The notes beneath the pieces are model-generated. The model did not search any database and was not told the DNA's origin. It saw nothing but the letters and a program-made list of their open reading frames with translations. A stretch of DNA of 64,000 nt from Eledone cirrhosa (taxonomy: Eukaryota): assembly GCA_964016885.1 (NCBI GenBank), contig OZ024742.1:87854001-87918000 (forward strand). The letters run 5' to 3'. Shown one piece after another: positions 1 to 64,000 of this stretch. Both the position numbers and the translations under genes were made by a program. Position 1 is the stretch's first letter. Every line of letters begins with the position of its first letter.

Positions 1-399
1 CTTCTCATATACAGTATAGTAACTCTCATCCTACAACTCTAATAAATGTTAATAATAAAACTCCTAATAAACAAGCTAAAACACCTAAATCTAACTAAAA
101 ATGTGTGTGGTGAGGTCATTAACAATAATTATCTTAATAAACATCAGGATGCATCCTATAAAAACAATAAACAATATCGAAACCGTAATAGACGAGTTAC
201 TTGGTACAATGCTCCATTTAATTTACAAATTAAGGATAATATACCTAAAAATTGATTTAATATCCTAGAGAAAAACTTCCCGCCAAACCACAAAAACCAT
301 CAAATCTTAAATAGATCAACGGTTGAATTCTCCTACTCAACAACCAAAAACATAAAACAAAATATAAGTGCCTATAATGCATATAAATGTAAAAAAACC

Positions 400-891
400 A
401 TGAGTATACCACCAGTACATCAAACTAACCATAATATCTCCTCAGATACAGGATTCACGAAAAGTTGTAACTGTAGAAACAAGGCAAACTGTCCACTAAA
501 AGGAAATTGCCTTGTTAATAACATAGTATATAAATGTAAAGTTAACACTAAGGACTCAATTTATTCATATATAGGAGCTACCTCTAACAAATTTAAGGTA
601 CGATTTAATACCCACAAACATAGTTTTAAAAATGCCGCACTAGCTAATACAACATCTCTAGCTGAAATAATAAATAGTTATAGAAAGAGGAATATAGAAT
701 ATGACCTGACCTGGAGTGTGCTCAAAAGGGCCACTCCTTATCAAAATAGTATAAATGAATGTAGATTATGTTCCCAAGAACTTTTTGAAATAATGAAACC
801 TAAGGATATCCTATTAAATAAGCGACAGGAATTAATAATATCGTGTAATCATAAACTGAGAAAAACTTTTAAATATTATAAACCTAATTAA
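400..891 (+). pseudogene. GIY-YIG endonuclease domain of a PLE ORF (upstream part disrupted by stops)
   Basis: IVYKCKV...YIGATSNKFKVRFNTH...LTWSVL...CRLCSQE...LLNKRQE...CNH. Confidence 0.9.
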
Positions 892-1096
892 TATACACTT
901 TAGAAATTAATTCATAAATTATTTTTAATTTAGTTAATCTATAATTAATATTCTACTACTGATGAACTACATAATTCTGCTTTAAAAATTATAAACCTAA
1001 TTAATATATACTTTTGAAATTAATATATAAACTATTTTTAATTTAGTTAACATTTAATTAATATTCTACTACTGATGAACTACATAATTTTGCTTT
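877..1096 (+). repeat. Tandem duplication, about 113-bp unit x2
   Basis: ttataaacctaattaatata...ctactgatgaactacataatt.tgcttt present twice. Confidence 0.9.
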
Positions 1097-1243
1097 CCTT
1101 CTTACAAATATCATTTCCTAAAACTGATACCATTAAGTAAACATATATAATGCTTTAACTTCAGGTTATGACTCTATGTTCCTTGAAAACTATATATATT
1201 TACTATTTCTCACTAATAAATTTAACCCCCCCCCCCCAATAAT

Positions 1244-1317
1244 TATATGTATATATAAGTGTATATGTGTGTGTATATGTATGTGTATGTATATATATAT
1301 ATATGCATGTATATATC

Positions 1318-1373
<56 letters not shown>

Positions 1374-1458
1374 TATATATGTATATGTGTATATATATAT
1401 ATGTGTGTATGTGTGTGTGTGTATGTGTATATATATGTATATATATGTATATATATAA

Positions 1459-1540
<82 letters not shown>

Positions 1541-1591
1541 ATGTGTATATATATGTATATATATATATGTATAAGTATATATATATATATA
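1244..1591. repeat. (TA)n/(TG)n compound microsatellite
   Basis: Read directly. Confidence 0.98.
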
Positions 1592-2228
1592 TTATTTTTA
1601 TATTCTTATAATTTCCCCTCATCTTTAACAGCACTTTTCAACTGCATCTAACTCTTATTTATCATATCTATATGTATTAGTATAAATTTATCAATATAAA
1701 TATACCCATCAATTAAATTAATTTATATTCTTTTCATAGATGTATTTTTTTCACTAACATTCTTATCTTTATACTTTAGTCAACTTAGACATTTGTATTG
1801 GCATTACTATGTTATAACAGCAACTGCTTGTATACCTTTTAGAGACCACCTGACATATTTTCACCCCTAAAATAACCTTCAATTACTACTATTTTACCAT
1901 TTGGCCAATTATTAACTTTCTATTGGTTAATTCTAAACCTCTTACCAAACAGACAGAATATATTAGATCTTTGTTGGTTTTAGTCAATGAAAAAATAAAA
2001 TTATTTCTGAGGTCAGCATAAGACCTATTTCTTCCCTAAAATAACCCTTCATTCATAATATTCTTTTCCATCCAAAACTGAAATCTACCTTTCTCTACCC
2101 ATAATTTAAGGTTCTTCTACTACTATATTACTATCCTGACCCTCACTATCTCTCTATTGGTCAATTCAAAATCTGTTCCCAAACAGACCTATTGTATTGA
2201 ATCTTTGTTTTTTTCAATAAACAAATAT

Positions 2229-2368
2229 CATTATTTCTGAAGACAGCATGTATATGTGTAGGTATGTATATTCCCTCTGATAGTTTGTATAAATATTGTA
2301 CATAGATCTATAGAATATGCATACCAACTCTAACACATATATATCCTAGAAACGATCGTAAAATGATG
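2229..2368 (+). ncRNA. Type I hammerhead ribozyme with about 100-nt stem II
   Basis: Stem I cattattt/aaatgatg; CTGAAGA 2237-2243; stem II atgtatatgtgt/acacatatatat plus ggtatgtatattc/gaatatgcatacc; GAAA 2349-2352; palindromic stem III cgatcg; TA. Confidence 0.8.
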
Positions 2369-2576
2369 AATTTTTTTAATATAAGGAACTGTTTCTTTGT
2401 TTATTCATTATTTTATTAATTTATCTTGACTCTGTTTTCCGTTTATTTTTCTACAGAAAGTAGTTTTTGAATGCATCTTCTCTTTTCATGATATCCGGAT
2501 TACATTGAGTTCTTCATACGGATTGGACACTACCGTAAACTTTTGGTAGATTTATCTACATATATATATATATATC

Positions 2577-3365
2577 ACGATAAATTAACGGACCCATAGA
2601 CTCTCGCTATTCTCTGTTAGTAATGCGCTCAAAGCAGAAGGAATCCTGAGTCCTTTATAATACAATACGTAGAAAGGATAACACACTAGAGAGAGATAGT
2701 GCGACATCAGTCAAACAGGGAAAAGCCACCAGTGTATGGAATCTATAGCCCATGGAAGGCAGAGTAGACACACAGTAATTAAAAGTATAAATTAAAGTGT
2801 ATATACATGCCTCGATAACTATCTAACACACACGTACAAATCCAAAAAGATCTGTTTCACCAAATAAGTTGTTGACAGAAATGATTAGCACATGTTTCAT
2901 CAGCGTGTGTAAGGCTATACATTTCAGACAACACAAAGAGAATATAAAGCGACCGTCCAGCCACACGTGGGAGAGGGAATTCACAGCATTCCTAAGGCCG
3001 TAACCAGTGGTCTTTGAGGGACGAGCTGTTAGAAAAAGCAGCTCAAACCACACAGAGAAGTGTGCTCATAGAAACAGAGAGAGAGGAAAGACTGTTATAA
3101 GGAGCAAAACATCATGATAAATTAACGGAGCCATAGACTCTCGCTATTCCCTGTCATTAATGTGCTCAAAGGAGAAGGTATCCCAAGCCCTTTATAATAC
3201 AATATGTAGAAAAGATAACACACTAGAGAGAGATAGTGCGCCATCAGTCAAACAGGGAAAACCACCAGGGTATGGAACTTATAGCCCATGGAAGCCAGTT
3301 TCTCCCTGTTTGACTGATGGCGCACAATCTCTGTCTCTCTATTGTGTTATCTTTTCTACATATCG

Positions 3366-3371
<6 letters not shown>
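2577..3371 (-). mobile_element. Non-coding element: two ~185-bp direct repeats (2577-2762, 3114-3298) plus a partial inverted copy (3299-3371); PLE pseudo-LTR or retrozyme-like architecture
   Basis: Direct and inverted repeats read directly; flanked by (TA)n on both sides; strand assigned from the HHR-like fold. Confidence 0.6.
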
Positions 3372-3414
<43 letters not shown>

Positions 3415-3521
3415 TGTAGGAGGTGAGTTTTATTGTAGTACAATAAAGCAATGCAGATATCAGATAAGAAGCACTCTACAGTTTATAGGACTGGAGTATA
3501 CATAATATATAAGAACAAAAG

Positions 3522-4907
3522 ATGGTTATTTTGAACTCTTTGAGTCGGAAAATTCCTCTACTACGCGGTGGAATTTATCGTGACGATGGACTCTTTACTA
3601 TCTTAAATTGCAACATAGTTAACCTTAATATTATTAAGAACAATATACGTAATCTCTTTAACCAACATAACCTAAAAATTGAATTTGATAACAGCATCAA
3701 ACTAGCTAATTTCTTGGATGTATCTCTTAATCTTGACACTGGCCTATATTACCCTTACCATAAAAACAATGAGAACCTAAATTATGTTAACTTTAAATCT
3801 AACCATCCTACTAATATCAATAATGCTATAGTTAGTAATATTGGAAACAGAATATCTAACCTATCTTCTAATAAAAACATCTTTGATGCTAACGCCAATT
3901 ACTATAATAACGCGCTTTCTAAAGCCAGCTATCCTGATGAAATCAAATATAGTAAAGAAACAAATTCTAGAAGAACTTACAGTAGAATAATTAATCATGA
4001 TCATTCCAATAACTTTAATAAAAGACCTAGATACAAAAACATAATCTGGTATAATGCTCCTTTCTCCATCTCTATTAATAATAATATTCCTAAATTATTC
4101 TTTAGTGCCTTAAATAAATGCTTCCCTCCCTCACATATCTATAGTAAAATATTTAACTAACACACTATAACATTTTCCGATTCTACATCCTCCAACATTT
4201 CCAACAGTATCTATAAACACAACAATAAAATACTAAATACTAAATATCTTCCTTCCAACACTGAATATCATAATAATAGTAATATTACACCCGACGTCAT
4301 TGTAAAACCTAGGCTAATTTCTGCAAACCCAAATACAACGTCAAACACAACTTCGCTAAATGTTCTTAATCCCATTCTAAATCAAGAAACTATTGTTCCT
4401 ATCGCAAATAACTTCTCCAATCCAATTCCTTCTATAGATAACATTAGGTCACTCGTTAATAATCTCTCTAATCGCAATTGCAATTGCCCTGTTAAAAATA
4501 AATGTCCTCTCAACAACCATTGTCTTGATAAAAACTTAATTTACGAATGTAAAGTTATAACTGACACCAATTCCTTCACCTATTTTGGCTCCACTTCCAC
4601 CTCTTTTAAAGCTCGTCTTTATAACCATCATTCGTCTTTTAAATACAAACTTAAAAGAACCAACACGGCTCTCTCAGAACTCATATGGTCCTTGAAAGAC
4701 AAACATATTAAATATAGCATCTTTTGGAAGAAGGTTTCTTCTGCGTCTTCATTCTTGAACAATTCTCTATCCAAGATTTGCAATCTCTGTCTAAATGAAA
4801 AAATTACCATTATATCTAATTTAGATTCTATAATAAATAGACGCACTGACTTGTTTTCTATCTGCTTGCATACATTCCACAAAACATTCCACAAAGTATA
4901 CAGCTAA
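3522..4907 (+). pseudogene. PLE RT C-terminal half, thumb and GIY-YIG, with stops and frameshifts
   Basis: YRDD catalytic motif; CNLCLNEK..I...IINRRTDLFSICLH C-terminus. Confidence 0.88.
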
Positions 4908-5791
4908 TATCCAAATATTTATCAATTTAGAAACTCTTTCTCAAAGGCATATATATATATATACACATCTTTAAAAATATACCCATCTTTCTACCTTATT
5001 TCAAAGGTTATTATACATTCTATAATACTTGTTACTCATTCTATATCGCTCCTATTTATCACTTCCCTTTCTTCTCTTTTTCTTTTAATGTCTAACCCCT
5101 AATCTGTACCTTTTCTCACTGTTGACTAACATAGAATCAATTATTACATAATACAATACATTCTTACTCTATATCACCTTGTAAAAATCCTTCGTAAACA
5201 AACATTTTTTTGACGTTAGATTATTCATACTCAATTCATTATTTTTTTCTCCCTTTCATCTAACTCATTCATGCTCATCTCACAATATATCCTTACTTAA
5301 ATTACCTGTTGTTCTTTTTAATAATACATATGAACATTTTCTTTCCATCGCACATGTTATTAAACCCTTAAATATTATTCTTAATACATATTAACATTTT
5401 CTTTTCATCGCACATATTATTAAACCCCTCAATATACAAACCTTAACTTTACATAATTTTTCTCTTCGTTAATTTTCAAATTCTTTTAATTTATACATTA
5501 TCTTACAACGGTTTTCAACCTCTCTATGTAAAACAATATATCTTTCTCAGTTATAAAAGCTATCTCTCTCTCTCTATCACCCATCTCTCCTCCTATCTCA
5601 TCCTTCCTCATTATACTCCCCCCTCTCCACTTTTTACTCTCATCTCCTCCTCTTTTTCATCCGTTACACCCCCCCACAAAAAATAAATTTGTTTCCCAAT
5701 ATCACGCATCAATCTAAAACTACTTTTCATATGTTGATTTAAAACTGCCCTATCCACAAGTGTTTTTTAACCTTCATATCATGTCTTCCTG

Positions 5792-5858
5792 TTTTATCTG
5801 ATGAAAACGCAAATATCATTGCATGATGATATTTGTTTTTGAAATGCGCATAATAAAA
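5792..5858 (+). ncRNA. Type I hammerhead ribozyme (PLE pseudo-LTR)
   Basis: ttttat CTGATGA aaacgcaaatatcat..atgatatttgttttt GAAA tgcgca TA ataaaa; palindromic stem III. Confidence 0.88.
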
Positions 5859-5896
5859 TACATGGAACTCTTTTAACCATCTTTTGTTCTTATATG

Positions 5897-5936
<40 letters not shown>

Positions 5937-6344
5937 AAGGTATATATTGAGTTAGGAACTCAAAATAGTCTCTTACAACAAAATAGCTCTAAGAAAGAGA
6001 TATTTCCGAGCCGTATATTATAATTGAATATAAAAGGAAAACGAACACAGAAATATACATATATGAATTCAAATCGTAAGGGACCAGATTCGCTAAAGTA
6101 AAAAGAATACTAACTATAGACAATAGATTTTGCTTGTCTCAATTTAAAAAAAATCACGAAAATAAATACAAACCGGAATTGTGGTAACTACCGATCACCC
6201 AAACAACTTGGTGTTGCTTTGCAATGTTAATCGTGAATAGAGTTACACATTTTTGCTCATCAGTTGGTGATAAATTAGTACCCTAGACAGTTCTAAGTTA
6301 ATTTTTAAAAATGAACAGTGTGCCATATATTATAATTATTTTTA

Positions 6345-6520
6345 CTGTTTTGGCACAAGGCCAGCAATTAATCCAGTGCATTACTGGTGCTTTATTTTAT
6401 CGACCGCGTAAGGATGAAAGGCATAGTTAACCTCGGCGGAATTTAAACTCATAGCGTAAATGGCTGTAACTCTGTACTGCAAAGCATGGCGTCCGTCCCT
6501 CTACCGATACTGCCAGTCCA
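6345..6520 (-). mobile_element. tRNA-derived SINE (octopus-like family with gcctttcatcct...gtcgataaaataaagyaccag core)
   Basis: Minus strand has A box tggcagtatcgg and B box-like gagtttaaattcc; same family at 16813-16956 and 55795-55968. Confidence 0.85.
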
Positions 6521-6695
6521 ATAATATTAATAGCGCACATTGCGTCCTAGCGCGTCTCACACACTCACACGAATAAAAATAGCAGCCAGGTTTATTCGAC
6601 ATTTGAAATAGCTCAACAAATTAACGGAGCCGAATATATCAAAGGTTTATATCAAAGGTATATATTGAGTTAGGAACTCAACAAACAAGGGGAGT

Positions 6696-6747
6696 GCTAA
6701 GCTCTGAGGAATACCAACAGTATGAAAGAGAGATCTGTCAGCTTAGC
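6696..6747 (+). ncRNA. Type I hammerhead ribozyme, copy 1
   Basis: gctaagct CTGAGGA atac-caaca-gtat GAAA gagagatctg TC agcttagc. Confidence 0.85.
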
Positions 6748-7015
6748 TCCCTTTATTTGTTGAAAAAGAAGTAAGTGACATAGTTACTACTTTAAAATAA
6801 TAGGGTAAGGTCTTCAAAATGATTTTAATTAAGCATACAGTGTTTTGCCAAATACAATATTTATACTTTCATATATACATCGCTATCTCAGAGCACCAAT
6901 TCAAATTTTCAATTTTTTCTGGACCGGCAACCGCTCTGGATAATCAGTTCCTTATTATTACTGGCATTCTATAAGAATCCAACATTCATAATGTTTGCAC
7001 AAACAAGGATAGTGC

Positions 7016-7063
7016 TAAGCTCTGAGGAATACCAACAGTATGAAATAGAGATCTGTCAGCTTA
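7016..7063 (+). ncRNA. Type I hammerhead ribozyme, copy 2
   Basis: taagct CTGAGGA atac-caaca-gtat GAAA tagagatctg TC agctta. Confidence 0.85.
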
Positions 7064-7224
7064 TCTCCATTTGTTTGTTGAAAAAATAAGTAAGTGGCAT
7101 AGGTACTACATGAAAACTATAGCGCAAGGTCTTCTAAATGCTTTTAATTAAGCATACATTGTATTACCAAATACACTATATATACATTCATATATACATC
7201 GGTATTTCAGAGCACCAATTCTAA

Positions 7225-7298
<74 letters not shown>

Positions 7299-7338
7299 AA
7301 AATTAACAAAGAAGCCTTAATACATTAAACATCTTTAA

Positions 7339-7383
7339 TTGCTGACAATGTTTCGTCCCATTAATTAGGACTCATCAGAGCAA
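7339..7383 (-). ncRNA. Minimal type I hammerhead in a solo PLE pseudo-LTR fragment (about 7296-7560)
   Basis: Reverse complement: ttgct CTGATGA gtcc-taattaatg-ggac GAAA cattg TC agcaa. Confidence 0.85.
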
Positions 7384-7632
7384 CGAAAAAGACTAGAAAT
7401 ATCATCGGCTAGAACAAGCCAAAATTCAGAAGAATAGTGAATGGATAATAAGGAAAATTGAGGAAAATTGTCATGGAATGACATGTTAAACCTAATGGGG
7501 TGCATTTGTAAATAAAGACTATAGGGCAAGAGAGCAAGGAAACATTAAACAAACCCACTATATATATATATATAGAGAGAGAGAGTTTGAGTTTCAGACG
7601 CCAAAGGTCATAACTGGAAGTCACTGCATTTG

Positions 7633-7828
7633 GCAAAATACATAATTTTTTTTTATTGGCGGAGGTAAGCTATTTTTCCGCAATAATTTGATTGCACCTT
7701 TTTGTTTCCATTTATGTATTTTTTGAAAGTATTATTTATTCATTATACAAATTAGATGATAGCATTCTATATGTAGGTTAGCTCCCTTCATCTCCCCCAA
7801 ACCAATATCTTTTAGACCAATTCCGACA
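7633..7828. repeat. Unclassified ~195-bp interspersed repeat, second diverged copy at 10113-10308
   Basis: gcaaaatacataatttttt...gcattctatatgtaggt...tagaccaa.tccg shared by both copies. Confidence 0.75.
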
Positions 7829-8122
7829 ATGTATATATATGTATATTTATATATATACACAAAACGTCAGCATCAACCATTTTGCAAGAGATGTCAACAT
7901 AAATGGACCTGCTATTTTTACCTAAAGACATTTTTTTCCAATTCCATCTCGCCCGTGCCCTCAATCTATTTATTTCTCATTCTTTCTTCTGATGAAGAAC
8001 TAGTGTCCGAAAGGTTCAGACCCTCTTCCTGCTATATTAAGCGTTAACCTAATATATACCTTCCATATACTGTACCGATTGTGTTGGCATTTCTGTTTAC
8101 CTTTTCCACACACACACACACG

Positions 8123-8700
<578 letters not shown>

Positions 8701-8850
8701 AATAAAGTATGCCCAAATCATATTACATTCAAATACCACATAGAGAAAGAGACATAGAGCGGTGGGAAATGTGGTTAAAATGTGGTTAAAATATCGTTGA
8801 GATAGATGAGAAACAAAACGAGGATGTAGTTTATGGAACACCCAGATATT

Positions 8851-9280
8851 GAGAAGTAGTCCTTAAGTAGAAGCAATAACATTAAGAAACACATGAACGA
8901 GACATTACCATTTTGTATTGGTAAATTTTGAAAGTAGGTTATAAGTATGAATTTTCATAAGATTATCGTAGTTGTGTATGTGGCCTAGCGGTAGGTCCTA
9001 GAGACGTTGGTGATTCTATCATTGGGTTCAATCCTGGCCAAGGTTTTACATTCCATACAAAACAAAATTGAAAAGCTTTACCGGTAAGACTACTCCTGAC
9101 CAGGATCAAATTTAAGACCAGTATCACCACCGTCTATGATTCTCCGATCTAGGCTACTGAGTCAGTTATACAAGTATAATGAAAACTAATAATTATGAAA
9201 CTACTTTCAAAATCAAATTTAAAAAGAAGTGATGTCGTTCATGGCTTTCATAGAACTATTAGTCATATTTACGACTTATC
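8851..9280. repeat. Diverged inverted repeat, each arm ending in an inward-facing tRNA-like Pol III head
   Basis: Plus: A box tggcctagcgg 8981, B box ggttcaatcc 9025; minus: tagcctagatcgg 9156-9144, aatttgatcc 9112-9103; flanks align (catgaacga, ttttgaaagtag). Confidence 0.65.
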
Positions 9281-9347
9281 AATCTTATTATTTCTATCTG
9301 TGTTTAACTGTTGAATTAAATTAAATGGATTATTTTAACAAAAGAAT

Positions 9348-9378
<31 letters not shown>

Positions 9379-9416
9379 TATATTATTTATATATATATAT
9401 ATAGAGAGAGAGAGAG

Positions 9417-9734
9417 AATAGAAAACGAAAAATTAGCGATGCATCTGAACTCAATTTATTGATTTATTGTGTGTTACAATTGTTTTCCGGTGGACAGCTC
9501 GAGACGCTATCATGTTGTGGATCTATCTGATTCTGGACCCGCAGGTTCGATGGACATGTCTAATGATTTCGGAGTGAAGAATGTGGTCCGAAATCATTAG
9601 ACGTGTCCGGCGAACCTGCGGGTCACAATCAGATAGATCCACACAATGATCGCGTCTCGAGCGTCCACCGGGGAAACAATTGTAACACACACTAAATTGA
9701 GTTCAGATGCATAATTGATTTTTCGTTTTCTATT
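9417..9734. mobile_element. Fold-back element (arms about 150 bp, 13-nt spacer) with a degenerate hammerhead in each arm
   Basis: Arms 9417-9573 and 9587-9734; gtgt CCGGCGA ... GAAA caattg TA acac at 9603-9688. Confidence 0.8.
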
Positions 9735-9894
9735 ATATCATACTCTGCTCTGTAAGAGCATAGAGTGGTCCACCGGCATACCGCCTATGGAAGCATCGTA
9801 GCTACCATCAGACATATATATGTATATATATATATATGTATATATGTATATATATATATAGTATATAGTCAGGAGTTCATATGTATATGTAAGC

Positions 9895-9960
<66 letters not shown>

Positions 9961-10399
9961 TTACATATACACACGAACTCCTGACCAAATAATGTTTAGT
10001 ATCAATGGGTTAAAGACATCATTCAAATCAATTAGTGGTGAGAGTCGTTTATATATATATATATTAAGTGGATGTGAAAGACCAAGCGTCATTATTGAAA
10101 GTCTCTGGATATCGCAAAATACATAATATTTTTTATTGGAGAAGTTAAAAAATTGTCTGCAGAACTTTGATTGCATTGATTTGTTTCTACTCATGCATTT
10201 TTTGAAAATTTTCTTTATTCTTCATACAAATTAAATGATTGCATTCTATATGTAGGTGGGCCCCCTTCATTTCCTGCCAACCAATATTTTTAGACCAAGT
10301 CCGCCACTAAACACAGTCCTTATACTGCAGGAAGAGGAAGGAGGACCTGCAACATCTCCTGCTTCCGCAGTATTTGCTCGACAGTCAAACATATCGAAA

Positions 10400-11140
10400 T
10401 TAATGACAGAAAGCTAAATTGAAGGACAAATTGTCTTGATAAGTGGTCACGTACTCTGACCAACGATCAGGTGCCGTGGTGCCTTGCACCTCAGCAGATG
10501 GGACTGAAACAGGCTGTTTTGAAGACAGCCTCCATGTATCGATGATTTGCTTTATCGAAAGGTTTAAATTCATCGAAATTAATCAGCACACCACAAGTGA
10601 GATTTTTTTTCCATTGTCACTCTATGATGTTTCCCATGAGGTGGAGTTTATCGAGTATATAGTTGGCCGAGATTCCGAATGTTTGCGTCTCACGTAACAG
10701 GTCCTTCGCGACAAGCGCCAACCTGGTTGCTAGCACATTGGTCAATATCTGAAAATTTGTGTTCAACAGTGTTAATTTAAAGAAATGATCACGTATGGCC
10801 CCCTTGTAATCAATTTTCCCCCATCAGCCTTACTACGCTCCAATTTATAAGACTTCGAATATTTCCATTTCGCTGCCACTTGTAGTAGGCCATTTCGTAG
10901 ACAACGGAGAACATGTTTGTCATTTCTCCACATAACCCAGTGGAAAGTTTTGACAATATCTAGAGTTTAAATTCTAGACCTTAACCGAATTGGATTTTTT
11001 CCCTGCAGTTTGTGTATCGATAAAAGAATGAATTGCAGAGATTACGTCTCAAAACACGATCCAATTTTAAATCACTGCTCCCAAGCTGTGAAATACATGT
11101 GGGCTGAAATTACTTCGCATAAAACCTCGCGGTTTATACC
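10400..11140 (-). pseudogene. Old, degraded Tx1/L1-type RT fragment
   Basis: Minus strand gives LLNTNFQILTNVLATRLALV... and LINFDEFKPFDKANHRYM, paralleling ORF2 at 14615-15253; boundaries approximate. Confidence 0.75.
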
Positions 11141-11638
11141 ACTACATATATACATATATACGCAAGCCATGCAATTCATACTCAACATGGCATGGAATAA
11201 CCTGCGAAATAATTAGAATATCAGTACAAATCAAAATCAACATTTCTGCGAAAAAATACTAAGTACGTACAAAAGTCCGCAAAATTATTTTGTATGACCT
11301 AATATATTTTCGTTGCATATATATGCACTTGCATTTATATCTAAATAAAACAGTATGTCCATCTTCAGATATCATTGTTATTGTTACATGTAAATTCACT
11401 CTACTTTCCAAGTATCGAATATTGAGCTTAATGTTAACTTACTAGTCATTCTCTTTCTCCCTCTCTCGCTGTACACAAACATATATATATATATATACAG
11501 CTTGAATAATTTTTCACCGAAATAATTTATTTCACGTTGCTCCAATTAATTCAGCTAAAAATGTGTACCAGCAGCACCTAGGTCTTTCAGCCTTCGACTG
11601 ACTGCCGTCGTGATTATTCTGAATATCTGCATATATAT

Positions 11639-11810
11639 CCGACGAGCTTTGCATCAATAGCGAAACGCGCGTCACCGATCAATAAACGAAATGAAAGCTT
11701 AGTAAATCGTTCTTGTATCATTATATTACACCCTGTCTAGTTCTACATATCAGCACTGATGTGAACCTAGACATCGAGCGGACACCTGGGTGAACCTACA
11801 CTCCCTGGAT
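11639..11810 (+). mobile_element. PLE-like terminal fragment with degenerate hammerhead
   Basis: CCGACGA gct...agc GAAA cgcgcg TC followed by aataaa; 5' strand of stem I absent; TA runs on both sides. Confidence 0.55.
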
Positions 11811-11864
11811 ACATATATATATATTATCATGATAAGGAAAAAGGTTTCAGTGTTCCATCACACC

Positions 11865-11867
<3 letters not shown>

Positions 11868-11943
<76 letters not shown>
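11868..11943. repeat. (TAA)n microsatellite, upstream target of the R4/Dong element
   Basis: Read directly. Confidence 0.98.
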
Positions 11944-12795
11944 CCCTTCATAGTACCTTCTTTGTACCTTCGTACCTTCTTTGAGAAAACTGAATTTAGA
12001 GATCCACAGACATGGAACTGGTTGAGAAGAGGAGACCTCAAAAAGGCTACAGAAGGAATGCTAATGGCTGCGCAGGAGCAGGCCCTCAAAACGAAGTGGT
12101 TGAAGCACCATATTTACAAGGAGGAGGCTAGCCCACTGTGCAGGATCTGTGGAGAGAGAGAGGAGACTGTGGCTCACATTGTGTCCGAGTGTAAACACCT
12201 AGCCCAGACCCACTATAAGGGCTGGAGACACGATGTGATGGGCAGGGTGATCCACTGGCACCTGTGCAAAGTAAACAATTTACCACATTCTGAGAAATGG
12301 TATGAGCATAGGCCAGAGACGGTGATGGAGAACAATCAGGTGAAGGTGCTGTGGGATTTTAGGATACAGACGGACAAAAAACTGGAACACAATAGACCTG
12401 ACCTGGTGGTTGTGGACAAAGAAAAAAGATCGTGTCTGATTGTGGATGTGGCCTGCCCGTTCGACACGAGAGTGCAAGAGAAGGAGAGGGAGAAAATTAA
12501 CCGATACCAGGACCTAAAGTGGGAGGTGAAAAGGATTTGGAACTGCCATGAAGTCAAAGTGATCCCGATTGTCATAGGCGCACTGGGGACTATCTCCAAA
12601 AGTTTCCAGGGATGGTTAAAGAAAATCGGCCCCTTCACGCTTTTTGGAACGCTTCAAAAGGCATGCTTGCTTGGAACAGCAAGAAACCTCCGATACGTCC
12701 TGAATATCTGAGGCTGCAGGTAGTGGCTTGATATTCAATCCAACGGACTTTCCAGTTAACCAACATCAATGACTCAGATTCAAGGAATAACAACG

Positions 12796-12796
<1 letters not shown>
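11944..12796 (+). mobile_element. 5'-truncated R4/Dong-clade non-LTR retrotransposon (restriction-like endonuclease) in (TAA)n
   Basis: ORF 11962-12711 plus short 3' UTR; (TAA)n on both sides, the known Dong-type target. Confidence 0.9.
11962..12711 (+). CDS. C-terminal CCHC zinc knuckle and PD-(D/E)xK endonuclease of an R4/Dong-type LINE (open fragment)
   Basis: AAQEQAL, CRICGEREETVAHIVSEC, RHD, LWDF, RPDLVV..IVDVACP, K..RY..L, PIVIGALG. Confidence 0.92.
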   Translation: MYLRTFFEKTEFRDPQTWNWLRRGDLKKATEGMLMAAQEQALKTKWLKHHIYKEEASPLCRICGEREETVAHIVSECKHLAQTHYKGWRHDVMGRVIHWHLCKVNNLPHSEKWYEHRPETVMENNQVKVLWDFRIQTDKKLEHNRPDLVVVDKEKRSCLIVDVACPFDTRVQEKEREKINRYQDLKWEVKRIWNCHEVKVIPIVIGALGTISKSFQGWLKKIGPFTLFGTLQKACLLGTARNLRYVLNI

Positions 12797-12832
<36 letters not shown>

Positions 12833-13080
12833 TTTCTTTATTAACCACAAGGGTTTACATAAAGTAGACATTAAGGACAGTGCAGGACAAAACAGGACGC
12901 TACAAATGGGCATTTCTGCGTGTAAAAAACAAAAACAGAGGATGTAACAAAAAATAACAATGAAAAATTCCCCAATAGAGGGGAGACTTCGGAGGGACAT
13001 TTGTGGAGAAAGCCCAGTAAAAGGCCACAGTGACCCTGACCAACAAGGCAAGTGCCCTCTACCAGTTTTCCACCTTTAAG

Positions 13081-16000
13081 TTACAGATACGTACTCAGAG
13101 TAGGCCCATTCACTCGGGCCATTCTTGCTTCTCTCACCCATCTTTCAACAAAATGCTGGGAAGAGAGCACTTCCCTCTCTACTCTGATTTTCCTTTTCAA
13201 ATGAAATTTGAAAAAGTCAATCAGGGCATCACCGAAGCGGTAAGTGCTCGTCTTCAGCCCTTTCAAACGTGTCCACCATACTATCTCTTTCGCCATGGCC
13301 ACCAGACAGATAAAAACTGCCTGACCTTCCCGGCTAAAGGAAGAGGGCGAGGCAATCCTCACGATGGACTCAGATGCTAGCCGGATCCGTCCTATACGCG
13401 ACAGCAGGTGTTCGACATAAACCCACAAGTCAGCAATTTTCGGACACTGGACGAGTGCGTGCAGGACGGTTACGTCGCCCTGCGCGAATCTCGAACATGC
13501 CCGACTGACGGCACCTCCAAGCTTGTAGAGTTTATCCCGAACTGGCAAGGCTCCTCGGTAGCACTGCCAGGCCAGAGATTTCTGGAAATTGTCCATAGGT
13601 CCCTGCCCGAAAATCCTTCCGAAGACATTGGCTAGTTGATTTTCGTCGACGCCTAGAGTTTCTCTAAGTACGTCGTCGCTCTTCCCCTCCACTAATTCTC
13701 TATAGAACGCCGAGGTGGAGTTTCCACCGATCACATTGCCCGATTGGTCGAGGGCTGTGAGCGTCTGAAGACATTCCTGTCTCCAGGCGCTCCCTCTCGG
13801 TCTTCGCTTGACCCAGGACTGCAGCTCCGTCAAGGAAACGAGCTAGGGAAATACGTGTCTAGCAAGCGGCGACCACACCTGACCACCGTCGAGGACGAGG
13901 TGGAGATGTCGTAGCCTGAGCGCGTGTCTGCGCATCATCAGCCACGGCATTTCCAGCCCTCCACGTAGCGGGTGTTGATAGCAGATGGACCGCCTGATCA
14001 TCGTAGCGCGTCCCTTCCACAAAAAGCGAAAGAGCAAACGCTCCAGCGCAGTCAGGCGGGGCTTAGTACAAGGTACGACGGTCAGGCGGTAGCAGATGAC
14101 AGACGCGATGTACGCGTTAGCCACCTCCACTCGACCTTTCAGGGATAGCTTCCTCTTCGCCCATTTCTGGGTGAGTGAAGCCACCCTGATCGTCACCTCG
14201 TCCCGGTTTTTGTCTGTCTGGAGGTCCGGACCCAACCAGACCCCTAGCAATTTAACCGGTCCGTCCGTCCAGCGTCCGACGACGCTTTTGGACGGCATGG
14301 ACCTGCCTATCTAGGAGCCGAGCTGCAGAAAATTAGACTTTTCCTGGTTGATCATTGCTCCTGTCACCGCTTCGTATTCTCTTAGTGTAGTGCCGATCGC
14401 CTCGATGTGTTTGGCGTTCGACACCACTACGGTGACATCGTCCGCTTATGCTGACACGGATCTTTCGCATCCTAGTTCGCGCGGGACGCCCCTCAACGTC
14501 TCCAGTTTGTGCAGTAATGGCTCGAGAGTCAATACGTAATGAGGGACGAGAGGGGACATCCTTGGCGGACCGAGCGCATGATGTTGAACGGTTCCGAAAG
14601 GTGACCGTTCACTCTCACCTCAGAGTAGATGTCGCTGTGCATGGCAGCGATCCAGCCTCTGAAGACGGGCCCAAAGCCAGCCGCCCCAGGACTGCCGCTA
14701 GGTAACGATGGTCGTCTCTATCGAAAGCTTTCGACTGATCTAAATTGATCAAGGACCCACCCGCGCCAGGTTCCCTAGCTACCCTCTCTACGATGTATCG
14801 CATGAGGTGGAGGTTGTCGTGGATGGATCTGTCGGCAATAGCGCTTGCCTGCGCCTCTCCCACCAGACCACCAACGACAAGCGCCAACCTCTTTGCTAGC
14901 ACCTTGGCAAAAATCTTGAACTCTGTATTTAGCAGAGTTATGGGCCTGAAATTATCTATGTTATCCCCCTTGTTCGGATCCTTTCTCAGCAGCGCCACAG
15001 CTCCTCGGCTCACACAGCTGGGAATTCTCCCGTTCTGTTGCCAGTTGCAGTAGACATCCGCCAAGAGGCCTCCGAACAAGTCTGGCATCTGCACGTAAAG
15101 TTCATAGGGCAGACCATCGAAACCAGGCGATTTACCCCTTGTGCAGCCAGTCATTGCCTCCCGTACTTTAGCGGCTGTTATCGGCTTTTCGCAACACTCC
15201 GCCTCAGTGGCCGAGCGCCACGGCAGTGCGTCGAGGTAGACACTAAAGTCCATTCCTCAAACTGGCCCGCCACTGCCCCCGAACATATGTGCGAAGTGTC
15301 GCTGAAAAGCTTCACACATTTTCCCGGGATCGACTAGCATGCGCCCGTCATGGTCCACCAAAGACCGGATCGTGGCTTTGTTACCACGACGCGCCTCCGC
15401 CACTCGGGCCCATTGAACGGCTTTTGTCCCCTCGTGTCTGAGAGCACGCACCCTAGCTCTGACAACGCAACCTTCGTGCTTTGCATTGAAGAATTGGTCA
15501 AGGGCCAATTTCGCCGCAAGCACGTCGGTCGCAATGCCTTTGCTAAGCGCCTCGTCTAATTTTATAACTAGTTCTCCCTCTGCTCTATTTTTCTCTATTG
15601 CTAAAGCCTTACTATACCTGATGGATTCTATTCTAATCGTTCTTTTCAGAGCAAACCACCACTTGTTGTTGACGATGGCCCCCGTCAACGCCCGCTTAAC
15701 TAGTTCGCTAATCCGGTACATGTAGGTCTTGCGCGCTGGTAAGGACGGGTTTAGCTACCATCAGCCGTGTCCTCATCTATGAAGTCTATCTAAGTCAAGC
15801 ACAAATATCACGAATTTGTGGTACGTGTAGCTGACTATCTTGAATTGTGGACAGCCTATGCTAGACCTATCTATTTCCCTACAAAATACTCTATCTAGAT
15901 ATGATCTGGATGACCCTATGCGATTTGTCCAAGTCCACATTGGCATATTCGGGAAATCCAATCGGTACCTGTCAGACAGTGCAAATGGCTTGAGCAGGTT

Positions 16001-16505
16001 GGTGAGGCTCTTGCACCCTGCTCCCCTATCCGCCAATCCCACACAGTCCCAGCGTGCATCTAAGATCCCGTTCCAGTCGCCCACTAACACTAAAGAGCGG
16101 GGCGTTCCAAGAAAGGTCTCCAGACGCTGGAAGAAATCAGTCCGCCCTGCTCCTATCGGGGCATAGACGGCCACTAGCCTGAAAGCTTGCCCGTATTCGC
16201 TGGTCACGTCCAGCACCACCAACTTACCTTCCTGGTCCAGGAAGATCGCCCGTATGGCGAGATCTAAACCTCTCCGAAAAGGGACAGCAAATTCTACCCC
16301 CGATCCATGACGGCTGGGAGATTCGTACACATCGTAGCCGCCGAAGATCGGTGCGAAGGCCCGTGCTTCGGAGATTCTGGTCTCCCTGGTGGCCACTACA
16401 TCTATGTTTAGTGACTTGAGGTCGTTGAGGAGGTGGCCCAGCTTCCATGACGACCCCAAGCCACGCGCCTTTAAGCTGCTCATTCTGAGTGAGGTCATGT
16501 TGAAT
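13081..16505 (-). pseudogene. Tx1/L1 ORF2 (APE endonuclease, reverse transcriptase, C-terminal Zn motif), broken by several stops and frameshifts
   Basis: VYAP, GDWN, SYLDRVF; KSPGFDGLPYE, FRPITLLNTEFKIFAK, LDQSKAFDR, YADD (about 14440), KLLGVWLG, RGGLEMP, HALVQCP. Confidence 0.93.
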
Positions 16506-16580
16506 TGGAGTGGAAAAGATGGGAAAGACCACTTACCTTACTTCTCGTAGAGGAAGGATGGTTTCTGCATCCTTTTCACT

Positions 16581-18589
16581 TCATGTGGCCTCCTCTGGAA
16601 GGATGTCATTATAAATCCTCATGGAGAGTGCTTGTCGGAAGTCTCCGATTCTTTGAGGAATTTTTGTTTTAGTGTCGTGTGCGTTTTCTGTGTGATGCGA
16701 GTGATATGTATGTGTGGAGGTGGTGTGAACTGTTTGGGTGTTGTGTAGTTTTTTACTGTGATGCTGGTGTTGTGTTGGATGTAGTGTAATAGTTGGTTGT
16801 TGTTCAAATTTAATTGTTTCTAATTTAGGCACAAGGCCAGCAAAATAACCAGTGCATTACTGGTACTTTATTTTATCGACCCCGTAAGGATTGATAAAAT
16901 AAAGTACCAGTAATGCACTTGGTGATTGCTGGCCTTGTGCCTAAAGTAGAAACAATGCTCTGTAGTGTGTATCGTTTTGGTTATTTTGTTTTCTTTGTGT
17001 TTGTTGTTGGTTTGTTTCTGTTTCGCTTTTTGGTGACTCTTGTGGTGTTTGTGATGGTGGTGTTGGGGTTAATGATGGTGATGGTGTTGGTGTTTGTGGT
17101 GATGGGGTTGGTGATACTGGTGTGGATGATGGCATATCTGTCCTAACTTTTTTGTTTGATAGTTTATTTGTTTCCTTCTGTATTTTGTTTTTGGAGGGGG
17201 AAGGAAGATGATTTTTTTCTTTTTTGGTTTCTTTTCCCTTTTTTTCTTTTTTCCTGATACCGTTTCCCACTCCTCGTCGTCACAATTTGTCTCCAGTTGC
17301 GGTAGGTCGGGGAGTGGAAAATCGTCCACTGGCGTTGGTTTTGCTTGTTCCGTTGTGGATGGTGTAGGCGCTGGTGCTAGTTCTCGCGCGTTGGGTGGTG
17401 GTGGTTGTGGTTTTGCTACTGTTTCTGGGGTTGTTGCTGTTACAGTTGCTTCTGTTGTTACTGCTACAGTTGTTGCTGCCATTTCTGCTGTTGGTGGTGT
17501 TGCTGATTGAGTCACTGCGGTGGGTAAGAGAGGTGGCCTCAACCTTTTAGCCTGAGGGCAGAAAGCCCTTATGTGGGTTCCATCACCACAAACGACACAC
17601 CTATGCCTTCTGCCCTCGAAGATTACGGTGAGGTGGCTGCCGTAGGTAAGATCTATTACCTCTGGGATCTCCTCAATGCTTTTTTGGTCCGCTTGGATCA
17701 GGAGCTCCATCCCAGATCCGGACCAGTTCTCCTGCTTTTCTTTCGCTATTTCGATTATGTTGGTGTGAGCCTCGATGCCGGCAAGGACGGCAGCCATTAG
17801 CCAGAGAATTTAGATGGCCGGTGGAACGTGGGTCACCCTGATCTTCACGAGTCTCTGGCCACAATAGCTTGGGACGAGTGTGAAGTCGTCACTTCTTAAT
17901 GGGGCCATGGAGTGTTCTCTAGCCTCCTGTGGTATTTCAAAGAACACGTCCACGGTTCCATACTTCTGCCCACGTCTGATGTGGTTTCTATTTGCCCACA
18001 CATGTCCCGAAGCTTTTGGGATTTGTGACTCGGATGCCCATTCCACTCGGCGCAATTTTATATTAATCGTTCGATAAGACACAGTGCATAGGCGCCGATA
18101 TCTCCATTGTATTTGGTGGAGCGGTGTGGTGGGGTAGGCTGACCCTGTACCCATGTTTCTTTACCATTCTCTTGGCTTCGTCTAATTCCTCCTTTTTGGC
18201 TGCCTTCGCAAAGACACGATGTTGTTCTCATTGTTGTTGTTGCTGTTGTTATTGTATTTTTTTGTTATTGTCATTTTTAGTTTCAGTTGTGGTGGTGGGG
18301 CGTCACTGGTGTTCGGTGTGGAAGAGTCAATTCTGGGTGAATCCATTTCGATGTCACGTGATAATCTATTTTTTCTTTTGTTTCTGTTGTCGCTCTGGTG
18401 GTGGTGGCGGTGGCGGCTTCAACACCTGCAGTCGTTTGTAATGGCGGGAAATGAATGTCTGCATGAGACAAATTTAAATTATTGCTACTGCTTATATTTT
18501 TAGTGTTGGCAAACGTAGTAATATTTACAATGGTGGTGTCCAAGGTGAGGTGTTAGTTTGTGAGGAAGGTTTGACTGTGAGTCGTCCAT
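16581..18589 (-). pseudogene. Tx1/L1 ORF1 (gag-like, CCHC knuckle, P/T/K-rich C-terminus), disrupted
   Basis: CVVCGDGTHIRAFCP in 17069-17797; WETVSGKKKK; upstream in-frame fragment 17810-18154; start and end approximate. Confidence 0.75.
16813..16956. mobile_element. Palindromic pair of SINE 3' fragments inserted in Tx1 ORF1
   Basis: Arms 16813-16879 and 16891-16956 match the SINE at 6345-6520. Confidence 0.85.
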
Positions 18590-21354
18590 GATATTTTCAA
18601 ATACATTTTTGTTTGATAATTATAAAAGTTAAAATTTTGGGCTCACGGCCCCAATCTTTTTGAGTGTCCTTTTCCGAAAGCAAATGTGTACCTTATAAAC
18701 AGTTAACAACAAAAATTTTCCATAAATACCAATTTTAAACAGACGAAAACAACAATCATTTGCGGAGCTCACGATGATACGTTTTCCTACGTAGGTCACC
18801 AATAATAATAATAATAATAATATAAAACGTGTAGATTGGTTTCCAGTAATTTCTATCTCGTTATCTATAATTTTTACAACATATCCGTTTGGAGCATAGT
18901 AAAGAAGTACGTTTTATACCACAACCCAGCCTAAAACTATGAAAACAATGTAATTATTCTATCGACAGATTAATATATGAAAACGTCAATTAAATGAGCC
19001 AGTATCTTCTGCAGGACTACAAAATCCACACCTAAGCTGGCAAAGTTCTGTTTCAAATTACGTTAGAATCCGCTGGTCATGAATTAATAATATATACATA
19101 AACAACAAGATCCAGGCGAAGAGATCCTCATCAACCAGTAGTCCAATGAAGTATATCCAAAAATCCGTCCTATATGTATATGTGTGTATCGTTTAATACG
19201 CCAGTTGGGTGATGTACAAATATTACTATATTTGTTTATGTTCATTCACTTCAAATGTATTCCTCGTACCTCAAAGGATTTGTGAATACATATTATCCCT
19301 CACCAACCTTATTGCTATATTTTCGGCAACACAATTATATCTGGAAATATGATAATTTCATTATGTTTTAATGTAGAAACAGTTATTTTTAAAATTGAGA
19401 GACATGTAGCATATATACTATGAATAATGCCATTACATTTCTTAAGATTGGAATAATAAAACATGCAAATTATTTCCACGAAGAGAATGTATTTTTGATG
19501 GGTCTATACAATAATCTGGATATTTTGGAAATATTAGCATCCTTGAGAAGAATATGTATCAATAAATATGTTTAACGCATTTTTGTCGGATACGTTTACA
19601 ATATGGATTATTTCTATTCATTCTTTAGAGTATACCTTAGCAACATCATATGAGAATGCCTGATCTCAAATATTGATGTTTTGTTACATATTCTTGTTTC
19701 TCGCGGTGGGTTTCTTATATTTTTGGCATGTCAAATGTCATGTTTTTGCTAATTATATTTTCTTTCATTTCATTTTGTAATATATATGTTATTCAATAAA
19801 AGAAAACCCACAAATAACCTATATCTATACTCAGTGCGCGAAATCTAAAATGGTATGCACGCAGTGATATTTATTCATACAATATACAAGTCTGGAATGT
19901 AGGGACATTTCTATTTTCTCATCTGTATCTTTCTATATAAATTTATTTTATGCCATACTAAAGTATTTCCAACCATTTTTCTTAACTTTACAGAAGTTGT
20001 TGTTATAGCTATCAATATTCTATAATGCATTTCAATATAATCAATCCCCGCAGGAATTTTATATCCAGGCCGAAAATGATAAAATATTTTTCTTTCCAAA
20101 ACTGCATAATTCAGAAGTTTCTTTCATTTTGTTTCTATATCTTAATGATATATTAGATTTTCTAGGAACACACGCCTACACAGACAAACACACACGCACA
20201 TGCATATAATATATATGTATATATATATATGAATATACCATAGGATCTTATAATTATATTGCTTATTCTTCAATTACAATATACTAACCTCCAGATATAT
20301 TCAAAGCCTCTGTTAGATTTTCTTTCTATTCCCCATTTATATGTGTGTGCGCTGGCAAGGAAATGCCAACAAATCCGATATGTATTTATTTACAGAGATA
20401 AACAGAGGTAGAGACTTCAGTGAGATGGATACACACACATACGTATATATTAAACAGAGATGTTTAATAAACAGCTGAGGCGTTCTATAAAATATATATG
20501 TATATATATAGAGAGAGTGTGCAGTAGGGAGACATCTATCTGATGGGCTTATATTCCTATACGCGCTCAGTAGTATTATGAAACAGGCTTAATCATTTGC
20601 ATGTAATTAATTCTCGTAACTGTAGTTAATTAGCATATATAATAAGAAGTTCGTTAAACAGCAGAGTTACAAGGCAAAGCTATATCTCTATATATGCAAC
20701 ATTGATAAACGAATCTGCATTTTCCTTCTTATATATGTATATATTTGCAATAGATATCAGTCCTGTCGTAAAAATTCTATTTTTCCGTGTGTCTATCCAA
20801 CATGTCATTATTTCAGACATAGACATATATTGTATTTGGCATTTCTTGATAAGTACGATAAGAACATTCACTTTACAGTTGTGCGTTGTCATATATTACA
20901 TGATTAAAATTGTCCAGGTTGGTTAGTTAATGTTTAAATCTTACATTTCTCATTCCGCATTTAACTATATCCGTTTATTTCCCATAGGTTGAGCAAATGT
21001 GTCGCTAGTGCGATTTGATCAGGATCTAGAACGTGATCACCTGCATATTAATTAATGTTAATATCAGCCAAGGAATCTTAATCTTCATTCTAAGAGTCAT
21101 TCTTCCTAGATCTATGTTTTAGTGTTTTCCTTTTCATTTTCCGTATGCATCCATTGTTTACATCGTGTTATGATATATATATATATATATATTGTTATAC
21201 TTTGGGAGGGTCATGTTGCCAATAAGAAACACACGCACCAGTTGCTTTCACTTCAATTAATTATATATTTATAAATTTATAAATTTACAAATCTACAAAC
21301 TTATAAATTTCTGGTTGGTTGGTTGGTTCCACAACCAGATAGTTGTTTATATAT

Positions 21355-21399
21355 AGTCATAGTCATTTCGTCACACACTTTGTGACCTCTTCAGTGACT
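21355..21399 (-). ncRNA. Minimal hammerhead (inverted copy)
   Basis: Reverse complement of 23931-23975. Confidence 0.75.
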
Positions 21400-21603
21400 G
21401 GGGATTCCTTTCTTTATTTCTGTGCCTTTCCTTTCTTCTGTCCTACGCCATTTTGTTTCTGTGTGTGTGTTGTGTGCTCAGTTTGCGCATGCGCCACATC
21501 CGGGTGTCTGTGTGTGTTTGTGTTCATTTATCTATTTGTTTATTTATTTACATGTTGTTGGTTGGTTGTTTGTTCTATGTGTGTGTGTGTTTTCATTTTG
21601 TCC

Positions 21604-22137
21604 TTAATTGTAAGTTGTGATGTTGCTATTCCACTCATGTTTTCTATTTAATTTTGGTTGTAATTCTTTTATGCTTACTGCCTCTGTAATTTGCCTAAAC
21701 CTTGCATCTTTTCTGTGTGTGGATTCTATTTTTATTTCTATGTTCTCTAATTTACCCTTGTGTTCTATCTTAGCATGTTGGTAGAGTACAGATGATTCTT
21801 TATTATCTTGAAGGTCTCGCCAGTGTTCATTTATCCGTTCCCCTATACTACGAGCTGTCTCACCTATGTACACTATATTTTTGTTTCTACATTGTCCTTC
21901 AGTACATCTTATGCTATACACTACATTTCTAGTTTTACAGTTTATATGGGGGCTTATTTTACAGGTTATACATTTCTTATCTATACATGAGGGTCTTTGG
22001 AACGGGTATGTCTTGCTAATAAGTGTTTTTACGGAGGTACCTGGTCTTTCTACTATCTTAATATTGAGTTTATGTTTATTTAGGGCCCTTCTAAATGTGT
22101 AGGCTAGTTCGCCTCTAGGGGTTGTATTGATGAACAT
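21604..22137 (-). CDS. Open GIY-YIG endonuclease fragment in the inverted arm
   Basis: VVYSIRC...CRNKNIVYIGETARSIGERINEH...LYQHAKIEH...ITEAVSIKELQPKLN. Confidence 0.88.
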   Translation of the reverse strand: MFINTTPRGELAYTFRRALNKHKLNIKIVERPGTSVKTLISKTYPFQRPSCIDKKCITCKISPHINCKTRNVVYSIRCTEGQCRNKNIVYIGETARSIGERINEHWRDLQDNKESSVLYQHAKIEHKGKLENIEIKIESTHRKDARFRQITEAVSIKELQPKLNRKHEWNSNITTYN

Positions 22138-22219
22138 TACACTCTGGTATGTATTGCTATCATACCATGAGTTTATTCTATTGGCCTTGTTCCTAGTTCT
22201 TTCTATTCTATTGCAAAAT

Positions 22220-23726
22220 AGTAATAGTTACCTAGACACTTATGACCTTAGCAACCTGTGTCCTACAAGACCTGCAAGAGGCAGACCACCTACCATTACC
22301 TCTATGGCCAAGAAAACCCACACAGATAGATGGAACGAGTGGACCAGAGCCATACGGACACCCGAAAACCACGATGAACTGAATAAAATGATTGCACATG
22401 CGGTAGCGGCCGGCATAAAATTAACCCTTAAGGAATATATGTTCAAATTTAATTGAAAAACATATGCCCAAGAGGAAGGAGCAGCCATTGGTGTTAGCAT
22501 TGCAGGCGACATAGCTAACTTATTCATGGTATGGTGGGACAGTAGACTTAAACTTAAACTTAAAGAACAATTAAAAGACAGCTTAACCCTGATAATGTAC
22601 TCCCGCTATGTAGATGATATAAACATCGTAGTTAAGACACCTCCACTAGAGAACAGTCAGGAACTAGAGAAAAACACAATGGAAAGCATCCAGCAAATAG
22701 CAAACTCCATCCACCAGAGCATTAGAGTTACTATAGACTACCAAAGTAGACACCCCAACCATCGATCACCTGTACTAGACACAGAGCTCTGGTTAGATAC
22801 CACTAATAACAAAAAACAAATCCTCCATTCCCATTATGCCAAACCGATCATTTCCAAACATCTGATCCACCGAAACTCAGCTGTTTTGGACCATACCAAA
22901 ATCAACATACTGATTGCGGATTTGGTACGGGTGATGAGAAACGTGGCCCGCATGTGCAACCCCGAAGAACTAGAGAGACACATACAACACTTCATCCACC
23001 GTATGCAGTTCTCTGGTTATAATCAGAGAGATAAAATTAGAGTGTATAGAGGAGCCAGAACCAAATGGGAAAAAATGGTAAATAATGACACAAATGGACC
23101 TGACCCTTGTATAGGAGCAAATTTGGGAAAAGAATAGAAATAACTAGGAATAAGGGTAATAGAATAAACTCATGGTATGAGAGCAATAAATACCAGAGTG
23201 TAATGTTCATCGATACAACCCCTAGAGGTGAATTAGCTTACAAATTTAGAAGGGCCCTAGATAAACATAAACTCAATATTAAGATAGTAGTACCTCCGTA
23301 AAAACACTTATTAGCAAGACATACCCTTTTCAAAGACCCCCGTGTATAGATAAGAAATGTATAACCTGTAAAATAAGCCCCAATATTAACTGTAAAACTA
23401 GAAATGTAGTGTATAGCATAAGATGTACTGAAGGACAATGTAGAAACAAAAATATAGTGTACATAGGTGAGACAGCTCGTAGCGTAGGGGAACGGATAAA
23501 TGAACAGTGGCGAGACCTTCAAGATAATAAAGAATCATCTGTACTCTACCAACATGCTAAGATAGAACACAAGGGTAAATTAGAGAACATAGAAATAAAA
23601 ATACAATCCACACACAGAAAAGATGCAATGTTTAGGCAAATTACAGAGGCAGTAAGCATAAAAGAATTACAACCAAAATTAAATAGAAAATATGAGTGGA
23701 ACAGCAACATCACAACTTACAATTAA
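22220..23726 (+). pseudogene. PLE RT, thumb and GIY-YIG with stop and frameshifts
   Basis: ORF pieces 22127-22456, 22526-23137, 23107-23301, 23409-23726. Confidence 0.9.
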
Positions 23727-23930
23727 GGACAAAATGAAAACACACACACACATAGAACAAACAACCAACCAACAACATGTAAATAAATAAACAAATAGAT
23801 AAATGAACACAAACACACACAGACACCCGGATGTGGCGCATGCGCAAACTGAGCACACAACACACACTCAGAAACAAAATGGCGTAGGACAGAAGAAAGG
23901 AAAGGCACAGAAATAAAGAAAGGAATCCCC

Positions 23931-23975
23931 AGTCACTGAAGAGGTCACAAAGTGTGTGACGAAATGACTATGACT
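23931..23975 (+). ncRNA. Minimal hammerhead with extra nucleotide after A9
   Basis: agtca CTGAAGA g gtcaca-aagtg-tgtgac GAAA tgac TA tgact. Confidence 0.75.
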
Positions 23976-26900
23976 ATATATAAACAACTATCTGGTTGTG
24001 GAACCAACCAACCAACCAGAAATTTATAAGTTTGTAGATTTGTAAATTTATAAATTTATAAATATATAATAAATTGAAGTGAAAGCAACTGGTGCGTGTG
24101 TTACTTATTGGCAACATGACCCTCCCAAAGTATAACCATATCGGTTTCAACACACGATTTCAGATAAAGAATCTTGCTAAACAAATTCAGAAACGAAATA
24201 TATATATATATATATATATATAAATGAAAGGTATAGAAATTGTTTTAGCGATAAGCTAACAGTATTCCATAACATATATGCGACTATTGCCTCAAAATGG
24301 GAAAAATAGTTAACGTAAGATGTAGGAAAAATAATTCAAACTCATCTCAAAAGAGAATCAGGATATAAATTCATCCACAGAATTTAGTGAAATCCAGGGA
24401 AAAATCAATAGAGCCTTAACTCATGATAAAATGAAGTCTAAAATACTTATCCTTCAATTTGGAAAAACATCAAACGCTTTGTATAGTCTTAAAGACTATT
24501 TATATATACATGTACTTGCGCAAATATTCTTTCTTGCAGATTTTGGGAGAATCGAAACCCAAATTATCGGCACAGTACTATGGAAGTTTACATATACTTA
24601 AATTATTTTCAGTTGAATCGTCACATGAATTACGTAGCTGTATGGTAAACGTCTTCACCATATCCACGGAAATTCAGGAATTCAGAATTTCAAATAAAGT
24701 TTGCTTTTATTTAGTGTAATGAATATGTTATGGATCGTTTTCAACTAAATATTAAAATAGTAACAAATAGTAATTTTCAATAGAATTAATCTTACAAATA
24801 TTGGAATTTGATGGACTTTCTTCTCTTTTTTTTCTGGCCACGAGGTTTGTGTAAAGCGACGTTTTGTTCATTTTCTATATGCAATCCGAGATGGCATTGT
24901 ATTTTACTTCATAATTGTATCTGATTCTCATATTTCATCTCATATTTATTTGTTATAATTTTCTTAATCATTGGTAAACTAACTTTATTCAGTTGTAAAT
25001 TATTCGTAGTGCTTTCATTATAGAGGTTTCTCATTAAATCTCTGAGCTTTCATTCCAAACTCTATATATCTTATTTGCTGCTATGCCAATTGATTGTCTT
25101 ATGAACTTTATATTATCCTATATTTACGTTTTGAATATATATTCCAGATTGTATAGGTGTGTAGAATCTCAAAAGCCTGAATATTGCCTGCATTAAGTTA
25201 TGATTACACACCAATAACAGGCACAATGCTAGACTTGAATGTCCATGTGATTAAGATATTTAACACAATTTCTAAATTGGTTCATGTAATTCTCTAGATG
25301 ATTTTAAATGTGTCTACATCTCAAATGGAAATACTATTTAACAAACATTTCTTTTCTCTTTCTACACCACAGCTTTCGACTTTCCCAATAAAATTGTGGT
25401 AAGGCTTTTCGAAGCGGTTGTTGTGTTTCTCTGTGAGTATATATGTGTGTGAGTACGTGAATGCGTGCATAGGGGCTGCTTTCTATTTATATTTGCAGTG
25501 TTTTATTTTCTCTAGAGATATTTCATATCCGCTGTTAATTCACTGTTATGCCATATAACCAAATATTTATTTATTCGATTATTTTGTGAAAGTGGGCGTT
25601 AATATGGTACTGTTCCATCGAGTCACAGTTTTTCACTAATATACTGTAGATTTCTATCCGAATTTACAAGAGAAAATATCTGGTCAATTTATTTCTTCTG
25701 ACATAATTGTTGATGATTTCAGTGAATTTCCTTCATCTATGAAAATGTAAAAAAAGAAAAAAACATTCGTATGCATCTTTATATGTACGAGTATTAATCT
25801 GCGCAATTTAGTTTTATGTTGACATTAGAGAGAACTTATACGTATTTTCCAATTCCCTCCATAAATCCATAGATATACGTTTTTATATTACTATTACTAT
25901 AAATCTATATTTGCAGCAACTAATTTTTATACAATTCCCTTTATACTGTTTACATGGATCATACGTGCTGTGATGTACCCATATGCTTAAGCGAATTGCA
26001 GTATGATTGAAATGCTTTTGTTGATAGTCATAATACTAAAATCAATATTTCTAATTTATCTTCCTCAAGGGAGATATTACTCAAGCTCTAGCAATTCTTA
26101 CTGCCGTCACTGAATGCTTTAAAATGTTTCTTCTTCATTCGCTTTCATCTCGTGCTTTTAGACACATATTCAACATAATTTTGCCTCCATTAAAATAGCA
26201 TATTTTATCTTATTTTACGTTATATAAATATTTACTCCTTTGTTTTATTGTGTTAATATTTACTATATTTTATTAATATATTTTGCAGCTGTATATTTTT
26301 TCATATATTTTTCAACAAAGTTTATTTTAATATGTCATGTCAACAAGAGGTTTTGTTGGTGTAATAGTAATGTAGCATGCCTTTTCAACAATTTTATCAT
26401 AAAATTCACACAGAATTTCTCCTACTTCATAAAGTATGTCGTTAATACGGATATATATGTCAGTATCTTTAATCTCATGTAGTCTATGTTGTTATTGTCG
26501 TCAGCATCCTTTCTAGTTCTCGGTGTAGATTAAATTATGGTGCTAAAAGACTCTAGTTTGGCTTGAAATCAAATGTCAAAACCATTCCTTTGTATTGCAA
26601 TCGTTTCCATATTAACGATTGTAATAACAGATTTAAAAGCAATATGAGTGTTGTTATTATATTTGTTTTTCTTTTAGTCGGTTTACTATTACGCCTTTTC
26701 ACAGAAATCATAAGTGCCCTGTGTATAAATGGCATTTCATGTTGGTTTTGAATGTTCTATTATGTTAACATTATTCTACGTAAAATATTTTCTTTACATT
26801 GTAGTGCTTTCTGCATGGTGTGAATATTTGTGTGGCAGGTTGTGTTTTGTTTATATATTTTTCTGCACCAGATTTAGTTATTCAAATTCATATAATACAT

Positions 26901-29280
26901 AACAACATGTTGTTGTTTCTTTTATATATCTACTGCCACTACTCACATTCTGGTTATATTAGATTTCATTTCTTTATATTTCTCAGTCTCGGTTTGGCAG
27001 TGCATCATTGATTAGGGATCACTTTATTCCCAGCTGTCATTTCAAATCTCAACCGGAAGATTAGTCTGCTACACCACCCTATCTAAATCCCTCTCTCATT
27101 TGTAATACGCTGACACTTATCCTTATGCATATTTTTCCATCACATTTCTGTTGATATTCCAACATTAATTCATGATGTTGGAATAACTTTCAGAGGGTGA
27201 AGGCCCTATGATATGCAGAATATTTGATCATGAGCCGCAGCTAATAATGTGCTTCACACATAGTGTTTCATTCTTTTACCATAACTTTGAAATGACAGTA
27301 TATAACTTCATGTATATAGTCGTTATATTTCTTTCTTTCATAAATGATGTTATTGTTTCCACGTCCCCTGAGTTTATTTAATTTGAATAGACATAGCCTT
27401 CCTATACTCAGGTATATCATATTATTTGTTGTTATTTTGGAGGCATTTTATTTTATTGTAGATTTTCTTTCACGTTATAAGTTAAATGCCTATGATGGAT
27501 ATTTTATGAAAGAGTCATTGTTATATAATACCTACTTGATATTATTCATTGTAAATATAATGATTTGAATGCTTGATTTACTTATACGTGGACGGAAAAT
27601 CCTTTGTGTTCCTTCTGAATCTCAGAAAAAGCAGTACATACAGATTAATTATATATAAGCCTTGATTGGGGAAAAGGGGCAATGTATATGTTGACATTTA
27701 GAAGATATCCTATTACCGCTCAGCCTTTTCACATAAGTGGATTTTTGGGCTTGCAATTTAATCGCACAATGTAAACGTACCGGGTAAGATCATAACCGAA
27801 TGGATTGTAGCAACCAGAAGTGAAGCAAAGTTATAGGTAGTAAATGGACTCGTAGATATTTGTAGTTTACGTTAGGTCAGTGGATAAAAGTATATGCTAT
27901 GAATGATAATAATTCCTTGACTGAACAGATCATATGTTTGTGATGTATATATCTTATTTATATAGAGTGCCAAGAACAGTATGGTTTACTGGAAACTAAC
28001 GTGATTTCTCGACAGGGAAAGAGCACAGGGATAGATTTAGCGACTTATAGTGGCATATGAATGTGATGACAACATCTAGTATTAAAGCATTAAAAATATT
28101 GGTAGTATAAGAAATTTAATAATGGAGACAAAAGTAATATGAGAGTAGATGCCAAGAAAATGAAAAGATGTCATTAAGGGATATTGAACTACCTAAGGCA
28201 AGAATGGTCCCGGTTGATTGCTTCAATGCGGAACGTGAATTATCCGTTGCCATATGTAAAAGATGAAAAATCGAACCTTATTTTAAATGCTCACGAGGAA
28301 GATGCAAGAAATTAAATCAAAATTATAATTAAGTCTTTGCAGTAGAAATGTAACCAACATTTCGGGACGTAAAGCTAGTCGAAGACAACGTTGAATGTTA
28401 TTGTCTAATTTCACAATTTGCAGAGACTCTTGTTACATGGTACTCGGGAAAAATATAAATAGTTTTAAATTTTAAGATTTGATAAATTAAGAAGATTTCA
28501 TGTGCAAAATGGTACTGGATGTCTCACATAATATTTTCATGCCTCCAATTAAGAGAAGCTGTTGTCTATATGATTTGCTACATGATAATTTGGAACGAGA
28601 AAGCTATAAGTAAATTTAATAACATAGCTTTACGTAATGGGTCATTAAAAACCTTTAGTTAAATTGAAAAGACTTGCACATTTTCTCAGTCTAAAATATC
28701 ATCTTAAGCTTTACTCGTTTTTTTACTGAATGTGTTTCTCTCCGTCTTGTTCGACAGGTTTAAAAAATAATTGGAACATAGATTTCGCAGCTGTGTTATT
28801 TTGATGAGTTATATCATCAACATTATTGAACCAAATCTCATTAATATGATGAGAGCACGTTTCTTAATGATATATCCGTATATACAATCATTCCGGTATG
28901 AACAAATTTTAAGTAGTCTGCATATGCACAGAATATAATATATCTTGTCGTCATATAGTATGGTTACCTTAAAATAAATTATATATCACACACTAAATAA
29001 AAAAATGCGTTTATTCAATGGACAGCGTTTAGAATAATTTAATTTTAAAGAATAATACATAAATCTAACAAAAGCAAGTCTTATTTCTTAGTTTTTCATT
29101 TCTGTAACAAGTAGATTTGCTGTTACAAACATCACATCTTTTCTTTATAAGATTTAGAAGTATTGTTTGGATGCAGATGTCCAAGTATCGTCGTAACAAA
29201 TAAGTAGACACAAACACACACGCACACACACACATACACACACACACACACACTCACACGCACACACACATATATATATA

Positions 29281-30520
29281 TAGGAGAAATTATGACCCCG
29301 ACGGCAGAGCTCAAGCCATTTAGACGGCTATTTATGGACTAAAGTAAGAGTTTGTTTAGTCTGGTAAATAAATAGCCGAACTTTTCAAGGGGTACTTCTT
29401 TATATGGGAAGATTTTAGTTGTCAAGAGGATTGGTCAAAATTTGTAGCAGACATAGAAACGTCTATCATGGCAGTGGGTGCGGGGTGGGGATAGCTTAAC
29501 TTGCCTGTAGAACGATAGGGGAGTGGGTAGAGCCGGTCAAGCGTAGAAGGTGAAATCTACACGGCAAATTCTAAGAAATGTGTATGAAAGTAGGCCAGAG
29601 GAGGTTGGCGAAAAAGGTTTTCTATAGAAAGTGGAGGAGGGACGTTATAGAAATAGTAGATCAAATGCGATTAGGGGACAATGAAAAAATATAATTAAAA
29701 ATAATATAATATAAAAAGAGAAAAAGATGTATCAGAATGTAAGATTGTAAAGTGAGAAGTGAAATAAAACAAAAACTAAGGTGTCTAACACAGCTGCTAT
29801 ATTTAGTTGGTGCTTCTATTTCGGCTAAAGCTATAGAATGAGTTGCTAGATGAGAAAATTGAAAATTTAGAATTAAAAATTAATACCACATCTCTGGTGT
29901 CTAACACAGCTGCTAAGAATAGGGTTAACCGCTTGTAACTTTTATGACCCGGCTCTACCAATAGCGACATAGGTTCCGAAACCTGGTCCCGCGACATGCC
30001 ACCACACTTTCGGGCCATATCTGGGACCTCCCAGATAATAATATAACTTACCATCTTACTTGGAGCTTACTGTCTAGAGCTAACTCTTACACGAGAGGAC
30101 GCCGTCCGTGTAACCTCTTTTCGGAGGAAACATTCCAAATACTATTTACGAAGGAGCAACTCCTAAACAAAAAAGACGAAATGGTAACTGCCTGCAAACA
30201 GAGATTGTGGAAGACTTACCTTGCCCTCAAACCTCTAACAATCCGGGTGGGTAGACTATTACCGAAACACCCCACTTATATAGGTAGGTGCAACTCTTTT
30301 CTTTTCCTCTATGTTTTCCTCTTCCCTTTGTCTCCTATCACTTCTTTCCAGCACCGAACTTCTCCTCGTTCATTTCTTTATTGTTTTCCCTTTCGACTAC
30401 CGCGAGGCAGCCCATCGGGTCTCTTTAGCCTCAGTATCCCCACCCAAGTAACTTACAGACAGCATTCGCCGATTACGCTTTACTAACTAATCTTAGCAGC
30501 TGTGTTAGACCCCAGAAAAA
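29281..30520 (+). mobile_element. Short Hydra-clade-like PLE: inverted 3' UTR (29281-29918, minus) plus GIY-YIG fragment and UTR (29919-30520, plus)
   Basis: IGLTACNF/MTRLYQ*RHRF..HATTLSGHIWDL..LTWSLLSRANSY..CNL.SEE..LLNKKDE..CK; tcttagcagctgtgttagac present in both orientations. Confidence 0.82.
29295..29393 (-). ncRNA. Hammerhead-like motif with U3:A8 core (this copy has GAAA>TAAA)
   Basis: acccc TTGAAAA g..cggctattta...taaatagccg.c TAAA tggc-ttgagctct-gccg TC ggggt; sibling half-copies retain GAAA cggc. Confidence 0.6.
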
Positions 30521-30524
30521 AAAA

Positions 30525-31844
30525 TGATTATTTATATATTATTAAGAAAAATATACCTGATCTATTTAAGCATATTAACTTAACAATTGAATTCTAGAAT
30601 AATGATAAATTAGCAACTTTCCTTCATATATCCCTTAATCTAGATACCGGCCTATATTACCCATAACATAAGAATAATGAGAACTTTAATTACGGTAACT
30701 TTAAATCTAACCACCCTAATAATGTTAAAACTGCTGAAGTCAGAAGTGTGGAAAAAAGTATTTCTAATTTATCCTCTAACAAAGATATCTTCGAAGCTAA
30801 TGACAACTAGTATAATAATGCGCTATCTAGGGCTGGATATTTATACAAAATTAGGTATACTAAGGAAACTAATCTTGGCAGACCCTATAGTAACTCTAGT
30901 AATGTAGCTAGTAATAATCATACCACTAACAAAAGGAGGATACCTAGATATAAAAATATCATTTGGTACAATGCTCCCATCTCTCTTTCCGTTATTAATA
31001 ATATCCCTAAATTATTTTGGGGCTTTATATAATAGCTTCCCTCCTTCACATATATATAGCAAGATATTCAATAAGCATACTATTAAATTCTCATATTCCA
31101 CTACCTCGAACATTTCTAATATTATCTCAAACATAATTCTAAAATATTAAAGAATAACTCATATACATCCAATCATGAGAGTCATAATAATAACACTATA
31201 AGGCCCGACGTCAATGTAAACTATAGGCAAAATAATACAAGTATAAATACGACATCAAACCTAACTTTGAGGAATATATCAAATAGTAATGTAAATCTTG
31301 AAACTTTAACACCTCCTTTTGTTAATTCCACCAATCCAGTTCCTATTATAACTAACCCTGCGCCACTTGCCAATAACACAGTAATTAATCTCAATCGTTA
31401 ATGCAACTGCCTTATTAGAACAAACTGTCCTCTTAGTAATTTCTGTCTGTATAAAAACCTTGTATACGAATGTAAAGTGGTAACTAGTACCATTACCTGT
31501 ACGTACATTGGCTCTACTTCTACCTGTTTTAAAGCAAGATTCTATAATCATTCTTCTACAGGACCAGCACCGCACTCTCAGAGCTTATTCGGTTCTTAAA
31601 AGACAAAAACATTAATTACGAAATTTATTGGCGTAAAATCTACAACGCATCTCCATACTCCAATGCTTCCATATCTAATGCTTTCATATGCATGTCTAGT
31701 TGGTTGGGAAATTTACCATTATCTCGAATTTCAACTCTATAATAAATAGAAGAACAGGTTTATTTACTCTTTGCAATCATAAAACCTTCAAATCTTTCAC
31801 GAATAACCTTAATGTTTTACACATATTTCTTTTACATATATATT

Positions 31845-31906
<62 letters not shown>

Positions 31907-32763
31907 CACATATTTCATTATATTCCGGCCTTTGACCTTTTTTCAATATCCTTAAATTTTCGCCAAAACCTTCGGGGATTTTGTAAACGAACTATGACGT
32001 CATATGTTTTTTCTACGTTTATAAACCTTTCTAGCAATTTCCTTTATTTACTTATTGATGTTAAATAATAATTAAATAGTATACCCCACATGTATAGATT
32101 TTTTATAGAAATTTTAATTTTGACATAGAATGACTATTTTTATTTTTTTTATTATATTTTATATAAAATGTTTTAATACTTGTTTTAATTTAACTAAAAT
32201 TTATTTTATTAATACATTTTTACACTTCTTAATCCAAGTTTTAGTATTTATACCCAATATAAAATTATATAACCAGTTTCTATATTTTAGACCTCTAATA
32301 TTTGAATACCATCTATAGTATTCGCACATACACCTCATCAATTTACTGTTTAGCCGATATTTAAAGCTGTTTTCATTTTGACAGCGTTCCTGATCAAACG
32401 TTTCTCTCTCTCTCTTTCTCTCTCTTCCTTCTTTCTTTCTCCTTTTTTACTCTCTTAACTTTCTTTTGCCCTTTTTTTCTATGTTCCTCTATTTTTCTTA
32501 CTCTTATATTTTGTTGTCATATGTAGGCTTTGCTCTTTCCTGTAAGTGTTTTTAGGCCTCATATCATGTTACCTTATTTTATCTGATGAGAACACAATTT
32601 TCGTCCCTGGAAGATGTTGTTTTCGAAATTCGCATAATAAAATATATGGAACTTCTTTAACCATCTTTTATTTCTTCTTTAATATATACTCCAGTTCTAC
32701 CAACTGTTGAGTGGTACTTATCTGATATATGAATAGTGTTATTGTTCTACAATATTACTCACC

Positions 32764-32767
<4 letters not shown>
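30525..32767 (+). mobile_element. Decayed Hydra-clade-like PLE 3' two-thirds with hammerhead and complete tail
   Basis: SLNLDTGLYYP, SNHP, WYNAP, CNCLIRTNCPL, YIG remnants; closely related to 49637-52880. Confidence 0.88.
32575..32644 (+). ncRNA. Type I hammerhead ribozyme
   Basis: tattttat CTGATGA gaacacaat..gttgttttc GAAA ttcgca TA ataaaata. Confidence 0.8.
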
Positions 32768-32806
<39 letters not shown>

Positions 32807-33373
32807 TATATATATATGGTGAGCGTTGACTTAGATTTGATCCATACATATCACTGCTCTAAATATATTTGATTACTCAAAACAACGACTTCCGTTTCTA
32901 ATATACTTTTAGGGAATATAACTGTGGTAATTTCTTCTTTTACTTTAAGAAATTTCCATTAAATCAAACATAAAATTAAATGTTCATAATGAACTCCAAT
33001 TTTGTGACGTCAATATCAAATTAAATAGAATCTGAAATAAGTCATCTATTTAGGAAATATACGAAAAACATTAGTGGTTACTAAAGTTATCAAACGTATA
33101 TCAATGTTGCTCTCCCTCTAATGATTTGACTTCCCTTATAGTATTTATTTTACACGTTATTCTTCAGATGCTTCTTTTCTTACTAGTTGTATTACGTTAT
33201 TTGTGTCATACCAGATGACTAGCTGTTAATTTAAGAAGACATGAGAGCAGCAACACATTACACTTGTTCTACTATATTCGGATCATGTATTTAAAGAGAA
33301 GTATATTACCAAATAGGGTGCTATTAGAAACCTACCGTCAAGTTAATTTTCAGATGAGTAAGAAGCAAATGTA

Positions 33374-33413
<40 letters not shown>

Positions 33414-33457
33414 GGGGGGGGCGTGTGTCTGTCTGTCTTTCCGTATATATATATATA

Positions 33458-33757
33458 TATTGTTATACTTGGGGAGGGTCATATTGTTGTCATAATATTG
33501 CCAGAATTAATAACAGAAAACACTCACTGTTTGGATGGTTTTCGCGTCTGTATCTTTTAAATCAGTTAATTCATTCGATCCTCAATGTTTACCATTGACT
33601 GACCAACATATGTATAGTCTAACATATAGACTATATATATTATATCTGTATATTTGATCGTTGGTCAGTCAATGGTAAACATTGAGAACCGATTGAATTA
33701 ACTGATATAAAAGATACCGAAGCGAAAACCAACCAAACAGTGTGTGTGTTCTGTTAG
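33458..33757. mobile_element. Fold-back of a PLE terminal sequence (same family as 62669-63607)
   Basis: Arms at about 33511-33607 and 33660-33757; begins ttgttatacttggggagggtca. Confidence 0.8.
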
Positions 33758-33957
33758 AAAGTGAACAAGACAATATATAACTATTCCATTACCAAAGGTT
33801 TCTGGATCCTAAACAATATTAATATACGTATGGATCGTTCATCAGACGGGGATGTTATGAATGGAAAATATATATTGTTTTGTTCACTGTCTAATTAAAT
33901 AGCTCTGTTCAATACATAGAGCACTCTGTTTTCCTTTGCTTTTTCTTCGGAATTACC

Positions 33958-33960
<3 letters not shown>
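33758..33960. mobile_element. Inverted pseudo-LTR pair with hammerhead on minus strand (33786-33849)
   Basis: Reverse complement ccgt CTGATGA ac.gatcc..ggatc.ca GAAA cctttgg TA atgg; plus copy starts at atgg (33861) and ends in (CA)n. Confidence 0.72.
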
Positions 33961-34019
<59 letters not shown>

Positions 34020-34963
34020 ATATGTATATATGGTGGCTTTTGTAATCTAAGTGTGTCTTTGGATTAGAGATTAATGGTTGTCTGAGCGTTTGATTCAAAT
34101 ACTAGATAATTTATTTGAATTTTCTTGAATTAGCTTAATTTACTAACTAAGCTATTCTAATTATGGGAATTGGTACTTTTGCTGGTAATAAGAAAACGCG
34201 GTTTAACCAATGATGTATGTAAAATCATGTTTTTTGTTCAATGCTTAAAATATTAATTTTCAATAAGCTATATAATATTATACTTAAATATAATTTGTAT
34301 GAATGAAGCTCTTTAAATATGTTTTATTACCCATATGGTAATTGAGCTATTTATGATGTAATATAATTGAAATAATTTTATTTTGATCTATAATGAGAGA
34401 GAGTGGAATGTTGAAAGTGAGAGAGAGCGACATGAATAGACTTGAATATGCACATATATTCTTATACATAACTGATAGATCAAAGTGTGTATGTCCAGAT
34501 CATGACTAAATGATATATGGACAAACTTTTGATCAATATGCTCAACAGCAACAAACATATATTTACTAGTCTTTTGTGAAAAAATTGAAAGACTCCACAA
34601 AATAATAGACTGCCATAACACAAATTTTAATTGTATTTGCTATTAGTAGCATATTGGTGCTACATGTGTAAAAGGAATTGATGTATATTTTATCAAATCA
34701 ACACTTCCTTGAGCGATTTAGAACCTGAAGTTCTAACTCGAGGTCTACGAACTCATTAGCGCTCAAGACATTATTTCTAAATGTCCAAAACAAAACGTTT
34801 GAAAGCAAACATGATAAAAATGATCTGTGATAGTATGTTTGTTATTTTTCTTATCTACTAGTTACTGTACTTTTCATGAATCAATTACAGCAAGAAGTTG
34901 GTAATAACGGAAAACATTAGCCACGTCATTCTGAGATGAAATTGTTACTCAGGATATATGTAA

Positions 34964-35017
<54 letters not shown>

Positions 35018-35074
35018 TTCCTTTTTCTCTCTCTCACCATCCCTCTCTCTTCGCTTCTCTTCCTCTGTGTGTGT

Positions 35075-35122
<48 letters not shown>

Positions 35123-35170
35123 ATATATCTATATGTATATGTACATATATATATATATACATATATATGC

Positions 35171-35201
<31 letters not shown>

Positions 35202-36764
35202 CTTATGTATACATATATATATGCATGCATCTATATGTGTGTGTTTGTGTGCACGTCTGTGGATGTCAGTATGTGGATGCAGTCGTGTGGTTGTGCGAGT
35301 GTGTGTCTTCATACCTAAGTATATATTTAGCAACCTTTGATTCGTTTTGTTTTACTTTGGGTTTTTTTTTGGTTTTTTTATTTACTTTTACTGAAACCAA
35401 AGTTGCTGTTTTAGCTGGATATATACAGCAACAAAGAAAGTGTTTCCAGAAAATTGCCTGCTCAACACAAGTCTCAGATTAGCGATACATTTTCTGCCAC
35501 TATAAATCACTGCATATCTCTACATAACCCTCAGAACTCTATAACATTATTCGTTTTGTTTTTATTAGTTAACTTTATTTTATTATTTCATTAGTTTACT
35601 CGAGCCTATTTGTAAGCAAATTTCTCAGGCGCGTGAAGTGCCCGTTATCATCCACAAACTCAATAACAGTATCACTTATATCAATTTAATATTATTTTTC
35701 TAATTATTGATCAAATCCATTACTTCACAATATTTCAATAGGAGTCTAATTATTTTACTGCACTGATGTAGCAGAATTAAATAGGTGTCCCGGCAAAGTG
35801 TCGAATGTTATATATATTCTCCGGTTTATCACATTCTAATTCACCTGCAGTTGACATGAACTTCTACATAGGGAAGACATAGTCATTTTTATACTCTTGT
35901 GTTTGCCCTATCCTATACCATTATGAAGTATGTTATCCAAACAATGTAATACATACATATGAATTATAACGGACAAGGTGCTGTGTGGTTACTAATAAAT
36001 ATTGGTTAGAAACAACAGAAATACAAACATAAGACAATTTCTATCTTCAGATGTATGCTGTGTCGCTGATGTTTTAATGCATGAACAACAATACATCACT
36101 CGACAATACTTTAATAACTACAGATAGTTATTACGGAATTAAACAACAAAAGAAAAACTGAGAAAATTGTAAAACGAACGACTGCGAATGAAAATAAACA
36201 GAAGAAAAAAGCATAAATACATACCAATAGAGGGGGAAACACGAGACAGTAGTACATGTAAGTAGCAGTAACCAATGTCAGAGACGAAGAAGTTAAAAGA
36301 AAGAACGCTGTAATATATATATATATATAGAAAGTATGAATTCCTTTTAAAATTTATTTTTAAACTTTTTCTCTATTTGCTAGACCTTGATTTTATGTGT
36401 TCTGGCTTGTTAATTTATTAACCCGCCATAGAACCACATTGGCATACGGTTGGATAATACTTGTTTCCCTATATGTATTTTTTACACGTAGGAATACATA
36501 CCTTATTATTATAGATCTCCCCTAAGGTAGAGATAACATTTTGGCCGTTTGGACTGCTACTATTTCTAGTGGCAAGACATTGACCTGTCCACCCTGCCTT
36601 TTGTCTTTGCACACGGCACCAGGCAGCATTATTTATTTCATTCATCATTTGCTCTCATTTTGGGAATGGTTTTGTATGGTGTCAGTTTGTGATTTGAACT
36701 CGGGAATTTTATATTCTCCGGGGGAAACGAGCCTTCTGAAGATTGGTCCCTTTTTGTATTAAAA

Positions 36765-37003
36765 ACAAGATGGCGTAGGACAGAACAAAGGAGAGCCACA
36801 CAAACATAGGAAAGAATCCCCAGCCACTGAAGAGGTCACAGCATGTGTAAAGAAATAACTTTGACAATATATGAACAATCGTCTGGTTGTGGAACCAACC
36901 AACCAACCGGAAATTTATAAATTTAATTTATAATAATTTGAAGTTAAAGCAATGGTGCGTGTGATTCTTATTGGCAACATGAGCCTCCCAAAGCATATCA
37001 ATA
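36765..37003 (+). mobile_element. Diverged solo pseudo-LTR of the 21191-24200 family with degenerate hammerhead (36822-36866)
   Basis: atggcgtaggacagaa...ccccag.cactgaagaggtcaca...tggttgtggaaccaacc...ttattggcaacatga.cctcccaaag. Confidence 0.85.
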
Positions 37004-37004
37004 T

Positions 37005-37155
<151 letters not shown>

Positions 37156-37571
37156 TAAAAATTGTTAATCAAACGGATTTCTATTTTTTTTCTAACCCGC
37201 TTTATCAATAGTATACATTTGTAGTTGCACCCATACACAATTCTAAACTTACTTGCTTACACACGCATACATATACATTCAAAATTCTAAACACATACAT
37301 CCGAATGTGTGTTGACCGCATACTGAGGTATATCGTCATATTGTTCTAAATAAATTAATGTTAAATAAATTCAATATCATGTCAACGCACATTTAAGTTT
37401 GTAAAACTATACACGTCCTATCTGCCAGAATCAGTACAGAATTGCATAGGGTTCATCATAAGGTTAGTAGAATTATAAAAACAATTAAATATGTCGGCAG
37501 TATTGATTGTTGTGTATGTAGATAAGGGGAATTTATTTCATAATCATTCTTAAGCGATGTATTTATCTACA

Positions 37572-37604
<33 letters not shown>

Positions 37605-37607
<3 letters not shown>

Positions 37608-37810
37608 AAAACGTATAACCCCGACGGCAGAGCTCAAGCCGTTTCGACGGCTATTTCTGGACTTAATGTACTCCAGAAATAGCCGTCGAAACGCCTCGAG
37701 CTCTGCCGTCGGGGTCATATTTTTTTCCTATTAACAACTCTACGACTCTAAGTATTGAGTACTCATGCGTTATGGTCCATCTGGTTCCTTACCACAATTC
37801 CTTCCTTATA
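37605..37810 (+). mobile_element. Mini fold-back derived from the 29281 PLE terminus, plus tail
   Basis: Palindrome 37618-37715; tail gagtact...ttatggtccatctggttccttaccaca; (TA)n on both sides. Confidence 0.82.
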
Positions 37811-37918
37811 TATATATATATATATAAATACATATATAAATATGCGGGTGCGCTTATGTGTGTGTGTGTATGCGTGTGTGCGACTATGTAGTATATATAT
37901 ATATATATATATAAAAAA

Positions 37919-38110
37919 GGAACGATCGACTTTTGTCAAATCGGACCAAGGGAAGAATGTTTCTGTTGGTCTTTCCAATTGCTAATAGTATATATCGGGC
38001 GCAACTCCAGGTAGAAGGAGCAACGTGAAATAAAGTGTCATGCTCGAGGAATCGAATTCACAACCTTACGATTGCGAATCCAATTCTGTAACCACTCAGC
38101 CACACGCCTT
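37919..38110 (-). mobile_element. tRNA-derived SINE, second family
   Basis: Minus: tggctgagtgg A box, gaattcgattcc B box, gacactttatttcacgttgctcc core; fuller copy at 61528-61745. Confidence 0.88.
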
Positions 38111-38139
38111 CGTATCGGAATACGTAATCATGTGAAAGT

Positions 38140-41656
<3,517 letters not shown>

Positions 41657-41856
41657 NNNNNNNNNNNNNNNNNNNNNNNNNNNNNNNNNNNNNNNNNNNN
41701 NNNNNNNNNNNNNNNNNNNNNNNNNNNNNNNNNNNNNNNNNNNNNNNNNNNNNNNNNNNNNNNNNNNNNNNNNNNNNNNNNNNNNNNNNNNNNNNNNNNN
41801 NNNNNNNNNNNNNNNNNNNNNNNNNNNNNNNNNNNNNNNNNNNNNNNNNNNNNNNN
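41657..41856. other. Assembly gap (200 N)
   Basis: Run of N. Confidence 0.99.
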
Positions 41857-42275
41857 GGGCGTGCGGTATTTTGCACTGAATTAATTAAAAGTTGATTAGA
41901 AACAGAGTCAATGCGGACAGGCACCCAGACAGACAGATATTATAAGCGTGCGACGTTGTAGCTATGTATCTAATGCAGACAGCCATACATACGGAGACAT
42001 ATTATAAGGATGCGACGTTATAGCTATGTATCTTTCTAAAAAGACAGACTAAGAAAGAGAAAGGAATGTCGTATAACCGGAAGAGTTGACATTTGAAAAT
42101 TTTAAATAAGTGAATATTTAAATAAACGATAAAATATATTTAATCTTTTAACGAAATTTAGAAGACACAAGCATCCCCCCCTTTCTTACTTGGAAAAAGC
42201 TACATCAATGGTGCAAATTTGGTGCTGTTTGGCGAAAGGTTTGTTACATACATAGAGGCCGTCAGCTTCATAATA
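41857..42275. repeat. Unclassified interspersed repeat (possibly Helitron-derived), related copy at 63634-63990
   Basis: ttagaaac...tcaatg..gacaggca...acagaca.atatt.taagcg.gc.acgtt.tagct.tgtatct shared; internal duplication 41930-42030; class is a guess. Confidence 0.55.
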
Positions 42276-42291
42276 TATATATATATATATA

Positions 42292-43200
42292 TAATATAAA
42301 ATCTAAAGATGGTTAAAAGAGTTCCATGTATCTTATTATGCGCATTTCAAAAACAAATATCATCATGTGATGATATTTGCGTTCTCATCAGATAAAATAG
42401 GGAGACATGATATGAAGCTTAAAAAACACTTGCGAGCAGTGAAGTGTTAAATCAAAATATGAAAAATAAAATAAGATGGATATATGAGATTTAAGAAAAA
42501 AAGAAGGAAGGGGTAAGGAAAAGGTGAGGAAGAAACAAAATAATAATAAAAAATATATAATAAGGAAAGGGTGCCGGAGGAGGAGTATAAGAAGGAAGGA
42601 TGAGAGATGAGCGATAACCCTTAATACTGAGAAGAGAAACACTGTCTCACAGAGAGAAATTTAAAAAACCGTTGTAAGATAATACATAATTAAAAAAAAT
42701 TTTGAAATTAAAACTTAATCAGATTTATGAATGGTGATGTTTATGATTAAAGAAAAAGGAATTATGAATAGTATTTATTTAAGGTTTATATATTGAAGGG
42801 TTTAAAAATTCGTGCGAAAAGGAATTTATTAAAATGTATTATTAAAATAAAAACATATTAAGGAGAGAAGGTGAATGAAGAAAAGGTTAAATGAATTATG
42901 AACTTAGAAGAATTAGTTAGGATCCAAGTTTGTTTTTGTGTATTTTAATAGGAAAAAGTTAATAATATGTTTAATACGAGCACATACGGAGAGAAGAAAG
43001 AACAAAATTCAAGGAAGAAAAAATATAAGGAAGAAAAAATATATATATATATATATATATGTAGGAGTTGAGTTTTATTGTAGCACAATAAAGCAATGCA
43101 AATATCGGATATTTTGATTTAAAACTTCACTATTCGTAAGTGTTTTTTTAAGCTTCATATCATGTATCCCTATATTTTAACCATCTTTTGATCTTTTATT
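42292..43200 (-). mobile_element. PLE 3' UTR fragments of the 3417-5900 family (42292-43030 minus; tail 43061-43111 minus; 43112-43200 plus)
   Basis: Reverse complement matches 5340-5890, including ttatcttacaacggttt and the ribozyme. Confidence 0.85.
42329..42399 (-). ncRNA. Type I hammerhead ribozyme
   Basis: Reverse complement tattttat CTGATGA gaacgcaaatatcatca-ca-tgatgatatttgttttt GAAA tgcgca TA ataagata. Confidence 0.88.
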
Positions 43201-43209
43201 ATATATATA

Positions 43210-43277
<68 letters not shown>

Positions 43278-43906
43278 AGCATGTTGAGTACCGAACGATA
43301 GCATCGCGAATAGATTTCATGTTTTAGAGCCCATTAAAATACAGGATGTAAATATTAAGAAACTTTTATGAAGGCTTCGATTCCCCAAAAAGTCCGCACA
43401 TTCTTATCTGACTATGCTGTGGGTAGTTAGGCGAATCTCTGGAGTAAAGCACTCCTCAATTAACCACTATATAGAATAACCAAATTTTCTAAATTATTGA
43501 TGTATTTATCCTCACGACCGTCAACAGCACACAAATGAAAGTCTCTGTCTACTGCATTATTGACTCTTGGAGATCATATAGATTGGACAGAGGAAAGACA
43601 TACGTTTACCGACTGTAAAGAGCATCAGAGTCCCTCCCGGAAATATTTGCATATTCAAAAAGAAGATAATAGGAGCAAGTGTGGGAAACGCTTTCTTTCT
43701 TCAACAGGGACGAACTCATTTCCCTTTCGATCATAAATTCGAATTTAATTCTCTGTACAATACTGCTGTGGTGAACTTTTCATTATACAGGAGAAACACC
43801 AGATTTATAAGAGGCATCACTTATTCATAATAACGTATACTTAAGCACTAATTCAATATTGAGTATTCATATTTATGTCCCTCAACAGACTTAATATATG
43901 TATACG

Positions 43907-43951
<45 letters not shown>

Positions 43952-43991
43952 ATATATATATATATATATATGTGTGTGTATATATATATAT

Positions 43992-44215
43992 AACAAAGAA
44001 AATGTGGTAAGGAACCAGATGGACCATAACGCACCAAAGTACTCAATACTTAGGGTAGTAGACTGGGTAATAGGAACGAGTAGGACCCGGATGGCTGAGC
44101 TCAAGCCGTCTCGACGGCTAATTCTGGATTTAAAAAAAAATGTTTTTTGGGGTTTTTTTTTAGTCCATAAATAGCCGTCGAAACGGCTTAAGCTCAGTCG
44201 TCGGGGTCCTACTGG

Positions 44216-44220
<5 letters not shown>
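43992..44220 (-). mobile_element. Mini fold-back plus tail, same family as 37605-37810
   Basis: Palindrome at about 44080-44212; tail 43992-44075; (TA)n on both sides. Confidence 0.82.
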
Positions 44221-44252
<32 letters not shown>

Positions 44253-44340
44253 CTTGACCACTGTCACGTCACAATTCTTAGCCATTTTTTAATCTATTTG
44301 TGGCGGGGACGACTTTGGAAAATTACCTGTCCTATGAGTC

Positions 44341-44420
44341 TGTCTCCTGATGAGTTCGAAACTCGAGATTTTATCCTTAATAGGATATATCAAAAGACGA
44401 ACGAAGCCCCAGGGTAAGGG
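44341..44420 (+). ncRNA. Degenerate hammerhead with long stem II
   Basis: CTGATGA gttcg...(tatcct-taat-aggata)...cgaac GAAG ccccaggg TA aggg; GAAA>GAAG and weak stem I. Confidence 0.5.
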
Positions 44421-44515
44421 TGTACGCATTTCTTCTAACTTTAAATTCATACCTAATTGTATATGGTTGATGGTATATTTAGTCGATTTCTACATGGTTT
44501 TGAAATGTTGAGTAA

Positions 44516-45548
<1,033 letters not shown>

Positions 45549-45550
45549 TA

Positions 45551-45711
45551 CTGATGAACGAGTGCGGACGTTTATTGTATCCGTCTTATTCGGGAAACCT
45601 CTGGTAATGAGGTCATTATATTATATTGTTTATTATACATTAAATATATAGCTCTGTAACTTACATAGAGCACTATTCATTCCTCTGACATTTTCAACGG
45701 AAAGTTCAACA

Positions 45712-45793
<82 letters not shown>

Positions 45794-45996
45794 TGTTGAA
45801 CTTTCCGTTGAAAATGTCAGAGGAATGAATAGTGCTCTATGTAAGTTACAGAGCTATATATTTAATGTATAATAAACAATATAATATAATGACCTCATTA
45901 CCAGAGGTTTCCCGAATAAGACGGATACAATAAACGTCCGCACTCGTTCGTCAGACAAGGCAATTTAAACATAGTGCGATATTTGATGTCCTCAAG
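45551..45996. mobile_element. Tail-to-tail palindrome of a hammerhead-bearing PLE-like terminus centred on (CT)n(GA)n
   Basis: Arms 45551-45714 and 45792-45954; related to 33758-33960. Confidence 0.88.
45893..45960 (-). ncRNA. Type I hammerhead ribozyme (mirror copy at 45551-45612 lacks the 5' strand of stem I)
   Basis: Reverse complement ccttgt CTGACGA a cgagt.cgga..tccg..attcg g GAAA cctctgg TA atgagg. Confidence 0.8.
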
Positions 45997-46310
45997 TAAG
46001 GCTAAAAATGTTTAACGGGTAAAAAAATAAATAAAAGTAATAATACAAGAAACGTATAAACAAAAAAAAAAAGAAATTTACTAAGGGGGTGTGTGTAAAT
46101 GTATGTATATGCACACACATATATACATAAGTATATGTGTGTGTATGTACAACTGCATGTGTATAGTGAAAAAATGTGTGCGTAAATACATACATGAGGA
46201 CAAACATATTAGTGTATGTGTGACCACAAATACATATATATATATATATATTGAAAATAGAAATTGTAAGATAATGAACTTAGCGTACATACAGACTCAG
46301 GGGCTAAGGG

Positions 46311-46354
<44 letters not shown>

Positions 46355-46734
46355 CAAGGATAAAAGGACGCACGCATATAAACATGCACACACGCAACCA
46401 CAAACATGTGATATATACAGGCAAGGAATGTATAAAGTCAACGGAGTGTCAGACGGAAGGTCGATACAAATCTAAAATAAGATGAATAAATGAAATAATA
46501 TATAAGATAAGAATAAACAATTAAGGCAAAGGGAGAGTAAGTGGGAGGGGTTGTAATATATAATGCAACAATAGAAAAAATAAATAAAAGTAGAAAACAT
46601 GTATACACGCGAGCAAGCTTATACACACATACATATATATAAATATATATACATACAGACATAAACACGTGCACAAAAGCATACATACACGCATACATAC
46701 ATACATACATACATACATACACACATATCTATCT

Positions 46735-47856
46735 AGGACGGGTACAATTCCAGAGATCCATGGACGAGTACTCTCCAGCGGTCTCTATCCCTCATTATCG
46801 CTGCCATGTCTTGCGTCTCCAACACACCAGTGTCTGTCCTTAATATGGAGATACGTCAATCTTGGTCTTCCTCTTCCAGATTGTCCATGTAGGGGCTCCC
46901 ACAGGAGCACTCAGTTCAATGCCAACTCTGGATGTCGGTGAGCATGTCCAGTTAACCTCAGTTTACTCGTGTTACTTTTGAGCTGACTTTTGGGAGGCTC
47001 GCATACAGCTCTGAGATTTTCTTCCTCAGCGTATACTGATTAATGTTCAGAGCCATTCTCAGCATTCTCGTGTAGCATATTAGAGGGAGCTAGAGCAAAG
47101 TGCCTTGTTGCGGTCATGGTTTTCATTGACTTTAGGAATTCTGTGGAGCGTCACTGCCTTATGAATATCTTACAGGCTTATGGAATCCACAAGAAGATAG
47201 TCGACCTGATATCACTGCTCTACACGAACACCAAAGCCCAACTCATTACACCTGATGGCATGACAGGGTTCTTTGAGATAGTGGCTGGAGTGCTCCAGGA
47301 AGATATATTGGCTCCCTATCTTGTTATCATCGTAGTGGGCTATTGAATGCGCCTTGCACTGGAGAAACACTGGGACTCTGGCTTTACTAGCACCGGCTCA
47401 GAGCAGGAGAGTTAAGGCGAAAAAGATATCAGATGCTGAATTTGCCGACGACATAGTTTTGGTGACAAATACAGTGAGGAGGCAGCGGATTGATGCAGGT
47501 GTTTGAGACTGTGTCGATGAGTGTGGGGATGAGAATGAATAAAACTAAAACAAAATATCTGGTAGAGAATGTTGAGATGCCAGAGGGGATCACTAATGTA
47601 GGCGGGAAGCCGCTAGAATTGGTTGAGCACTTCCTGTATTTGGGAGCAAAGATTGGGAATACGGTAGATGATGTGGTTGAAAGGAAGAGCAAATCCTGGG
47701 CGGCGTGCCACAGTTTGAGATCGATGTGGTAATCCGACCTTTGTAAAGACCTGAAAATCCGACTCTTCATTGCTGGACGCTGTGCTGCTGTACGGGTCTG
47801 AGACTTGGAAACTGACCAAGAAACTCACTCAGATGGTGGATGGGTGCTACACGAGA
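46735..47856 (-). mobile_element. RTE-clade LINE fragment with 5' inversion (3' part 46735-47076 on minus; inverted RT part 47077-47856 on plus)
   Basis: FIDF, GVLQEDILAP, FADD, MNKTKTKY, FLYLG, LLYGSETW, GCYTR on plus; continuation YTRMLRMALNI..GHAHRH..LWEP..GRGRP on minus. Confidence 0.88.
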
Positions 47857-48059
47857 TTACACACAAACACACACACACACACACATATAATTATATATAT
47901 ATTTACTTACAGTACATGCACATCTATTCACGCGTACGGACGCGACCACATATAAATATATATATAATTATATATATATATGTGAAAACACATGTACATA
48001 AACTCACACACACCCACACATGCACACATACACCCACACATACGAATGCGTTCGTATAT

Positions 48060-48656
48060 ATATGGTGGCTGCTAACTCGTTTTCGAGTACGGCCACTACT
48101 TTATATCCATGTAGGAGAACTTCTACCGATGCGCTGAACGAGTGTGACTTTTTAGTCCAGCCAGCCACTTGAAAATTCTGGTACAAACACTACACTTGTG
48201 ACAATTATTGACACATAGTGCTGGGCCCATGGTACCATGTGACGACAAGTGCAGAGAGATCTCCAGATATAAAGCAATGCCTGTGCTGTGAAGCTTTTAT
48301 AGTGAGCAAAGGCACTACACCAAGCCAGTCCCACTCTCTTAACCAAGATGATATTTACCAAAAAGAAGAACAAGTCAACATCATTGGATACCATCAGAGT
48401 TGCAGGTGTTATATCAGAGTTTTCCTTCTCCTAGAATTCTGCCTTGACAAAGGCTAAGGGGTCATCTCTCCCGGTGATTTTTGGATGGCCATTGACTCTT
48501 AAGAGCTCCTTTGCCCTTTGACAGGTTTTGTTTTTAGTCCTGCAGGATGTCCAAAGTCACCCTCCTTACCAAGAAACCTTGGTGGGGTTGCCAGTTTAGT
48601 CGCCAACGACCCGAGCATGGGACAGGTTGTACTGTAATACATGTTACCAGTAGCAT
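48060..48656 (-). mobile_element. RTE-type 5' UTR-derived non-autonomous element
   Basis: Minus strand has ggcgactaaactggcaacccc, aaaacctgtcaaaggg and tctaggagaaggaaaactctga, motifs I recall from RTE 5' UTRs. Confidence 0.6.
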
Positions 48657-49263
48657 ATACATATATGTATACATATATGCATACATACATATACACACAT
48701 ACGTACATATACACATACAATACGTATACATACACATATATAGATATATAAAGAACAACCGTATGAATAAATGGATACAAAATATACACACATAAAATCT
48801 GCATACATAAAAACGGCTGAGACAACGGAAAATATCTGGAGTTAAAAACACAAGTGACATGTGATGTCTGGTACTAAGAGAAAAAAGGGGAAGTAAAGTA
48901 AATATAAATAATGTATAAAAGTTAAGATATAAAGTTAATAAATCACATATAAGGGAGGGGGTTCCATAGTGGAAGTAAAGTAAAAATAAAAGATAAGCAA
49001 AACTGATTGAGAAGTCAATAAAGAAGGTAATGTTATGAAAGTGACGAACAAGGGTTTATATATATACATACTACTGTACGTCGGTATACATATATGTATG
49101 TACGTGTACATACTTATATTTAAGTAACAGCCGTACTAAGAGTTGGAAATGAAATATCGTTTCATTTTTTCCGTTTATCGTTTTCGGTGCACCCGGCCGA
49201 TTAACCCACTCGATATGCAAATTGGACTACTCAGCCGTTAATATGCATAAGGTAAGTATATAC

Positions 49264-49350
49264 GTTCAACAATCTGGCAGGAAGGTATACGTTGCTGACG
49301 ATAGCTAACAAGCTTGAAACTAGCACAGCGTTCCTTTGTCAGTGTTGAAC
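49264..49350 (+). ncRNA. Type I hammerhead with extended stem I, cleavage site UH>CA
   Basis: acgttg CTGACGA t-agct-aaca-agct-t GAAA ctag CA cagcgt; outer stems gttcaaca/tgttgaac and tggcagga/tcctttgtca. Confidence 0.68.
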
Positions 49351-49565
49351 AAACGAGCAACGGTGGTTGCTAGACACTACGGCTTAATACGGGATGTTTG
49401 TTTACAAACACACCGAGCATTATAATAAATGTTCGGTGAATCCATACGTGCATATATATATGTGTGCATGTATGTATATATTTATATACATACTACTGTA
49501 CGTCTGTATACATATATGTATGTACGTGTACGTACTTATATATATATATATATATATATATATAC

Positions 49566-49625
<60 letters not shown>

Positions 49626-49649
49626 GAATATATATCACTTAAATATATA

Positions 49650-51984
49650 TCACTTAAAGACATACCTATACCCGGGAAATCTGAATACACAAAACTTTTG
49701 ATAGAAAAAACGGACTCTTTCCTGCGGAGGCTTAGATTGATCGCTCATTTCCATGACCAGCGCTTAAAAATAAATGATTATAGAAAATAACCTCGATTCA
49801 TTATTTAACTCCAGAAGAAATCCTGTCTGTAATAAAAATTTAGCACATTTTGAAAACGAATTAACTAAAATTATACGAGGACTTAAATTCCAACGAAACT
49901 CTTATCGAGGCCAGGGGCACCTTATCAACCTTAAGAATACAATGAATGACCTTAAATCTTCTAAAAACGTATTAGTTCATTCTGACAAAAAAATGATTTA
50001 TATGGCATAAAGAAGGATAAATATAATAACCTTATCTTTAAAGAAATAAGAAAAAATTATCGTAAAACTACGCACGATAATCTGGATTCTATCAATAGAG
50101 AAGCATATGGGATAATAACCAACCCCTGAATTGAGAAAAAAACAGAACACTTCCTTCCAAGAACTCCGAGGATTAGTCTGAAGGATCGTAAAAGAAATTT
50201 TCGAACGGACTTGCCTGTAAGACTAATGCCCCTTCTAAATCTGACCTAGGGGTTGTTAGTAAATCCATCTTGAATAGAATTATCCCACAGGTTAGGTATA
50301 AATATCAACTAAATTTATGGTTGGGTTCATCTGAAGTAATAGACTGGTTCAATGACCTAAAAAATAAAAACAGACTGAAATGTATTCAATTAGACATTGG
50401 TAGCTATTACACGTCTAGTTCTCCGTCACTCCTAAATAAGACTCTCTCATATGCTTTAAAATATACGGACATTACTAGTGAAGAAATAAACATCATTCTC
50501 ACCGCTAGGAAAATCATCTTGGAATTTAAGAACTAATATTGGACAAGAGCGAATCCTTCCAACAATTTCTATATCCCCATGGGTTCTTCGGTTTCAGCTC
50601 AACTAACCGACTTAGTTGGACATTCCTTCTTGAGTTGTTTAAACTGGAAAATGCCCCAACTTTGCGGTGGAATTTATCATGATGATGCTCTCTTTACTGT
50701 CTCTAATTGTAACACTGTAAACTTTAATATACTGAAGAAAAAAATATTTGATCTGTTTAAGCATATGAACATAAAAATTGAATTCGAGAAAATGATAAAC
50801 TAGGAAATTTCCTTGATATATCTCTTATTCTAGATACCGGCCTATATTACCTATATCATAAGGATAATGATAACTTCAATTACGTTAACTTTAAATCTAA
50901 CCTTCCAAATTAGCTTGAAACTGCTATTGTAAAAAATAATTTCTAATTTATCCTCTCATAAAGATATCTTCGTAGTTAATGCAAACTATTATAATAATGC
51001 ACTATCTAGTGCTGGATATCTAGACAAAATTAGGTATACTAAAGAACTTAATCTTGGCAGCGGTTATAATAACTCTACTAATGTAGCTAGTAATAATCAT
51101 ACTGCTAACAGAAGGAGGAGACCTGGACATGAAATTACCCTTTGGTACAACGCTCCATTCTCTCTTTCCGTTATTAATAATATCCCTAAATTATTTTTAG
51201 GGCATTACATAACAGCTTTCCTCCTTCACATATCTATAGCAAGATATTCAATAGGCATACTATTAAATTCTCGTATTCTACTACTTCGAACATTTCAAAA
51301 ATTATCCCAAAACATAATTCTAAAATATTAAATAATAACTCATATGCATCCAACCGTGAGAGTCATAATATATCAGTATAATGTCCGACGTCACTGTAAA
51401 CTCTAGGCAAAATAACGCAAGTATAAGTACGGCGTCAAACGTAACTTTGAGGAATGCATCAAATAGTAATGTAAATCTAGAAACTCTAGCACCTCCTTTA
51501 GTTAATTCCACCATACCTGATCTTAATATAATTTATCCGGGACCAATAACTCCCTAAATAATCGTAATCGTAAATGCAACTGCCTTATTAGATGTAATTT
51601 CTGTCTCGATAAAAACCTAGTATACGAATGTAAAGTGGTAACTAGTACCAATTCCTATACCTACATTGGCTCTACTTCTACCTCCTTTAAATCAAGATTC
51701 TATAATCATTCTTCTACATTTAAATCTCCATTAAAAAGGACCAGCACCGCACTCTCATGACTTATTTGGTCCTTAAAAGTCAAAAATATAAATTACGAAA
51801 TTTATTGGCGTAAAATCTACAACGCATCTCCATATTCCAATGCTTCCATATCTAGTGTTTGTAATTTATGTCTAGTTGAAAAATTTACCATTATCTCGAA
51901 TTTCAACACAATAATAAATCGAAGAACCGGAATTTGGACTTTGTAATCATAAATCCTACGAGACATTTCACAAAGTATATAGCT
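49650..51984 (+). pseudogene. PLE RT and GIY-YIG ORF with many stops and frameshifts
   Basis: ORF pieces 49464-49790, 49774-50010, 50270-50536, 50579-50803 and manual translation downstream. Confidence 0.88.
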
Positions 51985-52543
51985 GATGTCTTATAACGTA
52001 TTCCACGACTCATTGTTATCTTTACACATCTTTCATTATATTCTACAATGTATTATTTTGGTTTTCTCATTACATATTAAGCCTTTGATCTTCATTGCTA
52101 TAACCTTAGATTTTTCGCTCAAACCTTCGTAGATTTTGTAAACAAATGATGACGTCATATTATAATTAGATTTTCTCTACATTTATTCTACGTTTATAAA
52201 TCATACCACCAATTTCCTTTATTTACTTGTTGATATGAAATAAAAATTAAATGTATATATGTTTACTAGAATCTGTTAATGTTGACATAGATATACTATT
52301 TTTATTTTATTTTATGAAAAATATTTTTATATTTATTTTATTAATACAGTTTTACACTTCTTAATCCAATTATTAGTATTTAAACGCAATATAAAATAAT
52401 ATACCCAGTTTCTACATTTAGACCTCTAATATTTGATTACCTTCTATAATATTCGCACATACACCTCATCAATTTATTTGTTAAGCCTTATTTACAGCTG
52501 TTTTCATTTTGACAGCGTTCCTGATCAAATTTCTCTCTCTCTT

Positions 52544-52646
52544 TTCTTCTTCTTCTTCTTCTTCTTCTTCTTCTTCTTCTTCTTCTTCTTCTTCTTCTTC
52601 TTCTTCTTCTTCTTCTTCTTCTTCTTCTTCTTCTTCTTCTTCTTCT
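52544..52646. repeat. (TTC)n microsatellite within the PLE 3' UTR
   Basis: Read directly. Confidence 0.98.
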
Positions 52647-52801
52647 TTTTTCTCTTTCTTTTTCCTTTTTTCTCTTCTTTCCTTTTCTTCTATTTTCATA
52701 TCTATTTCTTACTATAGTATTAACACATATATTTCTGTCATATGTAGACTTACCACTTTCCTATAAACAAGTGCTATTATGCCTCATATCATTGTACCTT
52801 A

Positions 52802-52869
52802 TGTTTTATCTGAAGAGAACACAATATGTCCCAGGATGATTTTGTATTCGAAATACGTATAATAAAATA
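52802..52869 (+). ncRNA. Type I hammerhead ribozyme
   Basis: tgttttat CTGAAGA gaacacaa..ttgtattc GAAA tacgta TA ataaaata. Confidence 0.85.
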
Positions 52870-53352
52870 TATGGAACTCTAGAAATGCTGGTCCCGTGAC
52901 ATCATCGTATGTGTGGGAAGTTTCGGCGTACTAACACACAGTCAGTGTGTCTAATTAGATACACACACATATATATATATATATATACATTAATTGAGCG
53001 TATTAGAATGTGTGTCTCTACGATCATGTTTGCTTATACTTGGCTCCTCTTATATTCATATTATTGTGTATGAAGTTTGTACAATACTGAATAAGAACAC
53101 TTACATAAAGCAAATATTCGTCGACAGTTAGAAATATGGTTTGGAACTCATGTGTTTAATTTTTCCTTTTTCAAATTCTTATGATGTACTATCAAATTTC
53201 TTTCTATTCTGAATATTTTTATATATACCGCTACATATTTAAAGAACTGCATTGCAACTGACGATGTGATCTGATTTACAGATAAGTCCTTGTGTACATG
53301 TCTATTCATCTTACGAAGAGAAAACTACATTGTTGAATTATATTTTCATTCT

Positions 53353-53386
<34 letters not shown>

Positions 53387-55794
53387 GTATGTGTTTGTGT
53401 GTGTGTGTCTATGGGAATTATGTCTATTGTCTTATTTACATGTTGCAAGTGTTTAAGTTGTTTGTGGTACTGTTAAATAAATAATTTTATTTTGCTTCAT
53501 ACTTTTCAAGTTGATAAATATAACTATATACGAATATGTTCAGAACGTTCTCTGTGAATCTTATACCTCCCTCAAACTCCATTATTATGTCTATTATAAC
53601 TAATCTTAGTATCTGTTTAAAATTACATAAATATAGCCACATTTTATCACGAATGTAGTAAGGAAACCATCTTCTGATTTTATAGGAACCCCATTACGCA
53701 AGACGTTTGGAAATGATAGTGGTACATTGTTTCTTTCAATATCATTCCTATTTTGCTAGTCATTTTCAATCTTCCGTTTTTCCTACTTAAATAGATATAT
53801 CGGCAACTGAACAATGCTATAGCTAGGAGAAACAAATGAAATGATGGCAAGCAATTTATCCTTTAATATATGTTCGTAAACCAACTCCACGTGCAGCGTT
53901 TTAGCGGCATATTTTCGTTTTCTTTCTAAGGACATCGTATATATCAATGCAATTTAGAACTTTCTGATTCCCTCATGTTCAGAATTTTAAGAGATAAATG
54001 AGGCAAACGAGTTGAAGCTCTGAAGAACCTATTAACTCATTGCAGCAAACGTCAGGGATTTACACACAGGGCAACATTTATAATTTCGAATGAAATAAAA
54101 CGAACAGTTAGTAAATATATACATATTAAAATTAATATATATACATATAAAATATATATTAATAAACAATTCACGATGCACTTAATGTATTTATATATAT
54201 ATATATACTAGCAATATACACAGCGAAAGGAAATTAGTTCAAACAAAATAGATTAAAATTAGTTATTGTTTTTCTAATGAGTTTGCAAATATAAACACGG
54301 TTATCTACTTTGCTATTCCTGATCGGTTCCAGTAATGAGTGGATTTTAAAATATTCATGTTCAAAGTTACATGTGTCACGGTCTCACCTATTTTCTTACA
54401 GATACCCTTATCTCTTACTATAGAATTTACGTAAATAGTCTAACGCATATATTTCAATACTTGTAAACGCGTCTCGGTATTTCAAATGTATTGTAGACCA
54501 GAATGTATGTGTTTTCTTATTAAGGGCCACCATTTATTTACAGACCCGAAATTGTTTCGCTGAAGCAACGGCAGCACTTCAACAGGTTTGGTACACTCGA
54601 GAATGAAGCAGCTTGCAAGTTCACCCAGTTCGATATCGTAATCATTTATATTCATATACTGGAGCACTTTTTATTGGAAGATATCCGAAGGCATACATTT
54701 GGGCTCAACGTCCTGTATATCAGAATAAATGTAAACGATAAGAATCGCCTTCTGTTCAACTATAGCTTCTTCTAAATAAACAGTGAAGGTATTTGCTGTT
54801 CAACACGACAATGGGGTTCTACGACGTGGCTGACTATGCTGATGTTCCCGACTTTTTCATTATCGATACCCTAAAGAACATACACTTGGATAAGCTTTGT
54901 AAAGATACAATGACCTGATAATTTAAATCAATGAACGGAGATATATTGCGGTTATTTGTTCAGAAAAGAACTTATGAGGACCTTCAAACACTCAGCTTTA
55001 ACATCATGGTTATCACTAACTTAATCAATTTAATTTTCGAGACATCACACTGGTATAAAATTGGGAAGCCATATTCAAGTATGTGACCGTAACAAAGACC
55101 AATATATATACATAGGATCACATAAAAGCATATGTTTGTATTTGCGAACTTAATAAAAGGGATTAGCAAAAATATATCGAGCCCATCTTCCAACAGATAT
55201 ATTATTGTCAGGGCTACACGCAATTACATCGAATCACTAGCAGTGAATGGTAACATAAATCACTAGCATACATTGAGAACAAGGAACTGATGACAGTCAT
55301 CGTAAGATAGAGAACATCAAACTGGTTCAAACTACTAATCAGTGTAGATGGCTTCAGGAATATAGCAAAGAGATTCAAGAAAGCAATAGAATAAACTTCC
55401 AACACAACTACAAATACCATAAACACTTCGACTCACCCGAAGCTAAGATTCCCTATATCCCGTTTAGTTAACATTGTGTTTTCTGATAGTTTACAATAAC
55501 AGAAAAACATTAAATGCCAACCACACACTAACGAAAACCTGCCAAACATTTTCTCGGTGTTTTAATCTTCTAATCGTCAAAAGTATTCTCGAACGTTGAA
55601 ATTGACTCTATGGAACACCTGCTGTCGAACTCAAGCTATCCAGAACGTATGAATACGAATATTCTGTTTAATATACCTGAATATGTGTGGATGATTGTTT
55701 CAAATAGTGAAATTCAGAAAATGGTTAGACAATTAAATCAAATGCTACCTGAAAGACAGTATACATCAATGTTATTACATAAATGTTTCTACTT

Positions 55795-55968
55795 TTGGCA
55801 CAAGTCCAGCAATTACCTAGTGCATTACTGGTAGTTTATTTTATCGACCCCGTAAGGATGAAAGGCAAAGTTGACCTCGGCAGGATTTGAACTCAGATTG
55901 GAAAGGGCCGTAACTCTATGTATCATAGAATGGCGTCCGACCCTCTACCGATACTTCTAATTCACCGT
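55795..55968 (-). mobile_element. tRNA-derived SINE (family of 6345-6520)
   Basis: ttttatcgaccccgtaaggatgaaaggcaaagttgacctcggcaggatttgaactca; B box gagttcaaatcc on minus. Confidence 0.88.
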
Positions 55969-57765
55969 TATTACATAATGGAATAGAAACCAAAGTAATA
56001 GATATTCAAGAACCTGAAAGAAGAAAGATCACTACACATTCATCCTATACCTACCCATCATCACAACAGACAATCCAAGTAGATATAGATTTATATAGAA
56101 TTATCCACCAGAACATTCGCCTATTGAGGTAAAAATCGGAATAAAAATGATGAAAAACAATTAAAAGAAAAAGACAACCAAATATCTTTAAAAGTTTCTC
56201 ATAAAAGACAGAGCGCCAAAAGTAAAAATTTATGGTTGGAATTCGCATCAACAAAAGATAAAAACGGAAATGAACAAAATTGTGAGATGCGCTAAAATAC
56301 CAAGAATAGACTATGCCAACGCCTAACGTATATGACAAAGTTTATGGTCGTATAGAGATATATAAGCGCATAAGATTTGTACAGGTGGGGTGGAAGTGGG
56401 CATTCCAAGTATTATTAAATAAAAGGAATATTCAGAGTGAATAAGTGAACACATGATTTAATACACACAAAACTATTTATCTGCCAAAGAACTGGCACGA
56501 ACGTGAGCAGTGGGCCTGATCCCAAAGTAGGGGGAGATAAGCTAACCATCATTTGATGACTTGTAAAACAAAACTGGATCGTGGAATCACACGTTGCGTA
56601 TCCAAGATAGGTAGTTGGAATGCATGAGGTAATGCATATATACAGAGAGGGTGTGTGTTACTTTTAGAATGTAGTTGAAGATAAATAGAGATACAAATAT
56701 TTATATATATATATATATGTATATATGTACAATATATATATATATACATATATACAGAGAGAGGGGGGGGCAGAGATGAGAACAAGAGTGAGACAGACAG
56801 CGAGCGTGTAAGCGGAAGTAAAAAAGACAGACAGAGAGATATATTAAAGATCGCATTATATATATATATATAAAGATGTATTTACCCACGCAGCTGAATA
56901 CCATCCAAATACAGTGATACATATTGTGTTCACTATATTTGTGTCTTATTTGTATTCAACTAATGTTTGTCATATATAATGTTTACTTGTGTTTAGAATT
57001 TATCGATGCTTAGGTGCTGTATTCCCATACAAAATGTCTCAAATTCTGAGAAATCTATAAAGGAGATATACGAATGTATACTGATAATAGCCTCTCTTGT
57101 AACATAAACATTCGGCAAAACTAAATTTATTTCTACCATCTAGGAGTATGTTGTGAGTGACGGAAACATGAAAAATATATGTGGTATTATATTTACTCTA
57201 ATACAAACATAAATGCTCAACCGTTATTTTTTCATCGTCAATATATTTTTATTGGCTAGGTCTGCGAGAATGGGATTATATATTGCATGTCATTACGAAA
57301 AATATTCTAAACAATTGATGTTCATAGTCTTTTATATTTGTGTGATGAAATATAATATTCTGTATACGGTTGCTAATAATTGAAGTTGCAACAACCTTAT
57401 ATTTAGGTACTTGGAATCGCTTATATTAATGTGGTAATAGTTTCGATTCGAAAGCGAATCTGAACTGTAGATATTTATTTAAAATTCCTGCTACGAATTT
57501 CAATTCTACATCCATTAAGAAATATACAGTTGGGTAGGTGTTTATTTACGTAGATAACATATACACTGTATTAATTTTATTGTCGGTCCTTTATTATTAC
57601 CAACTATCTTAAATTAAATGTTTGCGAAGATCTAGGCATATATTTAATAATATCTTTATAATATTTCGGTATTCTAAGATTACTTAAGATCTTAAACGAA
57701 CATAAAGGAAGAATATTTTCTCAGTATTTTAATGCTTTGAGTCCTTTATTTAATTCATGGCCGTT

Positions 57766-57877
57766 TTTTATCCATATATACCATCCCTTTCTATATATAA
57801 GTTCCTCATATATTTTTTCTATATTTTATCCATATATACCATCCCTTTCTATATATAAGTTCCTCATATATTTTTCT
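57766..57877. repeat. Tandem duplication, period 58 bp
   Basis: ttttatccatatataccatccctttctatatataagttcctcatatattttt x2. Confidence 0.92.
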
Positions 57878-60555
57878 TATAGTAAACATGATCATATTTT
57901 CATTAGTATTTCATTGTGGCAAAGTTTTACAGGAAAGATTATTTAGCAATGTCAAAATGATAATATTTGTACTATGTTCAAAAATGTAGAGGAAGTTATT
58001 TATTACTGATTCTAATAACAGAAAGAAAGCTGTGATTGCAAATACAATTTTTTTCATTACATTCAGGCTCTAATATTTCTCTCTGAATCATGAGTTAGGT
58101 TATAGGAAACAGTTACAATTTAAGGATGCTGTTATATAAAGGCACCAGAAATTGAGTGTGCTTATCTTGAATTTTTGTGAGATAATTGTTTTCACTAGGG
58201 TATTATTTTTATTCTATGAAATCATCTCCGATTATGTGTTTACAGGTTTGCTACTCCTGTCGGAGCATTCAGAGTTTAGTGAGCAGAATCACGTACAACA
58301 AATGTGAGTCCATTGTTCAAACAATCACTCAATACATTGCTCTGTAAAGGTATTCTATTTATTGATCCCGGAGGTACGAATGAATTTGAGCTTCGTAAAA
58401 TCTGAAACCAGAAATCAGAGATTCGAAACGTTTAACATAATTCAATATTCCCTTAAACATAAATGATTATCTTTTCCTGCTATTAAAAGATTGAATAATT
58501 TTGAAGGACTTTTTCTCGAGAATCCTTAATCTAATTATCATTATAGTGTCTATAAGTAGATATCGGTAAATCTTGATCGAACAGCCATATCATGCTGGTG
58601 TCGTTATCAGAATAACTATGCGTTCCTCTTAGATCTGTCGTTCTGTACAAGCCGTATATCCTCTTAAATGAGAACTACTCTTGGTATTATTTAATTCTTG
58701 ATAATTTGAATTCAAATCACTGCTTAGCCGAGATAATTTCGATAGTCAGCCTTAGTCTTATTTTATCACTGATCATGTTAACGATATTAATACGTTATTT
58801 CTGTACGGCATCAGAATTGATCTTGTTATTCAAGCTACTACGGTCATTCATGTAGGAAATACGTATCCTATAATGCATGATCAAAAGCATCCTTTTTAAA
58901 TACAGTGTACGAGATTTAAAAAAAGAACGTGATAGTAATTTCATCGCATTGTTTGACCGTGTAAAGTCTGCTTCTTCACCTGTACATGGCAAGAATCTCT
59001 AAACATTCAAACATGTGGGGTAGGCAAGGTAGCTGCAGTGAAATAATTGCAGTTGTAGTTGCTCCCCCACAGATTTCCTTGACGTGTGAATCAATGGAGA
59101 TACACGCCGCAACTGTGTGTCGTTGGGATTGTAAAATATTCTATCCAAGTTATTCCTAGGTGCACATTTTGGGAAAAGATCCATCTCCTTTCGACCAAAT
59201 GACGGATGAATAGATAACCGGAACATATATTTTATGCAATCATTATAATTATACTAACATGGAATATCATCCAAATGCAGTAAGAGTGTGAGTTGATAAT
59301 TAATAACTTTATTGCATTTTTGTTTAAGATTGCAGATATTAATTTATGCAACTCTATATATGATGTAAGCTACATGAGATGCGTGTGTGTTGATTGAAAG
59401 TATCTATATTCCTCATTGTTTTTTACGCTCTGCCGTGATAACGTTCTATAGCCTTTGTATGAAAGGTACATGCTCTTTTGTGTAATGATTCATTTCATTG
59501 TGGATGGTGTACACTTAATAGATGATTTTTATTTCGCCTAAAGCTACTGCCTGTATTTGTATTGTAAAACTTCAATTATCTTCCTGCAACCATTATGTAT
59601 TATTTAAAGAGTTTTCATCTATTCATATCTATATACGTTGATGAAGCTGTTTCCAAACAGCTAGTGCATTGTTAGTACGCTGGATAAATAGGAATTATCA
59701 ATTCTGCAATTCAAAAGCGAAATGTATGCATTATACATTTCTCTTTCATCAAGTACGTATTAAATTTAGCTCTTTTATGTTGCAAGATTATACTAAACTG
59801 ATAAGACATATACCATCCTTCTTTAAGATATAATTTGATATATGTCTCATTCTTACGTAATGCTTGATGCGAAGATGATAAAAATGAAAGTAAGGATTTC
59901 ATCAACAGTGTGTTGTATTTGCACCTGACCTTTGAAGTAGATTTACATTTATATCATAATTGTAACCATATTCATACTATTCTGGGATGTATCGCATTAT
60001 CACAAAAACACATGAGATGATTTTTTTTCAATACATATGTTATCCGCAATAATACCAAAATATCATTGCACAGCCTTTCATATAAGTACATTTTTTTAGC
60101 GTGAATGTTATTAGACCTTGCAAGATACATTACTAACATATTGTGGTAGTAATGTAAGGAAATATAAGTGTTCTGAAAAATTGTATACAATTAGATAAAG
60201 CTCCGAATTAATAACACTTATATTCTAAAACAATAATCAACGTGGACAGCGTATTTTATGGCTACATGATATGAGGAACATGTGCTATGCAATCATATTA
60301 TAGTTTTTATGTTTGTTCAGAATCGCCTAGAATATAATTGTGTATTAAGACATCGATGAATATATGAGTCACCAAGTGGAAATATATCTGATCATGGTAC
60401 GCAGATAACCTAGCAAAACCTTAACAAATCTACATAACACACACACAGACAGAGAGACACACAAACTTATGTATATATATGTATATATATATATGTGTGT
60501 TTCTGTGGGCATACACACATATGTATATATGTATGTGTATATAAATATATATATC

Positions 60556-60875
60556 TATATCTGCAAAAGTTCTATTTAAATTGTTGGGATACAACAAGTA
60601 AATATTTTTATAACTGATATAAAGCACTCGACAAGTATTTGGAGTGGATATACGATATTAATAAATGGAAACTATATTTATAAAACCATATTTAATTCAT
60701 TATACATATTTCAGGGATACCAAATTAAATTATGGTATGCCTTCATCAGACAAAATACAATATATAACAGTTTTACAAATAAGCTTTGACGTACACTTTT
60801 AAAATGCGACCATTATTTTTGGAGGACATCTGCATAGTGAATTGGTTATATTATTTTAATAAGTCTTAGTGTTAA
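60556..60875 (-). mobile_element. Solo PLE pseudo-LTR plus tail
   Basis: Hammerhead followed by actc..gagtgct tail hairpin, ending in TA repeats; upstream boundary uncertain. Confidence 0.7.
60696..60754 (-). ncRNA. Type I hammerhead ribozyme
   Basis: Reverse complement tttgt CTGATGA aggcatacca-loop-tggtatccct GAAA tatgta TA atgaa. Confidence 0.82.
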
Positions 60876-61186
60876 GGACAATTAGAAAAAGACGGAGAGA
60901 AAGAAAGAAAAAAGACGGAGAGAGAGAAAAAAGAAAAAGAAAAAAACGTGGAGAAATATCGGAGAGAGAGAAATGCATAGAGCAAAAATGCGTACAGAAA
61001 AAAGGAAGATATAAATAAAGACAGGAGGAAAGAAAGAAAAAAGGAAGAAATAAGAAAAACAGAGGAAAGCATTTTTTTCTCTACGTATTTCTCTCTCTCC
61101 GATATTTCTCCACGTTTTTTTTCTTTTTCTTTTTTCTCTCTCTCCGTCTTTTTTCTTTCTTTCTCTCCGTCTTTTTCTAATTGTCC
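60876..61186. repeat. Purine/pyrimidine inverted repeat, arms about 115 bp, spacer about 78 bp
   Basis: ggacaattagaaaaagacgg...aaaaatgc / gcattttt...ccgtctttttctaattgtcc. Confidence 0.9.
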
Positions 61187-61527
61187 CAGGTCGGGACAGT
61201 TTGGGTGGCATGTCGGCAGTAACAATGATTGTTCGAACACAGTCATGTTTGCTCTTTATATAGGTGTTATTCAGTGGAGGGTGACGCCTAGAAATCGAAT
61301 AACCATTCAAGTTGTGTCAATCATGACTAGAAGTGACTGGCTTCAGTTAAAATGTGATTGCACGCTCTTGAGTCAAAAGGTCAAAGGGAGCATTGTGTTG
61401 GTCCGTGACATTGGTGGAGCTAATCTGTATGCCGCCTACATAAAGAGATGTCAAAGGCCATCTCCATCGATTTCGTTTAATACTTCCACCATTGGCGTGT
61501 TCTGCGGCATTCATATATATATATATT

Positions 61528-62668
<1,141 letters not shown>

Positions 62669-62672
<4 letters not shown>

Positions 62673-63607
62673 TTGCGAGGTTTTTTGTATGAAATCGTGT
62701 GTCGAAACAAATATTGTTATACTTGGGGAGGGTCAAACGTGTGTAATATTGCCAGAATTAATAACAGAACACATTCACTGTTTGGTTGGTTTTCGCTTTT
62801 CGCTTGTGAGTATTTTATAACGGTAATCTAATTTATTCTGTCCTCAATGTTGCCATTGACTGAACAACGGTCAAAAATAATACAGATACAACATAGACAC
62901 AAACACATATATAGGGTTTATCAAAGTTCTTTCGTTGCGCATCTGCAACATCGTTAGTGGTGCTATTGTTTCCTCCCGTTGCATTGTATTTTCTACGCCA
63001 TCTTTATTTAGTCTGTTTATATATTTATTTATTTGTTTATTTTATTTTGTCTTCGTTGCGCATGCGTTTGCGTGTGTGTATATTGTGTTGTTTGATATGT
63101 GTTCGTGATTGGGTGACTGTGTATTGGTTAATGCATTCTATCTTTACTAGTGTGTGTTTATATGTGTTTGTTGTTATTGGGCTTGTGTATGTATTTATTT
63201 ATTTATTTATCTATTAATTTATTTGTTTATACTTCTCTTTGGTCAGTGTTGTTTGTTTGGGTGTTGTTGTTATTCCATTCATAACAATAACACCCAAACA
63301 AACGACACTAAATAAAGATGGCGTAGAAAATACTATGCAACGGGAGGAAACTATAGCACCACTGACGATGTTGCAGATGTGCAACGAAAGAACTTTGATA
63401 AACCCTATATATGTGTTTGTGTCTATATTGTATATGTATTATTTTTGACATTTGGTCAGTCAATGGCAACATTGAGGACCGAATAAATTAGATTACCGAT
63501 ATAAAAGACACAGAAGCGAAAAGCGAAAACCAACCAAACAGTGAGTGTGTTCTGTTATTAATTCTGGCAATATTACACAAATATGACCCTCCCCAAGTAT
63601 AACAATA
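62669..63607. mobile_element. Fold-back of a related PLE terminus; hammerheads at 63358-63399 (+) and degenerate 62920-62961 (-)
   Basis: Arms 62711-63012 and 63307-63607; CTGACGA t gttgca-gatg-tgcaac GAAA gaac TT; shares gaccctccc.aagtataacaatat end and tail with the previous family. Confidence 0.88.
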
Positions 63608-64000
63608 TATATATATATATATATGTATGTATACCTGACGTACCTAGCTTCGCTTGGATAAACAGACGATAAGCCTGTCGAACACTCGAACTAAATGTAA
63701 ACAAATCGCTGCATAGTTAACGAAATAAATACAACGTGTGTTTATATTTTGTTTTGTAGTTCTGTTTTCCGATGTATTGTGTGTTTGTGAATGCAAAAAT
63801 ATCTGGACACGAATATATAATTATATATATATAAATAACTAAATGTTGGTTAGAAACGAAATCAATGAAGACAGGCAGACATACAGACAAATATTTTAAG
63901 CGCGCAACGTTATAGCTGTGTATCTGTCTTAAAAGAGAGAGTGAGAAAGAGAGAGGAAAGTCGAATAATATATATTATATATAATAAAGTACCAGAAATG

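What the first reader, a model, noticed from the sequence alone, without database searches (positions are those of the whole stretch)
6681..7228. Tandem hammerheads delimit a 318-nt non-coding monomer: candidate retrozyme/circular RNA
Seen: two type I HHRs with identical CTGAGGA/GAAA/GTC cores 318 bp apart, a long extended stem I (aacaagg..gctaagct / agcttagc..tttgtt), AGATCT palindrome in stem III, no ORF. Cores and stem II are identical while flanks have diverged. Established: metazoan non-LTR retrozymes are tandem units of a few hundred nt that self-cleave to monomers and circularise. Inference: cleavage after C6739 and C7057 would release a 318-nt RNA (6740-7057).
Basis: partly seen in the sequence, partly recalled or inferred. 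Interest (0 to 1): 0.72.

Follow-up and report, generated by a model that had tools for sequence, protein, structure and literature searches.

The report
Decayed Penelope-moved hammerhead retrozyme copy
This is an old, mutated copy of a small non-coding repeat scattered widely through this animal genome; it carries two predicted self-cutting RNA motifs and was likely pasted in by a Penelope-type jumping gene, which makes it a new member of an already known kind of element.

Summary
The two type I hammerheads 318 nt apart are real. They belong to a 1.7-unit insertion (6681-7229) of a dispersed, non-coding ~316-nt repeat family in a 3.0-Gb animal genome. The cores are not identical: both carry independent mutations at stem III base 15.2 (G6728, T7046; family C), and each copy is 6-7% from the family majority. 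This locus is therefore probably decayed, not a working circle factory. Family-wide, the hammerhead fold is kept by compensatory changes across subfamilies, including a C3-G8 to U3-A8 core swap. Insertions end at two fixed sites about 30 nt apart, typically on (TA)n, and two-armed insertions pair one of each (42 of 44). That is the known Penelope 'tail' footprint. Arms usually read through the cut site, and units within one insertion share variants, which fits a circular or uncut multimeric RNA template. I found no coding partner and no RNA data. Verdict: new member of a known class (animal non-LTR retrozymes). The scan has reported this pattern repeatedly in this genome, probably including this family's U3-A8 subfamily.

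The parts
6681..7229 (+). Single-armed insertion of the retrozyme family: one full unit (6681-6998) plus unit positions 1-229 (6999-7228); subfamily A1
   Evidence: copies 88% identical over 231 aligned nt; 19/318 and 17/229 differences from the family majority
6681..6762 (+). Hammerhead 1 (type I): stem I 6681-6703/6740-6762, core CTGAGGA 6704-6710, stem II 6711-6723, GAAA 6724, predicted cut after C6739
6728..6728 (+). C15.2-to-G change giving a G-G mismatch with G16.2 next to the core; predicted to impair cleavage
   Evidence: constrained active fold 3.9 kcal/mol above MFE against 0.7 for intact copy L034
6999..7080 (+). Hammerhead 2: core 7022-7028, GAAA 7042, predicted cut after C7057; C15.2-to-T at 7046 (U-G wobble) and three distal stem I mismatches
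6740..7057 (+). Predicted 318-nt monomer between the two cut sites (predicted only; no RNA seen)
   Evidence: family majorities fold as circles with z about -6
7192..7199 (+). End site A (unit position about 193-200, blends into TA); passed through in this copy
   Evidence: 71 of 165 outward ends fall at unit positions 183-204
7200..7229 (+). About 30-nt Penelope-type 'tail' up to end site B (unit 226-234), where this insertion ends
   Evidence: 70 of 165 outward ends fall at unit positions 222-236
7230..7298 (.). (TA)n microsatellite at the 3' end; inferred target site
6678..6681 (.). TCAA microhomology at the 5' junction with the neighbouring repeat family
   Evidence: sequence; loose ends
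5930..6680 (-). Second, unrelated non-coding tandem family (about 530-560-nt unit, interrupted by a SINE-like insert at about 6330-6520), head-to-head with the retrozyme and ending at (TA)n 5898-5934; possibly the other arm of the same insertion event
   Evidence: (3006 candidates, 40 scored)

Best explanation
This is a decayed 1.7-unit genomic copy of a dispersed, non-coding ~316-nt hammerhead repeat family (an animal non-LTR retrozyme) that was likely inserted by the RT-endonuclease of a Penelope-like element (PLE), and this copy's own ribozymes are predicted to be impaired. Shown: the family, its subfamilies, the covarying hammerhead fold, two fixed 3' ends, head-to-head arms that pair site A with site B, read-through of the cut site, and variants shared within an insertion. 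Inferred mechanism: intact tandem copies are transcribed, self-cleave and are ligated into ~316-nt circles. A PLE protein binds the RNA at the tail region, cuts both strands of a TA-rich target and primes reverse transcription internally, at site A on one strand and site B on the other. It copies past the re-ligated cut site, and the two cDNAs, or one cDNA and flanking DNA, are joined by microhomology. Here the opposite arm is absent or was supplied by a second repeat family.
For: Dispersed family: 2936 first-look candidates, 40 scored; 143 exact intact A1 cores; subfamily B and C queries gave 1651 and 1759 candidates (not copy numbers, may overlap). Covariation on 25 distinct hand-picked HHR rows, including both window copies: 96% of cells paired, 13 of 33 pairs with double changes, slid controls 2-4. 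C3-G8 in 93 and U3-A8 in 35 of 145 cores; stem II base A-U in 92 and G-C in 47 (the U3-A8 share is inflated by a B-targeted search). Ends in 101 non-redundant loci (120 fetched, 19 dropped as the same place): 71 at A and 70 at B of 165. Of 64 two-armed insertions 42 are A+B, 2 B+B, 0 A+A and 20 have an atypical end; without the B-biased sample 27 A+B, 1 B+B (p=1e-7). PLE papers describe a 30-40-nt tail at one end of inverted insertions (PMC8557442, PMC3846280; passages) and internal RT starts with extension of both strands (PMC11167929). An abundant RT+GIY-YIG PLE family with open frames of about 900 codons has the same two-end, TA-anchored pattern. Read-through: 124 of 166 arms span at least one cut site and 25 span two or more (partly selected). 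60 arms remained at risk just past the cut site against 64 just before it. Same template within a locus: 197 shared non-majority bases against 51.6 +/- 7.3 permuted; site 167 concordant in 79 of 92 pairs against 51% expected; no position-specific variant among 176 sites.
Against: No cleavage, transcript or circle was observed. No autonomous partner was found: a family profile hit no pseudo-LTR in 69 PLE loci from about 8 families, a small sample of more than 10,000 GIY-YIG candidates. There is no spike of 5' ends at the cut site (3 observed, 3.0 expected). 3 of 40 loci with two or more cores mix subfamilies, one of them in tandem within one arm (L015), which a single monomer circle cannot give without a template switch. 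Long arrays are rare (1 of 101 loci) and that array is old (13.6% internal divergence). In vitro the PAc PLE uses uncleaved RNA and shows no strand difference in start site. Gene conversion could also produce within-locus sharing. No overall A>G strand bias (p=0.14 and 0.29).
Confidence: 0.78

Rival explanations
1. Same PLE mobilisation, but the template is an uncleaved linear multimeric transcript from tandem source copies; circles are a by-product or absent.
For: PAc uses unprocessed RNA and its ribozyme is dispensable in vitro (PMC11167929). Mixed-subfamily tandem at L015. Arms are short: only 1 of 166 spans more than two cut sites. MFE folds put the core into a non-catalytic pairing, 0.7-5 kcal/mol below the active fold.
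Against: A fixed multimer source should show position-specific variants; none among 176 sites. Arms would shrink over generations unless tandems are regenerated. The hammerhead fold is kept through many compensatory changes.
Confidence: 0.35
2. One reading: this very copy is transcribed and releases a 318-nt monomer (6740-7057) that circularises.
For: Two hammerheads in tandem with intact CUGAGGA, GAAA and GUC; U15.2-G16.2 in copy 2 is a wobble; the palindromic stem III could allow dimer folding.
Against: G15.2-G16.2 mismatch in copy 1, not rescued by strand exchange with copy 2 (also G16.2); broken distal stem I in copy 2; 6-7% divergence from the majority against a median of 4.4% in sampled copies (samples are biased to close matches); no promoter identified.
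Confidence: 0.1
3. The unit is merely the pseudo-LTR of a coding PLE, left as 5'-truncated remnants.
For: All end features are PLE features; 9 of 125 loci have PLE-coding fragments within 1.5 kb; at L143 a PLE ORF end directly precedes the unit.
Against: Arms extend 5' into more copies of the unit, not into an ORF. The L143 join is absent from the 19 other fetched copies of that PLE, whose pseudo-LTR, where it is preserved, has a different hammerhead.
Confidence: 0.07
4. DNA-level tandem duplication or satellite with a chance hammerhead-like motif.
For: One old 7-unit array exists.
Against: Dispersed copies with fixed 3' ends, variable 5' ends, inverted arms and structural covariation including the core pair.
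Confidence: 0.02

Closest known systems
Metazoan non-LTR retrozymes (coral, mussel, axolotl; Cervera and de la Pena 2020, PMC7229834; parts 2-4 of 6 read)
   Same: Non-coding 150-450-bp tandem units, GC below 50%, type I hammerhead, self-paired predicted circle, coexistence with PLEs; PLE mobilisation from a circle is proposed there.
   Different: There cleavage and circRNAs were shown experimentally; here neither was. This family is mostly short one- or two-armed dispersed insertions with fixed PLE ends, which the parts read do not describe.
Retrozymes as non-autonomous PLE derivatives (Li, Clavereau and Pollet 2026, bioRxiv 10.64898/2026.07.22.740005; parts 1-3 of 5 read, supplements closed)
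   Same: PLE origin and mobilisation; mean units near 310-340 bp in several groups; 8 of 9 genomic dimers tested there did not cleave, in line with decayed copies.
   Different: Their evidence is co-occurrence and pseudo-LTR homology in Xenopus. Here the evidence is insertion anatomy, and no homologous pseudo-LTR was found.
EN+ Penelope-like elements (Arkhipova 2013 PMC3846280 and Craig 2021 PMC8557442, passages; Frangieh 2024 PMC11167929, parts 1-2 of 4)
   Same: Partial tandems, inverted 5'-truncated arm, ~30-nt tail at one end only, AT/(TA)n targets, microhomology joins, internal RT start.
   Different: No ORF; canonical long-stem hammerhead rather than a minimal one; PAc showed no strand bias in start site, whereas A and B are paired here.
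U3-A8 hammerhead variants of Schistosoma Cercyon PLEs (Cervera and de la Pena 2014, PMC4209133; passages)
   Same: Same compensated core swap as subfamily B.
   Different: Here it sits in a long-stem retrozyme hammerhead; the window copies are C3-G8.

Membership tests
Type I hammerhead ribozyme | CUGANGA / GAAA / NUH core closed by stems I-III | tested here: met
   met for the family (80 of 145 cores pass all four checks); window copies fail the 15.2-16.2 Watson-Crick check
Type I hammerhead ribozyme | Structural covariation | tested here: met
   13 of 33 pairs with double changes, 0/500 shuffles reach it; events are few and inherited by subfamily, rows hand-picked
Type I hammerhead ribozyme | Match to an Rfam hammerhead model at gathering score | tested here: not met
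   none in the window; L119 gives only 20.5 bits to HH9, E 0.42; no match shows only that nothing reached these models' thresholds
Type I hammerhead ribozyme | Self-cleavage | not testable with these tools
   needs an in vitro assay
Metazoan non-LTR retrozyme | Short non-coding tandem unit, one HHR per unit, no LTR-type organisation | tested here: met
   PBS/PPT not searched specifically
Metazoan non-LTR retrozyme | Multi-copy, dispersed, dimers to multimers | tested here: met
   25 of 166 arms hold two or more cut sites
Metazoan non-LTR retrozyme | Stable self-paired monomer | tested here: met
   circular MFE about -80 kcal/mol, z -6.2 and -5.8 for the A1 and B majorities
Metazoan non-LTR retrozyme | Expressed as linear and circular monomer RNA | not testable with these tools
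   no RNA holder listed
PLE-mobilised element | Fixed 3' ends with a ~30-40-nt tail at one end of inverted insertions | tested here: met
   42 A+B, 2 B+B, 0 A+A of 44 typed two-armed loci
PLE-mobilised element | AT-rich/(TA)n target and variable 5' truncation | tested here: met
   (read from printed flanks; no formal count of TA flanks)
PLE-mobilised element | Sequence shared with an autonomous PLE partner | tested here: inconclusive
   none in 69 + 20 PLE loci; small sample of the genome's PLEs
Autonomous PLE pseudo-LTR | Regularly attached to an RT+GIY-YIG ORF | tested here: not met
   2 of 37 single-armed loci abut PLE coding DNA (one inverted, one a one-off join)

The most novel reading that the evidence does not exclude
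One PLE complex copies a single ribozyme-made RNA circle from both strands of a DNA break, starting at two different fixed sites. The hammerhead is the fastest-changing yet structurally selected part of the lineage (20-40% divergence between subfamilies against 7-14% in the body, including a swapped core pair), so self-cleavage is needed for spread even though PLE RT itself does not need it. The window locus would be a chimeric event in which the two arms came from two different retrozyme RNAs.
Probability: 0.35. Interest if true: 0.55.

Novelty: new member of a known kind. Interest (0 to 1): 0.28.

Why it matters
The locus itself is an ordinary dead repeat copy. The family adds genomic support for a proposed but unshown step, PLE-driven retrotransposition of animal retrozymes, and gives defined test substrates: an RNA with two mapped start sites, three natural ribozyme variants (C3-G8, U3-A8, and a U-U/GUU variant) and candidate PLE proteins with long open frames in the same genome. 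This value is shared with, and probably better served by, the younger retrozyme families that the scan has already reported in this genome.

Tried and rejected
No RNA holder listed; the two runs laid are contigs of one sample of unrecorded kind, so they say nothing on expression, and their joints going back from about 6992 to 6678 are just the tandem junction in other copies. Rfam: nothing at gathering score. Partner search: GIY-YIG family search, 19 long-ORF regions, a young ~900-codon family and the L143 junction gave no homologous pseudo-LTR; weak profile hits at L189 and L178 (E 0.011, 0.12) lie beyond those elements' own ends and were dismissed. RNA-editing scars (lead from scan notes): no overall A>G excess; of 10 sub-region tests four had p<0.05, one in the opposite direction and one strong (B, unit 205-316, p=0.0007), which I did not pursue. 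Cut-site scars: no spike at unit 57-63; a post-hoc step (19 stops in 1826 nt just 3' of the site against 5 in 1926 nt just 5', p=0.002) is confounded by stem I self-complementarity and BLAST end trimming. Apparent arms starting at unit 60 (L016, L037, L058) overlap the opposite arm through stem I and were not counted as cleavage evidence. The sigma-70 scan is irrelevant for a eukaryote. The first duplicate filter failed; counts come. Literature: searches for hammerhead ribozyme + octopus, retrozyme + cephalopod, and retrozyme/rolling circle/reverse transcription/target-primed/inverted listed no paper on this family; subscription papers and bioRxiv supplements were not visible and could hold it.

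Full report
Observation. The two motifs are at the stated places: CTGAGGA at 6704 and 7022, GAAA at 6724 and 7042, GTC ending at 6739 and 7057. The repeat is one full unit plus 229 nt of a second, 88% identical, and ends in (TA)n at 7230. There is no ORF above 51 aa. The cores differ at hammerhead position 15.2: G6728 and T7046. Contigs from two runs of one sample read C at both places at over 99% of depth, and 127 of 145 genomic cores have a Watson-Crick pair there. Both window ribozymes have thus been hit independently beside the core pair. Copy 2 also has three stem I mismatches and folds no better than shuffles. The apparent conservation of core over flanks is not significant (p=0.09).

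Family. The genome (3.0 Gb, animal; a cephalopod by my recall of the SINE-like insert and by scan notes, not tested) holds the unit at many dispersed sites: 2936 first-look candidates with 40 scored, and 143 exact copies of the intact 36-nt core. One old array has 7 units. Targeted searches revealed subfamilies B and C. Their majorities differ from A1 by 19/93 and 28/92 positions in the hammerhead but by 15/206 and 24/209 in the rest of the compared unit. The changes keep the fold: 13 of 33 pairs show double changes and 96% of cells pair, against about 40% for slid controls (26 rows chosen by me to span subfamilies, so events are few). Subfamily B has the C3-G8 to U3-A8 core swap, an A-U to G-C change at the stem II base and a different palindrome (AGAGCTCT); the swap is known from Schistosoma PLEs (PMC4209133, passages). 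Subfamily C has a U-U stem II base and a GUU site. Selection therefore acted on the source lineages, not on inserted copies, whose cores are no less diverged than the body. The majority monomers fold as stable circles (z about -6).

Insertion anatomy. In 101 non-redundant loci (120 fetched, 19 dropped as duplicates), 141 of 165 outward ends fall at two sites: unit 183-204 (A, 71) and 222-236 (B, 70), typically running into (TA)n. 64 loci are two-armed, head-to-head. Of the 44 with both ends typed, 42 pair A with B, 2 are B+B and none A+A; without the B-biased sample it is 27 against 1 (p=1e-7). Twenty have an atypical end. A 30-40-nt tail at only one end of inverted insertions is a described PLE hallmark (PMC8557442, PMC3846280; passages). 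A purified PLE protein cuts and extends both strands and starts RT at two internal sites that bound the tail (PMC11167929, parts 1-2 of 4). RT+GIY-YIG elements are abundant here, and a family with open frames of about 900 codons shows the same two ends on (TA)n. The window copy is single-armed and ends at B. Its 5' end joins a second non-coding tandem family (5930-6680, minus strand) head-to-head through a TCAA microhomology, and that family also has two fixed ends. This may be one chimeric insertion or two successive ones; L126 shows a similar join.

Template. Arms usually cross the cut site: 99 of 166 cross one, 24 two and 1 six (long arms were partly selected for), and only 3 arms stop at it where 3.0 are expected. 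Segments of one insertion share non-majority bases four times more than permuted controls (197 against 51.6 +/- 7.3; first 53 loci, two array or duplicated loci left out). No variant is tied to terminal or internal position. This fits one RNA species copied repeatedly, as a ligated circle would be; circles are shown for other animal retrozymes and proposed as templates (PMC7229834, parts 2-4 of 6). Against it: 3 of 40 multi-core loci mix subfamilies, arms are short, gene conversion is not excluded, and PAc uses uncleaved RNA. Circle against uncut multimer is therefore open; I lean to the circle.

Partner and expression. No autonomous element with a homologous pseudo-LTR was found in 89 PLE loci. 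The one ORF-to-unit join (L143) is a one-off. No RNA run holds the sequence, which is no evidence either way.

Comparison and verdict. The element works like, and on all sequence-testable features belongs to, the animal non-LTR retrozymes; their link to PLEs is argued in bioRxiv 10.64898/2026.07.22.740005 (parts 1-3 of 5; supplements closed). My searches listed no paper on this family. Scan notes (unchecked AI notes, seen after I had the A/B pairing and the U3-A8 swap) report the same two-armed pattern for several families in this genome, and probably this family's subfamily B; a look-up by sequence returned nothing. New member of a known kind; this locus is probably dead; interest 0.28.

Noticed in passing
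window 5692-5897 (+), motif 5798-5852: Unrelated repeat with a type I hammerhead-like motif (CTGATGA, long stem II, GAAA-T-GCGC-A-TA with palindromic loop), ending at (TA)n 5898; matched in 9 of 246 fetched loci.
   Followed up: partly
window 7338-7384 (-): Another canonical type I hammerhead (Rfam Hammerhead_1, 33 bits against gathering 34, E 4.6e-5) facing the same (TA)n tract from the right; repeat seen in 2 of 246 loci.
   Followed up: partly
window 7880-8110 (+), core about 7988: Repeat with a minimal hammerhead-like core (CTGATGA...GAAA), PLE pseudo-LTR-like, ending near (TA)n at 8123; matched in 14 of 246 loci.
   Followed up: partly
window 5930-6680 (-): Second tandem non-coding family (3006 candidates) with two fixed ends about 85 nt apart and head-to-head arms; relatives show a possible long-stem hammerhead, not verified.
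   Followed up: partly
window 21604-24222: Broken two-armed coding PLE: RT+GIY-YIG pieces at 22103-23726 (+), inverted arm 21604-22227 (-), pseudo-LTR with hammerhead-like core near 23935, ending at (TA)n 24198.
   Followed up: partly
window 11836-16537: LINE-type fragments (endonuclease, RT, zf-RVT) on the minus strand at 13084-16537, plus a plus-strand zf-RVT piece at 11836-12708.
   Followed up: no
window about 6330-6520, 16811-16956, 55779-55955: Abundant ~185-nt SINE-like repeat, also in many fetched loci; resembles an octopod repeat (recalled, not tested).
   Followed up: no
L176-L205: Young, abundant PLE family with open frames of 900-905 codons, many in head-to-head pairs; minimal hammerhead, in several copies with CCGAAGA instead of CTGAAGA; ends about 42 nt apart.
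   Followed up: partly
L015 (1501-2020), L125, L017/L100 (junction at L100 about 1960): Chimeric insertions: subfamily A2 followed by B in one arm; B and A2 on opposite arms; a PLE coding arm head-to-head with the 7-unit array.
   Followed up: partly
family hammerhead, e.g. L119:1521-1616 (-): An alternative pairing of the stem I/core 5' strand with stem III is the MFE fold, strongest in subfamily B (5 kcal/mol below the active fold); could be an off-switch in the circle.
   Followed up: partly
window 38141-41655: 3.5-kb (TA)n tract.
   Followed up: no
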